A DNA stretch of 64,000 bases from Rhizodiscina lignyota (GCA_010015805.1 ML978126.1:1426001-1490000); one strand, 5' to 3'; counted from the first letter of the stretch, positions 1-64,000 are shown. Program-made: numbers and translations. The notes: a model not told the origin generated them from the sequence alone.

Positions 1-889
1 AGGATTCCTCAAAGACCCCAACTTTGCGGTTCTTGCAATCGGCGCAAAGGTGGAAAATACTCAGATCACTCTGCCGGAAGTTGCGGGCCATAAGTTTGGA
101 CTGCGTATTTACCGACCCGCGAGAGAAACCGCCGCGACTTTGCCAATCATGCTGTATTTTCATGGCGGCTACTGGTGTGCGGGCGATGCCAACTCCGAGG
201 ATTTTGGATGCCGAGCAATCGTGGCGCGTGGGACAGACATTATCATCCTGTCCTTCGAATACAGGCTCATTCCAGAAGTGAAATGGCACACGGTGTTCTC
301 CGATGCCGAGTATGCAATGAAATGGGCAGCTTTGAATGCGAGCTCGTACGGTGGCGATACCTCGAAAGGCTTTTTAATTGGAGGTGCAGACGCTGGAGCC
401 CATCTGGCTGCCATTTGCGCGGTTCGAGCTCGCGACAAGTATCCGAACATTAAACTCACTGGCCAAAACCTGATTGTGCCTACTTTTATGGTTTGGCCCG
501 ACGAAAAGATTCCAGAGTCATGGCGGAGCCGTCTCTCATCACATACTGAAAATGCCGATGCCCCTGTGCTCAACCAGAAGCTCTTCGAAATGTTCTTGTC
601 CGCGTTGAATGTGCCTGAGGACGAACAACGCAAGGGCGAGAATTTCCCAACGTGGGCGGACCTGAAGGGACTGCCTCCGGCCTACCTCCCAATGGATGAG
701 TGCGATCCAATCCGAGACCATGGGTTCTTGTACGCCGAGCTGCTTCGCGATGCAGGTGTCTTAACCAGGACGGATTACTACAGAGGCCTGCCAAACATGT
801 TTGTCCAATTCCCTGAGCTGCCCATGACTGCAATTGCGGGATTCCATCTCTCGGCCGCGATTAAGTGGCTGTTGCAGGAACGGAAATGA
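1..889 (+). CDS. Alpha/beta hydrolase (HSL/Abhydrolase_3 esterase family), 5'-truncated by window edge; catalytic Ser and His appear substituted
   Basis: Frame open from position 2. LYFHGGYW oxyanion motif, FEYRLIPE, GFLIGGADAGAHLAA elbow, LPPAYL..ECDPIRDHG, YRGLPNMF. Confidence 0.9.
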   Translation, partial: GFLKDPNFAVLAIGAKVENTQITLPEVAGHKFGLRIYRPARETAATLPIMLYFHGGYWCAGDANSEDFGCRAIVARGTDIIILSFEYRLIPEVKWHTVFSDAEYAMKWAALNASSYGGDTSKGFLIGGADAGAHLAAICAVRARDKYPNIKLTGQNLIVPTFMVWPDEKIPESWRSRLSSHTENADAPVLNQKLFEMFLSALNVPEDEQRKGENFPTWADLKGLPPAYLPMDECDPIRDHGFLYAELLRDAGVLTRTDYYRGLPNMFVQFPELPMTAIAGFHLSAAIKWLLQERK

Positions 890-1049
890 TGTTGAATTGA
901 GCTTATTGGTTCACTTGAAGAAGTAGTCCTGCCTATAGCACAATCAATGGATATCAAGGTTTTAGCTGGATATGAGATATTCCCTGTTTCACAGTCCCAC
1001 TTAGTTTGAATTAACTACCGAGACTGATTTCAGACAGGATTGCTCAGCC

Positions 1050-1823
1050 TTACGTCAACATCTTCTCAGCCTCACTCTTCAGTGCGGCCATTGCAGTGAA
1101 CTGTAGTGTCGGGCCTACACTAATTCTTGCTACACCAATCTCTGACAATTGAGCCACATTCAGGCCGTCCGGTGACAGCTTCATGGAGACGTTCAGCCGA
1201 CCGTCGAATTCTTTCACCATGCGTTCCACCTCTGCGCGGCTCACACCCCGCTTGGAGCCTCCCCAGACAAACACGGTCGTAGCACCAGCAGCGAGATATT
1301 GCTTTCCGCGGGTGATCACATCGTCCATGCATCCACCCTTGACCAAAGTATCACAACGCGCGTTCAAGGCGAAGTCTGGAACGCCCATCTTTTTTACCAC
1401 TTTCAGCACTCTCTCGATCCTGGCAACTGCTTCCTCGACTGAGTATTGCTTCCCTGTGTCCTTGTCGACATCTTCCATGTTGGCACCGGTGATACCGAGA
1501 TCCAGGAGTTTTGCAAAACCATCTTCAAGCTTGTCGCCGTAACCGTCCTGGAAGTCTACTGACAGTGGCTTATTGTGCTCAGTAGCCACTTTTGCGATGC
1601 CGCGAACACCGTTGAGATTTGTTTCCATATCCAGGTCGTCGTCTTCTAGGCCATATTCTCGCGCAACAGCATAGCTAGCAGTTGCTAGTGCTTTGCAAGA
1701 TGGAATTGATGCCAGAGTGCTCGCAGACAGAATATCCCAGACATTGGCGAAAACTACGGGTGAACCCGGCTTGTGGAGAGCTTTCAGCTCCTTTGCAGTG
1801 GCATTAAGCTTTGTTGAAGCCAT
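1050..1823 (-). CDS. Isocitrate lyase/PEP mutase superfamily enzyme
   Basis: Likely start MASTKL (ATG 1823). FANVWDILSA, ALATASYAVA, PLSVDFQDGYG, GANMED, FALNARCD, YLAAGATTVFVWG, GVARISVGP. Confidence 0.9.
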   Translation of the reverse strand: MASTKLNATAKELKALHKPGSPVVFANVWDILSASTLASIPSCKALATASYAVAREYGLEDDDLDMETNLNGVRGIAKVATEHNKPLSVDFQDGYGDKLEDGFAKLLDLGITGANMEDVDKDTGKQYSVEEAVARIERVLKVVKKMGVPDFALNARCDTLVKGGCMDDVITRGKQYLAAGATTVFVWGGSKRGVSRAEVERMVKEFDGRLNVSMKLSPDGLNVAQLSEIGVARISVGPTLQFTAMAALKSEAEKMLT

Positions 1824-2404
1824 TCTCGTGAGTTTGTGTGGAGGGCTAGTTGTTGTAGGTGAAGTCGAATGCTGATGTCTCTTCCGAGCTGCTGGGCTGC
1901 TGTTCTCCATCACTTTCTTGCACCGTTCATATACTCCGTCGTTTACATTGAGAAGTGTCCGAGTCACAGAGCGACAAAGTTCTCTGGGAGTGCCGAAGCA
2001 TCTCCAATTCCTAATCTCGGCATGCGTGGACTTTCCAATTGAAGAAAGTCTTCAAATCCTCTGTTGGCCAAGCTTTGGTCTGAATGGTGCAATCGAACTC
2101 CATGCGGACGCCCGCTTTGCTGCGGAGAAGAGACGCGCTTCCTTCGCTCCACACGCGTTCAAACTAAACCGCATTAGGAAAGAGTGGTTTGCCAATTGTC
2201 GGCATTCCGAGAAACTTCGAATTGCAGAATATTTCTCAATTCTCGGGATTCAAACAATTGACAAAGCATCTGTGGTGAACAATCGATCTAATTCAGCTTG
2301 AAAAATGGTATACATGAAGGCAGTCCCAGGCAAAATGTTACTTTGTCGACGGAGTTTTTACAATTGTCAGAGAAGAAGAGTAATCAGCCTTACCAAATCC
2401 AGTC

Positions 2405-3391
2405 ATGTCGGCTCCGAAGCGCGTTGAATTCCGAGCCATAGATGGGGTGACTCTACGCGGAGATTTATTCATGCCCGCTTCAAGCGGCAAGCTTCCAATC
2501 GTTGTAATGACTCAAGGCGTATGTACCTGCCAATGGCCACATTGAAAGCATCACCGGAGAGCCCCGCTGACAAAGTAACAGCTCACACTACTAAAGGAGC
2601 ATTACATTGCGGACTGGGCAAAACGATTCAATGCCGCCGGTTACGCCGCACTCATCTACGACCATCGAGGCTGGGGTTCAAGTGATGGCGAGCCTCGTAA
2701 TACCGTCAATCCCATGCAGCAGGCAGATGACTATCACGACGCGGTGATATTCGCAGGCAATCTTCCGGGAATTGACAAAAATAGAATTGCAATATGGGGC
2801 ATTGGCCATTCAGGCGGAGCGAGCATGATTGCCGCAGGCGACGATCCGAATATTAAGGCTGCCATCTTGGTCATGCCTTTCTTCTCAGGCGCATATGATG
2901 AGAAAAACTTCCCCGATGGCATGATGGACCGTGTTTGGGCGGAACGCGCGAGACGAGACTTGGATCCATCAGCAAGGCCAGAATACGTCACAGTCTGGGA
3001 CAACTCTGAAGAAGAGGCGAATGCCCCTGAGCGCGGACAAACGCTGCTGCACGCGCCGGCCGCCTTCAAGTTCATCAGCGGCGCCAAAGCTCTCTCAGAT
3101 GCGGCTGGGACGCCTTGGGAGAACAAGCTATTGCTCCAGAGTTTCTACTCCATCGCCAAAGTTGAGCCGCAGGACCACATATACAAGATTGCGCCATGCG
3201 CTGTATTGTATCTTGCCGCAGAAGAAGACGAGATTAGCGGACCACTTGAGATGCAAAAGGCCACATTCGCTCGTGCTAGAGAGCCAAAGCAGTTTGTGCA
3301 GCTCAAAGACCTCCATATTGAAAACTACAAAGACCATCTCTTCGATACTAATGCTGCAGCTCAGATTGAGTTCCTGAAGAAATATGTGTGA
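2405..3391 (+). CDS. Alpha/beta hydrolase (af380 polyketide-transferase / peptidase S15-like)
   Basis: Exon 1 MSAPKRVEFRAIDGVTLRGDLF..VVMTQG, intron ~2519-2581, then LTLLKEH..AGYAALIYDHRGWGSSDGEPRN..QQADDYHDA..WGIGHSGG. Confidence 0.88.
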
Positions 3392-3569
3392 AATGGCTGT
3401 GGCGACTATTGAACAGGCTGGAGGGGCAAAGACGTTGGACGAGAACGGTCCAGGTAGAGCATATATGGTAGATTCACGTTCCGCACACTTTATTTACTTA
3501 TATTAATTATAAGTACCAGGATCACCCCTGTCGTGTTTCTTATTGTTCAATCGTTTATCTCCACAGTGT

Positions 3570-3765
3570 CACCTATGAGAGGCGATTGCTCAGCACCAAA
3601 TTACCTAAATTGTGACTTTTTGCCTCATCAGGAAATGGAGTTGTTGTGTCGTACATGATTTATAAGTCATTTTTCTGTAGTGCTTCTTAATATCCATCAA
3701 TATCACGTTCTAGAGCAACCTATTCGTAGTGATTGCTCACCACTAAAATCACCTAAATTGTCACA
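3570..3765. repeat. Imperfect direct repeat pair (~35-50 bp)
   Basis: GATTGCTCAGCACCAAATTACCTAAATTGTGAC (~3584) vs GATTGCTCACCACTAAAATCACCTAAATTGTCAC (~3731); both preceded by ACCTAT. Confidence 0.7.
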
Positions 3766-4020
3766 TCCTTCGAGCTATCATGTCATTTCTGACTACCTGG
3801 TGTGACGAACCGCTTTGTGATCTACAGTCCACGCTTTTCTACTAAGCTAAAAGCTTCTTTTTGCACTGCAGAGACAAAAAAGCTTGACTTCTGAGGAAAC
3901 ACAGGAGAACACGATATTGTATACCGTCAGGGATAGATCATGGGATAAAAAGCCCTTTCATTCTCCCTACTTTGATCTCTATCAATCAGTTCACACTCCC
4001 ATCACTTCCGTTCTCTCAAG

Positions 4021-4550
4021 ATGAAGACTTCCGCAATCATTTCTTCGGCTTATCTCTTGTTACTGGGGTTTTTGGCCAGTCAGAGACAATCTACCTCGCG
4101 AACTGTGTGAATGGCGGTAAGGACAGCTCTGAGATCGATTAGTACATTCCATCCATTGCCCCTTTTTGAGAACCGACGTATTGACTCACGTGTAGCTACC
4201 CAGCTGGTTCCGACTCACAGAAAGGTGAGCGGCCCAGCTCCAGCAACCACTGCCAGGTCACCAATGGTGCCTATAAAAATTGGGAGGGTAGTGCTGTGAC
4301 GTGCAAGTTTCCCACTGGTGTCACGGTCACCACCAATATCTTAGCCAATGCTCAGAGCCTGGCCCTTTACTCCAAGGTCGGCACGGCCAGTAATGGGTTT
4401 AAGACTTTCAATTGCTTCAAAGACAACAAGAGAACTTTGTACACCAATTGTCTCAGCATCTATTGGTGTAATCCGGTGAGTCGAATAACGTACATCTGTT
4501 ATCAAGCGTAGCAGATGATGGACCAGGTGGTTGACTTTGCGCAGCAGTAA
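4021..4550 (+). pseudogene. Small secreted cysteine-rich protein with a 1-bp frameshift in the signal peptide (pseudogene or sequence error)
   Basis: One extra T at ~4040 gives MKTSAIIFFGLSLVTGVFGQSETIYLANCVNGGKDSSEID, intron ~4142-4195, then YYPAGSDSQ..HCQVT..WEGSAVTCKFPTGV..FNCFKDNK..CLSIYWCNP; 6 Cys; probable last intron ~4476-4544. Confidence 0.7.
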
Positions 4551-4779
4551 CTCTCGCAGCATGGATGGATGTTGGCTTGGTTGATATGCTTGTGCTTCTA
4601 GGATGTCTGAATGGACGTTGATGATTACACGTTGATGGACTAAATTTGATGCGAGTATCTCAACATGCTCAGGAGTGTCAATAGTCACACCTTTATCAGA
4701 AGGTATGAAATGAAACAAATAATGTGACCCCATCAAAGTTGTCTAGATCAAATGCAAGGTCTCTAGTGAATGCTCGACT

Positions 4780-5210
4780 TGAAATGCCTTTTCATCCATG
4801 AACTTTCTGAGCCGAGAATGAAATCGCGTTGCGCGGAGGGACGACTTCTTGGACAGTTTATATCCGAGTCCACCAAGGGGAGCGTAAAAATGTCCTGTAA
4901 GACTTTAAGTAGGCTTGCTGCTGGGATTCGAGTAGTTCGGATGAGAACGCAGGAATGTTTATAAGATGAATAGCAGTCCCATCTTGATCGGATAGGGTAG
5001 GAGTATGGATTTCTCTGACACAATGGAATGCGTGACAATTTGGGCGAACGACTGAGTCTGTCACTTTTTGTTCTTCGTTTGGCTGAGCTCGGTGATATAT
5101 TTGAAACTTCACCGAGATACATAATCGCTTCGGTACAGCCACCAAATATGTCACACATCATTCCAACTTGATGGCCTCGTTCCTCATTGTCGAGTTGATT
5201 AATATATATA
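4780..5210 (-). pseudogene. HET (heterokaryon incompatibility) domain relic
   Basis: IYINQLDNEERGHQVGMMCDIFGGCTEAIMYLGE and, in another frame, FLRSPWWTRI*TVQEVV; both match hallmark HET motifs, with a frameshift and a stop. Confidence 0.8.
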
Positions 5211-5470
5211 GGACCCTGACATGAGCGCCGCCACTAAAGTTTATCTTATAGCAGCCATTTCCACCAGTCCCATTTTGCACGTAAAGAGACATGACAACAC
5301 ATAATCGCCGACTTAGTCTCTTATAACTCCTGCTAGTGCTGTGGCTGGTGGCCGTCCTTCGCTACCGAGTCAAAAGCAGCTCGGGTTACAATGCGTCAGC
5401 ATTGCCGTGTTGGGCTTCTCATGATTGCTGAGCCGTGGTCATGCGCAAGGGGTGCCCGGCGCTTAGTTGC

Positions 5471-7212
5471 TTACGCCAAACTCTTCGTCCCATGTGTGGA
5501 CTGTGTGAGAAGAAGCAAGTCTCCAATGAATTGCCTGAGTATAAATGCCTGTCTAATTCCCAGCCTCTTGTCAATGAGTTCCAGCGTTTTGGGCAACCAG
5601 GCCCGAACTAGCTCCAAAAACGCATCTGCTGCGCAAACTAGCCCTTGTATAAGTCCAAGTAGGCTGAAAACTCCAGAAGGTTTCGGTATAAGCAAGCTAC
5701 TGTAGTCCAAAGTCTCTGATTCGTGAAAGCCGAGCTGATAAGGGATGCTGGCGCACATGTCCAAGCACATATGGACAAGAATGGTACGAGATCGTTTGCG
5801 TTGTAGGCCATATCCTGCTGTTGCTGTTGGAATGGCTGGAGAAACCGAAGAAGGAAAGTTGTTTAGACAGTGAAGTACAGTCTGGTGGACCATGATGCGG
5901 CAGAATCGGTAATAACCCCATATGCAAGCAAACCATGGATTGCCATAGACATGATACTTGGTTCCGTAGCATTCGTGCGGTTCCTTCAGCGTGGATGTGC
6001 TGTAGGTCCATACCCCAGGAAGCCCCACAACCCATGACGATAGATCATTGTCAAAGCCGATACAGGCTGAGATAATATTGGTGGGGTTTTTTGCGCCGTT
6101 ATTTGAGCAAGACGCATGGAGCTCCGTAATTCTGCAGATGATGTTGAACAGTAGGTACGCAGGTAGCACATCCGTGTCCGATTGCAGTTTTTGGGAATTT
6201 TGAATCCATTCAATGATGGCTTGAGGTACACGTATCCTTCTAATGATGCAGCCCACAACCTAGTAGCCACGGGTGAGTATACTGCAAGAGCCAAGACATG
6301 GGAGAAGTCTTTCCGTATAAGAACGTACAATTAAATAGCAGACCTGCAGGAGGCCTCTTATATGGGTAGTATTTTTCCAAGCACCCAAATTTTGAAGCTC
6401 TAGGAGAGCAGTAACGCCCTCGATGTGACCCACCCACGAGTTCATTGTTTGAGCAGTCTGACAGGTGATCATCTGCCAAAGTGTTAGCTATCAAGGGCGA
6501 TCCATAAACCTACGTCATTAGTTCGATACCTTACCTCGAACATCAGAAGTATGAAAGATGTTGCAATTGTCTGCGTTTTGGAGGCTCTCATAGGATTCGA
6601 GAGTGAGACCTGGATTGAGCGGAGCGAGGAGCCATATTTAGACCTCGCAAGTACCATAAGACTTGAGTCCCCATTGCTGTTTGCTAGACCTGCCAGACCT
6701 ACGGCGGTAAGCGTCGCCATGTCGCACGCTGGATCCTCGAGACGACTTCTCTTCGAATGCTGACATGGCGGACCGACTATGGCGTAGTGTCTAAAGAAGA
6801 AAGTCTGTGCTACTGTTTCGATCGGCGTTGAAAGCTCACGGAGTCGCGATAACTGTACCTGGCGTACTCGCCCAGGAGCCGAGAGCAACTCTCTCGATTC
6901 TCTTTGTGTTCGGCCGCAAGAAGTGTTACCAGTGCCTAATTCACTCTGCGCCTGTTGAGCAAGAGCTTTGCGGACGACGATCTCGGTTTGGTCTGCGACT
7001 ATCAGATCGTTTTTGCTCCTGAATCCCGAGCAAACAAGCCCGGCTCTTGCGCATTGATTGCATCTAGTCTTTGACCCATTGCACTGATGCCCTTGTCAGT
7101 ATGTCAAAATCCCACACTACGGCATCTGTCTGGAGTAGAAATAAAGGCATCGTACTTTGATCCTTCGAGATCGACAATTGCGACAGCCTGTGCTTCTGCG
7201 ATGTACAAGCAT
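5471..7212 (-). CDS. Zn2Cys6 transcription factor
   Basis: MLVHRRSTGCRNCRSRRIK | intron | CNGSKTRCNQCARAGLVC; later exons AVGLAGLAN..ARSKYGSSL..LLMFE, WVGHIEG, YHVY..WGYYRFCRI..CASIPYQLG. Confidence 0.88.
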
Positions 7213-7789
7213 CTTCGAGTAAGGTATCTTGATCAAGATAGGGTGATTAATTAAAATCTGGAGTTAGGAAGTACGCTAGGTGAGTGTAATCCTCGTGACT
7301 GGTTAATCGAGAGGTTGGGCAATAAATGTTCGACGATCGGGATGGACTTGTTGCTTGGTTTCAATTACAAGGGTACGGTACGGACTTAACCGGAGAATGG
7401 AATTACGAAGAGAATCGTATTAACTAAGCGGACCGTTTTCAGCTTAGCGCAGGTAGAGGTAGGTGTTAGTGCTTAGTCATCGATTTTTCGATTCCTAGAA
7501 ACATCGCGAATGATCGCGTACATAGCTAGTGAGCGAACAACACAGGTTTTTAGCCAGTTTTAGCTTTATGCCTTTCAATTCTTGAATCTACGTTTTAGAT
7601 CACTGTCTATGAGCTTTTCCTGCCTTCTGATTGGCCTGGATCCGCTGCATATTCGAGGTTTGAGCACGTGTCATTTCACGAGTGCACGATACCTTATTCC
7701 ATTCTGCGCACGAATCTGACTACCATGCCAACACGAAACAGAGCCATATCCTCATCCTCTTCCACTATGCTCTAAAACGGTGACTAACT

Positions 7790-8351
7790 TTAGGATGCGA
7801 ACGTCGACTTGCCATTAGCCACGTTGACGACCTTCCCATCCTGGACATATGTCTCAACCCATCCAACCGTGAGCTGCATCGCCCCATGCTCAAACATGTA
7901 CCCTTCATCAGGTTGCATCTTCTCCGGGTACTCAGGGTCTTGGGTCGCTTTAATGAGATCGTCGACGCTTCGAACCATGAATTCGACGTGCGCGTCGAAG
8001 TCGGCCACTTTTGCGCCTGCATACTCCGCGAGTCCGGCTGCCAACTGTCTCGTCTCAGGAGGTGTATGGTACTACCAGGGATATTCAGTCAGACAGTCAC
8101 AACTCTGGACTGGCATGGGCGGATTCTCCAAACAGCCACCAAGCTTGATCTTAAAGAGAACACGAAGGAAAACATCTGTTCATGAAACGCAAACGTACCT
8201 GCGTATATCCGATTATACCATTGCGAGCCAGCCAGCCAGAAGCGATTGGAGCGTGGTGTTCGGTCCAATGCTTCTGGAATTCAGCATCGGAGAGTTTGGG
8301 GTTCTTGCGCTGCAAGATAGTCAATCGGAGCAGTCTGTCCTTGGTGGCCAT
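7790..8351 (-). CDS. EthD-domain protein (dimeric alpha/beta barrel)
   Basis: MATKDRLLRLTILQRKNPKLSDAEFQKHWTEHHAP..GYTQ | intron ~8198-8074 | YHTP..DFDAHVEF..DPEY..PDEGYMF..TVGWVETYVQDGKVV. Confidence 0.9.
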
Positions 8352-8552
8352 GTTGTCTTGAAACAATGAAGGGTACCGTGGCAAATGCTTCTTAGTGTGC
8401 GCGTCTGCGTGAGTCTGAGAGTATTAGTTTATGAAGGGAAGGTGATGTCAATAGAAAGGGAGAGTCGCTCAGACTATATAAAGTGTTTGGAGCAAACATA
8501 CCGCACAAAACTTGAAACCTGTGAACCCTCCGCATATCGACGATGACCTTCG

Positions 8553-8695
8553 TTATTAATCAAGAATAGACTATTTCACGAATTAATTTCTATTCTAGGG
8601 AAATATGTCGGGCAGCGCAATACTTTGAGATCTGCGGCCTGGATTGTTAATCAAGAACAGACTATTTCCCGAATCAATTTCCATTCTAGGGATAG
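8553..8695. repeat. ~50-bp direct repeat pair in the EthD/reductase divergent promoter
   Basis: TTATTAATCAAGAATAGACTATTTCACGAATTAATTTCTATTCTAGGGA vs TTGTTAATCAAGAACAGACTATTTCCCGAATCAATTTCCATTCTAGGGA. Confidence 0.9.
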
Positions 8696-9125
8696 ATTAA
8701 AGTGTTGCGTAAAGTTTTTTGATATTTTTGATGAACTGTTTCATGTTTTCGGGGGTTCTGAATGATATCTCCGAAATTCTAGGAAATTCTTGGAAGAGCA
8801 AGTTGGATCTATATGCATCGGTCAGCAGCACTAATTCACGAAGAAATTGCCATTTTGAGCTTAGTGGAAACTCTCCAAGACCTAAACTCCACTTTTGGTT
8901 GATATTGGCTCGTACTACAGATTAAACGCTAAATCGCCATCTGGGTCGATTAGAATTAGTAATTCTACTGGCTGTACAGTACGAGCATGCCTGTCGATGA
9001 TTCATTGGCCCACGATATTCCATGTGCTGGTATTTCCTCTAGATGAGTTTTAAGATATGGCAAGATCGCTCAATTTGTTCTCCATTTACGAAATCTACCA
9101 AAAAGCCTTCATTCATTGTTATACT

Positions 9126-10510
9126 ATGTCTATGGCTTCTATCGTGTCTCTTCGCTATCATGCCGTCAAACAGGGCGGACCGTTTGAATTGGTTGAAGTC
9201 GAACGTCCTACTCCCGGACCTACGGAGCTCTTGATCAACATCAGGGCCGTGGCACTAAATGCTGTCGACTGGAAACAGCTGTAAGCCGATCGTCTCTCAG
9301 CAGCTTGAAGGGAGACAGCGAAAGCTAGATCAAACTGACGCTGGTACATTACACAGAGAAACTGGTCACGCCGTGGTTTCCTGGCCCGCCACGTTTGGAA
9401 ACGATGGCGCCGGAGTCGTCGAAGCTGTCGGAACAGGCGTTGATGGTTTTAAGAGGGGAGACGAAGTGTTGGCCCGCTTCGATCCGGTGAACACTGCATC
9501 AGCGGCCTTCCAAGTGAGTTGCATTATTGTTCGATGTCACTGAGAATAAAAATGCTTCAAGCACCAAGCGTGGATTTGCTGAACAATAGAGGGTTGGGCA
9601 CAGAATTTTGCCGTTATAAGCGTCAACAATGTCGCTCCAAAGCCTAGTCACATGTCGTTTGAGGAAGCTGCTTCCATACCGTGCGTTCCTTCTCCGTTCT
9701 CTTTCTCTTCCCTCTTCGAGAGATACAATAGACGGAGAAAAGTTAATCAGTAACATTAAAGATAGGCTAGGCTATATGACCGCATCTTCAGCACTCTACT
9801 GGGCGTTGGAAATAGCATTCCCCTTTCTCAAAAATGGGCGAGGGGCCGGATATGAACCGAAATCAGTCCTGGTGAGTCATTTTGTCGAGTATGGACAATG
9901 CTAAACTTTAACTTTCCATGTTTCAATTCCATCGTGGTCGATAACTTGCTTACCTCTCTGATCGTCTACCACTTAGGTCCTCGGGGGGAGCTCCTCGGTC
10001 GGCTCGGCCACTATCCAGCTTCTCCGTCTTGCCCTGCCTAACATCGTGCTCATCTCTACGAGCTCGCCGCGTCATCATGCTCATCTTCGGTCTCTTGGCG
10101 CCACTACGACATTTGACTACACAGCTCCTGATATTGTCCACCAGATCAAGCGTACCTCTCTAGGCGGCCAGGGAGTCGAAGCTATTATTGACGCTGTCAA
10201 CGGCATCTATACCCGTCCAGAGCTTCTGGAAACGCTGACTGGGCCTAAGCACTTTGCTGAAGTGGTTACTGGCCAGATGGCACGGGAAATTCCAGCCGAC
10301 GTCCAGCATACGCTGGTGTTTGGACGGAAAGTGATGACTGCTCCCGGTGGTAGCGGCATCTTCTCTGCATTGGGAGAGCTTCTGACAAATGGAAGGTACA
10401 AAATTCCGCTGCCTGTCACAGTTCTTGGCGAAGGTTTGGAGTTAATCGAGCCCGGTTTGCGGAAGTTAAGGGCAGGTGTCTCTGGGACGAAGCTTGTGGT
10501 CAAACTGTAG
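9126..10510 (+). CDS. GroES-like MDR oxidoreductase, trans-enoyl-reductase-like
   Basis: RPTPGPTELLINIRAVALNAVDWK, PATFGNDGAGVVEAVG..FKRGDEV, SFEEAASI, VLGGSSSVGSATIQL, LRSLGA..FDY, GVSGTKLVVKL; several introns. Confidence 0.9.
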
Positions 10511-11098
10511 AATTTTGATGGTTTGACTTACACTAAGGCGATTCATGGTCGGTCCATGAAGTAAACAAATGTGGAAAACGCCCCTCGTAGGTTTGTTGTG
10601 GTCAAGAAGGAAAACTGTGAAAAGGCGGTGGAGTTTAGCAGGCTAATTTACTTTATCTCTTCGGGAGTGCAAGGCTGGGTTGAGGCTGAGCCTGCATGAC
10701 AGCCTGCAGCCGAGATGCATACTCAGCCACAGAGAGTTACATTGTGCTGCCTGACTTTTCCACTTAAACTTGTGAGAGAGATGTTCCTTCACTCCCTGTA
10801 AAACCTTCTCTGCACCTATGAGTGTGCTTGTCTCGCGCGTGCGTAGGCACCTTTCTGAGGCGTGCGGCCTGTTGCTAGCCTTACAGGACACGAAAGGCTT
10901 GCGAAACCCCGGGCCTCTTATCCGTTTCTAGAGAACTGCTGCCTGAACCTGCATGAGAGTTTGTCAGGGCCTTGATCAGTCAGCCCTCCGCACCTACACT
11001 GATTGAATCAAACGCGTAGTGTGGGCCTCACTTAGTATAATCACGGCATCTAACACACCTGTTTAATCGACGAAAAGAGGTTTATTGATGAGACCATA

Positions 11099-12125
11099 AT
11101 GCCCACACTTTTAGAAACTCTTGAGTTCTCGTCCATCGTCGAGGTTACCTCCTCTGGCCTCAGCAGCGAAGGAGACAAAGATGCTACACAACCTCACAGT
11201 CCATACAATCCACAGAGCACGCATCGTCGTAAAGTTTTTCACTCGTGGCTGAAAATTGGCCGTGAAACTGATTATGACCTTGAATCAAACATTGTTGGAA
11301 AGCAAACCTTAGATATTGGATGCGGACAAGGCGACATGATCGAGCTCTTTGCCGCCACTTTGAAAGCTCAAGGAAACCAAAGTTCAAGAGTTGTTGGTGT
11401 TGACCCCGCAAGTTTAGATTACGGTAAGCTTGTTTCACATCCTTAATCACAAATTGCTCACCTTATTGAAAGGTGAACCATGGACCCTCGGCGATGCCCA
11501 AGCTGGCCTGCTTGCCGGCCCAGTGGGAGAATACCTATCATTCAGACAAACAACAGCACCAGCACTAGTAGCATCGCAACCCACGGGAACTTACAGTGTA
11601 GCCTACTTCGCGCACTCACTCTATTACTTCCCATCCTACGCTACCATCATTCAAAACTTCAAGTCTCTACTCAATGCAGGAGTTCAGACGCTCCTCCTGG
11701 CCGAGTGGTCGCTTTCGATTTCCGACCTTGCTGCATTGCCGCACCTCCTAGCAGTCTTGCTGCAATCCATCGATCCAATCTCGGACGGAAATGTAAGGAC
11801 TGTACTTTCGCCGGCTGCTTACATGACCGCGGCTATGGAAGCTGGATGGGAGGTTGCCAGCAGTGAGACTTTCGCGCCGGTAGCGGGCCTGGAAGATGGG
11901 AAGTGGGAGACTGGGTTTGCGAGAACGGTTGCTGAGAAAACAGCGATTGGAAGGCAAGCTGTGCAGACAGTTGAAAGGAGCGTAGAGAGTGTTCAACGAG
12001 AGAGCTTAACAGCTCATGCTGACGCATTAGAAGCTTCAATAGTTTCGGCAGGAGGAGTGGATAGAGTCAGGTGTATGGACGTTTGGACGGCGATTTTCAG
12101 GCCAGCGGCATCGAAGACCGCGTGA
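11099..12125 (+). CDS. SAM-dependent methyltransferase (ustM-like family)
   Basis: Motif I LDIGCGQGD, VVGVDPASLDYG | intron ~11423-11472 | EPWTLGDAQ, AHSLYYF, LAEWSL, PHLLAVL, NVRTVLSP. Confidence 0.85.
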
Positions 12126-12218
12126 ACACGACAGAGAAACATGATTAACTGCGAATGAAACAGCGTCAATTAATCTAAACAACTAATAGGCCATGTCTAA
12201 ATCTTCTAATTAGTGGAA

Positions 12219-14223
12219 TCAGTCGAAGTTCACAGGGAATCTTTCCCTCAAAACACCTCCATATTTCAGCAGAAATATCGGTACGGGCACGAGAGCAAGC
12301 GTGATGAAGCCAAGTAGAGAATTCCCCCACTGTACAGATGTAGAAGTCAGCGGACTCGTTAAAGACTGATGAAGATGGCAACTTACCCCGTATCCGAGTG
12401 AGTCAAACATAGCAGGCCCCGCCAGTGGGAGGAAAGCACCAAAGAAAGAACGCGTGATTGTGATGGTAGCTATAGCAGAAGCTGCAAATTGAGAATAAGC
12501 ATCGACCATGTATGTTTGTATGGATATGAATATCCCGATCATCCCAAACCCGAATGGAAAGAGGCCGATGATGGGCACAATCCAGTGCACTTTAGCTTGG
12601 ATCGCCCATCCATACCAGAAGAAGGATATGGGCACGAAACAGGCATATGGTAAGCACAATGTAAGTCGCATCTCGGGTGCGTAGGCGCCGTTGTTCGCTT
12701 TAGTGAGACGAACGATGGTCCGGTCGCTCATCATTGCAAAAAGAATCTGTCCACAGAGCAGTCCAATGCCCAAGCCCGTATAAGCGAGACCAGTCAAATC
12801 AGGTGCCCAGTGGTAGGTCTTCTGGAAAACCGTAGTGACAGTCGTAAACAGAAGATAGAGACACCCATATATGAGAGCCACATAGAGTGCCAAAAGCGGC
12901 ACTATGGGAGAGGAAAGGAGCATTTTCGCCGGCCGTATCAGAGCGTTAAGAATGATGGAAACTCGACTCCGTCCATTTTGCGTCTTATCGTAGCAACTGT
13001 GGAGGTCCGTACGGTTCAGCTCCTTCATAAGGCGGTGCGTCTTCCTGCGGATCAGGATGGTGGGATTGGTTTCTCGGAAAAAGATGAGGATACACGCCGT
13101 ACAGGTGCCTGCAGCAATCAGGAGTGTCCAGAAGACCTGGGGGCGGGTTCAGTGTTTGCACCCCGACATTGTATGACAGAGAGAGCGTACCCATCTCCAT
13201 CCCGCTTGCTGAGCGATGAAACCGCCACAGATTGGACCAAGAACTGGACCAAAAAGAGGGCCCATTGTGAATATGGACATTGCCATTCCACGGTGTTCCT
13301 TCACGAATAAATCGGCAATAGTTCCCCCACCGAGTGTCAAGCAGGCAGAGCCACCCATGCCGCTGAACAAGCGGAAGACGATCAATGCAGAGATATTGGG
13401 TGCCAAGGCGCATCCAATTTGCCACACCACAAAATGTATTGAGGCAATATTCAGGATGATTCTTCGCCCATACATCTCGCTCAATGGGGACAAGAATAGT
13501 GGGCCGATCTGCTGACGGTTAGAATTAAGCAATTAAGACAATCTTGCAATGCACGAACCGCATAGCCAAGAACATATACTGAAACGGCAAACGTCGATAA
13601 GAATGTCGATGTGTCGTGAAAGTCTTTCGCTGCAAAAGAGGCTGCGGGAGCAAACACCGACGATGCAAACGGACTAGAATGCATTCTTGTGAGTATGACA
13701 GAGTGAAAGCTGGTATGGGACTCGGACGAACCTGATCAATGTCATAGAACTTATCAGTGAAAGTGTTGTCCACTTTCGTACTGGCGAATAATTCCTGGGT
13801 TTTATTGGTGAGGGCACAGAACTGCAAGTATGCGAAGTGGTATGACATACCTTGGGTTTTCTGGATCATCTTGACCTTCCCAGCCTACAATCCCCTTGTC
13901 GAGGTCTTGCTCTGGGTATAACTCGCGGCCAGAAGTGCCATGTCCTTGTGTATGAGGACCTGTGACCGGAATGTCTATGGCAGAGCCATCCTCAGACTAA
14001 AAATTGAGCTTCAGCATCTACCAGACAGACAAGAGAAGGTTCAAAATGGACACCAAATACGTACGGCTTCAGAGTGAGGGTGTGGTTGTCCTCGGGTCTC
14101 TTTTTTAGAGCTAGATTGAGATGACTCCGATAGCATCGAAGTGGCAGAGGGAGTCGCGCCAGAGGTGGATGCTGGAATCCTAGGCTCCTGCTTTTCTAAA
14201 TCCCTGGTGTCTGAGGACGCCAT
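12219..14223 (-). CDS. MFS transporter (DHA1 drug:H+ antiporter type)
   Basis: WEGQDDPENP, GPLFLSPLSEMYGRR, FRLFSGMGGS, GPLFGPVLGPICGGFI, PEMRL, WYGW..HWIVP; multiple introns. Confidence 0.92.
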
Positions 14224-15239
14224 GCTTCTAATAAGTATTCAATAATACAGTGGTAAAGACACAAATGCCTTCTTCAAGGTGTCGGATCGAACGTCGCTGG
14301 TTACGGTTCATGTATGGCTTTGTCGAATGAGAAAAACAAGCGCAGCATGTGCTTCACTTGTATCTAAATTCATGGAGGCTCCAACTCAGAGATCGCGGCG
14401 ACTGAGACAAACAACCAGTACTCTGCCCAGGAGGCCCCACTTACCCCGGGCCAGGAGGTCTTTGTTTCGGGCCGCTTTCGCTTCTACAGACAGGACGGTG
14501 TGTGATGTAGCCTGCATCATGAGTAGCGAATGATCGTGAATACACTGACGTCTGCATTCGGAGATTGGAGGCTGCTGGGAGAAGGAGAGCAGAATGACGA
14601 CTCTGGCGCAATTTAAGTTAGCGGCTTTGGTCAACCCACTTTAGGCATTCGTCACGATCGATACACGCTCTAAAACCGGTACGGATGCTAACTATGGCAG
14701 GCTGCAGAAGGGAGTCGTCGGATATTATTCGAACGATGCCCTTCTGTGCTGTGATACCGACGTCGTGAGTACCCCGGTTAGCACCCTTGTTCGCTCGCTT
14801 ATTCATCCAACCAAACTGTTCCTCTCGGAGCCCTGCCAGCGCCTGAGTGGGTCCAAAAGCTCGCGCTAACCCCATTCACGGCTCGGGTACATCCAAGGTT
14901 CCGAACGTCATCCTTTAGGAGCCGCACTCCTGAGTTGAGTCCGTCCATGAACCGAACTTATTCTCCAAAGATACTAAGGTCCGCTCTTGATCCTGATCAG
15001 CACGCAACGTTGATACTGGAGATAACCGGGATTTGTTATCAATACCAGCTTCTTGATGATCCAAATTCTAATTTCTAAACCCCTAATTCCATCATGACAT
15101 GTTTGCGAAGCTGAACTAGAAGGGCCACATAGGACAGTTCAGATGATTTATTTGTATGAGGGCGTTCAGCCCTGCTTAAGTCCAGGAAACTACCTGCGAT
15201 TGCCGTCTTTCAAATTCTCCTCTTGGTTCGCACGACAAC

Positions 15240-16249
15240 ATGACATCCCACCAACTGGGCACTTGCTGCTATAAAGGCGCCAAGCACGAAGGCACTGCGA
15301 CTGGTCAACTCCTGGACTGGCAGGGCATTGAAGCATACGTGAAGCACCCTGAAGATGGATCAACCGAGCATGCAATTCTTCTGTACGTTGAACTACACAT
15401 TTGACCTCCCCCTCTAGCCCTAATTCTCTAAGCACCGACTCTTGCTAATGCGCGTTGAACTCCTCCGGATAGCCTGACCGACATAATTGGCCATCGTTCC
15501 ATCAATTCACAACTGATAGCAGATCAGTTCGCTGCCAACGGTTACTTTATTGTCATGCCAGACCTCTTCTTTGGGGATTCGGTTCCCTTGAATAAAGTTG
15601 GCGAACTGGATATTCCCAAGTGGTTCGCCGGCGGGTACAATGCGAAAGGAACAAATCATGGCCCGTCGACAGTTGATCCCATCGTTGAGCTGTGCCTGTC
15701 GACAATGCGGACAGAGTACAAGTGTCAGGTACGTTATGGGACTGCATATAATCTTCTGTCTTTGCCCCTTCGGTGCATTTGAACGGTTCTGATTTTGCCG
15801 CAGAAAATTGGCGCTGCAGGTTACTGTTTTGGCGCCAAATATGTCCTTCGTCATTTACGCTCCGACGGGAAGGCAATCGATGTGGGTCATGCCGCGCACC
15901 CGAGCCACGTTGAAAGAGATGACCTTCAAGATATCACGGGTCCATTTTCTATCGCGGCTGCAGAAACCGATCCTGTCTTTCCCCCAGAGAACAGACACGA
16001 AACCGAGGACATCCTCAAGTCCATAGGCGTTCCCTACCAGATCAACCTCTACGGCGGTGTCACACATGGGTAAGTACACCTCTGACCCATCCTCGTCACT
16101 GCATTTCTCAGGACCAGGCTAATCTTGGCCCATATACTAGCTTTGCTGTGCGCGGCGACCTAAAAGATCGCGTACAATTGTACGCCAAAGAGAATGCTTT
16201 CTTGCAAGCGGTACAGTGGTTCGATGAACATTTGAAGAACCAAAAGTAA
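15240..16249 (+). CDS. Dienelactone hydrolase family protein
   Basis: MTSHQLGTCCYKGAKHEG, LTDIIG..QLIADQFAANGYFIVMPDLF, GYCFGAKY, AHPS, AAAETD, YGGVTHG|FAVRGD; three introns. Confidence 0.92.
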
Positions 16250-17078
16250 GATCAAACTTACATTGTCCACTAAGCGATGGCGCAGCATCTAGACAAGGTT
16301 AATCGTTGGCCGCCTGCTTCGAGTTTGGACCGATGAGAGACTCAAACTGAAGAGGTTATCGTATAGCTGAGAAAGATGGGCAAACATTATTCTTCCGTAG
16401 ACAACATAAACATACTCACGATAATGTTCTTGTGGTATCCACACTTGTACAAACTAATGTCAAAGTGGATGCAATTAGTCGTGCTCATATCACCTACAAT
16501 TAAACGAAGTTAGCTCATGGCAGTCGGGGTCCTTTATAATACTGGGCAAGCCAAACATAATGCTACTTCAGAAATCCTCATGGCTTTACTTTAATGATGC
16601 TCTGAATCTAGATCTTCTTTTCTCTCGAGTGGTAGAGAAAAAGTTGTCGAGCAAGCCCCTTTCATGTCGCGTTCGAATGGACAGAAACGACGGATGACAG
16701 CCGCCGTATCGTCTGGTGACAATGAGGCGTTATGTTGTGAGATCGAATTTAAGAGAATTTAAGATACAAACTCCGAGCGGAAACCCCGAGGCGGCTCCCT
16801 GCCGATTCCTTTCTCGCCCCCGCGGGCCGTTTTCGCTTCATAAAATCGACGACGCCAAATCAACGTTGAAACGGCGCATTGCACGTTCAGCGCTCTAAAA
16901 TGAAAGTGAAAGCTATCCTCGCTGGTTTTACTTGAATTGCCCATATTTGTCCATCATTGATTCACTTTGTCATCTCGAGCCTTGGAGCAGTCTGGACTGG
17001 GGCCTGTGTCGTGGCTAACTATTTCAAGAACACACTCTGCTGCAGCTCGGCGTCATATGCCTCAATAACCACCGAACC

Positions 17079-19948
17079 ATGGAAAAGAAAAAGGGGAGGA
17101 TGGCGACAAATGCGCTTGAACAAGACGATGGGCCATCGTCCGCAGAACAAGCCCCCGCCAATCAGAGCTTCAGCACCAATCCTCTAGACTCTCCGGAGGA
17201 ATTGAAATCAAAGAGGACAGCTCCGGATTATGACCAGACCCAAGCCCCTGCTTCTACGTCTGCGCATGATGTACACAGCAGAGCGCGTATCACTAGAGCT
17301 TGCCAAGTGTGCCGGCAAAGAAAGATTAAATGCCCCGGGGGATGTCCATGCCAGCCGTGTAAAACATCCTTTCACGGTAAGCCATGAATGAGAGAAGAAG
17401 CCCATAATCATTGCTTCAAGTGCTGACTGCGTTAGATTGTGTGTACCTTGAACCAACTCGCAACCGTCCGAAACGTCGTGTTGTCACTTCTGCCCACATT
17501 GCAGCTCTGGAGAACAGGCTGAAGGAGATGGAATCATATATTAACATCGCTGCCCACCATCGAAGCGATGCGAGCCCTTCGGATACCACACATATACAAA
17601 TACATCAATTCCCGGGCTCTTCGCAGAGTCCTACTGATCCCACGCATGGTGCTAACAACGACTATCGCCACACGGACAAGTATGTGTTAACGCAACACGC
17701 GATCGAGAACGGCGAAGCCGGGTACCAAGGCTACTCTGGGGATCGGGCGTTCATGCAGCTAATGCGAGACAAGTTGAGAAATTGGCCAGGAGCAGAAGTT
17801 CACGGGAAATTGCGACGGTCCGCAGAACAGCTTCCGAAGCTGTTTGAGTCTGATTACTCACTTGCGGAAACCGTCCTTCTTCCTCCGAGAGACGAGTGCC
17901 GAGCCTTGATAGATGCTGCGTTGGAGTCGCATGCCCTTTTTCCCATTTTGCATTGGCCAAATTTTGAATGTTCCTTGAGATTTCTGTACTCGATCGGACC
18001 GAGTCAATATACTGCCGATGAGCTTCGCTTTCTCCCTCTATTTTACGCTGTCCTCGCTCTGGGTTGTTTGTTCTCCCAAAAGGACACGCAGAAATCTTCT
18101 CGTAGCTCTGCAAAGGCTAATGGGTGAGTGCATGCAGCATACTTTGCGAACTCAACTTCAAGGCTGACCTTTTACTTATACTACGATACTTTGCCGCCAG
18201 TCGTTGTTTGGTTAACCTCAGCGACGGTACAGATGAAACCTCTCTGCAGGCGCTTATCTTCCTGAACCTTTTCCTCATAGCTACCGCCCGTGCCGGAAGC
18301 TGTTATACTTATCTAACGCATACGCTCACAATAGCCCTGCGTATGGGACTGCATAGTTCTTTGCCTCGACAAGATGATCTGGTGCGGCACGAAGTGGGAA
18401 AGCGAGCTTTCTGGACTATCAAAGTTCTCGTAAACTATGTCTCAATTCTGGCTGGCATGCCAAAGCTATTAGATGACGAAAATATTGATCAGGATATGCC
18501 GGCCGAAGTAAATGATGTGTACATCACCAAAAACGATATCTCAGTTCAGCCGGCTAACGAAGTTTGCCAAATTGCTGGAATGAATGCTTATATCAGGCTT
18601 CATAAGATCTTGGAACAGGTTGTCAGCCACATCTACCCGCCTCGAGGATTGCGCAAGACTCCCGACAAGGAATCGGCAAGCTATTTGGTCAGGATCGAGA
18701 CTATCAAAGGCATTGAGCAGGATCTAGACAACTGGATGCAAAACGTGCCGTTTGGTTTTGCTCTAGGTAGAGACACAGCATCAGCGAGTTTGTTGCGGTA
18801 AGACAGTCCAGCCGCTTCCTTGAAAGTGAACTCTGCTAACACAACTCAGTACTCAATATCTGCTCTCCGTGTCGTTCGCTCGCGTTCAGCTTTATCTTTA
18901 TCGACCATTTCTTCATTACCTCTCAAAGTCTGGTGCCAATGACACAAGCTTTACTCTGTACGCGACCGCGTGTGTGCAAGCATGTCACAATATCCTTACC
19001 CTTAGCGGGGATGTTTGGAGGAGAGGACTTGTTCCAGGTTGCAATCCAACTTTTATACATATGGTATTTGGAGCCATTATTACGCTGATATATGTCCTTC
19101 TGGATCCAACCGAGTGGGATGAAACAGAGGTGGCTGTCAAAGACATTGCGATGGGCCGCAAGTTTCTGGATACCATTGCGCAGTACAGCGAGAATGCAGA
19201 GAAAGCTCAAGCCATCTTGGCCGTAGGTTTAAGCCTGAGCAAAATTTGCATTACAAGAGTTAAATTGTTAATATTAGAACAGGCAATGATTGCTTTGCTT
19301 CAAAAAGAGTTTGTGGAGACTCGGAAACGCTTGCAGAATTACGAATCCGAAATTGCTGATCTTGTTGCTGTTGACCCGATTGCGGATGATGAGTCTGCTG
19401 CGCGTGTTAGCAATCAAACGGTTGGAATGGAGCACCATGGCAAGCCGTGGGCCCCACCAACTCTCAGCGAAAGCTTTTCATACCGACCGATTCCAACCGG
19501 CAGTATGCTCCAAAGCCATCCTCCTGATGCCAGATATACTCCATTCGAAACTCACATTCTTCAATCACCTAATGGCGCTCAACGTAGATCTCTGTCATCG
19601 ATCGGGGATACGAACGCGGAGACAGTTTCAACACAGCCAGACCTTGGGAGGACAGGAGTTCAAACCCATTCGTCGCACCTCTCATCGCAATTTGCTTTCA
19701 CAAGCGTCACTGGCTCCAGAAGCGGCTCTGTTCCTTACCAAGAGAATGCAGCCGACCTTCTCGAAGCACGCCCTTTCAGCTTTGCCAACAATCAGTTGGG
19801 AGGCATGTGGAGCAGTATGACTCCATTCGCGGAGCAAACCCTCGATACTCCAAATGGAGGTGATTTAGGAATGATGGACATGTCCGATGCAAACCCGATA
19901 GACCTACAGCAAATGCGGGAACTGTTCAATTCTAATCACCTACTTTGA
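17079..19948 (+). CDS. Zn2Cys6 transcription factor with fungal-specific TF domain
   Basis: RACQVCRQRKIKCPGGCPCQPCKTSFH|DCVY; ALRMGLH..KRAFWT..GMPKLLDDENIDQDMP; LYRPFLHY. Start could be 17100. Confidence 0.92.
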
Positions 19949-21331
19949 AGAGAATAGCGAGATACTGTTCTCATACGTCTCACCATCGACCCCTGATAAC
20001 GGCGGGATCCTGAAATACGAAAACATCCTGGCAGCAAGAGCATCTCTTCGCGACGGTCTTATGATAGAGGGGCTTTGGTATGACTAACAACAAGTCGTAC
20101 ACAAACGTACTACATGAGGAGTGGTATTACATCACATATCGCAACCTGCCTCCGTGTTTTCGGGTATCAAATTGGAGATATATCTGTCCAGGATGGTTGG
20201 GGGAACACGCCAATGCCGTATAGAGATCTCCTGGTTATCGCAGATTCACAAGAGGACAGGAGGCACACACGAGGCTGAACTTCAATGCAACAGCATTATG
20301 TCAAGGCTCTACGAATCGATTTGATCTCTCACTATCGACGGGAGACAGCAGGAGCGATGCTTTGGAACTATTTTGTTCTATCGGCGCCCGAAGCACTTGC
20401 CTAAGCCCTCTCAGCAGGACCTCAAAGATATTCATACTGCTCTTACGCAACGGCTCGAATTTTACCGAACGCCATGGTGTTGCGAAAGAGTAACTCAGCC
20501 TAGCCACAGCGGAAAACACCCGACCCGACTTACGACAATTACGTTCCCGAGCTCCGATTACAACCTTTCCATCCTGTATGAACGAATTGCAGACGAAAGA
20601 CATCGTTTGGTTGTGAAGTCCGAAATTTTCAATCGTCACGGTCGGCGGGAGATACAATGCTTTTAAAGCATTACTTCCTCTGCTTGCTTGGCCATCATGG
20701 GTCAATCAGCTTGTAACGAGTGTCCAGATTTCGTTCACTCCATTGTGTTGGATATGTCAAACACGGAAAATATTATTGGACTCTGCGCTGTCATCGGCGG
20801 TATTCTCCTAGGCGACAGCAAATTCGAAGTATTTTAAGATCTAACTACGATAGCCAAATGCGTAAAAATTAAACCCTTCGAAAAATTGAGGTGCAAATGT
20901 CTAAGGATCAAGAGGAGCCTCCAATTTCTCCAGCGACCACTCGGCCCCGAAGCTGGAGTTTAACTTCCAGGTATGTGCGATTAAAAGTGTGACGCAGCCA
21001 GGAGCCCTGTTCCAAATTGTTGTAAATATCTCTGCCCCTGTCCGCTCGCAGCGACAAGAGGCGCAGTTTCGATAACTCAGTGTCTTGATATTTGTTCGAC
21101 GCTTTCACCCTAAGGAAAGGATGTTAGAGGCAAGCGACCAAGGGTAAATAGGTAGTAAGTGCGAGGTGGATGATGCCATAAGTCTGGATGTAGGTACAAT
21201 AATACTTCTGCGGAGGGATTGCCGAGGGACAACATACTCCAGGCTTATCATTCCCCGCGTCGCTGAATGCTTACAGAACTGCATCTTCAACATTATTATA
21301 CGTAGTACTACATAAATACAAGTCATCAACC

Positions 21332-22286
21332 ATGTCCAGAGGAACCCAGCCTGCAGAGCCAGAATGGCTAGCAAAGCCCTCTGGTGCGTGCTGTCTCAAA
21401 GGCCACCTGCACACGGGCGAACCGAAAGGGAAATTTGAGCGCCTGGCGGACATTGAAACCTACATAACGCGACCCGAGGCAGCAAAGGACAACGGGAATA
21501 TAGTTCTATACTATCCCGATGTTTTCGGCTTCTTCACGAATGGTCTGCTTGTCATGGATGTTTTCGCAGAAGCCGGCTTCACAGTCTTGGGCCTTGACTA
21601 CTTCAACGGCGTGAGTTGAGCATCACTAAGGCCTCGGACACTCCCAGAACTATCTGGGTCCCTCACTGAGTCGACACTGCTGATACCTTCGTATACAGGA
21701 CCCGATATACATGCACCGTGATGGTCCAAAGCAGCCCCAGGAAGGATTCGACTTCCAAAAGTGGCTGGCGAAGTATCAGAAGTTTGCCGAAGAGAATGTC
21801 CCCGGATGGGTCTCCGCTGTGAAGCAGAAGTATGGAAAAGAAGGAACGAAATACGCTTGCGTGGGGTATGTGTGTATGCTGTTCCTATCGATCCATATGC
21901 TAATGTGCAGCAGATACTGCTTCGGGGCGCCTTACGTCATGAACTCGCTCTCTGGCTCGTCTCCTGACTGTGAAGTGGGCGCGTTCGCGCACCCGGCTTT
22001 CTTGAAGGAGCAGCATTTCCATGACATCCAGCGTCCGCTTTTCCTGTCATGTGCGGAGGTTGACCATACCTTCGAAACAGCAGCGCGGAACAAAGCGATA
22101 GACATCCTGCGCGAGGCCGGGAAGCCGTACCATTTGCAGCTCTTCTCTGGAGTTGAGCATGGATTCGCACTGAGATGCGACCTTTCAAAGCCATATGAGC
22201 GCTGGGCTAAGGAGAGCAGTGCAAAGGGTATCGCAGACTACTTTAGATTGCACCTTGGTGTGGATACGGAGAGCGCAAAACTATGA
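21332..22286 (+). CDS. Dienelactone hydrolase family protein, C-terminal PTS1-like AKL
   Basis: CCLKGHLHTGEPKG, YYPDVFG, GLDYFNG|DP, VG|YCFGAPYV, AHPAFL, SCAEVD, FSGVEHGFALR; ends ESAKL*. Confidence 0.92.
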
Positions 22287-22637
22287 ATATCGCGAGCCGC
22301 AATTAGTCATATTGTCGGAAATTTTTACAGATATCATTCGCTAGGAAATGATCGCCAGCTAAATAAACTTCGTTATCCGAACTCCTTCTCCTTAAGTTCA
22401 ACTCCTTAAAAAAACACTTCGTAAAATTCCTTCAAATAAGACGAGGAAGTATCAAATCGAAACAGCAAAATCCTCGGACACAGAAGAAGTGGCGTACCTC
22501 TTCGCGCAATCATGAACGAACCCATTCACGTAGCTTAAATTCAACAGCATGTCACCCCGATGTTATTGCGCCACTGGGAGCACGGATCCTGAAACATGAA
22601 ATCGTCCCAGTAGCAGGAACATCTCTTCGCGGCACTC

Positions 22638-23200
22638 TCATGGTCGAGTAGTTTGAGCAGAAGATGCAGCCCCTGGCAGCGTAGACAGCGTCTCACTCTC
22701 CTCATCTGAGAAGGCCTTTAGCAGCTCAAAGGCAGACGGCGCAGAGACTTCGGTGCCATCAAAACACGAAATCGCTCGGAAACCTGGCTTTCTCTGCGAT
22801 ATTGGGACATGCTTTACTTTCGAAAACGGCAGCTCATTGAAACAGATCCAGTCGAGAGTAAACGCCCTACAAATACGCTCTGAGATTAGCACAAATGGAA
22901 TAGGTTGCACATAATGAAGAATCACTTACCCTTCCCAAATATCTTCCAGCCAATGCTCATCCGTATTGTCTCTGTCAGCTGGGCTCGTCATGGTGGCAAC
23001 GCCGCAAAACCTCTGACTAAACCTCGCACAATGCGTTAGCTACATCAACAATCGTAGTAAAGTCTTTTCATGAGTTTTACAAAAACCATGCTTTCAAGAA
23101 TTTGCCCCTTGTGGGGGTAAGTGCATGAAGGGGGCGGGAGGGAGGTGGTGAACAAGACTTGCCTCTTGATGACTGAAAAGAACCCGGTCAAAACGTATGC
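22638..23200 (-). pseudogene. C-terminal half of a YTH (m6A-reader-fold) domain gene
   Basis: Spliced (GC-AG intron ~23162-23017, GT-AG intron ~22929-22868): FFSVIKSQRFCGVATMTSPADRDNTDEHWLEDIWEGAFTLDWICFNELPFSKVKHV..SCFDGTEV, matching the YTH consensus FSVNxSGHFCGVAEM..W..DKWxGxFxVxWI. No N-terminal half seen. Confidence 0.75.
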
Positions 23201-23313
23201 AATCTTGGGGTCGCATTCCTTTACGCTCGGTTCGTGCTTGCTACCACATTTCTGATTGTGGCGCGCTTGTTGAATGCCATCCGTAACGACCATATTGACA
23301 GCAAAACATATTT

Positions 23314-25593
23314 TCATGTCCCCCGAGTTTCCAGTACATTATCAAAAAAAGTGAGAGGAGAGTAGAAGCCAGAAGGAGAATCTGATAAGTCTTTTGTTAG
23401 TTACAATCGGCATGACTGAGTGTGCTTCTCACAATGATTGTTGAACGTTGCGCCAAATTCATTCAGAGGTATGGCATCAAAATCCGTCAGAAAGTCGTAA
23501 GAAGCGGGCCCGCTACCGTCCTCGGCAGACGCTTCTGTGTTTCCAAGGACGATGCTCAGAGCTTTCGCTACTTTTCCAGCTTCCGCAGATGCCGTACTCA
23601 TTTGAAGCCAAATCTTGTGCGAGATCGTTAGTCGTTGTCGAATCTCTTCAGCCCTAGGCGACCACGTTGTATGTCCTGCAGTCTCAGGCAATTCAAATTT
23701 ATCGACGTCTTGAAGGTAGAGACAGAGCACGCTCGTTGCGAGGAGAACATCCTGGTTGAAAATACGGATGACCTTCCATCTAAGCTGACACAAACGACCA
23801 AATGGCTGAGACTCTTCGTGAAGCATCTGTTGAAACGATAGAATCTTGAGTGCGGAATCTAAACAAATTCGCACCGACTCCCTGTCCCGCTCTTGAGACT
23901 GTCGAACTGGGTAGCTGATCAAAGCTCTCCGGTACAGGAGGATGCGTGATTTGTAGTAGGTCGTTTCTACACTTACCCGCTGTACCACAAGGTTTGGACT
24001 ATCCGTGATGGGGTGTGGCATAGTTTCCCAGCGCAGCACGGGCGGAATAGCACGATTGTGCACGTCTTCAAGAAGTGCGTCAACCTTGATGACTTCGTCG
24101 TAGGAAGGGGGGTTAATATCGGTGTTGACGTCACAAATCAAGCCGAGAGCTGATATCAGTCGCCCTCTTGCAATGAGAGGGAGCACCGGCGTCCATTCTG
24201 TTTCTGGCCTCGGTAGAGGCATCTCGGTCGTGTCCTCTTCAAAATCACAGTCGCGCAGATTACGGGGCTCTTTTGTATCGATGTGCGTATCTGTGGCACT
24301 TCGAGGAAGGCCCATCTCCAAGGAGATAACGAGATCTAATTGAAGGATTGTAGTCCAGATGCGTCTACGCATCTCACCCTCGAATGGAGATATTCCGGGA
24401 AAGTGATCTGGGTCCCGGTGATAGCCCATGCGCATTGCAAGATGAAGTATCATACTGATCAAAAGCCAGCCATCGGTAGCTCTATCTTTCAAGAGTACAA
24501 ACTCTCCAGTAAGGACCGTTATGAGGGTTTCCAGGATATATGGTCCTCCCATCGTATACCTGGCCAGAATAAGACACTGAACGGCCTTCTCCTGGAAGGC
24601 ATCCTTCATAGTAAGATATTCCGCCTTGAGCGATTCGGCTCGTCCGTCGGTGAAGTCAATGGTGAAGGTCTGCAACTGCGCAGCAATATATAACATGGAG
24701 AACATAAGACCGATCCAAGCGATAGAAGTTGCAGACGGATCTTCCCAGAAGGTTCCGTACTGGTCAAATGTCAGACTGCTTGTAATCGGCCAGGTTAGAA
24801 AGAACCCACCTCTCGGAGAAACTTCTTGCCATGAATGAGATCTACAGCACACAGTCAATCCTCTGAGAGCGGACAGAAAGCTTGGATGTACTGACATGGA
24901 GTGATAATGTAGGAATCGAAGTGAAGGGCCATGAGGCGGTCAACAACTGGGCGAGGAGGAACAGCAGCCAGTATTTCATCTCGAGTTGCATGACGTTTCG
25001 GGCCATAGAACAAGTGTGAACCGGGCGGAGCCTTGCTATCAGTGACCAAGTCCTCCTTCAGTCCTCTGATTTTGGTAAGAATGGCCTCCCAATGGACACT
25101 CTGGACATAGCTGGTTCCAGACTCGCGCAACTTTAGGGTGCCAGGGTCTGCCGGGGATGCAGCTTCATCTTGGGATTTCTTTGGTCTCCGGATCTCAGGG
25201 AGCACATCTGCGAATGATGACGAGCTTGGTCTCGGCGATTTCGGTGCGGGCAGACTTGGGAGTGATTGGCCTTTCATGAGCGTCACGACAAGGCTCTCCA
25301 GTTCAGAGATTCTGCCATGGAGGCTGGTGGACTGTCGCGGAGCAACGGACCGCTGAGCATCGGGCGTAGAAGAAGATGCCGTCGCATAATTGCAGGAGTT
25401 GGTGAGGCCACGCCTTGAGCAAGCTCCGCATGGGTGCTGTCGGTCGCACCTCAGCCTGGCAAAGTTAAGCGTGTACGACTTTGTGATGGCTATCGAGCAC
25501 GTACTTTCGGCGTCTGCAAGGGTCGCAGGAAAGCAAGACTTTGTCTCTGCGTCGATTTGGCGGCGGACGCGGACGTTGAGCACTGTCGGCCAT
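23314..25593 (-). CDS. Zn2Cys6 transcription factor with fungal-specific TF domain
   Basis: MADSAQRPRPPPNRRRDKVLLSCDPCRRRK | LRCDRQHPCGACSRRGLTNSC; HWEAIL; LAMRMGYHRDP..FEGEMRRRIW; last small exon ends ..ETRGT* at 23314. Confidence 0.92.
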
Positions 25594-25684
25594 GGTGTGA
25601 CTGCATTGAGGCGCTCGCGGAGCTCAGCCTCGTAGAGAAAGAAGATATCTGGCGGCGCAAACCGAGAGGCAATGGAGATAGCAA

Positions 25685-25760
25685 CGACCCTCCGCGTCGA
25701 CCCTCCGCGTCGACCGTCATTGCGCCGCCCACGATCCCTGCTCCTCCGACCCTCCGCGTC
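25685..25760. repeat. Three copies of CGACCCTCCGCGT(C) in the TF/MFS divergent region
   Basis: Tandem copies at 25685 and 25698, third at 25747. Confidence 0.85.
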
Positions 25761-26019
25761 CGCTCGCTCTCCAAGCTCCCCTTCTATTAAGCAAATCTCC
25801 AGTTTCGCTCCGCATTCACAGACCATTTTGCGGATTTAGTAGCTGGCGCAATTATCCCTTGCCCAAAGAACTACAGCTATGACTTCTCTATGCGGCCTTC
25901 TTCATCCGGACGTTGTCCGGCCGCCTATCCTGCCTTCACATATATAGCAAGCAAAGCCTGGCACCAGTGAACAAACATGCGCCAATATCCCAGAGTCACA
26001 CCACCCTCGACAGCATATC

Positions 26020-27677
26020 ATGGCGGCCGACTTGGAATCCGCCCATGAGAAGCCGGCCATATCGGAAGACGGCCACCATGACCAACAATCTAGCGAGCCT
26101 GACCAAACAGCAATTGAACAAGAGACAAAGGACAATGTCGTCGACTGGGATGGGCCAGACGATCCCCAAAATCCGCGGAACTGGCCAGCATGGAAACGCA
26201 TGGCCCAAGTCGTCCTCGCCAGCGCTTTCTTGCTCACTGCGTAAGGCAGTTCCTGCGCTCCTTTAGCGAAGCAAATCCCGTACTGACCAATACACATACA
26301 GCAACCTCGCCGCGACAATGTATGCACCTGGAGCTGCCTCGCTTGCTAAGGAGTTCCATATCACGAGTTCCACCATTGTCAGTCTCACCGTGTCCATTTA
26401 CCTTTGCGGCTTCGCCATTGGGCCAATGTTCATTGCACCGCTGTCCGAACTGTACGGACGCCTTGTGATCTACCACACCTGTAATGTCATTTATATTGGC
26501 TTCATCATCGGATGTGCGCTGAGCAAAAACACCGGCATGTTTCTCGTTTTTCGATTCCTTGCCGGATGTGCTTCTTCGGGCCCATTGACAGTTGGCGGAG
26601 GAACCGTCGCCGACGTCGTCCCTCCAGCTCAGCGTGGGAGGGTAATGTCTCTGCTCTTCATGGGACCACTTCTGGGACCAGTAGGTGGCATTACCCCACG
26701 CAAACCGTCATGACACTGACGATCCTTCAAGGTCTTGGGCCCAATTATAGGTGGCTTTGTGTCCGAATCAATTGGCTGGCGATGGACTTTCTGGATCATC
26801 ATAATCCTAGTGAGTAGAGCACAACCCCTACTATTCTCGAGTCGCTGACGGTTCGACCTAGGCAGGAGTATCATTTACCATATCAATCTTCTTCCTCCGC
26901 GAGACCAATGCCGCCGTGCTGCTAGGATGGAAAGCTGCTCGCCTCCGGAAAGAAACTGGCAATGCTGCTCTGGTTTCGAAGATGGATCGAGGCCTGACCC
27001 CCCGCCAGCTATTCCTCCGCGCTATTACTCGACCAACAAAGCTTCTCATCCTATCGCCAATCGTGCTCCTCCTTTCCCTACTGTGCGCGTTCGTTTTCGG
27101 CCTCCTCTTTATGCTGTTTACCACGTTTCCCACGGTCTTTGAGGAACAATACCACTTCTCCGCCGGTGTTTCTGGCTTGTCATATCTCGGCGTTGGAATT
27201 GGAATGACCGTCTCTCTCGGAGTCTTTGCCACCGTGAGCGACAAGCTGCAAAAGGCACTTGGAGATTCGCCCAAACCTGAAGGACGCCTGAAGCCCATGG
27301 CGTGGGTCATGCCCGCCGTGCCCGTCGGTATCTTCTGGTATGGCTGGGCAGCCGAGAAGCAGACTCATTGGATCGTGCCCATCATCGGCACCTCATTCTT
27401 TGGATTCGGCTTTCTCTGGGTCATAATGCCAACTCAGCTCTACATGGTGGATGCTTTTGGACCTGAGGCTGCCGCCTCTGCGTTGGCTGCGAACGTGATT
27501 CTCCGACTTCTTTTTGCAGCTTTCATTCCATTGGCAGGGCCGTCTTTGTATGCAAACCTGGGACTTGGGTGGGGGAATAGCGTCCTAGGCTTTATAGGCG
27601 TGGCTTTTCTCCCAGTGCCACTCTTCTTCTATCGTTATGGATGGTGGCTTAGGAAGCGTTTTGCTGTGAAGCTATAA
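26020..27677 (+). CDS. MFS transporter (DHA1 type)
   Basis: VDWDGPDDPQNPRNW, GPMFIAPLSELYGR, FRFLAGC, GPLLGP|VLGPIIGG, GWRWTFW, PEGRL, LGLGWGNSVLG. Confidence 0.93.
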
Positions 27678-28049
27678 CAATTCATGTTGAGGTAGAGGTA
27701 TTATAGATCTGTTTTACCATTTGCAGCGCTTTTCACAAGGAGATTGTCGCGACTTTCTGCTATTTCATTCCATACATAACCAGGGTCCAGGTATCGATGA
27801 TAGATTTAATCACTAAGAAGCATAATCTTAACTACCAGCAGTTCTCCTCTACCACCTTTCATGTGAAGGTAGTTCTACCCAAGACATTTCTAGATTCGGC
27901 CAGTTTCCTTATATATATTCTCAAGTAATGGCCAAGAGTTCCTGGCCTGAATCCGCCCTCCGCTGCTAGAAGCACGTTGGTGTGAGTGTGAGCACGTATT
28001 CGTCAAAGGGGCATGTTCACTTACCATCCGGAGAAGCCAAGAACACAAT

Positions 28050-28539
28050 TTAAGCGTTCTTAACCGTAAACCGCGCATCGACTCGTTTGCTCGTCGGCCA
28101 ATCCCAACCTGCTTTCCAGTATCCACTTTCCTCGTACTTCCATCCGCGCTTATCGACGGCCTCTCGCTTACCAGTGTCCATGTAGTCGTTCGAGCCAATC
28201 CAGGGAGAAATGATGTCGACGTACCTCGCCGCCCTGGGCATCATCGACCGAGTAAGTGAAGGCAATGTCGATTTCGATTCCTCCGATTGGATTGAGTGCA
28301 TCTGCAGATTCAGCTACGAAGCAAGTGAGGAAGCTTGAGTGTGCCGGAATATATTCCGGTGGTTCGTCGTAATGCTGTCTCATTTCACCACTTTTGAACT
28401 TCCAATAGGTTCTTTTCCATGGCTTGTCAGTGTCGTTCGCGACTACGACACGGACGAAATGAGGTGGGTTGTCATCTCAAGCTTCGTTCGCATCGAACGC
28501 TAGGCCGATACCTTCACCGGCGGCGTGTTCACCTCCCAT
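28050..28539 (-). pseudogene. Aegerolysin/Cry34(ET79)-like beta-sandwich protein, disrupted
   Basis: MGGEHAAG..NEA*DDNPPHFVRVVVANDTDKPWKRTYWKFKSGEM..PPEYIPAHS..FVAES..GGIEIDIAFTY, frameshift ~28230, YVDIISPWIGSNDY. Pattern N.T...R....G...PP..I...ES..G.E...Y...PW.GSN.Y. Confidence 0.55.
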
Positions 28540-29446
28540 GGCTGGAGGTGATAAACAGAGTTTAGAGGGAGACTGATAAGAATGGTATAAAGGGTAGAGG
28601 CGGGGATCCTTGGCTGAGGGTGAGTGAAAAGCGAGCAGCCTCTCTGTGAGTAGTTCAGGTTAGAACCTTGCTGGACCATATTACGCTTTCCTTGCCGGCT
28701 TTATACTGGGCAGGTGAATAGAGTACGCGTATCAGCTGAAACGAGCTGAAGGCTCCGCTCGCTTCAGCTCGCTTAAGTCGGTCAGTCTATCTACAGTCTG
28801 TAACGTGACATATGCAGAAGATATCGCGGAGGGGAATTGGATTGGTCCTTTCGTGTTGGCAAAACGAGCCGAAATTTGCAGCTAGAGCTGAGGTTGAGTA
28901 TGTTGGTTGCATAATCTAGACCGTAGAATGCAGTTGAGCTGGACTGGAACGTGCAGATGGCCTAATCTAGACATAAAGAACCATGTTCGGTTACGTGGAA
29001 CTGATACTGAAGCGACCTTCTTTAGGCCAGCGAAATAGCCAATTGCACAGCGTAGAAATGTCTAGTAGAGAATACTGTATGTTGTCACATCTTCCTTGCT
29101 GTCTGTCTCGCTGTGCTTCGTCGCTCAGTCACAAGCTGTGCTCTGCTGCGCCGCCCCGCCCACGATTCCATCTCACACTATCAACATTAAACCATAGTAC
29201 TATGCACTCTCATGCATCTTGGGGGGCTGCAATTAATAAGAAAGAGGCCATTATAGACAGTGTTAAAGTTAGTATCCACGAAAACCGTTGGATATTTTCT
29301 TTGGCAGGAGAGAAAATATTAATATGATTACATTTTGTTCCTTTGAGAGATATTTTGAGGAAGGTGAGATGAGACAACTGGTCAGAAAAATGTCACTGAG
29401 GGGTATCTCAGACGCAAGGAAATCTATGCATATTCATCAGACGTTG

Positions 29447-30319
29447 TCACATTAGCCCCCAAACAAATAAGGAGGTAGCGAGGCCGACCGCGATCAGATG
29501 CCAGTTCTTCCCCAGCGTGGTCGCACCCCCAATCTCTCCTCCTTTCCCCGGACTCTGGCCAATAAAGCCATCACCGGTATCGCCGCCATTCGAGATCTGG
29601 TTTTGGACATTGGCAGAGTATTCGCCGCCGACATTTCCAGGAGGATAGAACTCGCAAGCGAGAAGCCAGCCAGCCGCTGAGTCTCCGTCTCGTCGCTGTA
29701 CATTGGCAACCTGTGCAGAGCTCCCACGTACAGTGTACCCGGATCCAGTAGTGTCGCGTCTTTCATCGCCTGTGTTTTGGCAAAATGTCCTTGCGCACCC
29801 GATCGATGTGCTCGCTTTCCAGACAAGCTGAGAGAAGTGACCCGTCTGCTCCGTGAAATGCGGATTCTCAAAGTCGAAGTGCGCTCTCTCGTCACCCCAG
29901 CCGTCGACTGCATCTGTCACTGTCGCATACCCAATGGCCAAATTCTCTCCGAACCCAGAGCCGCTATGTGACCAGATGCATCTGTCTGTCCACTTCTGTG
30001 CCACTGACGCGAGCGTTGAATTCCAGTGGATGTTTGTCGCGTTATGCTGGGCGCGGTAGGTGTTTGTGGAATTGACACAGTCGTTGCGGAATTGCGAACT
30101 GGAGGTCCATGATGCGTCGGAGGATGGCTTGGAGGAGGAAGTGTGGATGACCGTCGAAGGTGTGATAGTATTCGTGAGTGTGGAGCCGGATACTTCTGTT
30201 GTGATAGTAGTGGTGAGGTGTATTACAGTTGTAGTTGTTTGCGTCAAGCATAATGAGGAAAGAAAAGACAGAAGAATGACGCTAGAGAAAAGGAAATCGA
30301 CACGCCAGCGTGAAATCAT
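29447..30319 (-). CDS. CAP/SCP (PR-1-like, Pry-like) secreted protein, probably GPI-anchored
   Basis: Signal peptide, Thr/Ser-rich linker, NTYRAQHNA..WNSTLA, HSGSGFGENLA, TGHFSQLVWK..IGC, CEFYPPGNV, hydrophobic C-terminus. Confidence 0.93.
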   Translation of the reverse strand: MISRWRVDFLFSSVILLSFLSSLCLTQTTTTVIHLTTTITTEVSGSTLTNTITPSTVIHTSSSKPSSDASWTSSSQFRNDCVNSTNTYRAQHNATNIHWNSTLASVAQKWTDRCIWSHSGSGFGENLAIGYATVTDAVDGWGDERAHFDFENPHFTEQTGHFSQLVWKASTSIGCARTFCQNTGDERRDTTGSGYTVRGSSAQVANVQRRDGDSAAGWLLACEFYPPGNVGGEYSANVQNQISNGGDTGDGFIGQSPGKGGEIGGATTLGKNWHLIAVGLATSLFVWGLM

Positions 30320-31303
30320 GATTGCGATGGTAGACAAGGAGAAGTTGTAGAAGTGAAGGAGCGCTGAAAAGACATACCACACGCGTTAGTTAGGGAGCCA
30401 TCGTGTTTAGAGAGAAGCAGGCAGAAAGCTTCTGTGGACCATGTCTTCTATTGTACTTAGTTATTGTGAGGCCAGCAACCGCTTTGTTTCGAGTCGGAGA
30501 CCAAGGAGGATGTGGTTGGCTAGAGAGGACCCGAACTCTTCGCGCCGGCCTTAGCGAGCGCCAAATGGCAAGATCCGATGGACAATGTCCAAATATACAT
30601 TCTTCGTCGCAAAAGTCATCTTGCAATTTCGATACGTATTATTTGAAGTCTTTTAGAATCCTCTCAAGACTCCTTAAGAGAGGTAAGACGAGATATCGGG
30701 ATCGTCGGCGTTGTCCAGAAAACTCCGCACTGGCGCTCGGCTATTTTCGTGATCACGAGCCGAATCTCTAATTGTTGAGCCGTCCCATCACACTTTTGCT
30801 GAATGCTGAGCTGAGATTGGATACTCGCCCCTCTGTCATTCACCTCGATGCGAGTGCTAATTTCTCGTCAGGGTCTGGAAGTGTGAGTTGCTAGCCGACA
30901 TATGCCAGGCCACCTGGCCTGCATGGCGTTAGCCACATCTCGTACAACAACGCGTACGGATTCGATTCGCTGATCGACAGATTAGCTTCACACCTTTCAA
31001 TCGCCCTCTCAAAGAATTGCTATGCGTCACGACGGCGATTGCGTGTCCAGTTCTCCCCGCGGTGCTACGCAGTACAGCTGTCTTTGGACTACGTGACCCA
31101 GCCCCCATCTCCACATTAGGTTTAAGCTGGAGCAGTGTGGCAGAACGAGTTCGCTGGGGAGCTGGCAAGATCAAGTTTATTTGAATGACACGCGAGTCAA
31201 TAATGCTCTCTTAATGTCAGGTCTCTCCTGCTGCGCTGTTCCTCTCGTTTTCTTTCCCTTTTGAAAGCCGTCCTTCTCGTCACTCCTTTGCCATCTTTTC
31301 AAC

Positions 31304-32269
31304 ATGCTCACTAATTCCATCTTGACGTTCATACTTCTAGCTGCGGCGGGAGAAGGTACAGCAATTGAACGGAGAGGGTATGTATACCGAAGGTACATGA
31401 CGGGGATGTATATTTGAAAAGTTGTATAATAACATCGCTCATATTGGAACAGTAATGCCGCCTTCACATCTTACACGGCCCTTGGTGATTCTTACGCTTC
31501 TGGAAACGGACCAACGCCGCTCCTCAAAGGCCCTGGGGATGCTGCCTGTCATCGGACTCAAGGTTCATATCCATACCAGTTCAACCTGAAGTACCGCACT
31601 CGATCATCGACATTCCAATTCTTGGCCTGTACGGCCACGAACACCACGGAGATCACAGAGCAAGTCTTTGACCGTCACTTCGGCCACCCAGACTTGGTCA
31701 CACTCGACGCGGGAGGGAATGATGGCAACTTCATTTCGAACAGTCTCGCCAACTGCATCGCGGCAGAGGCGGTGCTGAATGCTACAGCGTACGAAGCCTT
31801 GTGCAATGCGTGGATAGTACAAGCCTCTGCGCTGGAACAAACGCTCAAGCCGAACATATCGGCTCTCATCAAAAAAGCCCAGACACACAATCTCCTACGG
31901 CACCAGAAGCGCAAAGTCGTAGTAACCGGCTATGCACAGCCGTTCAACATCTCAGGTCTCCCAAGCGACTGTCCGACAACTATCCCAATACCACCCCTTG
32001 GACCCGGAAATTTGGCCGACAGGGTCAATTTGTCCGTTCTCGCTCTTAACGCTGTGATTGAAGCAGCCGCATACGAAAATGGTGCCTTGTATGCCGATAT
32101 TGACGCTGCATTTGATGGACACCGAGTCTGTGATGCTGGGGAGGACTTTTTCCAGACAGATTCGAGCGCTCCGAACGCCGCGCTAGCTCACCCGACTGCA
32201 GACGGATATTTAGCAGTAGCGGAGGCGGTTGCAAGGGCGCTAGGCTTGGTCGGAGAATTGGCTTCATGA
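31304..32269 (+). CDS. Secreted SGNH/GDSL hydrolase (SEST-like)
   Basis: MLTNSILTFILLAAAG.. | intron ~31378-31452 | YTALGDSYASG, ACHRT..SYP, FLACTA, TLDAGGND, VVVTGYAQPF, FDGHRVCD, AHPTADGY. Confidence 0.9.
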
Positions 32270-34815
32270 TGGAATGGGACGTTATATAAGAGAAAGTAGA
32301 TCATATGGGAGGTCCAAAGTTGAGTACGCGTTATATCACCACTTTTCATTCATGTACAAAAATATTAATTCAAATTATATTTGGAAGCGACGTCAATAAA
32401 TGCAGGGAACATACGCTGCGAGCCGCCTCATGGTTGTTCACGCGATTATATGCAAGTTAATGGTTTCGACGATTCAACGGCTCGATTTAGCCGAGCGTGC
32501 GTCTCGCCCTGTGAAACATGAACGGGTATGATAAGCTTTGACGCACGCTTTTGAACAAGAAGAGTCGAGCCTATGCAACACATGGTAAGTGGACGCGACG
32601 AATCGCTCCTTACTGAATATGCAGCTCTTCTCAACAACTGTCCGAACTTGCGCTAAATGTTCGAATTCGCTTGATGAGTAAAATGTCAGATATGCAGCAG
32701 GAAAGCCATTTCGATCCCCGATCTGTCAGCGGTTCTCAAGGAAGCTCGGAACCAATTCATGCTCTGGAAAAACAATGAAAAGTCGCACAATTCGCTATGA
32801 ATATGCAGTTGTATCAAAGTCAGCATATATTGATCAAGAGCGATATGTGATGTTTTGAGCACAGTTTCATCTTGAGACGGTCGGGTGGCTGCTCAAGATC
32901 ACGTGAACAGAACGCGTGTAGGGTTACTCGAATCAGAGACGTAGAACATCGTTTGTTAAGTATGTTTACTGCATGAGGCTGAGAGGTGATCGATAGAATC
33001 GCGAGGCCGCGGGGGAAGAAAGTTTAGAGATCTAAGCAAGCTTCAGGAAAGTGATCGGATAGCTACTCTGAATGTGTTTAAACGAAGTCAGTATGGGAGA
33101 AATCTTCCCCAAAGGGCTGCTAGGGGGGATATATAAATTGAAGGTAGCCAGCCCGCACACAGAGAAGGAGTACTCTGCCGAACAGAGGGCTCTTTTCTCA
33201 TGTCAAAATATGGGACTTGCAGAAGTCACGCGAGATTTTGATCGAGGGAGACAGCTGAGGATAACGCTAAGCTGGTTGAGAGAGGGATGACGAGCTGGTT
33301 GTAAAACGACAGAAGAGAAACAAAGCTGTATGGGGATTGACAGTAATTAGAGAGAAATGTGAAGGAGCTGAGTCCAGACGCAGCTTCCTAGGTGTACCCT
33401 CACATTTCCCAGATGACGTCGCCAGAATCTTGGACTTTGGAGAGCTGGCTGATTCTCGAAGAACGACTAGATTTACATAATGAGAGAAACAAGAATGAGG
33501 TATTCACTTCTCAAACGTCTATGTTCTCCCCCAATGTGGTATGATGTACAGTTATTTCTCAGGGGGATTCTCACCTTCATCAAAGCCCGCGAAGAAAGCG
33601 AGCAATGAACGATGAAAAGGACGAATTGGCAGTTTCAGCCGAGCAATCAAGAAGTATGAAGGCCATGTTCCGAAACAGAAACATCAATACAAGGTACGTT
33701 CAGCGAAGGATCTTGGCCGTGACCGTGCGCACAGGGAGATCTTGTCGACCGGGGCCGGATAAGGAAAAAAGAAAAGAGCTTAAGTGCCAAGTAGGTAAGC
33801 TTAGCAAGAGTGAAGAAGCACTGTGAGACGAGGCTGAAGCGATGTTTCTCGAGAGGAATTGAGGTTAAGTCAGGTGTTCTTGCGATGTGGCGTTGGTGAG
33901 ATGAGGAAGGACGGGACGAGAAGTTTGGAACGAAATTGGGTGGGCGGCTCGCGCTGCGACAAGCTCTACCTCTATCCCGGCTCCCCAGCACGAGGGGTTT
34001 TAGATCGCCAAAACACCTCGTTACCGCCTTCACCCATCGCCTTGGGCTGTTTGAGCCTCAGGAAACAGTTTCGACAGAGAACGGCCTTGGGCTGAGCTCG
34101 AACGGCCAAGCCCCGCGCTGCGCACAAATGCGAGTGCCGCTCCTCGCCAAGCTGACCTCCTTCGAGCATTGGCATCACGAAGTATTTTGAAGGTCTGAGG
34201 CATTATCGCAGCCTTCAATCTCTTTTGTTTGCTTCCTACAAGCGCATTCTCTATCCTTTCTGAGCGTCATGTAAACATGCCGCCACTGACGGTGTGTCGC
34301 TCATCGACGCCCTGCCAGTATCACAGCGCACACTCTGCTTACGCGGTACACAATGGCACCAAGGTTCGTTCAGTGGGAGGGTCCATTTCGTCATCCAGCA
34401 CAGGTGCTCATGAGGAAGAAGGGACTTGGGAGTGGTCGTTCTACAGGTCCTCCTCATTCCGCCCCTCCAGCCCCAGGGAGAGTGGCCGACATTGGGACGC
34501 GCAAGGTTTCATAAAGCCTCCTCCGCCCACTGACAGTGACACTTCTTGGCTTCGTAGAGCCCCCTTCGCTCACTAACACTTCTCGGCGGTCCATGGACCA
34601 ATGTATGGTAACATCGTATTCTCTTGCTTCCAGCCTCTAATTTTTTAGTATATAGACTTGCCATTCTGCTTCTGGTCATGTATTCATTCTTCAGCCTGCA
34701 GTCGCAGATCTTCTTCCATTCTCTTCTGTTCTTTGAGGGTTCCATTGCCAACATATATTCTTACACTCCTTTACACGCTTGCCGGACGAGTCGATACATT
34801 CTTTAATCATTCACG

Positions 34816-36189
34816 ATGAAGTCCGTCGCAGTTCTTAGCACCATCACCGCGCTAGCCGCCGCCCAGATCTCAACACCACCGGGCCAGAACACCAACATCG
34901 GCATCAATCCCAACCCTAATCGTAACTTCGATCCGGCCACCAACTCGGGCAACCTGGGTCCATTCACCGTCTCCACCGCTGCTACTGCAGTAGCGACCGG
35001 CGGCCCGCAGCCCAACAGCGTTGACCCAGCCACTGCTCAGGCCATGCAGCTCGCTATCCGCAACTGGATGGCCGACACCACGCTAGTTTCCCAATTCTTG
35101 AACGACGGAAAGAGCGTCACGGACAACACACAGTTCCAGAAGATCGCCGATGGAGCTTTCAAGGCCGAAGTTGACGAACTCACCAACAAGGCAGTGCTTG
35201 ATTCGGTCATCGGCCTTGACCCTCGTGTCAGCATTGCCAACCAGACGCTCACGAACGGCTGCTTCCAGTCTGTTGTCGACAACTTACAGATCATGTCCTT
35301 CCAGGGCACGCAAAAGTCCAGTCTGATTGATATCACCAACAAGAACCGCTGCACTCAAGTCCTTCCGTCCATTGACACCTACATGATTGTCGCCGCAGAG
35401 TACATCCAAGCCAGTGGCCAGACTGCTTTCCAGGCCCGCGCTGCCCGCCCAGATGCTTGTGCTAGCATCCTTGCCGCTGCTGCCAACGACGCGACACAGA
35501 TCGCGCCTCTTCCGGTAAGTACTCCCGCTACAATGTGTTCCACTACATCAATCTGACAGCTAGTAGGGTACGCCGTTCGGAACTCCTAAGGGAACTGGTG
35601 ATGGCAACGTCCCGGGCTTGGCTGGCCTGACTATCACTTCCGGTGGCACCGCAAATCTTGGGATCCAAAGCCCAGCCAACTACGCGAATGGCACTGCATC
35701 AGGTGGTAGCAGCAGTGGATCTGCCGCTGATGCGTCCCTGCCGAACCAGACCACTCAGCAGCTCGGCCTTCCTGGCTTCCCCAATCAGGGCTCCGGTGGT
35801 TCGCCAAATGGCCAGAGCCAGAACGTAAGTCATCCTGTGGTGAAAAAACATAAACAGTCCAAGGGAATACTGACGAACACCAAAAGGGCAACACGGTTGG
35901 CTCCACTCCCCCAGGATTGGCGAGCAACTCGAACCCAACTTCGAGCACCAGCACCGGATCTTCCAGCTCGCCATCTCAGTCCGCCACGACATCTCAATCC
36001 GGCTCAAACACGGGCTCGAGCACGGGCTCATACGGAAACGGACAGAATGGAGGACAAGTCCCGCAAAATTATGGCAGTGCCCAGGGCCAACATGGCCAAG
36101 CTGGCGCAGGTAATGGACAATATCAGCAAGGAGGCCCTCAGAACCAGTACAGGCCCGATCATGGGCGTTTCAAGCGCTTCTTCGCATAA
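34816..36189 (+). CDS. Secreted protein of unknown function with Gly/Ser/Gln-rich tail
   Basis: Signal peptide MKSVAVLSTITALAAA; helical core WMADT..VSQFL..EVDELTNKAVLD..FQSVVDNLQ..NRCTQVLPSID; introns ~35514-35567 and ~35825-35888; ends RFKRFFA*. Confidence 0.8.
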
Positions 36190-36555
36190 TATTTTTTGTC
36201 GGCAATTGGAATACCCCTGAGAGCGAGGAGAATGGAGAGGCGTTTGAGGAGCACGATGTACATGACTCAATGTAGAACCAGTGTGACCAACAAGCCAAAC
36301 AAACGCTTGTGTAGGTTTTGTAAATAAGCACGCTGGCATGATATTATTTGTTCAATTATTGCTTGTTTGTTTAGCTTGTTTATAAAACTATTCAAACAAA
36401 CCGTTTCGTGTAGAAAATTTGGCAAGAAGACTAAAGCTGAATATTTCATACATGACTCCTGAGCGCTTTGTGAAACGGGGTATCAAAATTTCCAGAACGC
36501 TTGCTCCGCTTTTCCCCTCTTCTCGCCTTTCAAGTTAAGAATCTCAATAGGCCGC

Positions 36556-37572
36556 CTATCCATGATCCCCTTCGCCGCCGTTGTCATCGTCGCCGTTGCT
36601 ACCGCTATCGTTGTCATCATCACCATCGCCATCGTCGGTGTCCTTTTTGGTATCTGGCCGCTTGTGAATTTGCTGGATATTCGTATAACGCCGTGTAAGG
36701 ATCCAATCCTGGGAATACGCAAACTCGATACACGCCTTATCGAAGTGTCCCATCGTATCTCCCCCTGCATAGCCACCCATATAAGGAGATGTCGCCGCTA
36801 AATGGCCACGCTTGAAAGCTCTAACACCGTGGTACACCATAATTATTTCCCGGTAGTGGACGCGTGCCGTTGGATGCAGCGGCCTCCCCGATGTCAGCAT
36901 GCGGAGACGACTCCTCATACCTCTTTCTCCGGCTTTTGGTTTTTCGATAGAGAGAGGGCTTGGTGCTTGTCTCCCAGTGTATATGACAGCGTGATCGCTC
37001 TTGATCACGCCTTCCCGGGCCACGCCCAGGCCGTCATATGTCCTTATGGGACTGGCCTTGTTAATATACGCCTCTCACGCACATCATACCTGCGAGAGCA
37101 CCTACTTGCAGATGACCCAGTCTTTTTTTCTGTAAGCAACGACAAACATGTGATGTTCCGTGGAATCGTTGAAAATCAGGGTGAATACCTGCGATTATTA
37201 GCGCCTTCCTTGGAATCTGAAGATACAAAATTACATCTCCTCTTTGAAGTTTGTGTTGTTTATAGTCTATTCCTCTTAGCGGGCTGTAGATGGGTATTAG
37301 AGAATACTCATTGCGACTCACTTGGATTCGACACTGCATTGCACTGCTTGGGATGAATTCGAAAAGGGTCGAGGTTTCTCCGATTAAAATTTAGTGAGTA
37401 GACGATAGAGTAGCACTATGCCCAAGCGAGATAAGCTATGCGGTTATCGATCTTACATCGTAATTAGATGAGTGCCATCTTTCAAGGTCCAGCATTGATC
37501 TGCTTCCGACCATCTTCTGTGTTCCTGGAGATTCGTATCCCATACCCAATCAGGGGAGGATGAAGAGGACAT
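36556..37572 (-). CDS. DUF6590-like protein
   Basis: MSSSSSPDWVWDTNLQEHRRW.., several introns, HMFVVAYRKKDWVIC|NPIRTYDGLGVAREGVIKSDHAVIYTG..GERGM..LHPTARVHY..VYHGV. 3' end uncertain. Confidence 0.7.
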
Positions 37573-38399
37573 TATGACATCGGCGAACTAGAAGAGAGGA
37601 TGCTCCTGATAGGGTAGAGAGAGCGAGAAAGCACCGTATGTAGCTTGTCTGAGAGAGGCGATCCCGGCAGTTATTTGAAAGAATAGAGAACAAAGATCAC
37701 AGGAAGAAAAGGAATTTAAGACGATGTCGTACAGCGCATGCCCCTAAATCTCGTCCGTGAATGCCCTACTGGGCGGGGAAGAGGCTTATCAGCTGAGGCC
37801 ACTTCAATGTAAAGGTGTGCCACAAAGGGATTCATTGGAGAAGCAGCCAATGCATCCTTGTCTAAATCGTCACTTCGTATGGCGCTGAGCTGGAGGCATA
37901 TCCACGTGGCAACAGAAAAGGTTGACTTCACGTACTTGGTGCAGGGGCCTGTGGCGTATAGCTGCACCTGAGGATCGATGGGGAATTTGTTGCATCGTGA
38001 TGTTCCAAGCACCCAGGACAGCCCTACGACAGCGCAGAGTTAGTGTATCGAGGTACTCCAGCATACGTTCGCATTCACAATGTGCAAAACAAAACTTAGC
38101 CTTATCCTGTTGAGCCTAGCGGCTCGGGTAAGCCCGCCGCTAATGTTATGCTAGCGTCAGGGCGTACCAGACCAGTACCGTGACAAGCTCTCACCTTCGG
38201 AGGGATAACCTAGGTCTTGATGTTATGAATTTCATCCACTGTGAGATCGATGACCTCACGCTCAGCATCATTTTCGCTACTATTCTGTCGTTACTAACTG
38301 TGCTAATCACTAGCCAGATCCTCACTCCTGAGTGCTCATACCTGAGTCTCTCCGCGTACTACTCTCTTCGTCACCCCTCAACGATAGCCATGCTCTGCT

Positions 38400-38855
38400 T
38401 TACCACGCCACTGATGCGCTATTGCTGTCCCCGACGACCGCTGGCCTCCCTCCTTCCTTATCTCTCTCGATATCTACGTTTGGCGAAGGCCTCTTGAGAT
38501 TGCGGTCGTGATCGAGGTGAAGCGGCAGCTTTTCATCATAAGATCTCACAATGGTCAGAAGGCCACGTAGCGCTTCTACCGCAGTGGCATGCGATTTCAT
38601 CGCCCGATGAAAGCCTTCATATATGCGGAGTTTCTCTTCCATGAGCGTCCCACCTCTAGTGACGCGGATCTGGGCGCCGTAGAGCTTTGCATTGTGCTTG
38701 GCCATAGTCTCACATTCAACGGTGACCGCGAAGTCTCCGCTAGACTTATGTATCGCAGGGAGCTTTTCGAAAGTTGGTTGGCCTCTGAATTCGACGACTT
38801 CAATATCTGTCCAGGGACAAGTGTAGCCATAGTGAGCATCGAGAATGGGACTCAT
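38400..38855 (-). CDS. Hypothetical protein
   Basis: 151-aa ATG ORF with globular-protein composition; no motif recognised. Confidence 0.45.
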   Translation of the reverse strand: MSPILDAHYGYTCPWTDIEVVEFRGQPTFEKLPAIHKSSGDFAVTVECETMAKHNAKLYGAQIRVTRGGTLMEEKLRIYEGFHRAMKSHATAVEALRGLLTIVRSYDEKLPLHLDHDRNLKRPSPNVDIERDKEGGRPAVVGDSNSASVAW

Positions 38856-39631
38856 CTTATCTGAATGCTTGTGAGATGTCTTCGATCATTCATCATTCAC
38901 TACGGTGATGTTACATATTTAGGATTTGTGCCTCCAACCTGTTCGACTCTGCCGTTTCGAACTTGCAGATTCAGCACGCTCCGCGGGATGTCCGATCCCA
39001 TTTCGCACGATCAAGACCACGAAATCTGAACTTGGGGTGTGAATTGAATCTCCGTTGCACCTGTGGGATGACATGGGGAGACGTGGACTGCGGCACGATG
39101 TGGGCTGAGACGCTCGCAAAAAAGGAAAATTGAGGCTGAAGGCAGGTCATTCCAGGGGTGGGCTCTTTCTGACACTAAGCATATTCGGCAATTGATGATG
39201 AATTCAAAAGCGGAAGGGATGGAGGGCTCATATTCTGCTTGCGATCACTGAAGGGGAACATTAATGGGATGTTTCAAGTGATGTTTTCTGATATAATATC
39301 ACTTTGATTTTCTCGACGAAGGTCGATAAGCTATGCTATTCTTAAGAGAAACTCTCAAACCCTTAATCATTCTGAGCCGTGTTCTGTTTCAGCAAACGCC
39401 GTTATGACAATTACCTACAGATGTTTCCATTGTACACCAGACCGATGTTCGGGTAATCCAAGACCTGTAGCAAACAGTATCAAATTCAGAGGGGGCCTCA
39501 GTCTACGCCAAGAACAATGCTGTTATTCGTGATTCGTCCAAAGACACCAAAGTGAAAACGAAAGCTCCATCCACACGCCGAAACCAGGTCCTATAGAAAG
39601 AGAGCAGTGGCCGATGCGATAACGGGATGGA

Positions 39632-41096
39632 TTAGCCATCAAGCTGGAGCTGAAAGATCTCTTCATCCTCGTCGTTCGGGAAGATGTTTAATCCATCAAC
39701 TCCACCACCAATACCAAGTTCGTCCTCTGAGTCGATCGCGCCGAGAGAGTTGATCGCCGAAAAGCGATCAAATTCTCCGCCTGCCTGGGCCTGCTTGGCT
39801 TCTACCTTGAGCTCGCTGTGCACTTTCGATGGGGCTTTTGGAGTTTGGTTCGGCTTCGGCTTCGGATTTGATGAGAGTGTGGCCAGAGGTTTGCGCAGCG
39901 TGGAGCTCGCGGCGCGACCTTTGCTGTAGCCCAGAGTGGACTTTGCTGCTGCTGTCACGGCGGCATGTTTGGCTTTCGCGACGTCGGTATCAGAGCTCTG
40001 GTCTTTTGATGATGCGGTCGATGATTGGCTCGTTGAGGACGAGTTACGAATTTTGCGTCCAAGCAGTCCTTGTCGGGAAGCTGGAGGTGCTTGAGACGGT
40101 TTGGGAGGTACTGATCGGGCCAGAGAAGCTTTCGTTGGAGCAGCGAGCGCCGCTGCTGCAGATCGAGAGTTCAGAGTACTCGCAGCACGACTCCCGCTTG
40201 TCACTCCACTCTTCGTTGCACGTGAGGAAGTGGACTTTGCAACGTTCTGCGTCTCTTTCTCATGGTCCGACTTGCCGGCGTTCTTGATAGGAGATAAGCC
40301 AAGTTCGGCACGCAGCCTCGCATGTGTCTCCTGCCATTCTTTCTCAGCCATCTTCTCCATCTTCGCATCTTGTTCAGCCAAAGCCTTCTTGTCCTTCTCC
40401 TCTCCCTCCTTCCGTCGCTTCTCCATGTACTCCTCGCCAAAGTACACATCCTGCCATCCGCGCGTGAAGTTCTCGCCCTCAAATTGTGGGAATCTCTTGT
40501 TTGGTCCCCAGCCTGATTCTTCATCGTCGGAGGGATGGTCTGGGAGAGGCTCGACTCGAGGAGGCATGTATTCAATGTCTGGCTCCTCCTCGCTCTGAAC
40601 TTCAGCAACCAGTTCCGGCTGGTGGATCTTGACTTTCGGACGCCTCAGCCTTGGACTGACGGTCTTCTGAAGCGTCTTGTCGGCATGGTTGTCAACAGTG
40701 AGCGGTCCGGGCGTCTGGAAGGCGTTGGCTCTGGCATTGGTCGTCTTCATGCCCAGAGGAGCGCGATTTCGCGGTCCTGCACATAGTTAGCGTCTCTGAA
40801 ACCTTGCTCATTGATCAATCCTGAGAATGTTCCTTACCCGCTGGAGTGACGAACGCATTGTCGTCCAACTTCACGGCCTTCTTGCCACCTGCTGCTTGAG
40901 CCTTGCCGTTCGTCTTCAGTGCAGATTTTCCTCCACCAAATACAACGTTCTCATCGTTTCGAGCGACGCGGAAGGGTGTCTTGGGTGCGGGAGTCTTCGC
41001 GCCATATCCTCTCACGCCTTGATTGAGAGGCTTTGCCGCCGCAGTCGTCTGATGGCCGTGTATGAGGTTCTCTTGGTCGTTATGTGCTGAAAGCAT
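39632..41096 (-). CDS. Probable securin (Pds1/Cut2-like separase inhibitor)
   Basis: Intron 40837-40777. D-box RAPLGMKTTN, pseudosubstrate-like EEPDIEYMPP, second RKPLATLSSN, many TP/SP sites, disordered composition. Confidence 0.75.
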
Positions 41097-41436
41097 GGCG
41101 GCTGTGTCGGCTGTTACATTTGCTCAATCTTCTGATAGAGCGAGTGTGCTGAGATTGTTTGTTGTCGTGGTGAACAATTTTCAGGATTGAAAGTCTGAAC
41201 AGGCAGTTTGTTGTCGCACTTGGTTGCTATAGCGACAGGCTTCGCACCCCTGCAGCTGGAAAGCGCCGCGAACGTCGCTTCTTGGCACCAGGGTCTCCTC
41301 GTGAACGCTTACCAGCTTTCACCCACCGCTCCAACTCTACCTTCACGTCAACCCTCGGACATTCCAGACCTGCAAAAAAGAGCCTAAACCTTCCACTTTC
41401 TCTCTATCCAAATCCGACCAACACTCTGACGCAGCC

Positions 41437-42204
41437 ATGGATCAGATCAAGAAGGTAAGTTCTGGGCATTAGGCATCAAAATAACATATCAATTCAAAGC
41501 ACGACCCCGCCATTGCCCCTCTTCAAAAGACAACAATGCACTCAGAACTCCAGTCGCATGTCATTTAACGACCCGAATCTGTGCTCTGTCGAAGCTAACA
41601 AAGACGTGCTCAGAAAATGGCCGCCCTCCGCGTTGAGGCAGACGAGTCCGCGGCGACCGCCGAAGAAATGAAGGCCAAGGTCAAGACGCTTGAGCAGGAG
41701 AACCTCTCGAAAGACCAGGAAATCTCTTCCCTCACACACAAGAACCAACTTCTGGAGGCTGAGGTTGAGAAGCTCGAGAATGGCATCAAGGATGCGAAGA
41801 AGATGGCCGAGGAGAGCGGCGCCACAGGCAGGGAGGCAGAGAGCTTGCAGAGGAGACTACAAGTGTTGGAGGAGGAAGCGGAGGCTGCGGATGCGAACCT
41901 GAGAGACACAAATGAGAAGTACGTTCACAAATCGTCACCCTGCCATGTGGTGCTGTCCTATCTAGATTTCATTTTATTTCAATGCTGTTTCCTAGATCAG
42001 TCTCCTATCGTTTAGTTGCTAACGTTTATCCTGTCTTCTAGGCTCCGCCAAACAGACGTCAAGGCCGGTCACTACGAGCGCAAAGTGCAAGCCCTCGAAG
42101 CCGAGCGCGACCAGTGGGAGTCCAAGTACGAGGAGATGTCGAAGAAGTACAACGAGACAAAGGACGAGCTCGCACGGTTCGTTGCCGAGATTGGCAACAT
42201 CTGA
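41437..42204 (+). CDS. tpmA: Tropomyosin
   Basis: MDQIKK | KMAALRVEADE..KVKTLEQENLSKDQEISSLTHKNQLLEAEVEKLE..LQVLEEEAE..TNEK | LRQTDVKAGHYERKVQALE..WESKYEEM. Confidence 0.97.
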
Positions 42205-42455
42205 GCAATGGACCAAAGAGCGGGCAACATACGTTCATTATCCCCCGATTGTTGTTTAGCATGAACTGTTTCGAGACTGGCGGCGCCTCATCTGCATTGT
42301 GTGCTGGGGAGGGTTTGATGGCCGGATTGGGTGACACCCTGGTTCTTCTTTTGTAGCTGAAGCACGATACACCTCAATGCGGAGTTTCTCATAATGCAAG
42401 ACTTTAAATTGAATCGCAATCCATTGGGTATCAAGAATGAAAATCTGCCATCGGA

Positions 42456-43241
42456 TTAACCGTCTCTTCGAGCTTTCGCCATCATCGAATTCTTCCGGCC
42501 TTGCTTCGCTCTGGCTATCTTGCGATCCCCTTTGCTCTCATATCGGAACTGCTTCCGCCTCTTTTTTGGCCGACCTTCCTTTTCCTTTCTGCGTGATATA
42601 GACTTTTGGCCTGAAGTTTGGTTCGCGGACTGCGTTGTGTGCGCTTTTACTCCATTCTGTCCTCCATCCTCATCAGCCTCGCTTTCTGCATCCTCAGCAT
42701 CTTCATCCGCTTTAGTGAACCCCTCTTTCGATATGTCCACTGCTTCCACCGTCACCGTTGTGTATTTGTCCTCGTCGATGTATTCATCCTCATGGTCTAG
42801 TGATTGTACTTCCGGCGCAGGCTCGTCAAGAATACCAGACCACTCTTCGTTGCTACCACCATCTGATTTGTCGTTCGGGTCTTCTGAGTCTTCTCGTGAA
42901 CCAGCTTCTTCGCCGTTGACTCGTTTCAGTGCGCCATTGACGGCCTTCAAGTGTTCTTCAAGCTCTTCCTTTCGCCTTTGTCGCAACTATGCGCAGCAGT
43001 AATATCAGCATCTACGTATAAAAATGTTTTGAATTATCATTCGACATACCTCTCTCCTCTCCCTGATCTTCTCCTCTCGCTCCTTCTTTGCGGCAGCCTC
43101 TTGCGCGTGCTTTATCCGGGCGAGCTTGCGCTTGTGGAAGCCGGTAAGGTAGTCTGCGCGCGCTGCCGAGTCGAATTGGATCTCTGCCACACGATTTGAC
43201 TTTGACTTGTCGAGCTTTCGGCGCTTGGAGGGCGGAGGCAT
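42456..43241 (-). CDS. RRP17: Ribosomal RNA-processing protein 17 / nucleolar protein 12 (Nop25 domain)
   Basis: EIQFDSAARADYLTGFHKRKLARIKHAQE, EYIDEDKYTTVTVE, KKRRKQFRYESK; one intron. Confidence 0.93.
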
Positions 43242-44898
43242 CTTCTAAAAAAACTTGCTGTCACGGCTGAGAGTCTCCGTCTCAAAATTTCTTAAGGTGG
43301 AGGAAGGAAGACAGGGGTATTCGGTCCGAGCCGAATATCCTTGCTAGCGCGACGTCAATTTCGGATCCAACTTGCACTTCGCGACTAACGAGACCTCCTT
43401 CGCCGCATAATATGTTCGATCAATTCCATTTCACCTCCTGGATTGACTTGTAATGGAAGAGCAAAACTCTCATTTCCGAGAAATGGCTTTCTTTGTGGAT
43501 GCAACTCCGGTCTGAACGCCGAGAGACTCATTTTCTTCGTCACCACCGTTCATGGAGGCGTAACGCACAGGCTTTTCCGCGCTTAGCGCACCACCGCAAC
43601 TAATTAAATGAAAGAGTCTACGCTAGTCGGTATGAATTAAACTCTCCGAATCTTGACTCTCGTCATGTCACCGTTTCTCCATCGCCCTCCATGGTTCAAG
43701 TTCAAGCTTCGATATCCCGGACCAGACCAGGCCTTCCCCGGAGCCTGTGGAATACTCGAACGCGTCAAGGGTCTGCAGCGCCTGGACCTCATCGTGAATA
43801 CGCCTCGAGACTCACCGTTGGGATCAGAGGGGGATTGCGGTACTGGACCGCCTCAATCGCCGTATCAAACCTCTGAAAACCAGGATGTGGTTCTTGCGAT
43901 CTTTGCTCGACTACTAGCATGTGGAACGTGGATTCGGGTTCGACAGCATCGAGCAGGCAGATCAGCTTCGGCTGTATCGATGGGCGAAGATGTGGGGGTG
44001 GCCCATCTTGTATGCATAGTAGGACTCCGTGGGTCGCTACCCAACTATGCCGGAGGATGAGGAGCTGGTGGAGGGCTGGTTGCGCGCAGACGGACAGAAC
44101 CATATACCGGGAGTGGACCTGTTCGTGGTAGGCCAAGCTGAAGCCGGGAATGAAGCCAAGGCGGCTAGATAGGAACTTCTGAAGAATGAAAACGCACGGT
44201 TGCCTCGGCGGTGTCGAGAGTCACTCAATCACTATCGTTTAAGCCTTACTGTGACATGACATTTCGTGACGAGCATGAGGATACAGCTACACATCCTCGT
44301 AAGTTAATCTAGATTATATACACTGGGGTTGCATAATGCAGATAAATAAATAGAATGGAGCTTTAACAAGCTTTACATTTTATGGCGTCAAGAATAGAAG
44401 AAACCTTACGAAGTATACTCCTCCCCAGGCAATACCACTGAATTCATCGATAGATTACGCGTAAATCCACGAAATTTACGAAGTCGACGAAGGCGTACTA
44501 AGTAGACTCCGTTATTAATCGAGTTAATGTTCAATCCTGTCTAGCGTGTGTTGACCTAAGCTCTCAGAGATGCTCCCATTTGTGCTAAAGAATAAAACGC
44601 GTTCTTACTACAGTCGTTCAGGAACATGGGCTAACCTACTTTATCACACGTGCGGATAGCTTGTTCAGTAATCCTAAACAGGGCGCTCGCAACGGAGTAA
44701 TAATCATCCAGCTACATATGATACGTAAACCTCCGCCTTGCACAATACGCATACCTTGTCACGCAATTCCGTAGTCAACCCATCATAGTGTATTTAATAT
44801 AAGGCCACTCTCAGACGCATACTTGCCCAACTTCAACATTTTCGTTCCGCGTCTTAAGCCGGTTTGACACGACTTGAATACAAGCGTACCGCTACAGT

Positions 44899-45762
44899 AT
44901 GGTATCCAACAAGTTCTTTGCTATCGTAGCTGGTATCGGCCCGGCAACTGGGAGATCCGTCGCCCTCCGATTCTCAGAATCTTACCCTGTTGTCTTGCTG
45001 GCTCGCCGGCCGGAAAGCTACAACGACGTCGTTGCCCAGATCAACAAGGCCGGCGGGAGAGCGATCGGTATTTCTGCTGACGCAACAGATGAGTCTTCAC
45101 TCGCTTCGGCATTCGAGACCATAAAAAAGGAGTTTGAGGGGTTACAGCTTGCCGCCGCAATCTATAATGTCCGTCCTAACTCACGGCCGAGCCGGAAGCC
45201 TTTTCTTCAATTGACCATTAGTGACGATTTGGAACCCAGCTTAATTGGCAATATGTATGTTCTTACTCCCTTCACCGAAGCTAGTTCGTCTCTAACGGAG
45301 CGCCGTATCCTAGCCGTGGTCTCTTCATTTTTGGTCAAAAGGTTGTTCCGCTACTTCTCGAATCTGTGGATAGTTCTCCTTACCCGCCAACTCTAGTAGT
45401 TACTGGAGCGACTGCATCGATCAGAGGCTCCAAAAACTGGTCTGTTATCGCGGCAGGCAAATGCGGGGCACGCGCCTTGACGCAATCTCTGGCCAGAGAA
45501 TTTGGTCCGCAAGGAGTTCACGTCGCCCACGCCATCATTGACGGCGGCATTGACGTACCTGACGCAGAGCATGCCAATCGCAATGATGCAACTCCAGACG
45601 GGAAAATAAGCCCCTATGGCGTAAGTGGTTCGAATCATCTGCTGTTAAGCTTGGATGCTGACTTGTTGCAAGATTGCTGAGAGCTACTGGAATCTGCACA
45701 CGCAACACAAGTCTGCTTTCACTCAGGAAATTGATTTGAGGCCTTTCAACGAGCACTTTTAG
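44899..45762 (+). CDS. Short-chain dehydrogenase/reductase
   Basis: IVAGIGPATG, SADATD, AAIYN, VTGATASIRG, AAGKCGARALTQSLAREFGPQGVHVAHAIIDG, IAESYW..FTQEIDLRPF; two introns. Confidence 0.92.
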
Positions 45763-46826
45763 GCAATTTTAATCCAATAATTCACGTAGAACATCACTTG
45801 ATGAATACATCGAGGGATAACATGCTCCTTCGTCTCTCACATCACCTTTCCGAGCTGCTCGAATATTGCCCGGCCACATTCAGTCCGTTCTTCGGTCGAC
45901 ATCCCTGGGCTCGTACGTGAGTGTACTTGACGCGCAACCCCAGCGTGCCGTGCCGTTCAGTCGCTCCTTGTATGCCCTCAGAACCCTATCAGACTATCTG
46001 CGTTGCCGTTCCATCTGATATGGGTCTTGGAGGATTGCCCGCTATCTATGGTTCTGATCGCTCCGGCGGTAGTTCCTCAAGTGCGCGCCGCATGTCATCC
46101 TCGTTGGGCTGAGACTGCCCGATTCCGAAAGCCAGCATTCCCTAACTCATTCTCTTTATGGTCATTTCTCTATCATCCTGCAACACCACCATTCCCTTCC
46201 CAGGCCCTGCAGCTTTGTCGCAGGACTCCATTGCATCTAAGAGTAGCATGCCTTCATGCCCGTGGTCCGCACAACATTTGTGTAGAATATAGAGTACATA
46301 GAGATAGCTAACTTTAACTTTATGCTAATCACATTTATGGTTGAGCTTTCCGCCCCTACGAATGTAGTGTGCAACAGCAATGCGATTTTGTCGCAGCGAC
46401 TAGCGTAACGCAAAATTTCCAGTAGCAAAGGTAATGAGAATAACGGTAACACCGTGTTACCTATGTGGTTTATAAACTATCGCAGCAAAGATCGTAGAGG
46501 GGCGCAGAAGAGATACTGGACTTGAGAAATGCAAAGAGGCTGTCGCATTTCTTGATCACACTCCTGCGAGTCCTTCATACCTTTCTTGCCGTCACCTGGA
46601 CAGACTTAGTTGTATTATGCCCGGTCTTCTTTATACGCTCATCCAGCGACTTCTTTTTGTAGTCGCAAGCGCCACAGATTCCACACCGCCAGATGTACAG
46701 CTTCTGTTGCTTGTTCTTCTCACAATGCTCGTGTGCATTCAGGTATGGAACTGCATCCACGAGCATCAACCTCTCATTGTATTCGTAGTGTAAGGTCAAC
46801 AGGTCCTCTGCAGTCGTATTGCCGCT

Positions 46827-46890
46827 GGAAGGACGTGGTAAGAGGCAGGACGTGGTATAGAGGCAGGACGTGGCATAGTGGCAGGACGTT
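46827..46890. repeat. 18-bp tandem repeat, ~3.5 copies
   Basis: GGCAGGACGTGGTATAGA-like units; one unit is 17 bp. Confidence 0.9.
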
Positions 46891-47599
46891 TCCTAAATAC
46901 GTTGATGAAGTGGCCAAGGCTCTGGGGCGGGCCTGGCTCTTCTCTGGCCTTGCCGAAGTCGATCGCGTCGCTTGATTCCAATATTCAATGCTGGTCACGC
47001 TGCCATAGCGGGTGCAGTTCCTCGATGTTGCGCAGATACAGGAATTTTTGTTCTGCGTCGTACTGTTCCCACAGCTTCCATGCCGCGGCGTCGATTGCCG
47101 TTGAATCACTGGCAGTCGGATTGAGGTAGGCTGTGTGAAGAATTCTGTACGCGTCCACTTCCAAGTCCCACTAGCGGACATGAAGCAAAGGATCAGTCTC
47201 GTCGAACTTCGAAGCGCACAGTTTATGCTTGGTGGCCACATCCTCTAGGAACAGAATGAGCGAGCTCTCTGCTTCTTCATCTTTGACCTTGTTGTTCTCA
47301 ACCTCTGTGCTCCGAACCTTCTCTTGTCGAGTTTGGCTGCGCTAACCATCATCATCTCCAACTTGGTATTCCGATCCACTGTTCGCTTCAGCTGAGTTGC
47401 TTCCGCCGCAACACTTGCAAGCTTCGTCGACTTAGATCTACTCTTCTCTTCTCACTTGTTTTCTTCATTATCTCCGGAGTCCGCAGTTTGGTTGGCGCTG
47501 ATCGTGCGGACAGCAACTCTCGTTGAATGTTGAGTCCCGTTAGCCTTATCGTTGTGGACTGGAGGGGATTCGGTCGAGTTGTGCGCGGACAAGCTGAGC

Positions 47600-47870
47600 G
47601 AGCTTCATCGCAGTAGGTTGGAGCGGGGTGCGGCGTGGTCTTGAGGGAAGGAGTCGTGGGAGCTCGCTGGTCCTGCACTGGAGCAGAGTGTGGAATGGGT
47701 ACACCGAAAGGAGTCGTGAGAGATCGCTCGCCGTGCGCTAGAGCGGACTGTGGTGTGGGGCTACCGAAAGAAGTCCTGAGAGCTTGATCACCGTGCACTG
47801 GAGCGGAGTGTGGTGTAGGCATGCTAGAAGGAGCTGTGAGGGTTCGATCACTCTGTACTGGAGCTGTATT
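47600..47870 (-). repeat. 60-bp tandem repeat, ~4.5 copies, coding TPHSAPVxxDRxLTTP-like units
   Basis: Plus-strand CTGGAGC-like cores recur every 60 bp; 20-aa periodicity in ORF 47388..47960. Confidence 0.85.
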
Positions 47871-48325
47871 CAAGAATGCTGTGTTCAGAGCAGCTGGCCA
47901 ATCTCCTGTGGGGACTTTCCTCCGAGTGCCCTTTACGTCAATATTACTGTTTTCGTCCAATTTCGAGCGCTTCGGAGGTTATCAGTTCCTCTTGTTCTGT
48001 ATCTCATCTTTCTCGCTTCTGACTCTTGGTTGACTCTGAAGGGACTTGAGGACTGCACCGCTGAAAGCGCCAAGTTCAAAGGTATCTTTCAACTGCGCTT
48101 GAGGATATCCTTGAATATGTAAAAGTTATGAAGCGCGACCTGTACTACGAGTAGATCCTTGCAGTAAGTAAGTGAGACCATGATTTTCTGGCAACGGGTG
48201 AGCTCACCGCAAAGTACGTGAGGCAAATCGGATCAACTTCATACTCACTCCTCGTTTCGCCGCGTCCCACCTCCCACAAGCTTCGCGAAGTCCTCTCATT
48301 TCACTCTTTCAAACACCTCATGAAA

Positions 48326-48810
48326 GCTGCTTCTGGTAAAGTGAAATTCTCAAGGTCGAGGTCGGTCGCTTGGGTGTGAAAGCCCTTTCGTGGAGGCTGC
48401 TTCTGGAACGTGAAATTCTTTACTGAGGAGATCATTCGGTGAAGTGTTAAGGCTTTTTGCGGAAGGTTATTCTTGCGAAGTGAAATATTCCGGGTTGAGG
48501 TTGATCGCGTGAGCATAGAAACCTTTCTATGAGGGCTGTTTCTAGTGAAATGAAGTTTCTCATGCCTGAGGACGGTTGTTGTGTTGCAAAGTCTTTTTAC
48601 AGAAATCTGCTCTTGCGAAGTCACACTTATAACAGTCGCTATTCAGTGCCGGGGTCCCTTTGTAAGCCGGTTGTTCGTTGAGTGAAGCCCTCAACATTAA
48701 GTGCGCTCTATTAGATTGCGACAGTCATTTGAAAGAGATTGTTGCTTCCGAAGTGAAATACTTGAGGCTGACGTTGCCCGATTAAGCGTCATCTGTACGC
48801 GCTAGTGAAA
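48326..48810. repeat. Degenerate ~70-bp minisatellite, ~7 units
   Basis: GCTGCTTCTGG..GTGAAATTCT-like cores at ~48326, 48396, 48466, 48535, 48606, 48670, 48741. Confidence 0.75.
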
Positions 48811-49105
48811 CAGCTATCAGCCAACAATGGGCGACCAACGCCCACATAGGATAAAAAATCTGCCAAAAATAATAATAAAACAATAGACAGTCTCAGTTTC
48901 AGTTTTGCGCTTACTAGTATCGCGTGAAAGTCTGGTGCTATCCTGCCCTGAGCGCGGGCCTAAGCGTGAACTCTATAATCTCTGCCAATTCAGACTATCT
49001 TGTCAAAATAATACTCCAAGTCAAAAAAGAAAAGCCATCCCCCCAAAAATTGGAGGGAGAAAGGACAAACTCTTTGCATATGGGAAAAGAAAAATAAAAT
49101 GGCAA

Positions 49106-49345
49106 AAGACTGCGCCACCTCCAGCTAACTTCGAGGTTAGAGGAGAGGCGCAGGAAAACTTAGCTTTACCCAAGTTTAGTTTAATTTAAAGACTACACCA
49201 CCTCCAATCTAAACCTGTAATGTGCAATACAGGTAGAGAGGAAGGTGCAGGAAACCCCAGTATTACATGGCATTTGCTTTGGTATTTAGTTTTTCAAGAC
49301 TACACCGCCCCATGAGGGGTGCAGGAAAACCAGCATTACCTAGTC
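49106..49345. repeat. Array of three related hairpins with variable-length apices
   Basis: AAGA-CT(G/A)C(G/A)CC...GG(C/T)GCAG-GAAA units at 49110-49153, 49193-49250, 49300-49324. Confidence 0.8.
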
Positions 49346-49425
49346 TTACTTTAGTATTTATTATTACCTAAATATTGTTGTTAGTATATCGAGGACCTGA
49401 CTGAGGGTTCCGGCCTAAATATTAG

Positions 49426-49557
49426 AAAATTGAGGATTCTACGAGGGTCGAACCTAGGGCCCTCTGGTTAGCGGAAGTCATGTGGCAAGGAGTGTACTAA
49501 CCTGGTTTGGAAGGGGAAAGCCGGTGTTAAAAGGTGCCTATGGTGAGCCACGGGCCC
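49426..49557 (-). other. Degenerate tRNA-like sequence (pseudo-tRNA or SINE head)
   Basis: GGGCCCG-TGGCTCA (A-box-like) ... AACCAGAGGGCCCTAGGTTCGACCC (B-box/T-loop) ... TTTT; acceptor and D stems do not pair well. Confidence 0.35.
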
Positions 49558-50899
49558 GGCATTATTGACTGGAGTAAAATGAAAAATAATGATATAGTCA
49601 TAATTCTAAGACCACATTTTGCTAAGGGGCGAAGTCCTTATTTCCTGAGTATGGACATTATGAAAGCCTAGTCGACACACGGACACACGGACTCACGGAG
49701 TATGCACCCCTTTCATAAATAACCAGACGCAAAGCACCCACCGAGATACTCAAGCGCATCCTCTCGTACTATTGGGTAGTAGGGTTACCCTTCTTTCATC
49801 ATTGATGGTTTCCATTCATCAATGTTCGGAAAAGGTGAAGCAGTACGAAGTAGAGCAACGATATTTAATTTGATTCAATTAATCAAGAGAAGTCTTGCAC
49901 CTCAATAGAGAAGACTTTCATATTGAGGCCGAACAAAGGCTGATAGACAATGCGAACTACCCAACTCTTTCGCAGCAGATCTCTTGTACGGACACATGCT
50001 GGGATTTCGAGGCTAAGGTTTCCAGCAGAGCCAATCGATCTCAACTCATGATGCTTGCTTCAATAATCGGCGCCATGTCCGCATTTTTGCATTGAAATAC
50101 AAATGTCCTCATACGAGGGACGCAGTGAGAGGTCGTCTCCTTCACTCCTGCGTTGCTGAAAAGAGCGGCGATCTCCGTCGCTCCAGTCTCCACTTTAAAT
50201 TCTCCTTTGCCCCATTCAATGCATAACAGAGAACTTCTAAATATACATGGCTCCTTAGTTCACACCCTGCTATTGTTTTGCAATATTTGTATACTCAACG
50301 CATATCGACTGTATCCGCCATGAGCGATGTTTGTTAGCATTACCCTGCCCTGCCTGCTACCTCGGCGGCGGCCGCAGTTCGGCAGATCTTCGGTACGTTG
50401 CTGAGTCAGCGAACCTGCGGATTCAGCGTAGAATTGTGGAATTGTGGAACACCTGGGAATCAGTTGTACAACCTCAACCTCATAGCAACGAGACAATGCG
50501 GGCCATTATCTTCGCGTCCTCGTCGATCCACTTTCCACGTGAAGCTGTCGAACAGCAAGAAGCAACTCACTTGTTACTTTTGAGATAGATCAAAGTTTTG
50601 CAGTCGTGGCAATACTTGCGATTTTGGCCACTATCAAACCGGCACTGTGCCTAATCCACCCCAATCTTACGGTGCACCCCAGTCAAGTATCAACTATCGA
50701 TGCGGAACTTGCATCAGATGAGGCATCTCATGTGAGGACAAAGCGCGCTAGTTTTAATTACGAAAGCACTAACAGAGATAATAGAGTTCCGGGAAGATTA
50801 TGCGAAGCCGTGTTGAATGCCGCATCGTGCTCTAGATCAGACATATCATTTCAAAAAAGCTGGCAATAACTAACGAGACATACTTCAGTACCCGTTTTG

Positions 50900-51990
50900 C
50901 ATTCCCGTCCTCAGATAGGTGCCGCAGAAGGACAAGTCCTTCAATACCGTAAAGCAGTGTCTGCCCCACTGCAAAAGGGATCTTGCGACAAAAGCTTTGA
51001 AACCCAACCAAGTCGCCATACTGTGTACCTGCTTGCTTGAGATGCAAATCCGAGAGTCATACTGCGAGATATGTGGGCGCGATCCTGCGACAACCCAAAG
51101 GAAATTGTGGACAAACCCGAGCTGCCTCACTGGTGCACTGAGAAGTACAGAAACATACTGGAAAAGAGCTTGACAGTGACAGAAAGATACCTGCTTGCCT
51201 GCACAGCTAAAAAATCATTTGGCGAAGCATAATGGGAAGCGAAGTATCGTGTTTCTGGATGAATTTGAAAAGACTACGGACGAAGTCACAGAGACACTGC
51301 TCAAGGCTCTTGATGAAGGTGATACATCCAGGAGATCCAAATTGTAGTGTTCTCTGCCGCGCAATGTAGGCACTCTCCAGATCGCCAATACAGGACAAAT
51401 TTGGATCGTCATGAGACAAGCCGGTTGCTCGGTACGAGCGCTTTTGACTCGCATATCAACCGGTTCCATAAGGACCATCTGACTGCACAGATGTTTCGAA
51501 AGGAGAGAACGGCATCGCTGGATCGGCTGACGAGGAAATAGAAAGAGATGCTAGGCATAACATTCACTGTAAGCTGGGAGTTCCACTCTTTACTCAGTAG
51601 ATCTAACGCATTCAGAGCGCACTTGCCTGTCGTATATCAGCCCTTATTCCGTTCGTGCCATTTAACCCAATCGAAGCGGCTGTTTTCGTAAACAAACAAA
51701 GACAAAACTTTGTGGACGATCTGCGAGAACCCATAGATGTTGCAAACGGGAATACAGAAACCACATCTATCTCAATTTTGAGTCCGACGAGAAGCTTTGC
51801 AGACATATCGCAGAGGAAGATTATTACAAGAACGAAGGCGTTGGATCGGTAGAGACAGCTTTCCGGAATATGGTGGTTGAGCCTTTCAACAAGCAGTCCT
51901 TGTTAACGGAAGGTGGTGAGGATGAGATGAACAACGGGCCTGCGGGGCGTTCGGTCAGTTCACGGTGCAGTTAAATGAGGCAGAGGTCGA
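50900..51990 (+). pseudogene. ClpA/B-like AAA+ ATPase relic
   Basis: LKNHLAKHNGKRSIVFLDEFEKTTDEVTETLLKALDEG (~51207-51320), later SALACRISALIPFVPFNPIEAAV after a GT-AG intron; stops and frameshifts; no intact Walker A found. Ends uncertain. Confidence 0.7.
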
Positions 51991-52238
51991 AGTCTTCGAA
52001 GATGACCAGATGTCTGCTTCGACATGATCATTTAGAAGAGACTTGCATTCGGAGGGTGACGTTAGATGTTGAAGGTTGATCGGCGATTACAGAAGAGCGG
52101 ATGTTCTTTAGAAAAGATGCGGATAGCATTGGTAGTATTGATGAGTAGTTTCTTCTTCGACCTCTCTTCTTCCGTCCTATCATGACTGTCCCATTATCCA
52201 TATTACTGTCGCACTGCCACCGTCATAGCGCCCATACA

Positions 52239-52730
52239 TTACCGACACATGGACTTTCCCTTCTCAACTAGCGTACAATCAAAATAGCTTCTAATCTCAT
52301 AGAACTGGTACTTTTCATCTGTTTCCGCTGCATCTGCCTTCTTTGCAGTGTACACGAAATACGTTGGTACACCGATAACACCCTTGCCATTGGGAAGATG
52401 ACAGTTCGTCACCACCTCCATGTGAAACACGTGGACATCAGAGGCCTCATCGGAAACGACTGTAATAGATCTGACCTCTCGGGTAAGATGGTCGAAGTCG
52501 CCCCATAGATAGAGATAGTCATCGAAGACAGCCTTGGCGCCATTGACAAGCTCGCTGTTCGCGCCGTAGTTGACAGCTTGAGAGTTGTAGAAGCGGGTGG
52601 GCGTTTTGGACAGAGCCTGGAGGTCGGCGTCAAACGTAGCAGCGTAGTGTAGATACCATTTCAATGGTGCGTAATCAACCGGAGCGGTTACATCGATTGG
52701 TGCTTGAAGGGCGAGTGTGGTAAGAGGCAT
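52239..52730 (-). CDS. SnoaL/NTF2-like fold protein
   Basis: 163-aa ATG ORF: WY..Y..TFD, RFY..AV, GAKAV..Y..LWG, beta-rich C-half, QFYEIRSYFD; TATA-like sequence upstream. Confidence 0.65.
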   Translation of the reverse strand: MPLTTLALQAPIDVTAPVDYAPLKWYLHYAATFDADLQALSKTPTRFYNSQAVNYGANSELVNGAKAVFDDYLYLWGDFDHLTREVRSITVVSDEASDVHVFHMEVVTNCHLPNGKGVIGVPTYFVYTAKKADAAETDEKYQFYEIRSYFDCTLVEKGKSMCR

Positions 52731-53655
52731 AATGGATGGTTGGTTGATAGTGTCTGATTTATAGCAGCTCTCAGAGGATAATTAAAAAGAGAAGAGAAGC
52801 GTGCCACCTACTTTAGAAGCGAAGTCATTCCATTCATATATACCGTTGTCGAAATAGAAGATCGATTCTAGCATGCCACACGCGAACTTAGTCAGCCTTT
52901 ACCTACATGTATCGGCCGGGAAAAGGAATGGAAAGCGCAACGGCGTTCCTCAACAACACACGCAAATCCCGATTGCGGATTAGCGGACGAGGTAGATATT
53001 CATCAGTAAGTCGATTCTAGCGAACCGCGAAGCAGAATCGGCGCCCAAACTGCGTGGAGTGGGCGTGTCAACCATTTCGCGCATACGATGTCCCAATTAT
53101 CGGCCGAAGCGAATTGAGAGATCCATACACACAACGCTCAATTCCCAAACTATTGATGCGAGATCATTAATAAGCCACATTGTGCTGTGCTGTGCCGTTT
53201 CCTTGTGCGCAATTCGCGTACTTCTAAAGAAGGCATGTGTGGCGATTGGAGGAAGAACTCGTCAGGGGACGCGGAGGTAGAAAGATGCATCGATAGATCT
53301 CGTTTGGAAATCAGAACGAGTAGCCAAATCCGTGGAATAAGCTCCTTGAAAATATAAGGTGCAATCATCAAGCTTCTGAGGTAGTCTATTCTTGTTTGGT
53401 CGGGATGTGAGCATGTAAGACAAGCTAAGTGACATTCAGGCAGCAGAATTTCTTCTTCGGTAGAGTAAATACTCGGCATTTTTCTGAGCCGCTTCCGAAG
53501 ATTTTCCCGCATTCCCATCTACTCTATTGCTGCCAGAAAGGAACGTTGAGAACATCGACTAGAGTGAGGCGACAACATTCCAACGCATGACTCCTTTGCT
53601 CTCACCACACTGCGCCAGCTCGAATTATCGGATTCAAATCATAATGTCATTCAAC

Positions 53656-56133
53656 CTATCCAAAGCTGCTTTCTCTGGCGTACTGCCCCAAAACCAGAAT
53701 ATCCTCAGTTCCAGCAACCTTCTTCCTCATAAGCTTCAAAATATTAACATCCTGATGCCACATCCTGGATGACCTTATCTTGTGCGGTTTCTGTGCTATA
53801 TCACAAATGAGATGCTCCTCTGGGTCAGCAAACCGGTCGTCCCGGATATCTCTGAAGAGCAGATACTCCGTTTCCTCGTTTGCGACTTTCAAAACCATGA
53901 ATCCCGCCGCTACAAGAGTTGAATGGTTGATAGGCTCGTCGATGCTCAAGCCGGAGCTCGAAGAACATTTGCTGAAAATGGTCTTGTATGGACCCCGGAA
54001 GGCGATGGGATTCTTCATCTCGTTGTGAAGCAGGTAAAGGAGAATGGTTTGCGGATTAATCCCAGAAACATTAGCAAGCTGCTTCACACCTTGACAGAGA
54101 ATTTGTCCTCTGACAAAATCGTGCCATGGCCAGCTCTCATGGTATCGGCTTTTGGCACCAACCAAGAAAGCACCAGCAAGCAGCCATGCGAAGGTGACCC
54201 ACTGGAACGGATCCACGCCCTTCATGCGCTCCTGGACGAGGAACGGCACTAAGAGTGAACCGAAGATGACAAGAAAAGCTATTATGAGGGCACTAATTGA
54301 ATACATCCGACAGTGCACCATGATTGAGTCTTCGGAGATGACCCAGCGGTTTATTTCCGGAATGCATCGTTCCAAGTCGCTGGCAACACTTGAAGCTTGA
54401 TTTTTGACTCCAGTGTTACTTGCACGAGGATCCTCGGCTTCCATTGGGATATAATGAGTATTTTGTTCTGGATCGTGGATTAGCTGCTTGCGATTCGTGC
54501 TATACGCACACAGTAATACCTTCGGGACTCCTCCACAACGGAATCCTGGAAGTTGAAATGATATCGGATTCAACAAATGGCAGTTCCACTTGTCGTTTCC
54601 TCTTGAGCGAGGCTTGTGTGTTCAATCGAAACTCGGTCGTGATATCATCGTCAGGATGAAACTCGAACTTCTCAATTAATTCTTCTTCATCGCGAACGTC
54701 CGACCGGAGTAAAGTTGAGAGATGAAGGAGCCAGTGACGCTCAGTTCTGAGCCCAAGCGGAACGAGAACAGATATCAGATCATCAAGCCGATCTGTTTGG
54801 ACTTTCGAAGGTATGCCCGCCTGGCTCCAGCTCATGATAACTGCATCGGATTCTGTGACTCCAGATTTTGGTCTCTTCCCCAGTGTTTCACGAATCCGTT
54901 CGGCGTTCGCGATCGCCAGTTGCAGCGCGATATAACTGTGAACGATCGACGATGAATTTGAAGATACGAGCACGTTGACATGACGAGTTACGAAAAGCTC
55001 GCGCAGAGTTCCGCCAACGCCGCCTTTGTAGATGAGAGTGCGAACTTCGAAACGAGATGACGATCTCGAGCCAGCCTGTTGTACAATCATATTATCAGTG
55101 ACGCCAACAATAATCATCTCCAGGATTTTGCGCAGTTGAAGTTTAGATGCGTAATATCCGAAAGCCAAATTAAGATCGTCGCTCGAAAACTCGATTTTCT
55201 TCGCTTCGTTAGAGCTTCTTTCCAGAAGGTGAATGATGATGCTCTCATCGTCATCTTTATTGGCATTCCATAACTGCCGAATGATCTCGACTCCCCGCTC
55301 CAAACAGCGATCGGCGCAGTGAACAGGGTCCAGGGCAATGATTTTGAGTTTTACTGCCCATCGCGCAAGAATGGCTATTATTTGTGCCTCCCAGTTCTTA
55401 TTTTGCGCGACTCGCATGAGCCACCAAACGGTGGAGCCGAAGATGAAATCCACCATCGCATGATAAACTCGGGTGTTCTTGTCAGTATCTTTCAAGAGTT
55501 TCGGACGACGACCGGTGATGAAACGTGGTTCCTTTCCATAGCGCTCCAGAACTGCTCTTCGGGAAGGTCTGAAAAACTTTTCGTAGAATTCGGCGTTCGG
55601 ACAATGTTCCAAGGCTACGGAAGCGTTGTCGTGCAGAATGATATGTAGGCTGCATTGGATCTGGTCTATCACGGAGGTCAAATCGGCGAATCCATGAGCA
55701 TTTGTCTTGTCAAAGATTCCATTGCTGTCAAAGGGATCCGGTCTTTCGGACTCTGCATATCGACAGTATTTATCTATCTCTTTCCGGACGAGATTGTCTT
55801 CTTCATCTTCGCTCAGGCCATATGGCTTCAAATCATCGAACTTGGGCAGGTTCTCGAATACGCATGGGTTGGTCCTTGATTCCCATGACCTGTGGTCTTT
55901 GGTTGCCTGAAAGACTCGGTTGGGATCCGGGCGATACGCTTGTTGATGTGAACGACGTCTGGAGTGGGTACCTGTACCCTTTTCATCATTACTGCACGTC
56001 TTGTCAGTTCAGGGTATTTATTGTAGCAGCTCACAGGCATTTACCTCAGAGATGGGCTTGAACCGCAATCTCTCACGCTAATGGGGAGAACAGAGCGGCG
56101 TTGAAACAGCTTTGGCGGGTGAAGCGACGCCAT
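53656..56133 (-). CDS. Large protein of unknown function with C-terminal two-TM membrane domain
   Basis: Three exons (introns ~56044-55992 and ~54519-54469) join the ORFs in frame. TM1 YSISALIIAFLVIFGSLLVPFLV, GVDPF, TM2 WVTFAWLLAGAFLVGAKS, then WPWHDFVRGQILC, FRGPY, GLSIDEP. Confidence 0.8.
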
Positions 56134-56937
56134 GGCCAGAAGTGATACTTTTTAGTTGCGGTATTCTCTTTCGCATTATGGGACGAACTGAAATGATGTA
56201 CTTGGAAAGGACATGGATCTAGGCTACAAAAATCCTTTTTGTTCTCCAAACCTCAGCTCAAAGAGGCGGCGAGGCTGAGAACGTCTCAACTTCGAAAGCC
56301 ACAGCGATGTATGTAACGCTGAGCGGAGGCCGCACGCCCAAAGAGATAAATACGAGTCATACCCAACTCCCATTCATGCTACAGCTCAGCCCAAAAAGGT
56401 GCGCAAGCGTCGAGGGTTTCTTACATCTGGGATTTCGAGCCTTGTCAAAAAGATGCGTGATTTAGCCAGGAACCAATGCGACATGATTATAACACAGCCA
56501 CTAACATGCGGGGTACGACCAGTGCGGAAGAGATGCGCAGCACAGCCACAGGGATGCCAGGGTCAAGCCAATGGGAAACAAACTATGGCCTTCTGTCCAG
56601 GCAGCCCTTCACCGGCTGTTGTACTCGGTTCTGCAAGGCTGGAAGCTGATACTTCAGGAATATGCAAGCGCTGCAGCCTGCATTTATTACTAGCGACTCA
56701 GCCTTAACCGATATCTATCAGGCATAACTGAATCCTACCGTTTTTCCAAGTCGCGACCTCCGCTGCGTCAACAATGATACGAAAAACCAAGGAGTGAGCG
56801 CTTGAAACATAACATTTGTATAGTCATCTGTCTGAACACTGCTGAACGGGGTTGAACGGGTACTATATTGCTTCATTTTTACATTTGAAAGTATCATTTT
56901 ATTGCTTGCCGGCCTTCACTGCAAATCCGAAGCGACC

Positions 56938-59218
56938 ATGACGGTCGAAGAATACCGAAGTTTCAAGTCGCATTTAAACTCACCAGAAGAAGACACTGTT
57001 GGTATGGGTCTCCATGAGCATCCAAAGCAATTACTAACTATATTAGCGATAATACCCAAATGGATCGCTATCACGGAGCGCCAGCGGTCCAGAGGCAACC
57101 CACCGGATATTACAGAGTCCTTCAGCTCTTATACCGGGTATGATAAGGACAAATTCTTCTCGAACTATGCCATGGTCCATCGCAAATGTCTTAAACGAAA
57201 GGGGGACCACGAAAAGACCGATGTCGAGATCCAATGCCGGACGATTCAGGCCGTCGTTCGAAAAATCATTGGAATTTATTCGTATCCAGGCATCTTGGCC
57301 GATCCGATTGTGTTCTCTGAGCCTTGTTATCCGCTGTTCCAGTTCAGAGACGAACTAAGCGAGTATGCCGAGTCGAAATCTAACCCTCTGCACGAAAGAC
57401 AGCATCTCGCTCCGTTGATGGATTTCATGAAGAATTCCGAGAGCTTCAAAGAGCTGCAAGACGTTCAAGAGCAGCAGGTGTCAAAGGGACTGATTTCGTT
57501 CAAGCACACTCGACTGCTCTTTCGACCTGGCGACATCATAATTGGCTATGACAGAGACGTGAGGCAGTGCTGGTTGGTGCAATACACTGCGAGCATCGAC
57601 GACAAAGACAAGGAAAAGGATGAATCTTCAGACGAAAGCTCTGACGACGATGAGAAAAAAGCCAAGAAGTCTAAGAAACATATTGAGATATATGCGCTGA
57701 ATTGGGACTTTGATGGCGAGAAGTTTGGACCCTGTTATGCGAGGCTGAAGTTGCGCTCGTTTTCAGGTCTCAGGGCGATTCGAAAATTGAAATATTTTCC
57801 CGTCAAATACCTCCCGGATAATGAAAAGGAGGACGTAATTAGCGAGTTAATTGCTCGAGGTCGAAGGTGGTGTGAGCTCGTGGGTGTCAGTCACTGGAAT
57901 TACAAAGGTACAAGTTCAGAACCATATTCCGGTCTCTGGTATTCTAATCTTGTTTAGGAATTGCAAAAATGGTCAAACAAAGAGATTACTCACACCGGAT
58001 AGACATGGTGCAGGCACATGTAAGTTATATGTGAAACGTTTGATGCTATCGCTGATGACGCAAGGCGACTGGGGAAGTAGTTTTGGACCCCAAAATGTTC
58101 ATGGAGGTATATCCCAGGTTCAAAATCGAGCTTGAAGAATTCTTTCCGGATGGTGATAACGACCTCGATACCCAGGAGAACGGAATAATACATTGCGAGA
58201 AATCTAACCCATGTCCGTCCTCTCACAGAGAGTTTGTCTCTGGAAAGATTAGAAATTGGATTGAACCCGAAGACAAATTCGTAGCGGATGAATTGCAAGC
58301 GCTGCTCTCCCCGGGAGTCACTCCAGGTTGGAGCTTATCGAGTAAGTTCTGGGGTTACTTCCGAGTTGATAGTGCCAACCTCCAAGCGATTGAATGGAAA
58401 GACGATCCGACTCAGGATCTTCATATCGATCCGAAGCACCGGCGATTAATACGGGCCCTGATCAAACAGCACAACTCTGAGCAAGAGCCAATGAAGGATG
58501 TCGTTGCTGGCAAGGGCAGTGGGCTAATCATCCTTCTCAACGGGACCCCGGGATGCGGAAAAACTCTGACTGCAGGTAAGCAAAGAAGATAATTGTGACA
58601 TGGTAAATACTTACCGACTCAATAGAACTGTTTGCAAAACAAGAGAGACGCCCACTCTATTCAGTCTCAGCTAATGACTTGGGGGACTGGCCCTATCAAT
58701 TCGAATCGAAATTGCAGAGGATCTTCAAAGCCGCACAGTTATGGAAAGCCATCCTGCTTATCGACGAGGCAGATATGTTCCTCGGAAAAAGATCATCTTC
58801 CAGCGACTACAGTAGCCGCGTACTGACATCCCTGTTTCTTCGGCGGTTGGAATACTTTCAGGGTATCATGTTTCTCACCACCAACCGATTCATCGACTTT
58901 GATGAGGCTTTTGCGTCAAGAGTACAGTTGATTTTGCAATATCCCGCTCTCGGTCCAGATCACAGGGCGAAGATCTGGGAAGAGCACGTGAAGAACGCGC
59001 GAATATCTCCGGATTGGAATCTGGCGGAGAAATGCCGAGAATTTGGACAGCGGTATGAACTAAATGGACGAGATATCAGGAATCTGGCGCAAGTCTCTAT
59101 CAACATATGTCAGCAAGAGGGTCAACCGCTATCAGAAGACATGATCGAAGAGATTTTCGAACTCAGATATCGCCGCAAAGGCGACATACGCAGATTCATG
59201 AATCCCGCCAAAGCTTAA
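56938..59218 (+). CDS. Single-ring AAA+ ATPase (fungal DUF7025-type family)
   Basis: GLISFKHTRLLFRPGD, WDFDGEKFG, LIARGRRW, WSLSSKFWGYFRVD, DVVAGKGSGLIILLNGTPGCGKTLTA (Walker A), ILLIDEAD (Walker B), LEYFQGIMFLTTNR, DEAFASR, LNGRDIRN. Confidence 0.93.
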
Positions 59219-59772
59219 TAGGGAAGATATTGTAGCATATACTTACTGTTCGATTTCATTTTCTTAGCGTAACGTGTCTGCCCGCGTTGGGAGACACCCT
59301 GTGTCGCGAGGGGTATGGAATAGCGGCGCCGCATAGACGTGATATCTTAGCGCATCTCACCTGCATTAGCTGTATCGTACTACTCATAAATTACGGTACC
59401 GCTCTACCTGAGTATCACCGACTATGCTCCATCTGGAGTGCAGATCGTGGCAACGTCCCTTTGTCTACCTCCGCTATCGTGACTGCGGACGATGCTCGAG
59501 AGAACAGAACATGAAGGCCCAAAGTCAACAGTAACTGACCCCACAAGAGGAGGCAAAGGGTATAACATAGCAAAGAGGACGCTAGGATTTGGGCGTCATC
59601 ACACCTGCGAGCGTTCGGCAGTTGTGCGCACGTCAGAAAATCTGAAGCATCTGAGCGTCGAGAACACGCAGAGAGATGGATATTGAATTAGTGCTCTTCT
59701 CGATCGATTTTGATACCATTCTCTTGTCCCTATGAGTGTGGATGTGTCTTGCCCCGACTAGACTTACTGCGG

Positions 59773-60738
59773 CTACACCCTCTTGATCAGTCTGCCTTCA
59801 ACCCTCGGCATGATTGACCACTCTGATGCTAGACTCTTCTGCACCTCTATCTCTGAATCTCGAGGATCCCAAACGCCAGCGTTACGTATAATATCTCCAG
59901 TCGATCGACTCAAGTTACAGCCCCCCATAACAAATTGCCAAAGAGGGTTCCAGAATCCTGAGCAGGTCAGCACCATGGAACAAAAAGGCGGCTTAAGTTG
60001 TACCTTGGACAAGTCGCGTTAAAAAATCACGACTGCGGCGATGCTCCCAGAAAATAAAAACACCACCGGGCTTCAGCAATTCGTACATCCAACGCATCGT
60101 TTGTTCAGGATTGCTGACGGAGCACAGCGTCCCGATACACACAATCGAGTCCACCGACCCCGCTTTGAGGCCATATTCTGCCAACAAGCGCTCGTCCTCC
60201 ACTGCTCCTGAGATTACGGTGTACTTGCCTTGCAGCTCAGCCGTTTCTACTTCAGCAAGTAGAGGTGAAACGAAGGCTGGGTTAAGCTCTACGCCGTAGA
60301 TATGGTCAATCTTCAGTTTGTCGAAGCGGTCCAGCTGAGTTCCTACGCCCGGCCCCATCTCAAGCACTACGCCGTGAGCCGATGCAACAAGCGACGGTAC
60401 TGATGTTGATGATCCCTCGAAAGCTTTGAAAGCACTACCTGTGATTTTATCATCATCAGCTACAATATCCAAGTGCGCCAAATTATTCTTAGACAAACCC
60501 AATTTTTGAAACACTTGCCCGGTCACATAGTCTCTTGCGCTTATATTATCTGGTCTAGTTGAACCTCCGAGCCACGTAGGACGTGTCTTAAATAGAACTG
60601 TGATTTTCGTTTAGCAGCTCGGGTTTCCCACAATATAAAGGCGGGGTTCCTCAACGTACAGCCAATACCCATCGATATTATAGGCCATGGCCGCAGGTAA
60701 TTTTTCAACCGCTGGCTCTGGTCCCGCCACGTCGACAT
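59773..60738 (-). CDS. Methyltransferase type 11 (METTL7-like)
   Basis: AHGVVLEMGPGVG, IYGVELN, GSVDSIVCIGTLCSV, LLKPGGVFIFWEH, GGCNLSR; multiple introns. Confidence 0.88.
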
Positions 60739-62263
60739 GGCCGATTGACGAAAAATGATAGAATGATTAATTATAGTGCAGCTACCAAAAATGCAAAAGG
60801 AGATGCTAGATTCGTAGCGTGTGGAGAAAAGCACTTTGAGGATGTTCTGTTGCTGAATTACCCGTGCGGTTAGGAGATGCTTTGGTGTCAAACTTGATCG
60901 ATGCCCGAGTGGGGTGGGGGCTTTCTACTATATAGAAGAAATCTCTCCGCAATCGGGCGCGCAGGCAACAACGCGATTGTAACTTTGGTCGTCATAAGGA
61001 CAGGGAGTGTTCAGGGGTGGCCGCACGATATAATCGATGCTAAAGTATACGAAAAACATTATTACGCTGACGAAATTAGGATTGTTTAAGTATCAAGTAT
61101 CTATGCTTTGTCTCTTGACGGGGGTTGTCTCTCAATGTAGGGAGACACGTTAGTCTTGTAAGCGGACTCAAGAATCGCAAATTCATCAGTAAGAGCCAGC
61201 ACGTAAACTCATGCCTCTTCGTCCTGTCGTATATCGCTCGGATCCTCAACACTCCCAGAGCCGGATTCTCGAACAAACTCGCGAAACCGTGTGCATCACT
61301 CTCGGAGCACAAATGCCAGTCTCGCCACTGGTCTTTCAGTGAAGCAAAAAGCGACAAGGTGCTGAATTTGAGCTGCAGAACTTGATGAGTCGGGGCCACC
61401 GGTGAAGCTTCTTTTTCGCCGGAAAGCGTCTGACTCCAAGTGTGCTGTCATTCGCTAGAGAATACAATAGAATTTCAGGGTTATTGAATATTCCTCTCCA
61501 GGCCTAAGAGGACATGAGTATATTGTGCTGCATCGACCTGAGCAAAACCGTTAACCTATCACTCGCTAGACAAGCGAGACGCAAGCCACAGAAGAGATGA
61601 ACGAGCAGCCAGACACATGATTGCGAACTCCGAGCGTGGCGCAAGTGTGGTTGTCTTTGAAGATGGGAACGTTTGCGGTCTGAAGTTTTGGCATGGGCGC
61701 GGAAGATGCCGGACATAAGTCTACATATCCGACTATCAGGGAAATAGGAGGTGATCTGCCGCTGAGTAACAAGTAACAAGATTTGAGCTTCATTCCACAA
61801 CCTGAACGTGACAGAAGTCGGCCCGTGTGCAAATTGCACGTCATTGCTGAGCAATGGTGCTCTCGGGTCAGCGAAATTGGCGGTTCCAATATCGACATGA
61901 CCGAAGACGCGGCTTACCTAACGGGCATAAGCGTGGTCTCAGCCACTGGACATGGGAGACCTCCTCGCGAACCACCAAGCTATGATTCCAAATCTGACAC
62001 CAGTCTGATGGAATACACAACACATGCGACCAACGCTACGCGGCGCACAGCCTCAAGGGTCCGTGGAAGTTAATGTAATTATTCTGAAGCCGGAGATATA
62101 TGTAGGGCTCCTGTCGTAGTCACCTTTCCTTTCGTCTTTTGCACCGCATACTCTTCACAACGCACCCCCACAACATCGCGTCTCTACGCGTTTTCTACCA
62201 TTTCCAACTCCTCGCACTACCCCAATTGAATTACTAATCTCGTAACGTACGACTGCCATCGAA

Positions 62264-64000
62264 ATGAGCAGAGAGGACGTTCTAGGCGCGGTCCTCGCGC
62301 ACGCTTCCGAGAACTCCGAGCTCCTCGTGAAGCTTGGCGCTACCAGCGAAGCTCCCAGCGTCCTGCGCGCCCATCTCACGCACCTGCAGCATCTCAAGGA
62401 TGAATTCGAAGTCCAAGAAAAGAGCCTGTCGGGCCTGAAGGAGACAACAGAATCGCAATTCAAGCTCCACTCCAAATACCGAGACTCCAATATCCGTCGC
62501 TTCTTCTACCGCACGACACGTATGCTTGCGAAATTCGAGGCCAAACAGATGAAGGAGGAGAGGGAATACTTCTCCGCACTGTCCAAGCAGAGCAAAGCGG
62601 AAGAGCGATACAAGTTGCTCAAGCAGGATCTGGACGAAGCGGAGAAAGCTGAAGTTCCGCTGGAATCATTGGCGAAGGAGCATGATGAGATACACAAGAA
62701 GATTGACGAGCTTTATGAATCGCTCTTTGCAGGCCCAACTCCTGGATTCCAAACCGAAGATTCAAGGGAAGGGAACTTCTACAATGCACGACGAAGGAAT
62801 GAACAGACGAAAGCAAGCATCATTGCTGCGAGACGAGCACAAAGACATCTTAACCAGGCGAGTGCGAACCTCAACCGCACGGACAACTATATGCGCTATG
62901 CCCTCGCAGAAGCCGACAACAGCATTTTCTTCTTCGACGAGTCGCTGAATCTCCTGTCTCACAGCGACGAATATCTCTCTTACGCCATAGCTTCCGTTGG
63001 CAAAGCCGAACAAGAACTTCGACCACTGTCTCCAGAAATGGACGAAGCGAGAAAGGCCATCATGATGCATCTCCAAGAAGCCAAGTCGCAAATCAACGCA
63101 CGCCACAACCATGATGCTATAGCTTCAGCAATCACCAATTCGCGGAGCAGAGTTGGTGTCGCAAAGCAACGAGTGAGTGAACTTTTCGAACTGATCAAAA
63201 AAAGAGAACGCGAAGGACTAGAGGAGATCAAAATGACTGCACGAGGTATGGAAGATGCACGACAGGCCCTGCAACAAATTAGGCAAGGAATCTTCGAGGA
63301 GGTTGCTGGGTTCGGAGAGGCAGCACCGGCCTATCTGGAGTGTTGCGATCGTGCCGACGGATTCTGTGCTCTTCCTCCACCACCGCCGTTGGAGGAGCCA
63401 ATTGATGAGAACGACGACCCAATTCTGCAAGCTGCAGCTCGACGGCAAGCTCAGGCTCAGGCTCAAGCTCAAGCTCAAGCTCAAGGCCACAACCATGAAC
63501 ATCCACCTCCGCAGGAAACTGCAGCAACTGGGCCTGTGGATATGCCCGCGGACAACGCCATGGACGTCTCGCCGATTGAACAAGAACACAGGCCCTCGGT
63601 TGCTCCTTCGGTCGGACAGGGCCATCGTACTTCAGTTGCGCCCTCGGTCGCCGCAGTAAACATCTCGAACCTGCCAGCAGACATGCCTCCAAACATGCCT
63701 CTCGATATACCGATGGATCCGCCCAGAGCCGCAGCTCTGCCACCATCGTACGACAACGTCGTCTCCAATCCACCTTCAAACAACGCAGCAGCAAGCCAGC
63801 AGAGTGATCGCCGTACGTCGAATGCTCTCACGCCGACAACAGCTCCACCCACACCACCCGCAGCGCTGCGAGCATCGCTTGCCGCGCATGACCCCGCTCC
63901 TTCCGCCCCAACAGACCGAGACTCAGAGGAAGAGGAGCACGACGCTGAAGATGAAAAAATTCTTCCTCCACCCATCCCTATCGGCGATATAAAGCAACCA
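62264..64000 (+). CDS. Coiled-coil protein with Pro-rich tail, 3'-truncated (absent from ORF track because no stop)
   Basis: MSREDVLGAV..KYRDSNIRRFFY..EEREYF..DELYESLFAGPTPGF..LQQIRQGIFEEV; open to window end; QA repeat and LPPSY. Confidence 0.85.
   Translation, partial: MSREDVLGAVLAHASENSELLVKLGATSEAPSVLRAHLTHLQHLKDEFEVQEKSLSGLKETTESQFKLHSKYRDSNIRRFFYRTTRMLAKFEAKQMKEEREYFSALSKQSKAEERYKLLKQDLDEAEKAEVPLESLAKEHDEIHKKIDELYESLFAGPTPGFQTEDSREGNFYNARRRNEQTKASIIAARRAQRHLNQASANLNRTDNYMRYALAEADNSIFFFDESLNLLSHSDEYLSYAIASVGKAEQELRPLSPEMDEARKAIMMHLQEAKSQINARHNHDAIASAITNSRSRVGVAKQRVSELFELIKKREREGLEEIKMTARGMEDARQALQQIRQGIFEEVAGFGEAAPAYLECCDRADGFCALPPPPPLEEPIDENDDPILQAAARRQAQAQAQAQAQAQGHNHEHPPPQETAATGPVDMPADNAMDVSPIEQEHRPSVAPSVGQGHRTSVAPSVAAVNISNLPADMPPNMPLDIPMDPPRAAALPPSYDNVVSNPPSNNAAASQQSDRRTSNALTPTTAPPTPPAALRASLAAHDPAPSAPTDRDSEEEEHDAEDEKILPPPIPIGDIKQP
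63445..63487 (+). repeat. (CARGCT)n hexamer microsatellite encoding Gln-Ala
   Basis: CAAGCTCAGGCTCAGGCTCAAGCTCAAGCTCAAGCTCAAG. Confidence 0.9.

Follow-up and report, generated by a model that had tools for sequence, protein, structure and literature searches.

Co-inherited head-to-head genes for a DUF7025 AAA ATPase and a membrane-hairpin protein in Pezizomycotina

Msp1 is an extractase for proteins of the outer mitochondrial and peroxisomal membranes and belongs to the classical AAA clade. It is held in the membrane by an N-terminal anchor of its own, and its N-region is short. An aromatic residue in pore loop 1 is expected for AAA unfoldases that thread their substrates. In the Pex1/Pex6 system, a soluble AAA ATPase is recruited by tail-anchored Pex15/PEX26 with its large cytosolic domain. 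Pex15 has one C-terminal anchor and, to our knowledge, the PEX genes do not form a conserved divergent pair. The window analysed here (the whole stretch of DNA, 64 kb from Rhizodiscina lignyota) contains two divergent genes, A and B, that can be compared with both systems. The product of gene A shares with Msp1/ATAD1 a single AAA module, the nearest fold, Walker A and B, the sensor-1 Asn and the Arg finger. It differs from Msp1 in a 450-aa N-region with DUF7025 and in the absence of a hydrophobic helix, the Kyte-Doolittle maximum of P0159 being 1.08 over 19-residue windows. In the A/B module, unlike in Msp1, the membrane anchor is found on a separate product, that of the adjacent gene B, and would serve A from there. 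The working model thus resembles Pex1/Pex6 with Pex15/PEX26 in that a soluble AAA protein would need a membrane-anchored partner, whereas B differs from Pex15 by a hairpin that is followed by a further domain.

Fungal cell-death clusters offer a second comparison. According to excerpts of two sources (PMC12881547, PMC10197012), het-S/nwd2, HELLP/PNT1 and gasdermin/protease are, like A and B, adjacent pairs in which a membrane-associated protein is combined with a partner that depends on nucleotides or is an enzyme, show a patchy distribution in Pezizomycotina as the A/B pair does, and are regulated by STAND NLRs or proteases. The A/B pair differs from them by its classical AAA partner, by a B protein without HeLo, HeLo-like or gasdermin domain according to Pfam, and by purifying selection. 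Gene A is a member of the fungal ATPases with the Pfam families DUF7025, AAA and AAA_lid_13, the last of which is matched weakly. The family of these DUF7025 ATPases is large, rich in paralogues in filamentous fungi and without an assigned function, and our literature search returned no mention of DUF7025, PF22942, PF23232 or AAA_lid_13. The fixed membrane-protein neighbour of one DUF7025 subclade appears to be previously undescribed.

The translations of A and B match deposited R. lignyota proteins exactly. The spliced translation of gene B equals P0001 and is 100% identical to the hypothetical protein NA57DRAFT_56618. Gene A has GT-AG introns of 45, 50, 45 and 50 nt and its spliced translation equals P0159. 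A gene A model with a 17-nt micro-exon (58003..58019) was dropped, as the deposited exon 57958..58019 reproduces P0159. Coordinates and translations confirmed the initial annotation, which had described two apparently intact genes diverging from a spacer of about 800 bp. The features are listed in Table 1.

Table 1. Position and content of the features of the A/B gene pair, counted from the first nucleotide of the window.
Feature	Position	Strand	Description
Gene B	53656..56133	minus	790 aa, 3 exons; hairpin-anchored membrane protein, unnamed Pezizomycotina family
Gene B exons	56133..56045, 55991..54520, 54467..53656	minus	GT-AG introns of 53 and 52 nt
B N-terminal domain	54424..55945	minus	aa 46-535, ~490 aa; helical bundle and alpha/beta part; split by the 52-nt intron 54468..54519
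B membrane hairpin	54148..54309	minus	aa 574-627; TM1, turn with invariant V605-D606-P607, TM2
B juxtamembrane WPWHDF and C-terminal alpha/beta domain	53656..54147	minus	aa 628-790 and stop codon
ATG-to-ATG spacer	56134..56937	no strand	804 bp; presumed bidirectional promoter
Gene A	56938..59218	plus	696 aa, 5 exons; soluble DUF7025 and AAA ATPase
Gene A exons	56938..57001, 57047..57907, 57958..58019, 58065..58575, 58626..59218	plus	
DUF7025 domain of A	57469..57816	plus	aa 163-278; Pfam PF22942, E 1.1e-18
AAA module of A	58530..58939	plus	aa 485-604; PF00004, E 3.6e-19; split by intron 58576..58625
Walker A of A	58542..58565	plus	GTPGCGKT, aa 489-496
Walker B of A	58754..58774	plus	D546/E547

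In gene A, DUF7025 lies N-terminal to the single AAA module and both exceed their Pfam gathering scores, with 67.7 bits for PF22942 (cut-off 27) and 70 bits for PF00004 (cut-off 21.2). AAA_lid_13 (PF23232) was matched weakly with 18.9 bits against a cut-off of 27 (E 2e-3), and is present in many relatives of A. The residues GTPGCGKT (K495/T496), D546/E547, N586, R598 and R648 were invariant across 48 members of the A family; among them are those that we take to be Walker A, Walker B, sensor-1 (N586) and the Arg finger (R598). The Pfam matches and the invariant residues agree with the earlier description of A as a protein with all AAA+ motifs and a long N-terminal domain. The PADLOC matches of A (IetA and TRIP13, E 1e-10 to 2e-4) span the generic AAA core only, and neither was adopted as an assignment.

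The best Foldseek match of the AAA fold was Msp1 (9l26_E) with an E-value of 1.5e-12, 24% identity over 245 columns and a TM-score by target of 0.59. It was followed by proteasomal Rpt subunits, FIGNL1, katanin and ATAD1, for which human 7upt_B was matched with E 1.9e-11. The preference for the Msp1/ATAD1 fold is weak because Rpt, FIGNL1 and katanin follow within a factor of ten. Searching solved structures by sequence returned VAT, FIGNL1 and Msp1 (5w0t_A, E 4e-5). A further difference to Msp1 concerns pore loop 1: the DUF7025 family does not conserve its aromatic residue and has the consensus GDLGTxP, without an aromatic. Across the B-adjacent clade, the loop reads W521-P-Y in the window and has a Tyr in the metagenomic locus L005, and no aromatic is found in L004 and L008/L010. 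Msp1-style threading by A is therefore uncertain.

Protein B was modelled with AF2 at a pLDDT of 83.4 and a pTM of 0.84. Residues 1-45 are predicted to be disordered, and the N-terminal domain that follows is common to 71 of 79 long family representatives. The helix at residues 568-601 is strongly hydrophobic (Kyte-Doolittle 2.86) and the second, at about 607-627, is weaker; DSSP placed the helices of the model at 574-598 and 607-627. The hairpin was kept in all loci long enough to include it. The two-helix membrane domain of the initial annotation and its motifs, GVDPF (604-608), WPWHDF (633-638) and RGPY (678-681), were recovered, but the protein does not end with the hairpin and continues with about 160 aa that fold into a further domain. 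This domain is conserved and most of its blocks were modelled with a pLDDT of about 89-96. W633, W635, F638, G679, P680, F685 and G693 were invariant in 52 B-family sequences.

The B family comprises at least 305 cluster representatives at 50% identity, and all named members tested are Pezizomycotina, among them representatives of the early-branching Pezizomycetes and Orbiliomycetes. P0001 matched no Pfam family at E 0.1 and no NCBIfam entry, and 51 of the 52 family members were without a Pfam match, the remaining one showing a weak match to DUF2207_C. The B profile returned no PDB sequence at E 1, and Foldseek of the B model against the PDB, with the domains together in one query, gave nothing at E 0.001 or better. 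Searches with VIA-align recovered only generic helical hairpins at residues ~562-645 (Z ≤6.7). A feature search of the ESM Atlas gave no usable match, the Atlas model of B being poor (pLDDT 0.36). Among 25 pattern matches to prokaryotic proteins, obtained with a narrow alignment, none was a true relative. B is not homologous to A (probability 1.1% for the two profiles in hhalign), and no A-B fusion was found among 120 A-family and 160 B-family proteins.

Relatives of B were located in ten metagenomic loci and in eight of these a relative of A lies upstream in head-to-head orientation. The two loci without it hold only 538 and 691 nt of upstream DNA compared to an A-B match gap of 789-1288 nt elsewhere; one of the two, L009, shares 98% DNA identity with L008 and L010, which both contain the pair. 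The ten loci represent five lineages and, together with the window, six deep lineages with at most about 45% identity between them. The ATG-to-ATG spacing in the related loci was estimated at 530-978 nt. Flanks vary between lineages with the exception of one HET ORF, and none of the 76 ORFs present besides the pair at 40-64 kb of the window matched any locus. Within the single B subclade covered by this comparison, which accounts for 24 of the 91 rows in the B tree, one DUF7025 AAA subclade has been kept head-to-head with B over a spacer of about 0.5-1 kb while the other neighbours changed. The DUF7025 family is large, with at least 137 relatives of A at E 1e-3, so some chance neighbours are expected. 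Leftover synteny or chance, without functional meaning, is nevertheless a highly improbable explanation of the adjacency: the pair is present in 8/8 loci with enough upstream room, in the same orientation and spacing at protein identities of 26-40%, no other neighbour was retained around it, all B-adjacent ATPases come from one subclade, and no second A-like or B-like gene was found in 95 kb of surrounding sequence, made up of the remaining 58 kb of the window and 37 kb of locus flanks. The head-to-head arrangement is far beyond chance, and the adjacency suspected earlier was found to be enriched, with surrounding synteny lost.

Trees of both families were calculated by fast methods, namely, FastTree and the quick search of IQ-TREE, for which SH-aLRT was the only support measure. 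In the ATPase tree, 9/9 B-adjacent ATPases fell into one clade of 14 among 85 rows (SH-aLRT 99), and in the B tree, 11/11 B copies fell into one clade of 24 among 91 rows with a support of 100. The three sub-groups of the B clade are the same three as in the ATPases; one long-branch join was flagged, that of L008/L010 with P0226. The distances of A and B were correlated with a Mantel r of 0.92, which was reached by 1 of 20000 permutations, and with one locus per lineage the value was 0.60 (20 of 720 permutations). The two gene trees, proposed for comparison in the initial annotation, are congruent. Conserved adjacency, lost flanks, a supported ATPase subclade and correlated distances together mean that co-inheritance of A and B, as the annotation had supposed, is well supported.

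The conserved head-to-head layout with 0.5-1 kb spacing would also fit genes that share regulation only, with a bidirectional promoter active in the same condition and two proteins that act apart without binding. Conserved divergent pairs of eukaryotes have been reported as transcriptionally and functionally linked, as stated in an excerpt of PMC2871058. We regard shared regulation alone as rather unlikely. Across several values of k and thresholds, no 7-9-mer was shared by the spacers of four to six of the six lineages, the same result as for shuffled spacers. Co-regulation alone also leaves unexplained why only one of the subclades of this large family of paralogous ATPases was retained beside B and why the distances of A and B track each other.

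Since A and B have remained adjacent and have diverged in step in distant fungi, it is very likely that they work as one unit. The explanation that we favour, and hold to be somewhat probable, is an old, co-inherited and divergent two-gene module of Pezizomycotina, the two products of which would be physically coupled at the membrane via B. Both genes would be co-expressed from the shared spacer. With its hairpin, B would have its two large domains facing the cytosol, where it could act as a docking receptor or adaptor for the ATPase ring and possibly also as its client. The soluble, Msp1/ATAD1-like A, without an anchor of its own, would thereby act at the membrane through B, and its ATP hydrolysis may remodel B or membrane proteins bound to B. 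The notion of an ATPase that controls or remodels a membrane-acting partner is suggested because A resembles unfoldases of the Msp1/ATAD1 type and B has a membrane hairpin. A complex prediction for A 1-350 with B 46-535, run without controls or supplied alignments and with two domain cuts only, scored 0.00 against a mark of 0.34. The co-diverging partnership is a first functional handle for the DUF7025 ATPases as well as for the unnamed B family, and offers a concrete partner for tests, a Walker B trap as mutant design and a membrane to be sought. Should B turn out to anchor an Msp1-like machine or to be its client, the pair would be a new fungal system for membrane-protein remodelling.

The pair could instead be a module for conflict, immunity or cell death, in which B would be a latent membrane-damaging effector and the ATPase would sense a trigger or restrain B, in analogy to het-S/nwd2, HELLP/PNT1 and gasdermin/protease or to a toxin-antidote pair. 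The B-adjacent clade has few named members, and these are spread over different classes. Its sub-groups mix classes, with Dothideomycetes in all three and Apiospora in two, which fits old paralogy and loss or transfer. In two of the five metagenomic lineages, the ATPase is followed downstream by a HET-domain gene; in L005 this gene continues as NB-ARC and TPR, which is an NLR architecture, and the two HET ORFs are 50% identical. An excerpt of PMC12881547 also describes fungal two-gene cell-death clusters as a membrane-targeting protein and a regulator. Against this, the HET neighbour is absent from L002, a close relative of L001, and from the entire 64-kb window. B matched none of the HeLo, HeLo-like, gasdermin and patatin profiles of Pfam, nor any other Pfam or PADLOC family, and A is a classical AAA protein and not a STAND NTPase or NLR. 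Near-identical variants, available for one testable lineage, gave a dN/dS of 0.057 for A over 571 codons and of 0.05-0.19 for B over 388 codons. Selection on both genes is purifying, and no diversifying selection was seen in this lineage. The term 'AAA' does not occur in the excerpts of recent fungal cell-death reviews (PMC12881547, PMC10197012). The analogy to cell-death and prokaryotic defence systems drawn in the initial annotation thus found no direct support, and we consider a conflict module unlikely. A broader version, to which we give still less credence, would make the pair the first of a fungal two-component membrane class, in which each B subfamily has a cognate DUF7025 ATPase that gates its membrane assembly and B is an executioner or channel in cell death, immunity or a toxin-antidote system. 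Such a class would give the function-less DUF7025 expansion a role. If the pair is a conflict module, the fungal cell-death pairs that rely on NLRs or proteases would be joined by a type that relies on an AAA protein.

Inverted repeats, checked as a hallmark of mobile elements, were not found around the A/B pair. Elsewhere in the window, a single, short family of 43-nt direct repeats is located at 48.3-48.8 kb.

Both genes of the head-to-head pair, the ATPase gene A and the membrane-protein gene B, were intact in the window of the Dothideomycete Rhizodiscina lignyota. Their spliced translations were identical letter for letter with the deposited proteins P0159 (A) and P0001 (B, hypothetical protein NA57DRAFT_56618). 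The coordinates and the description of both genes in the initial annotation matched, except that the two membrane helices of B had been taken as terminal; a conserved domain of ~160 aa follows them. Gene A contains four very short introns of 45–50 nt (window 56938-58064). An alternative acceptor would lead to a 17-nt micro-exon (58003..58019) and keep the frame; the database protein was compared with the deposited model only.

Positions of the paired genes A and B and of the assigned or predicted features of their products
Feature	Position	Strand	Size	Basis
Gene B, exons	56133..56045, 55991..54520, 54467..53656	minus	790 aa	all-frame reading, GT-AG introns
Gene A, exons	56938..57001, 57047..57907, 57958..58019, 58065..58575, 58626..59218	plus	696 aa	all-frame reading, GT-AG introns
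Spacer between A and B start codons	56134..56937		804 bp	
A (P0159), DUF7025	aa 163-278			Pfam, E 1.1e-18
A (P0159), AAA	aa 485-604			Pfam, E 3.6e-19
B, disordered tail	residues 1-45			AF2 model
B, N-domain, helical and alpha/beta	residues 46-535			AF2 model
B, helix preceding hairpin	residues 539-559			AF2 model
B, hairpin, two helices of membrane-spanning length	574-598 and 607-627			AF2 model
B, short hairpin turn	invariant V605-D606-P607			
B, WPWHDF motif	membrane edge, after second hairpin helix			AF2 model
B, alpha/beta C-domain	after WPWHDF motif			AF2 model

JGI metagenome contigs were scanned with the B alignment, and the resulting ten B loci (L001-L010) were searched for a partner by tblastn with exon translations of A and B. 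In L001, L002, L004, L005, L008 and L010, each of the three A exon pieces was matched on the strand opposite to B and upstream of it, which reproduces the head-to-head layout of the window. L006 and L007 carried the N-terminal part of an A-like ATPase, running off the contig end. No partner was seen in L003 and L009, where the contig extends just 538 and 691 nt, respectively, beyond the B match on the upstream side; since the A-to-B match distance in the other loci is 789–1288 nt, these two could not show a neighbour. The DNA of L009 is 98% identical to L008 and L010, which both contain the ATPase. The pair is present in all eight loci with room for it (8/10 of all B loci), so that the adjacency is enriched, as expected from the initial annotation; the gene context is known for one of several B subfamilies. 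The estimated ATG-to-ATG spacing at the loci was 530–978 nt compared with 804 in the window. By pairwise identity, five locus lineages were distinguished (L001/L002, L004, L005, L006/L007 and L008-L010) with the window as a sixth; L003, which lacks room upstream, adds another lineage of B. Identities of the concatenated A and B matches are mostly 25–45% from one lineage to another.

The flanks of different lineages have one HET-domain ORF in common and nothing else; the unrelated flank genes encode ubiquitin, an MFS transporter, PEBP and DUF3425. None of the 76 other window ORFs (40-64 kb) matched any locus, and no second A-like or B-like gene was found in the 58 kb of the window outside the pair or in 37 kb of locus flanks. 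Plain old synteny was ruled out as the cause of the pairing by the unshared flanks and the missing window ORF matches, and an arrangement due to chance or residual synteny is highly improbable.

At least 137 relatives of P0159 were found at E ≤1e-3 in a word-limited search, 120 of which were listed. Three of the top four reached ~440 bits with 35–36% identity over 98% of the query; P0161, also among them, is a 392-aa fragment with 56% identity over 53% of the query, and the rest scored ≤262 bits. An ATPase tree with 85 rows was calculated by a quick search from the window A, the eight locus ATPases and the best 76 database matches (P0160-P0235), omitting 43 weaker listed ones; the long-branch join of L008/L010 with P0226 is flagged. 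All nine B-adjacent ATPases were included in one clade of 14 of the 85 rows (SH-aLRT 99), together with five rows whose gene context is not known, namely, P0160 (Xylariales sp.), P0161, P0162, P0163 (Thozetella sp.) and P0226 (Hyaloscypha variabilis). Similarly, the B tree (FastTree, 91 rows: window, ten loci, 79 long representatives and P0007) placed the eleven B copies of window and loci in one clade of 24 rows with a support of 100. The same three sub-groups were obtained in both trees: the window with L001/L002 (and L003 in B), L004-L007, and L008-L010. The pairwise A distances were correlated with those of B: the Mantel r was 0.92 for eight pairs (as high in 1 of 20000 permutations) and 0.60 when each lineage was represented by a single locus (as high in 20 of 720).

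Both A and B are under purifying selection among the near-identical L008, L009 and L010. A dN/dS of 0.057 was calculated for A (571 codons, 10 synonymous and 2 non-synonymous changes) and of 0.05–0.19 for the N-domain piece of B (388 codons), to which the B values refer as the C-terminal pieces differed in match ranges and were skipped. A and B are shown to be a co-inherited and co-diverging divergent pair, whose members come from subclades of ATPases and membrane proteins, respectively, that are each dedicated to the pairing. The co-inherited two-gene system claimed in the initial annotation is borne out by adjacency, shared tree sub-groups, correlated distances and unshared flanks. A and B would be co-expressed from the spacer and act together; pure co-regulation without contact would leave the subclade specificity unexplained and is rather unlikely. 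Because Apiospora occurs in two of the B-adjacent sub-groups of the B tree (P0033 of A. marii, P0029 of A. arundinis) and Dothideomycetes in all three, these sub-groups are either ancient paralogous lineages or ones that have passed from class to class.

Two deep lineages have the HET-domain ORF on the downstream side of the ATPase (L001:3372-4619 and L005:2917-3555, both on the minus strand). Over 236 aa, these ORFs share 50% identity, which is above the A or B identity between those loci, and the one of L005 continues as NB-ARC and TPR (L005:2436-2768 and L005:1347-2432), the architecture of a fungal NLR. Such neighbours would suit a conflict or cell-death module, the analogy favoured by the initial annotation, and the scattered distribution and the sub-groups mixing fungal classes are compatible with it. 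However, no HET ORF is present in the 64-kb window or in L002, where an MFS transporter takes its place; moreover, none of the known effector families is matched by B, and the selection is purifying. A conflict module is unlikely.

B did not match any Pfam (E 0.1), NCBIfam or PADLOC family. With its C-terminal exon as query, an exhaustive HMMER search in 1.84 billion cluster representatives yielded 305 proteins at E ≤1e-3 and 268 at ≤1e-10, typically with ~800 aa and the matched region near the C-terminus. B is one full-length family because the N-domain was also matched by plain phmmer in 71 of the 79 representatives of ≥600 aa (among 150 of the 305 listed). The named relatives among 20 representatives looked up were all annotated as hypothetical or uncharacterized and belong to Sordariomycetes, Dothideomycetes, Eurotiomycetes, Orbiliomycetes and Pezizomycetes (taxonomy checked for seven names). 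A Pfam scan of 52 family members gave nothing for 51 and a weak DUF2207_C match for one, the family profile had no match at E 1 among PDB sequences, and no prokaryotic relatives were found in a pattern scan of 185,579 genomes. The ~500-aa homologues found first (P0002-P0006 and P0008; alignment A1) invariably stop where B has its second intron; rather than a shorter form, they seem to be gene calls made on metagenome contigs without regard to introns. The C-terminal exon follows in nine of the ten loci, while L005 is cut by the contig end. Truncated calls hide the membrane domain and split the family into ~500-aa N-parts and ~270-aa C-parts (e.g. P0009-P0014).

The AF2 model of B (52 sequences) was confident with a pLDDT of 83.4 and a pTM of 0.84. 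According to this model, both large domains must be on the same membrane face because the hairpin returns to its starting side. This face is presumably cytosolic since B has no signal peptide.

For the ATPase P0159, the fungal lid domain AAA_lid_13 scored under the Pfam threshold. Walker A GTPGCGKT (489-496), D546 and E547 of Walker B, N586, R598 and R648 are invariant in a 48-member family alignment; we take the last three to be sensor-1, Arg finger and sensor-2. No hydrophobic helix was found in P0159 (Kyte-Doolittle maximum 1.08). Its confident AF2 model (pLDDT 84.0, pTM 0.82) consists of a beta-rich N-region (~20-350), a disordered loop (355-393), a small beta unit and the AAA module. Yeast Msp1 (9l26_E) was the nearest Foldseek fold to this module with an E-value of 1.5e-12 and 24% identity, closely followed by proteasomal Rpt subunits, FIGNL1, katanin and human ATAD1; the C-terminal half matched VAT, FIGNL1 and Msp1 among PDB sequences. 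The pore-loop-1 aromatic is not conserved in the DUF7025 family (consensus GDLGTxP, P0159 residues 517-524; alignment A3), for which reason the family may thread substrates other than in the standard way. ATPases of the B-adjacent clade have W, H, Y or F at this position or lack it. In spite of the variable loop, A3 shows no variation in any motif for binding or hydrolysing ATP.

Pex15/PEX26 recruits Pex1/Pex6, and we lean towards a similar arrangement in which B docks the ATPase at a membrane and may itself be remodelled by it. This reading draws on the nearest structural relatives of A, which are machines pulling on proteins, and on the distribution of anchors: whereas Msp1/ATAD1, the closest fold, is itself anchored in the membrane and acts on membrane proteins from there, no anchor is present in A, and B, with both of its large domains on the same side, would provide one as a hairpin. 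The atypical pore loop of A and the gene context from one of several B subfamilies count against docking.

Neither DUF7025, PF22942, PF23232 and AAA_lid_13 nor, by keyword, a description of such an ATPase-membrane protein pair was found in the literature searched, which is mostly non-subscription, and a term search of two reviews of fungal regulated cell death gave no 'AAA'. The pair brings together an AAA ATPase and a membrane protein dedicated to it, encoded by two divergent genes whose arrangement is conserved, and B represents a wholly unannotated family.

Elsewhere in the window, a 584-aa open frame without Pfam match (62246-64000, plus strand) runs past the window end. A stretch of ~4.2 kb (47979-52238) has no ORF of ≥130 aa and no Pfam match among nine shorter ORFs. 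Within it, a 43-nt unit is present in three diverged copies (48333-48787).
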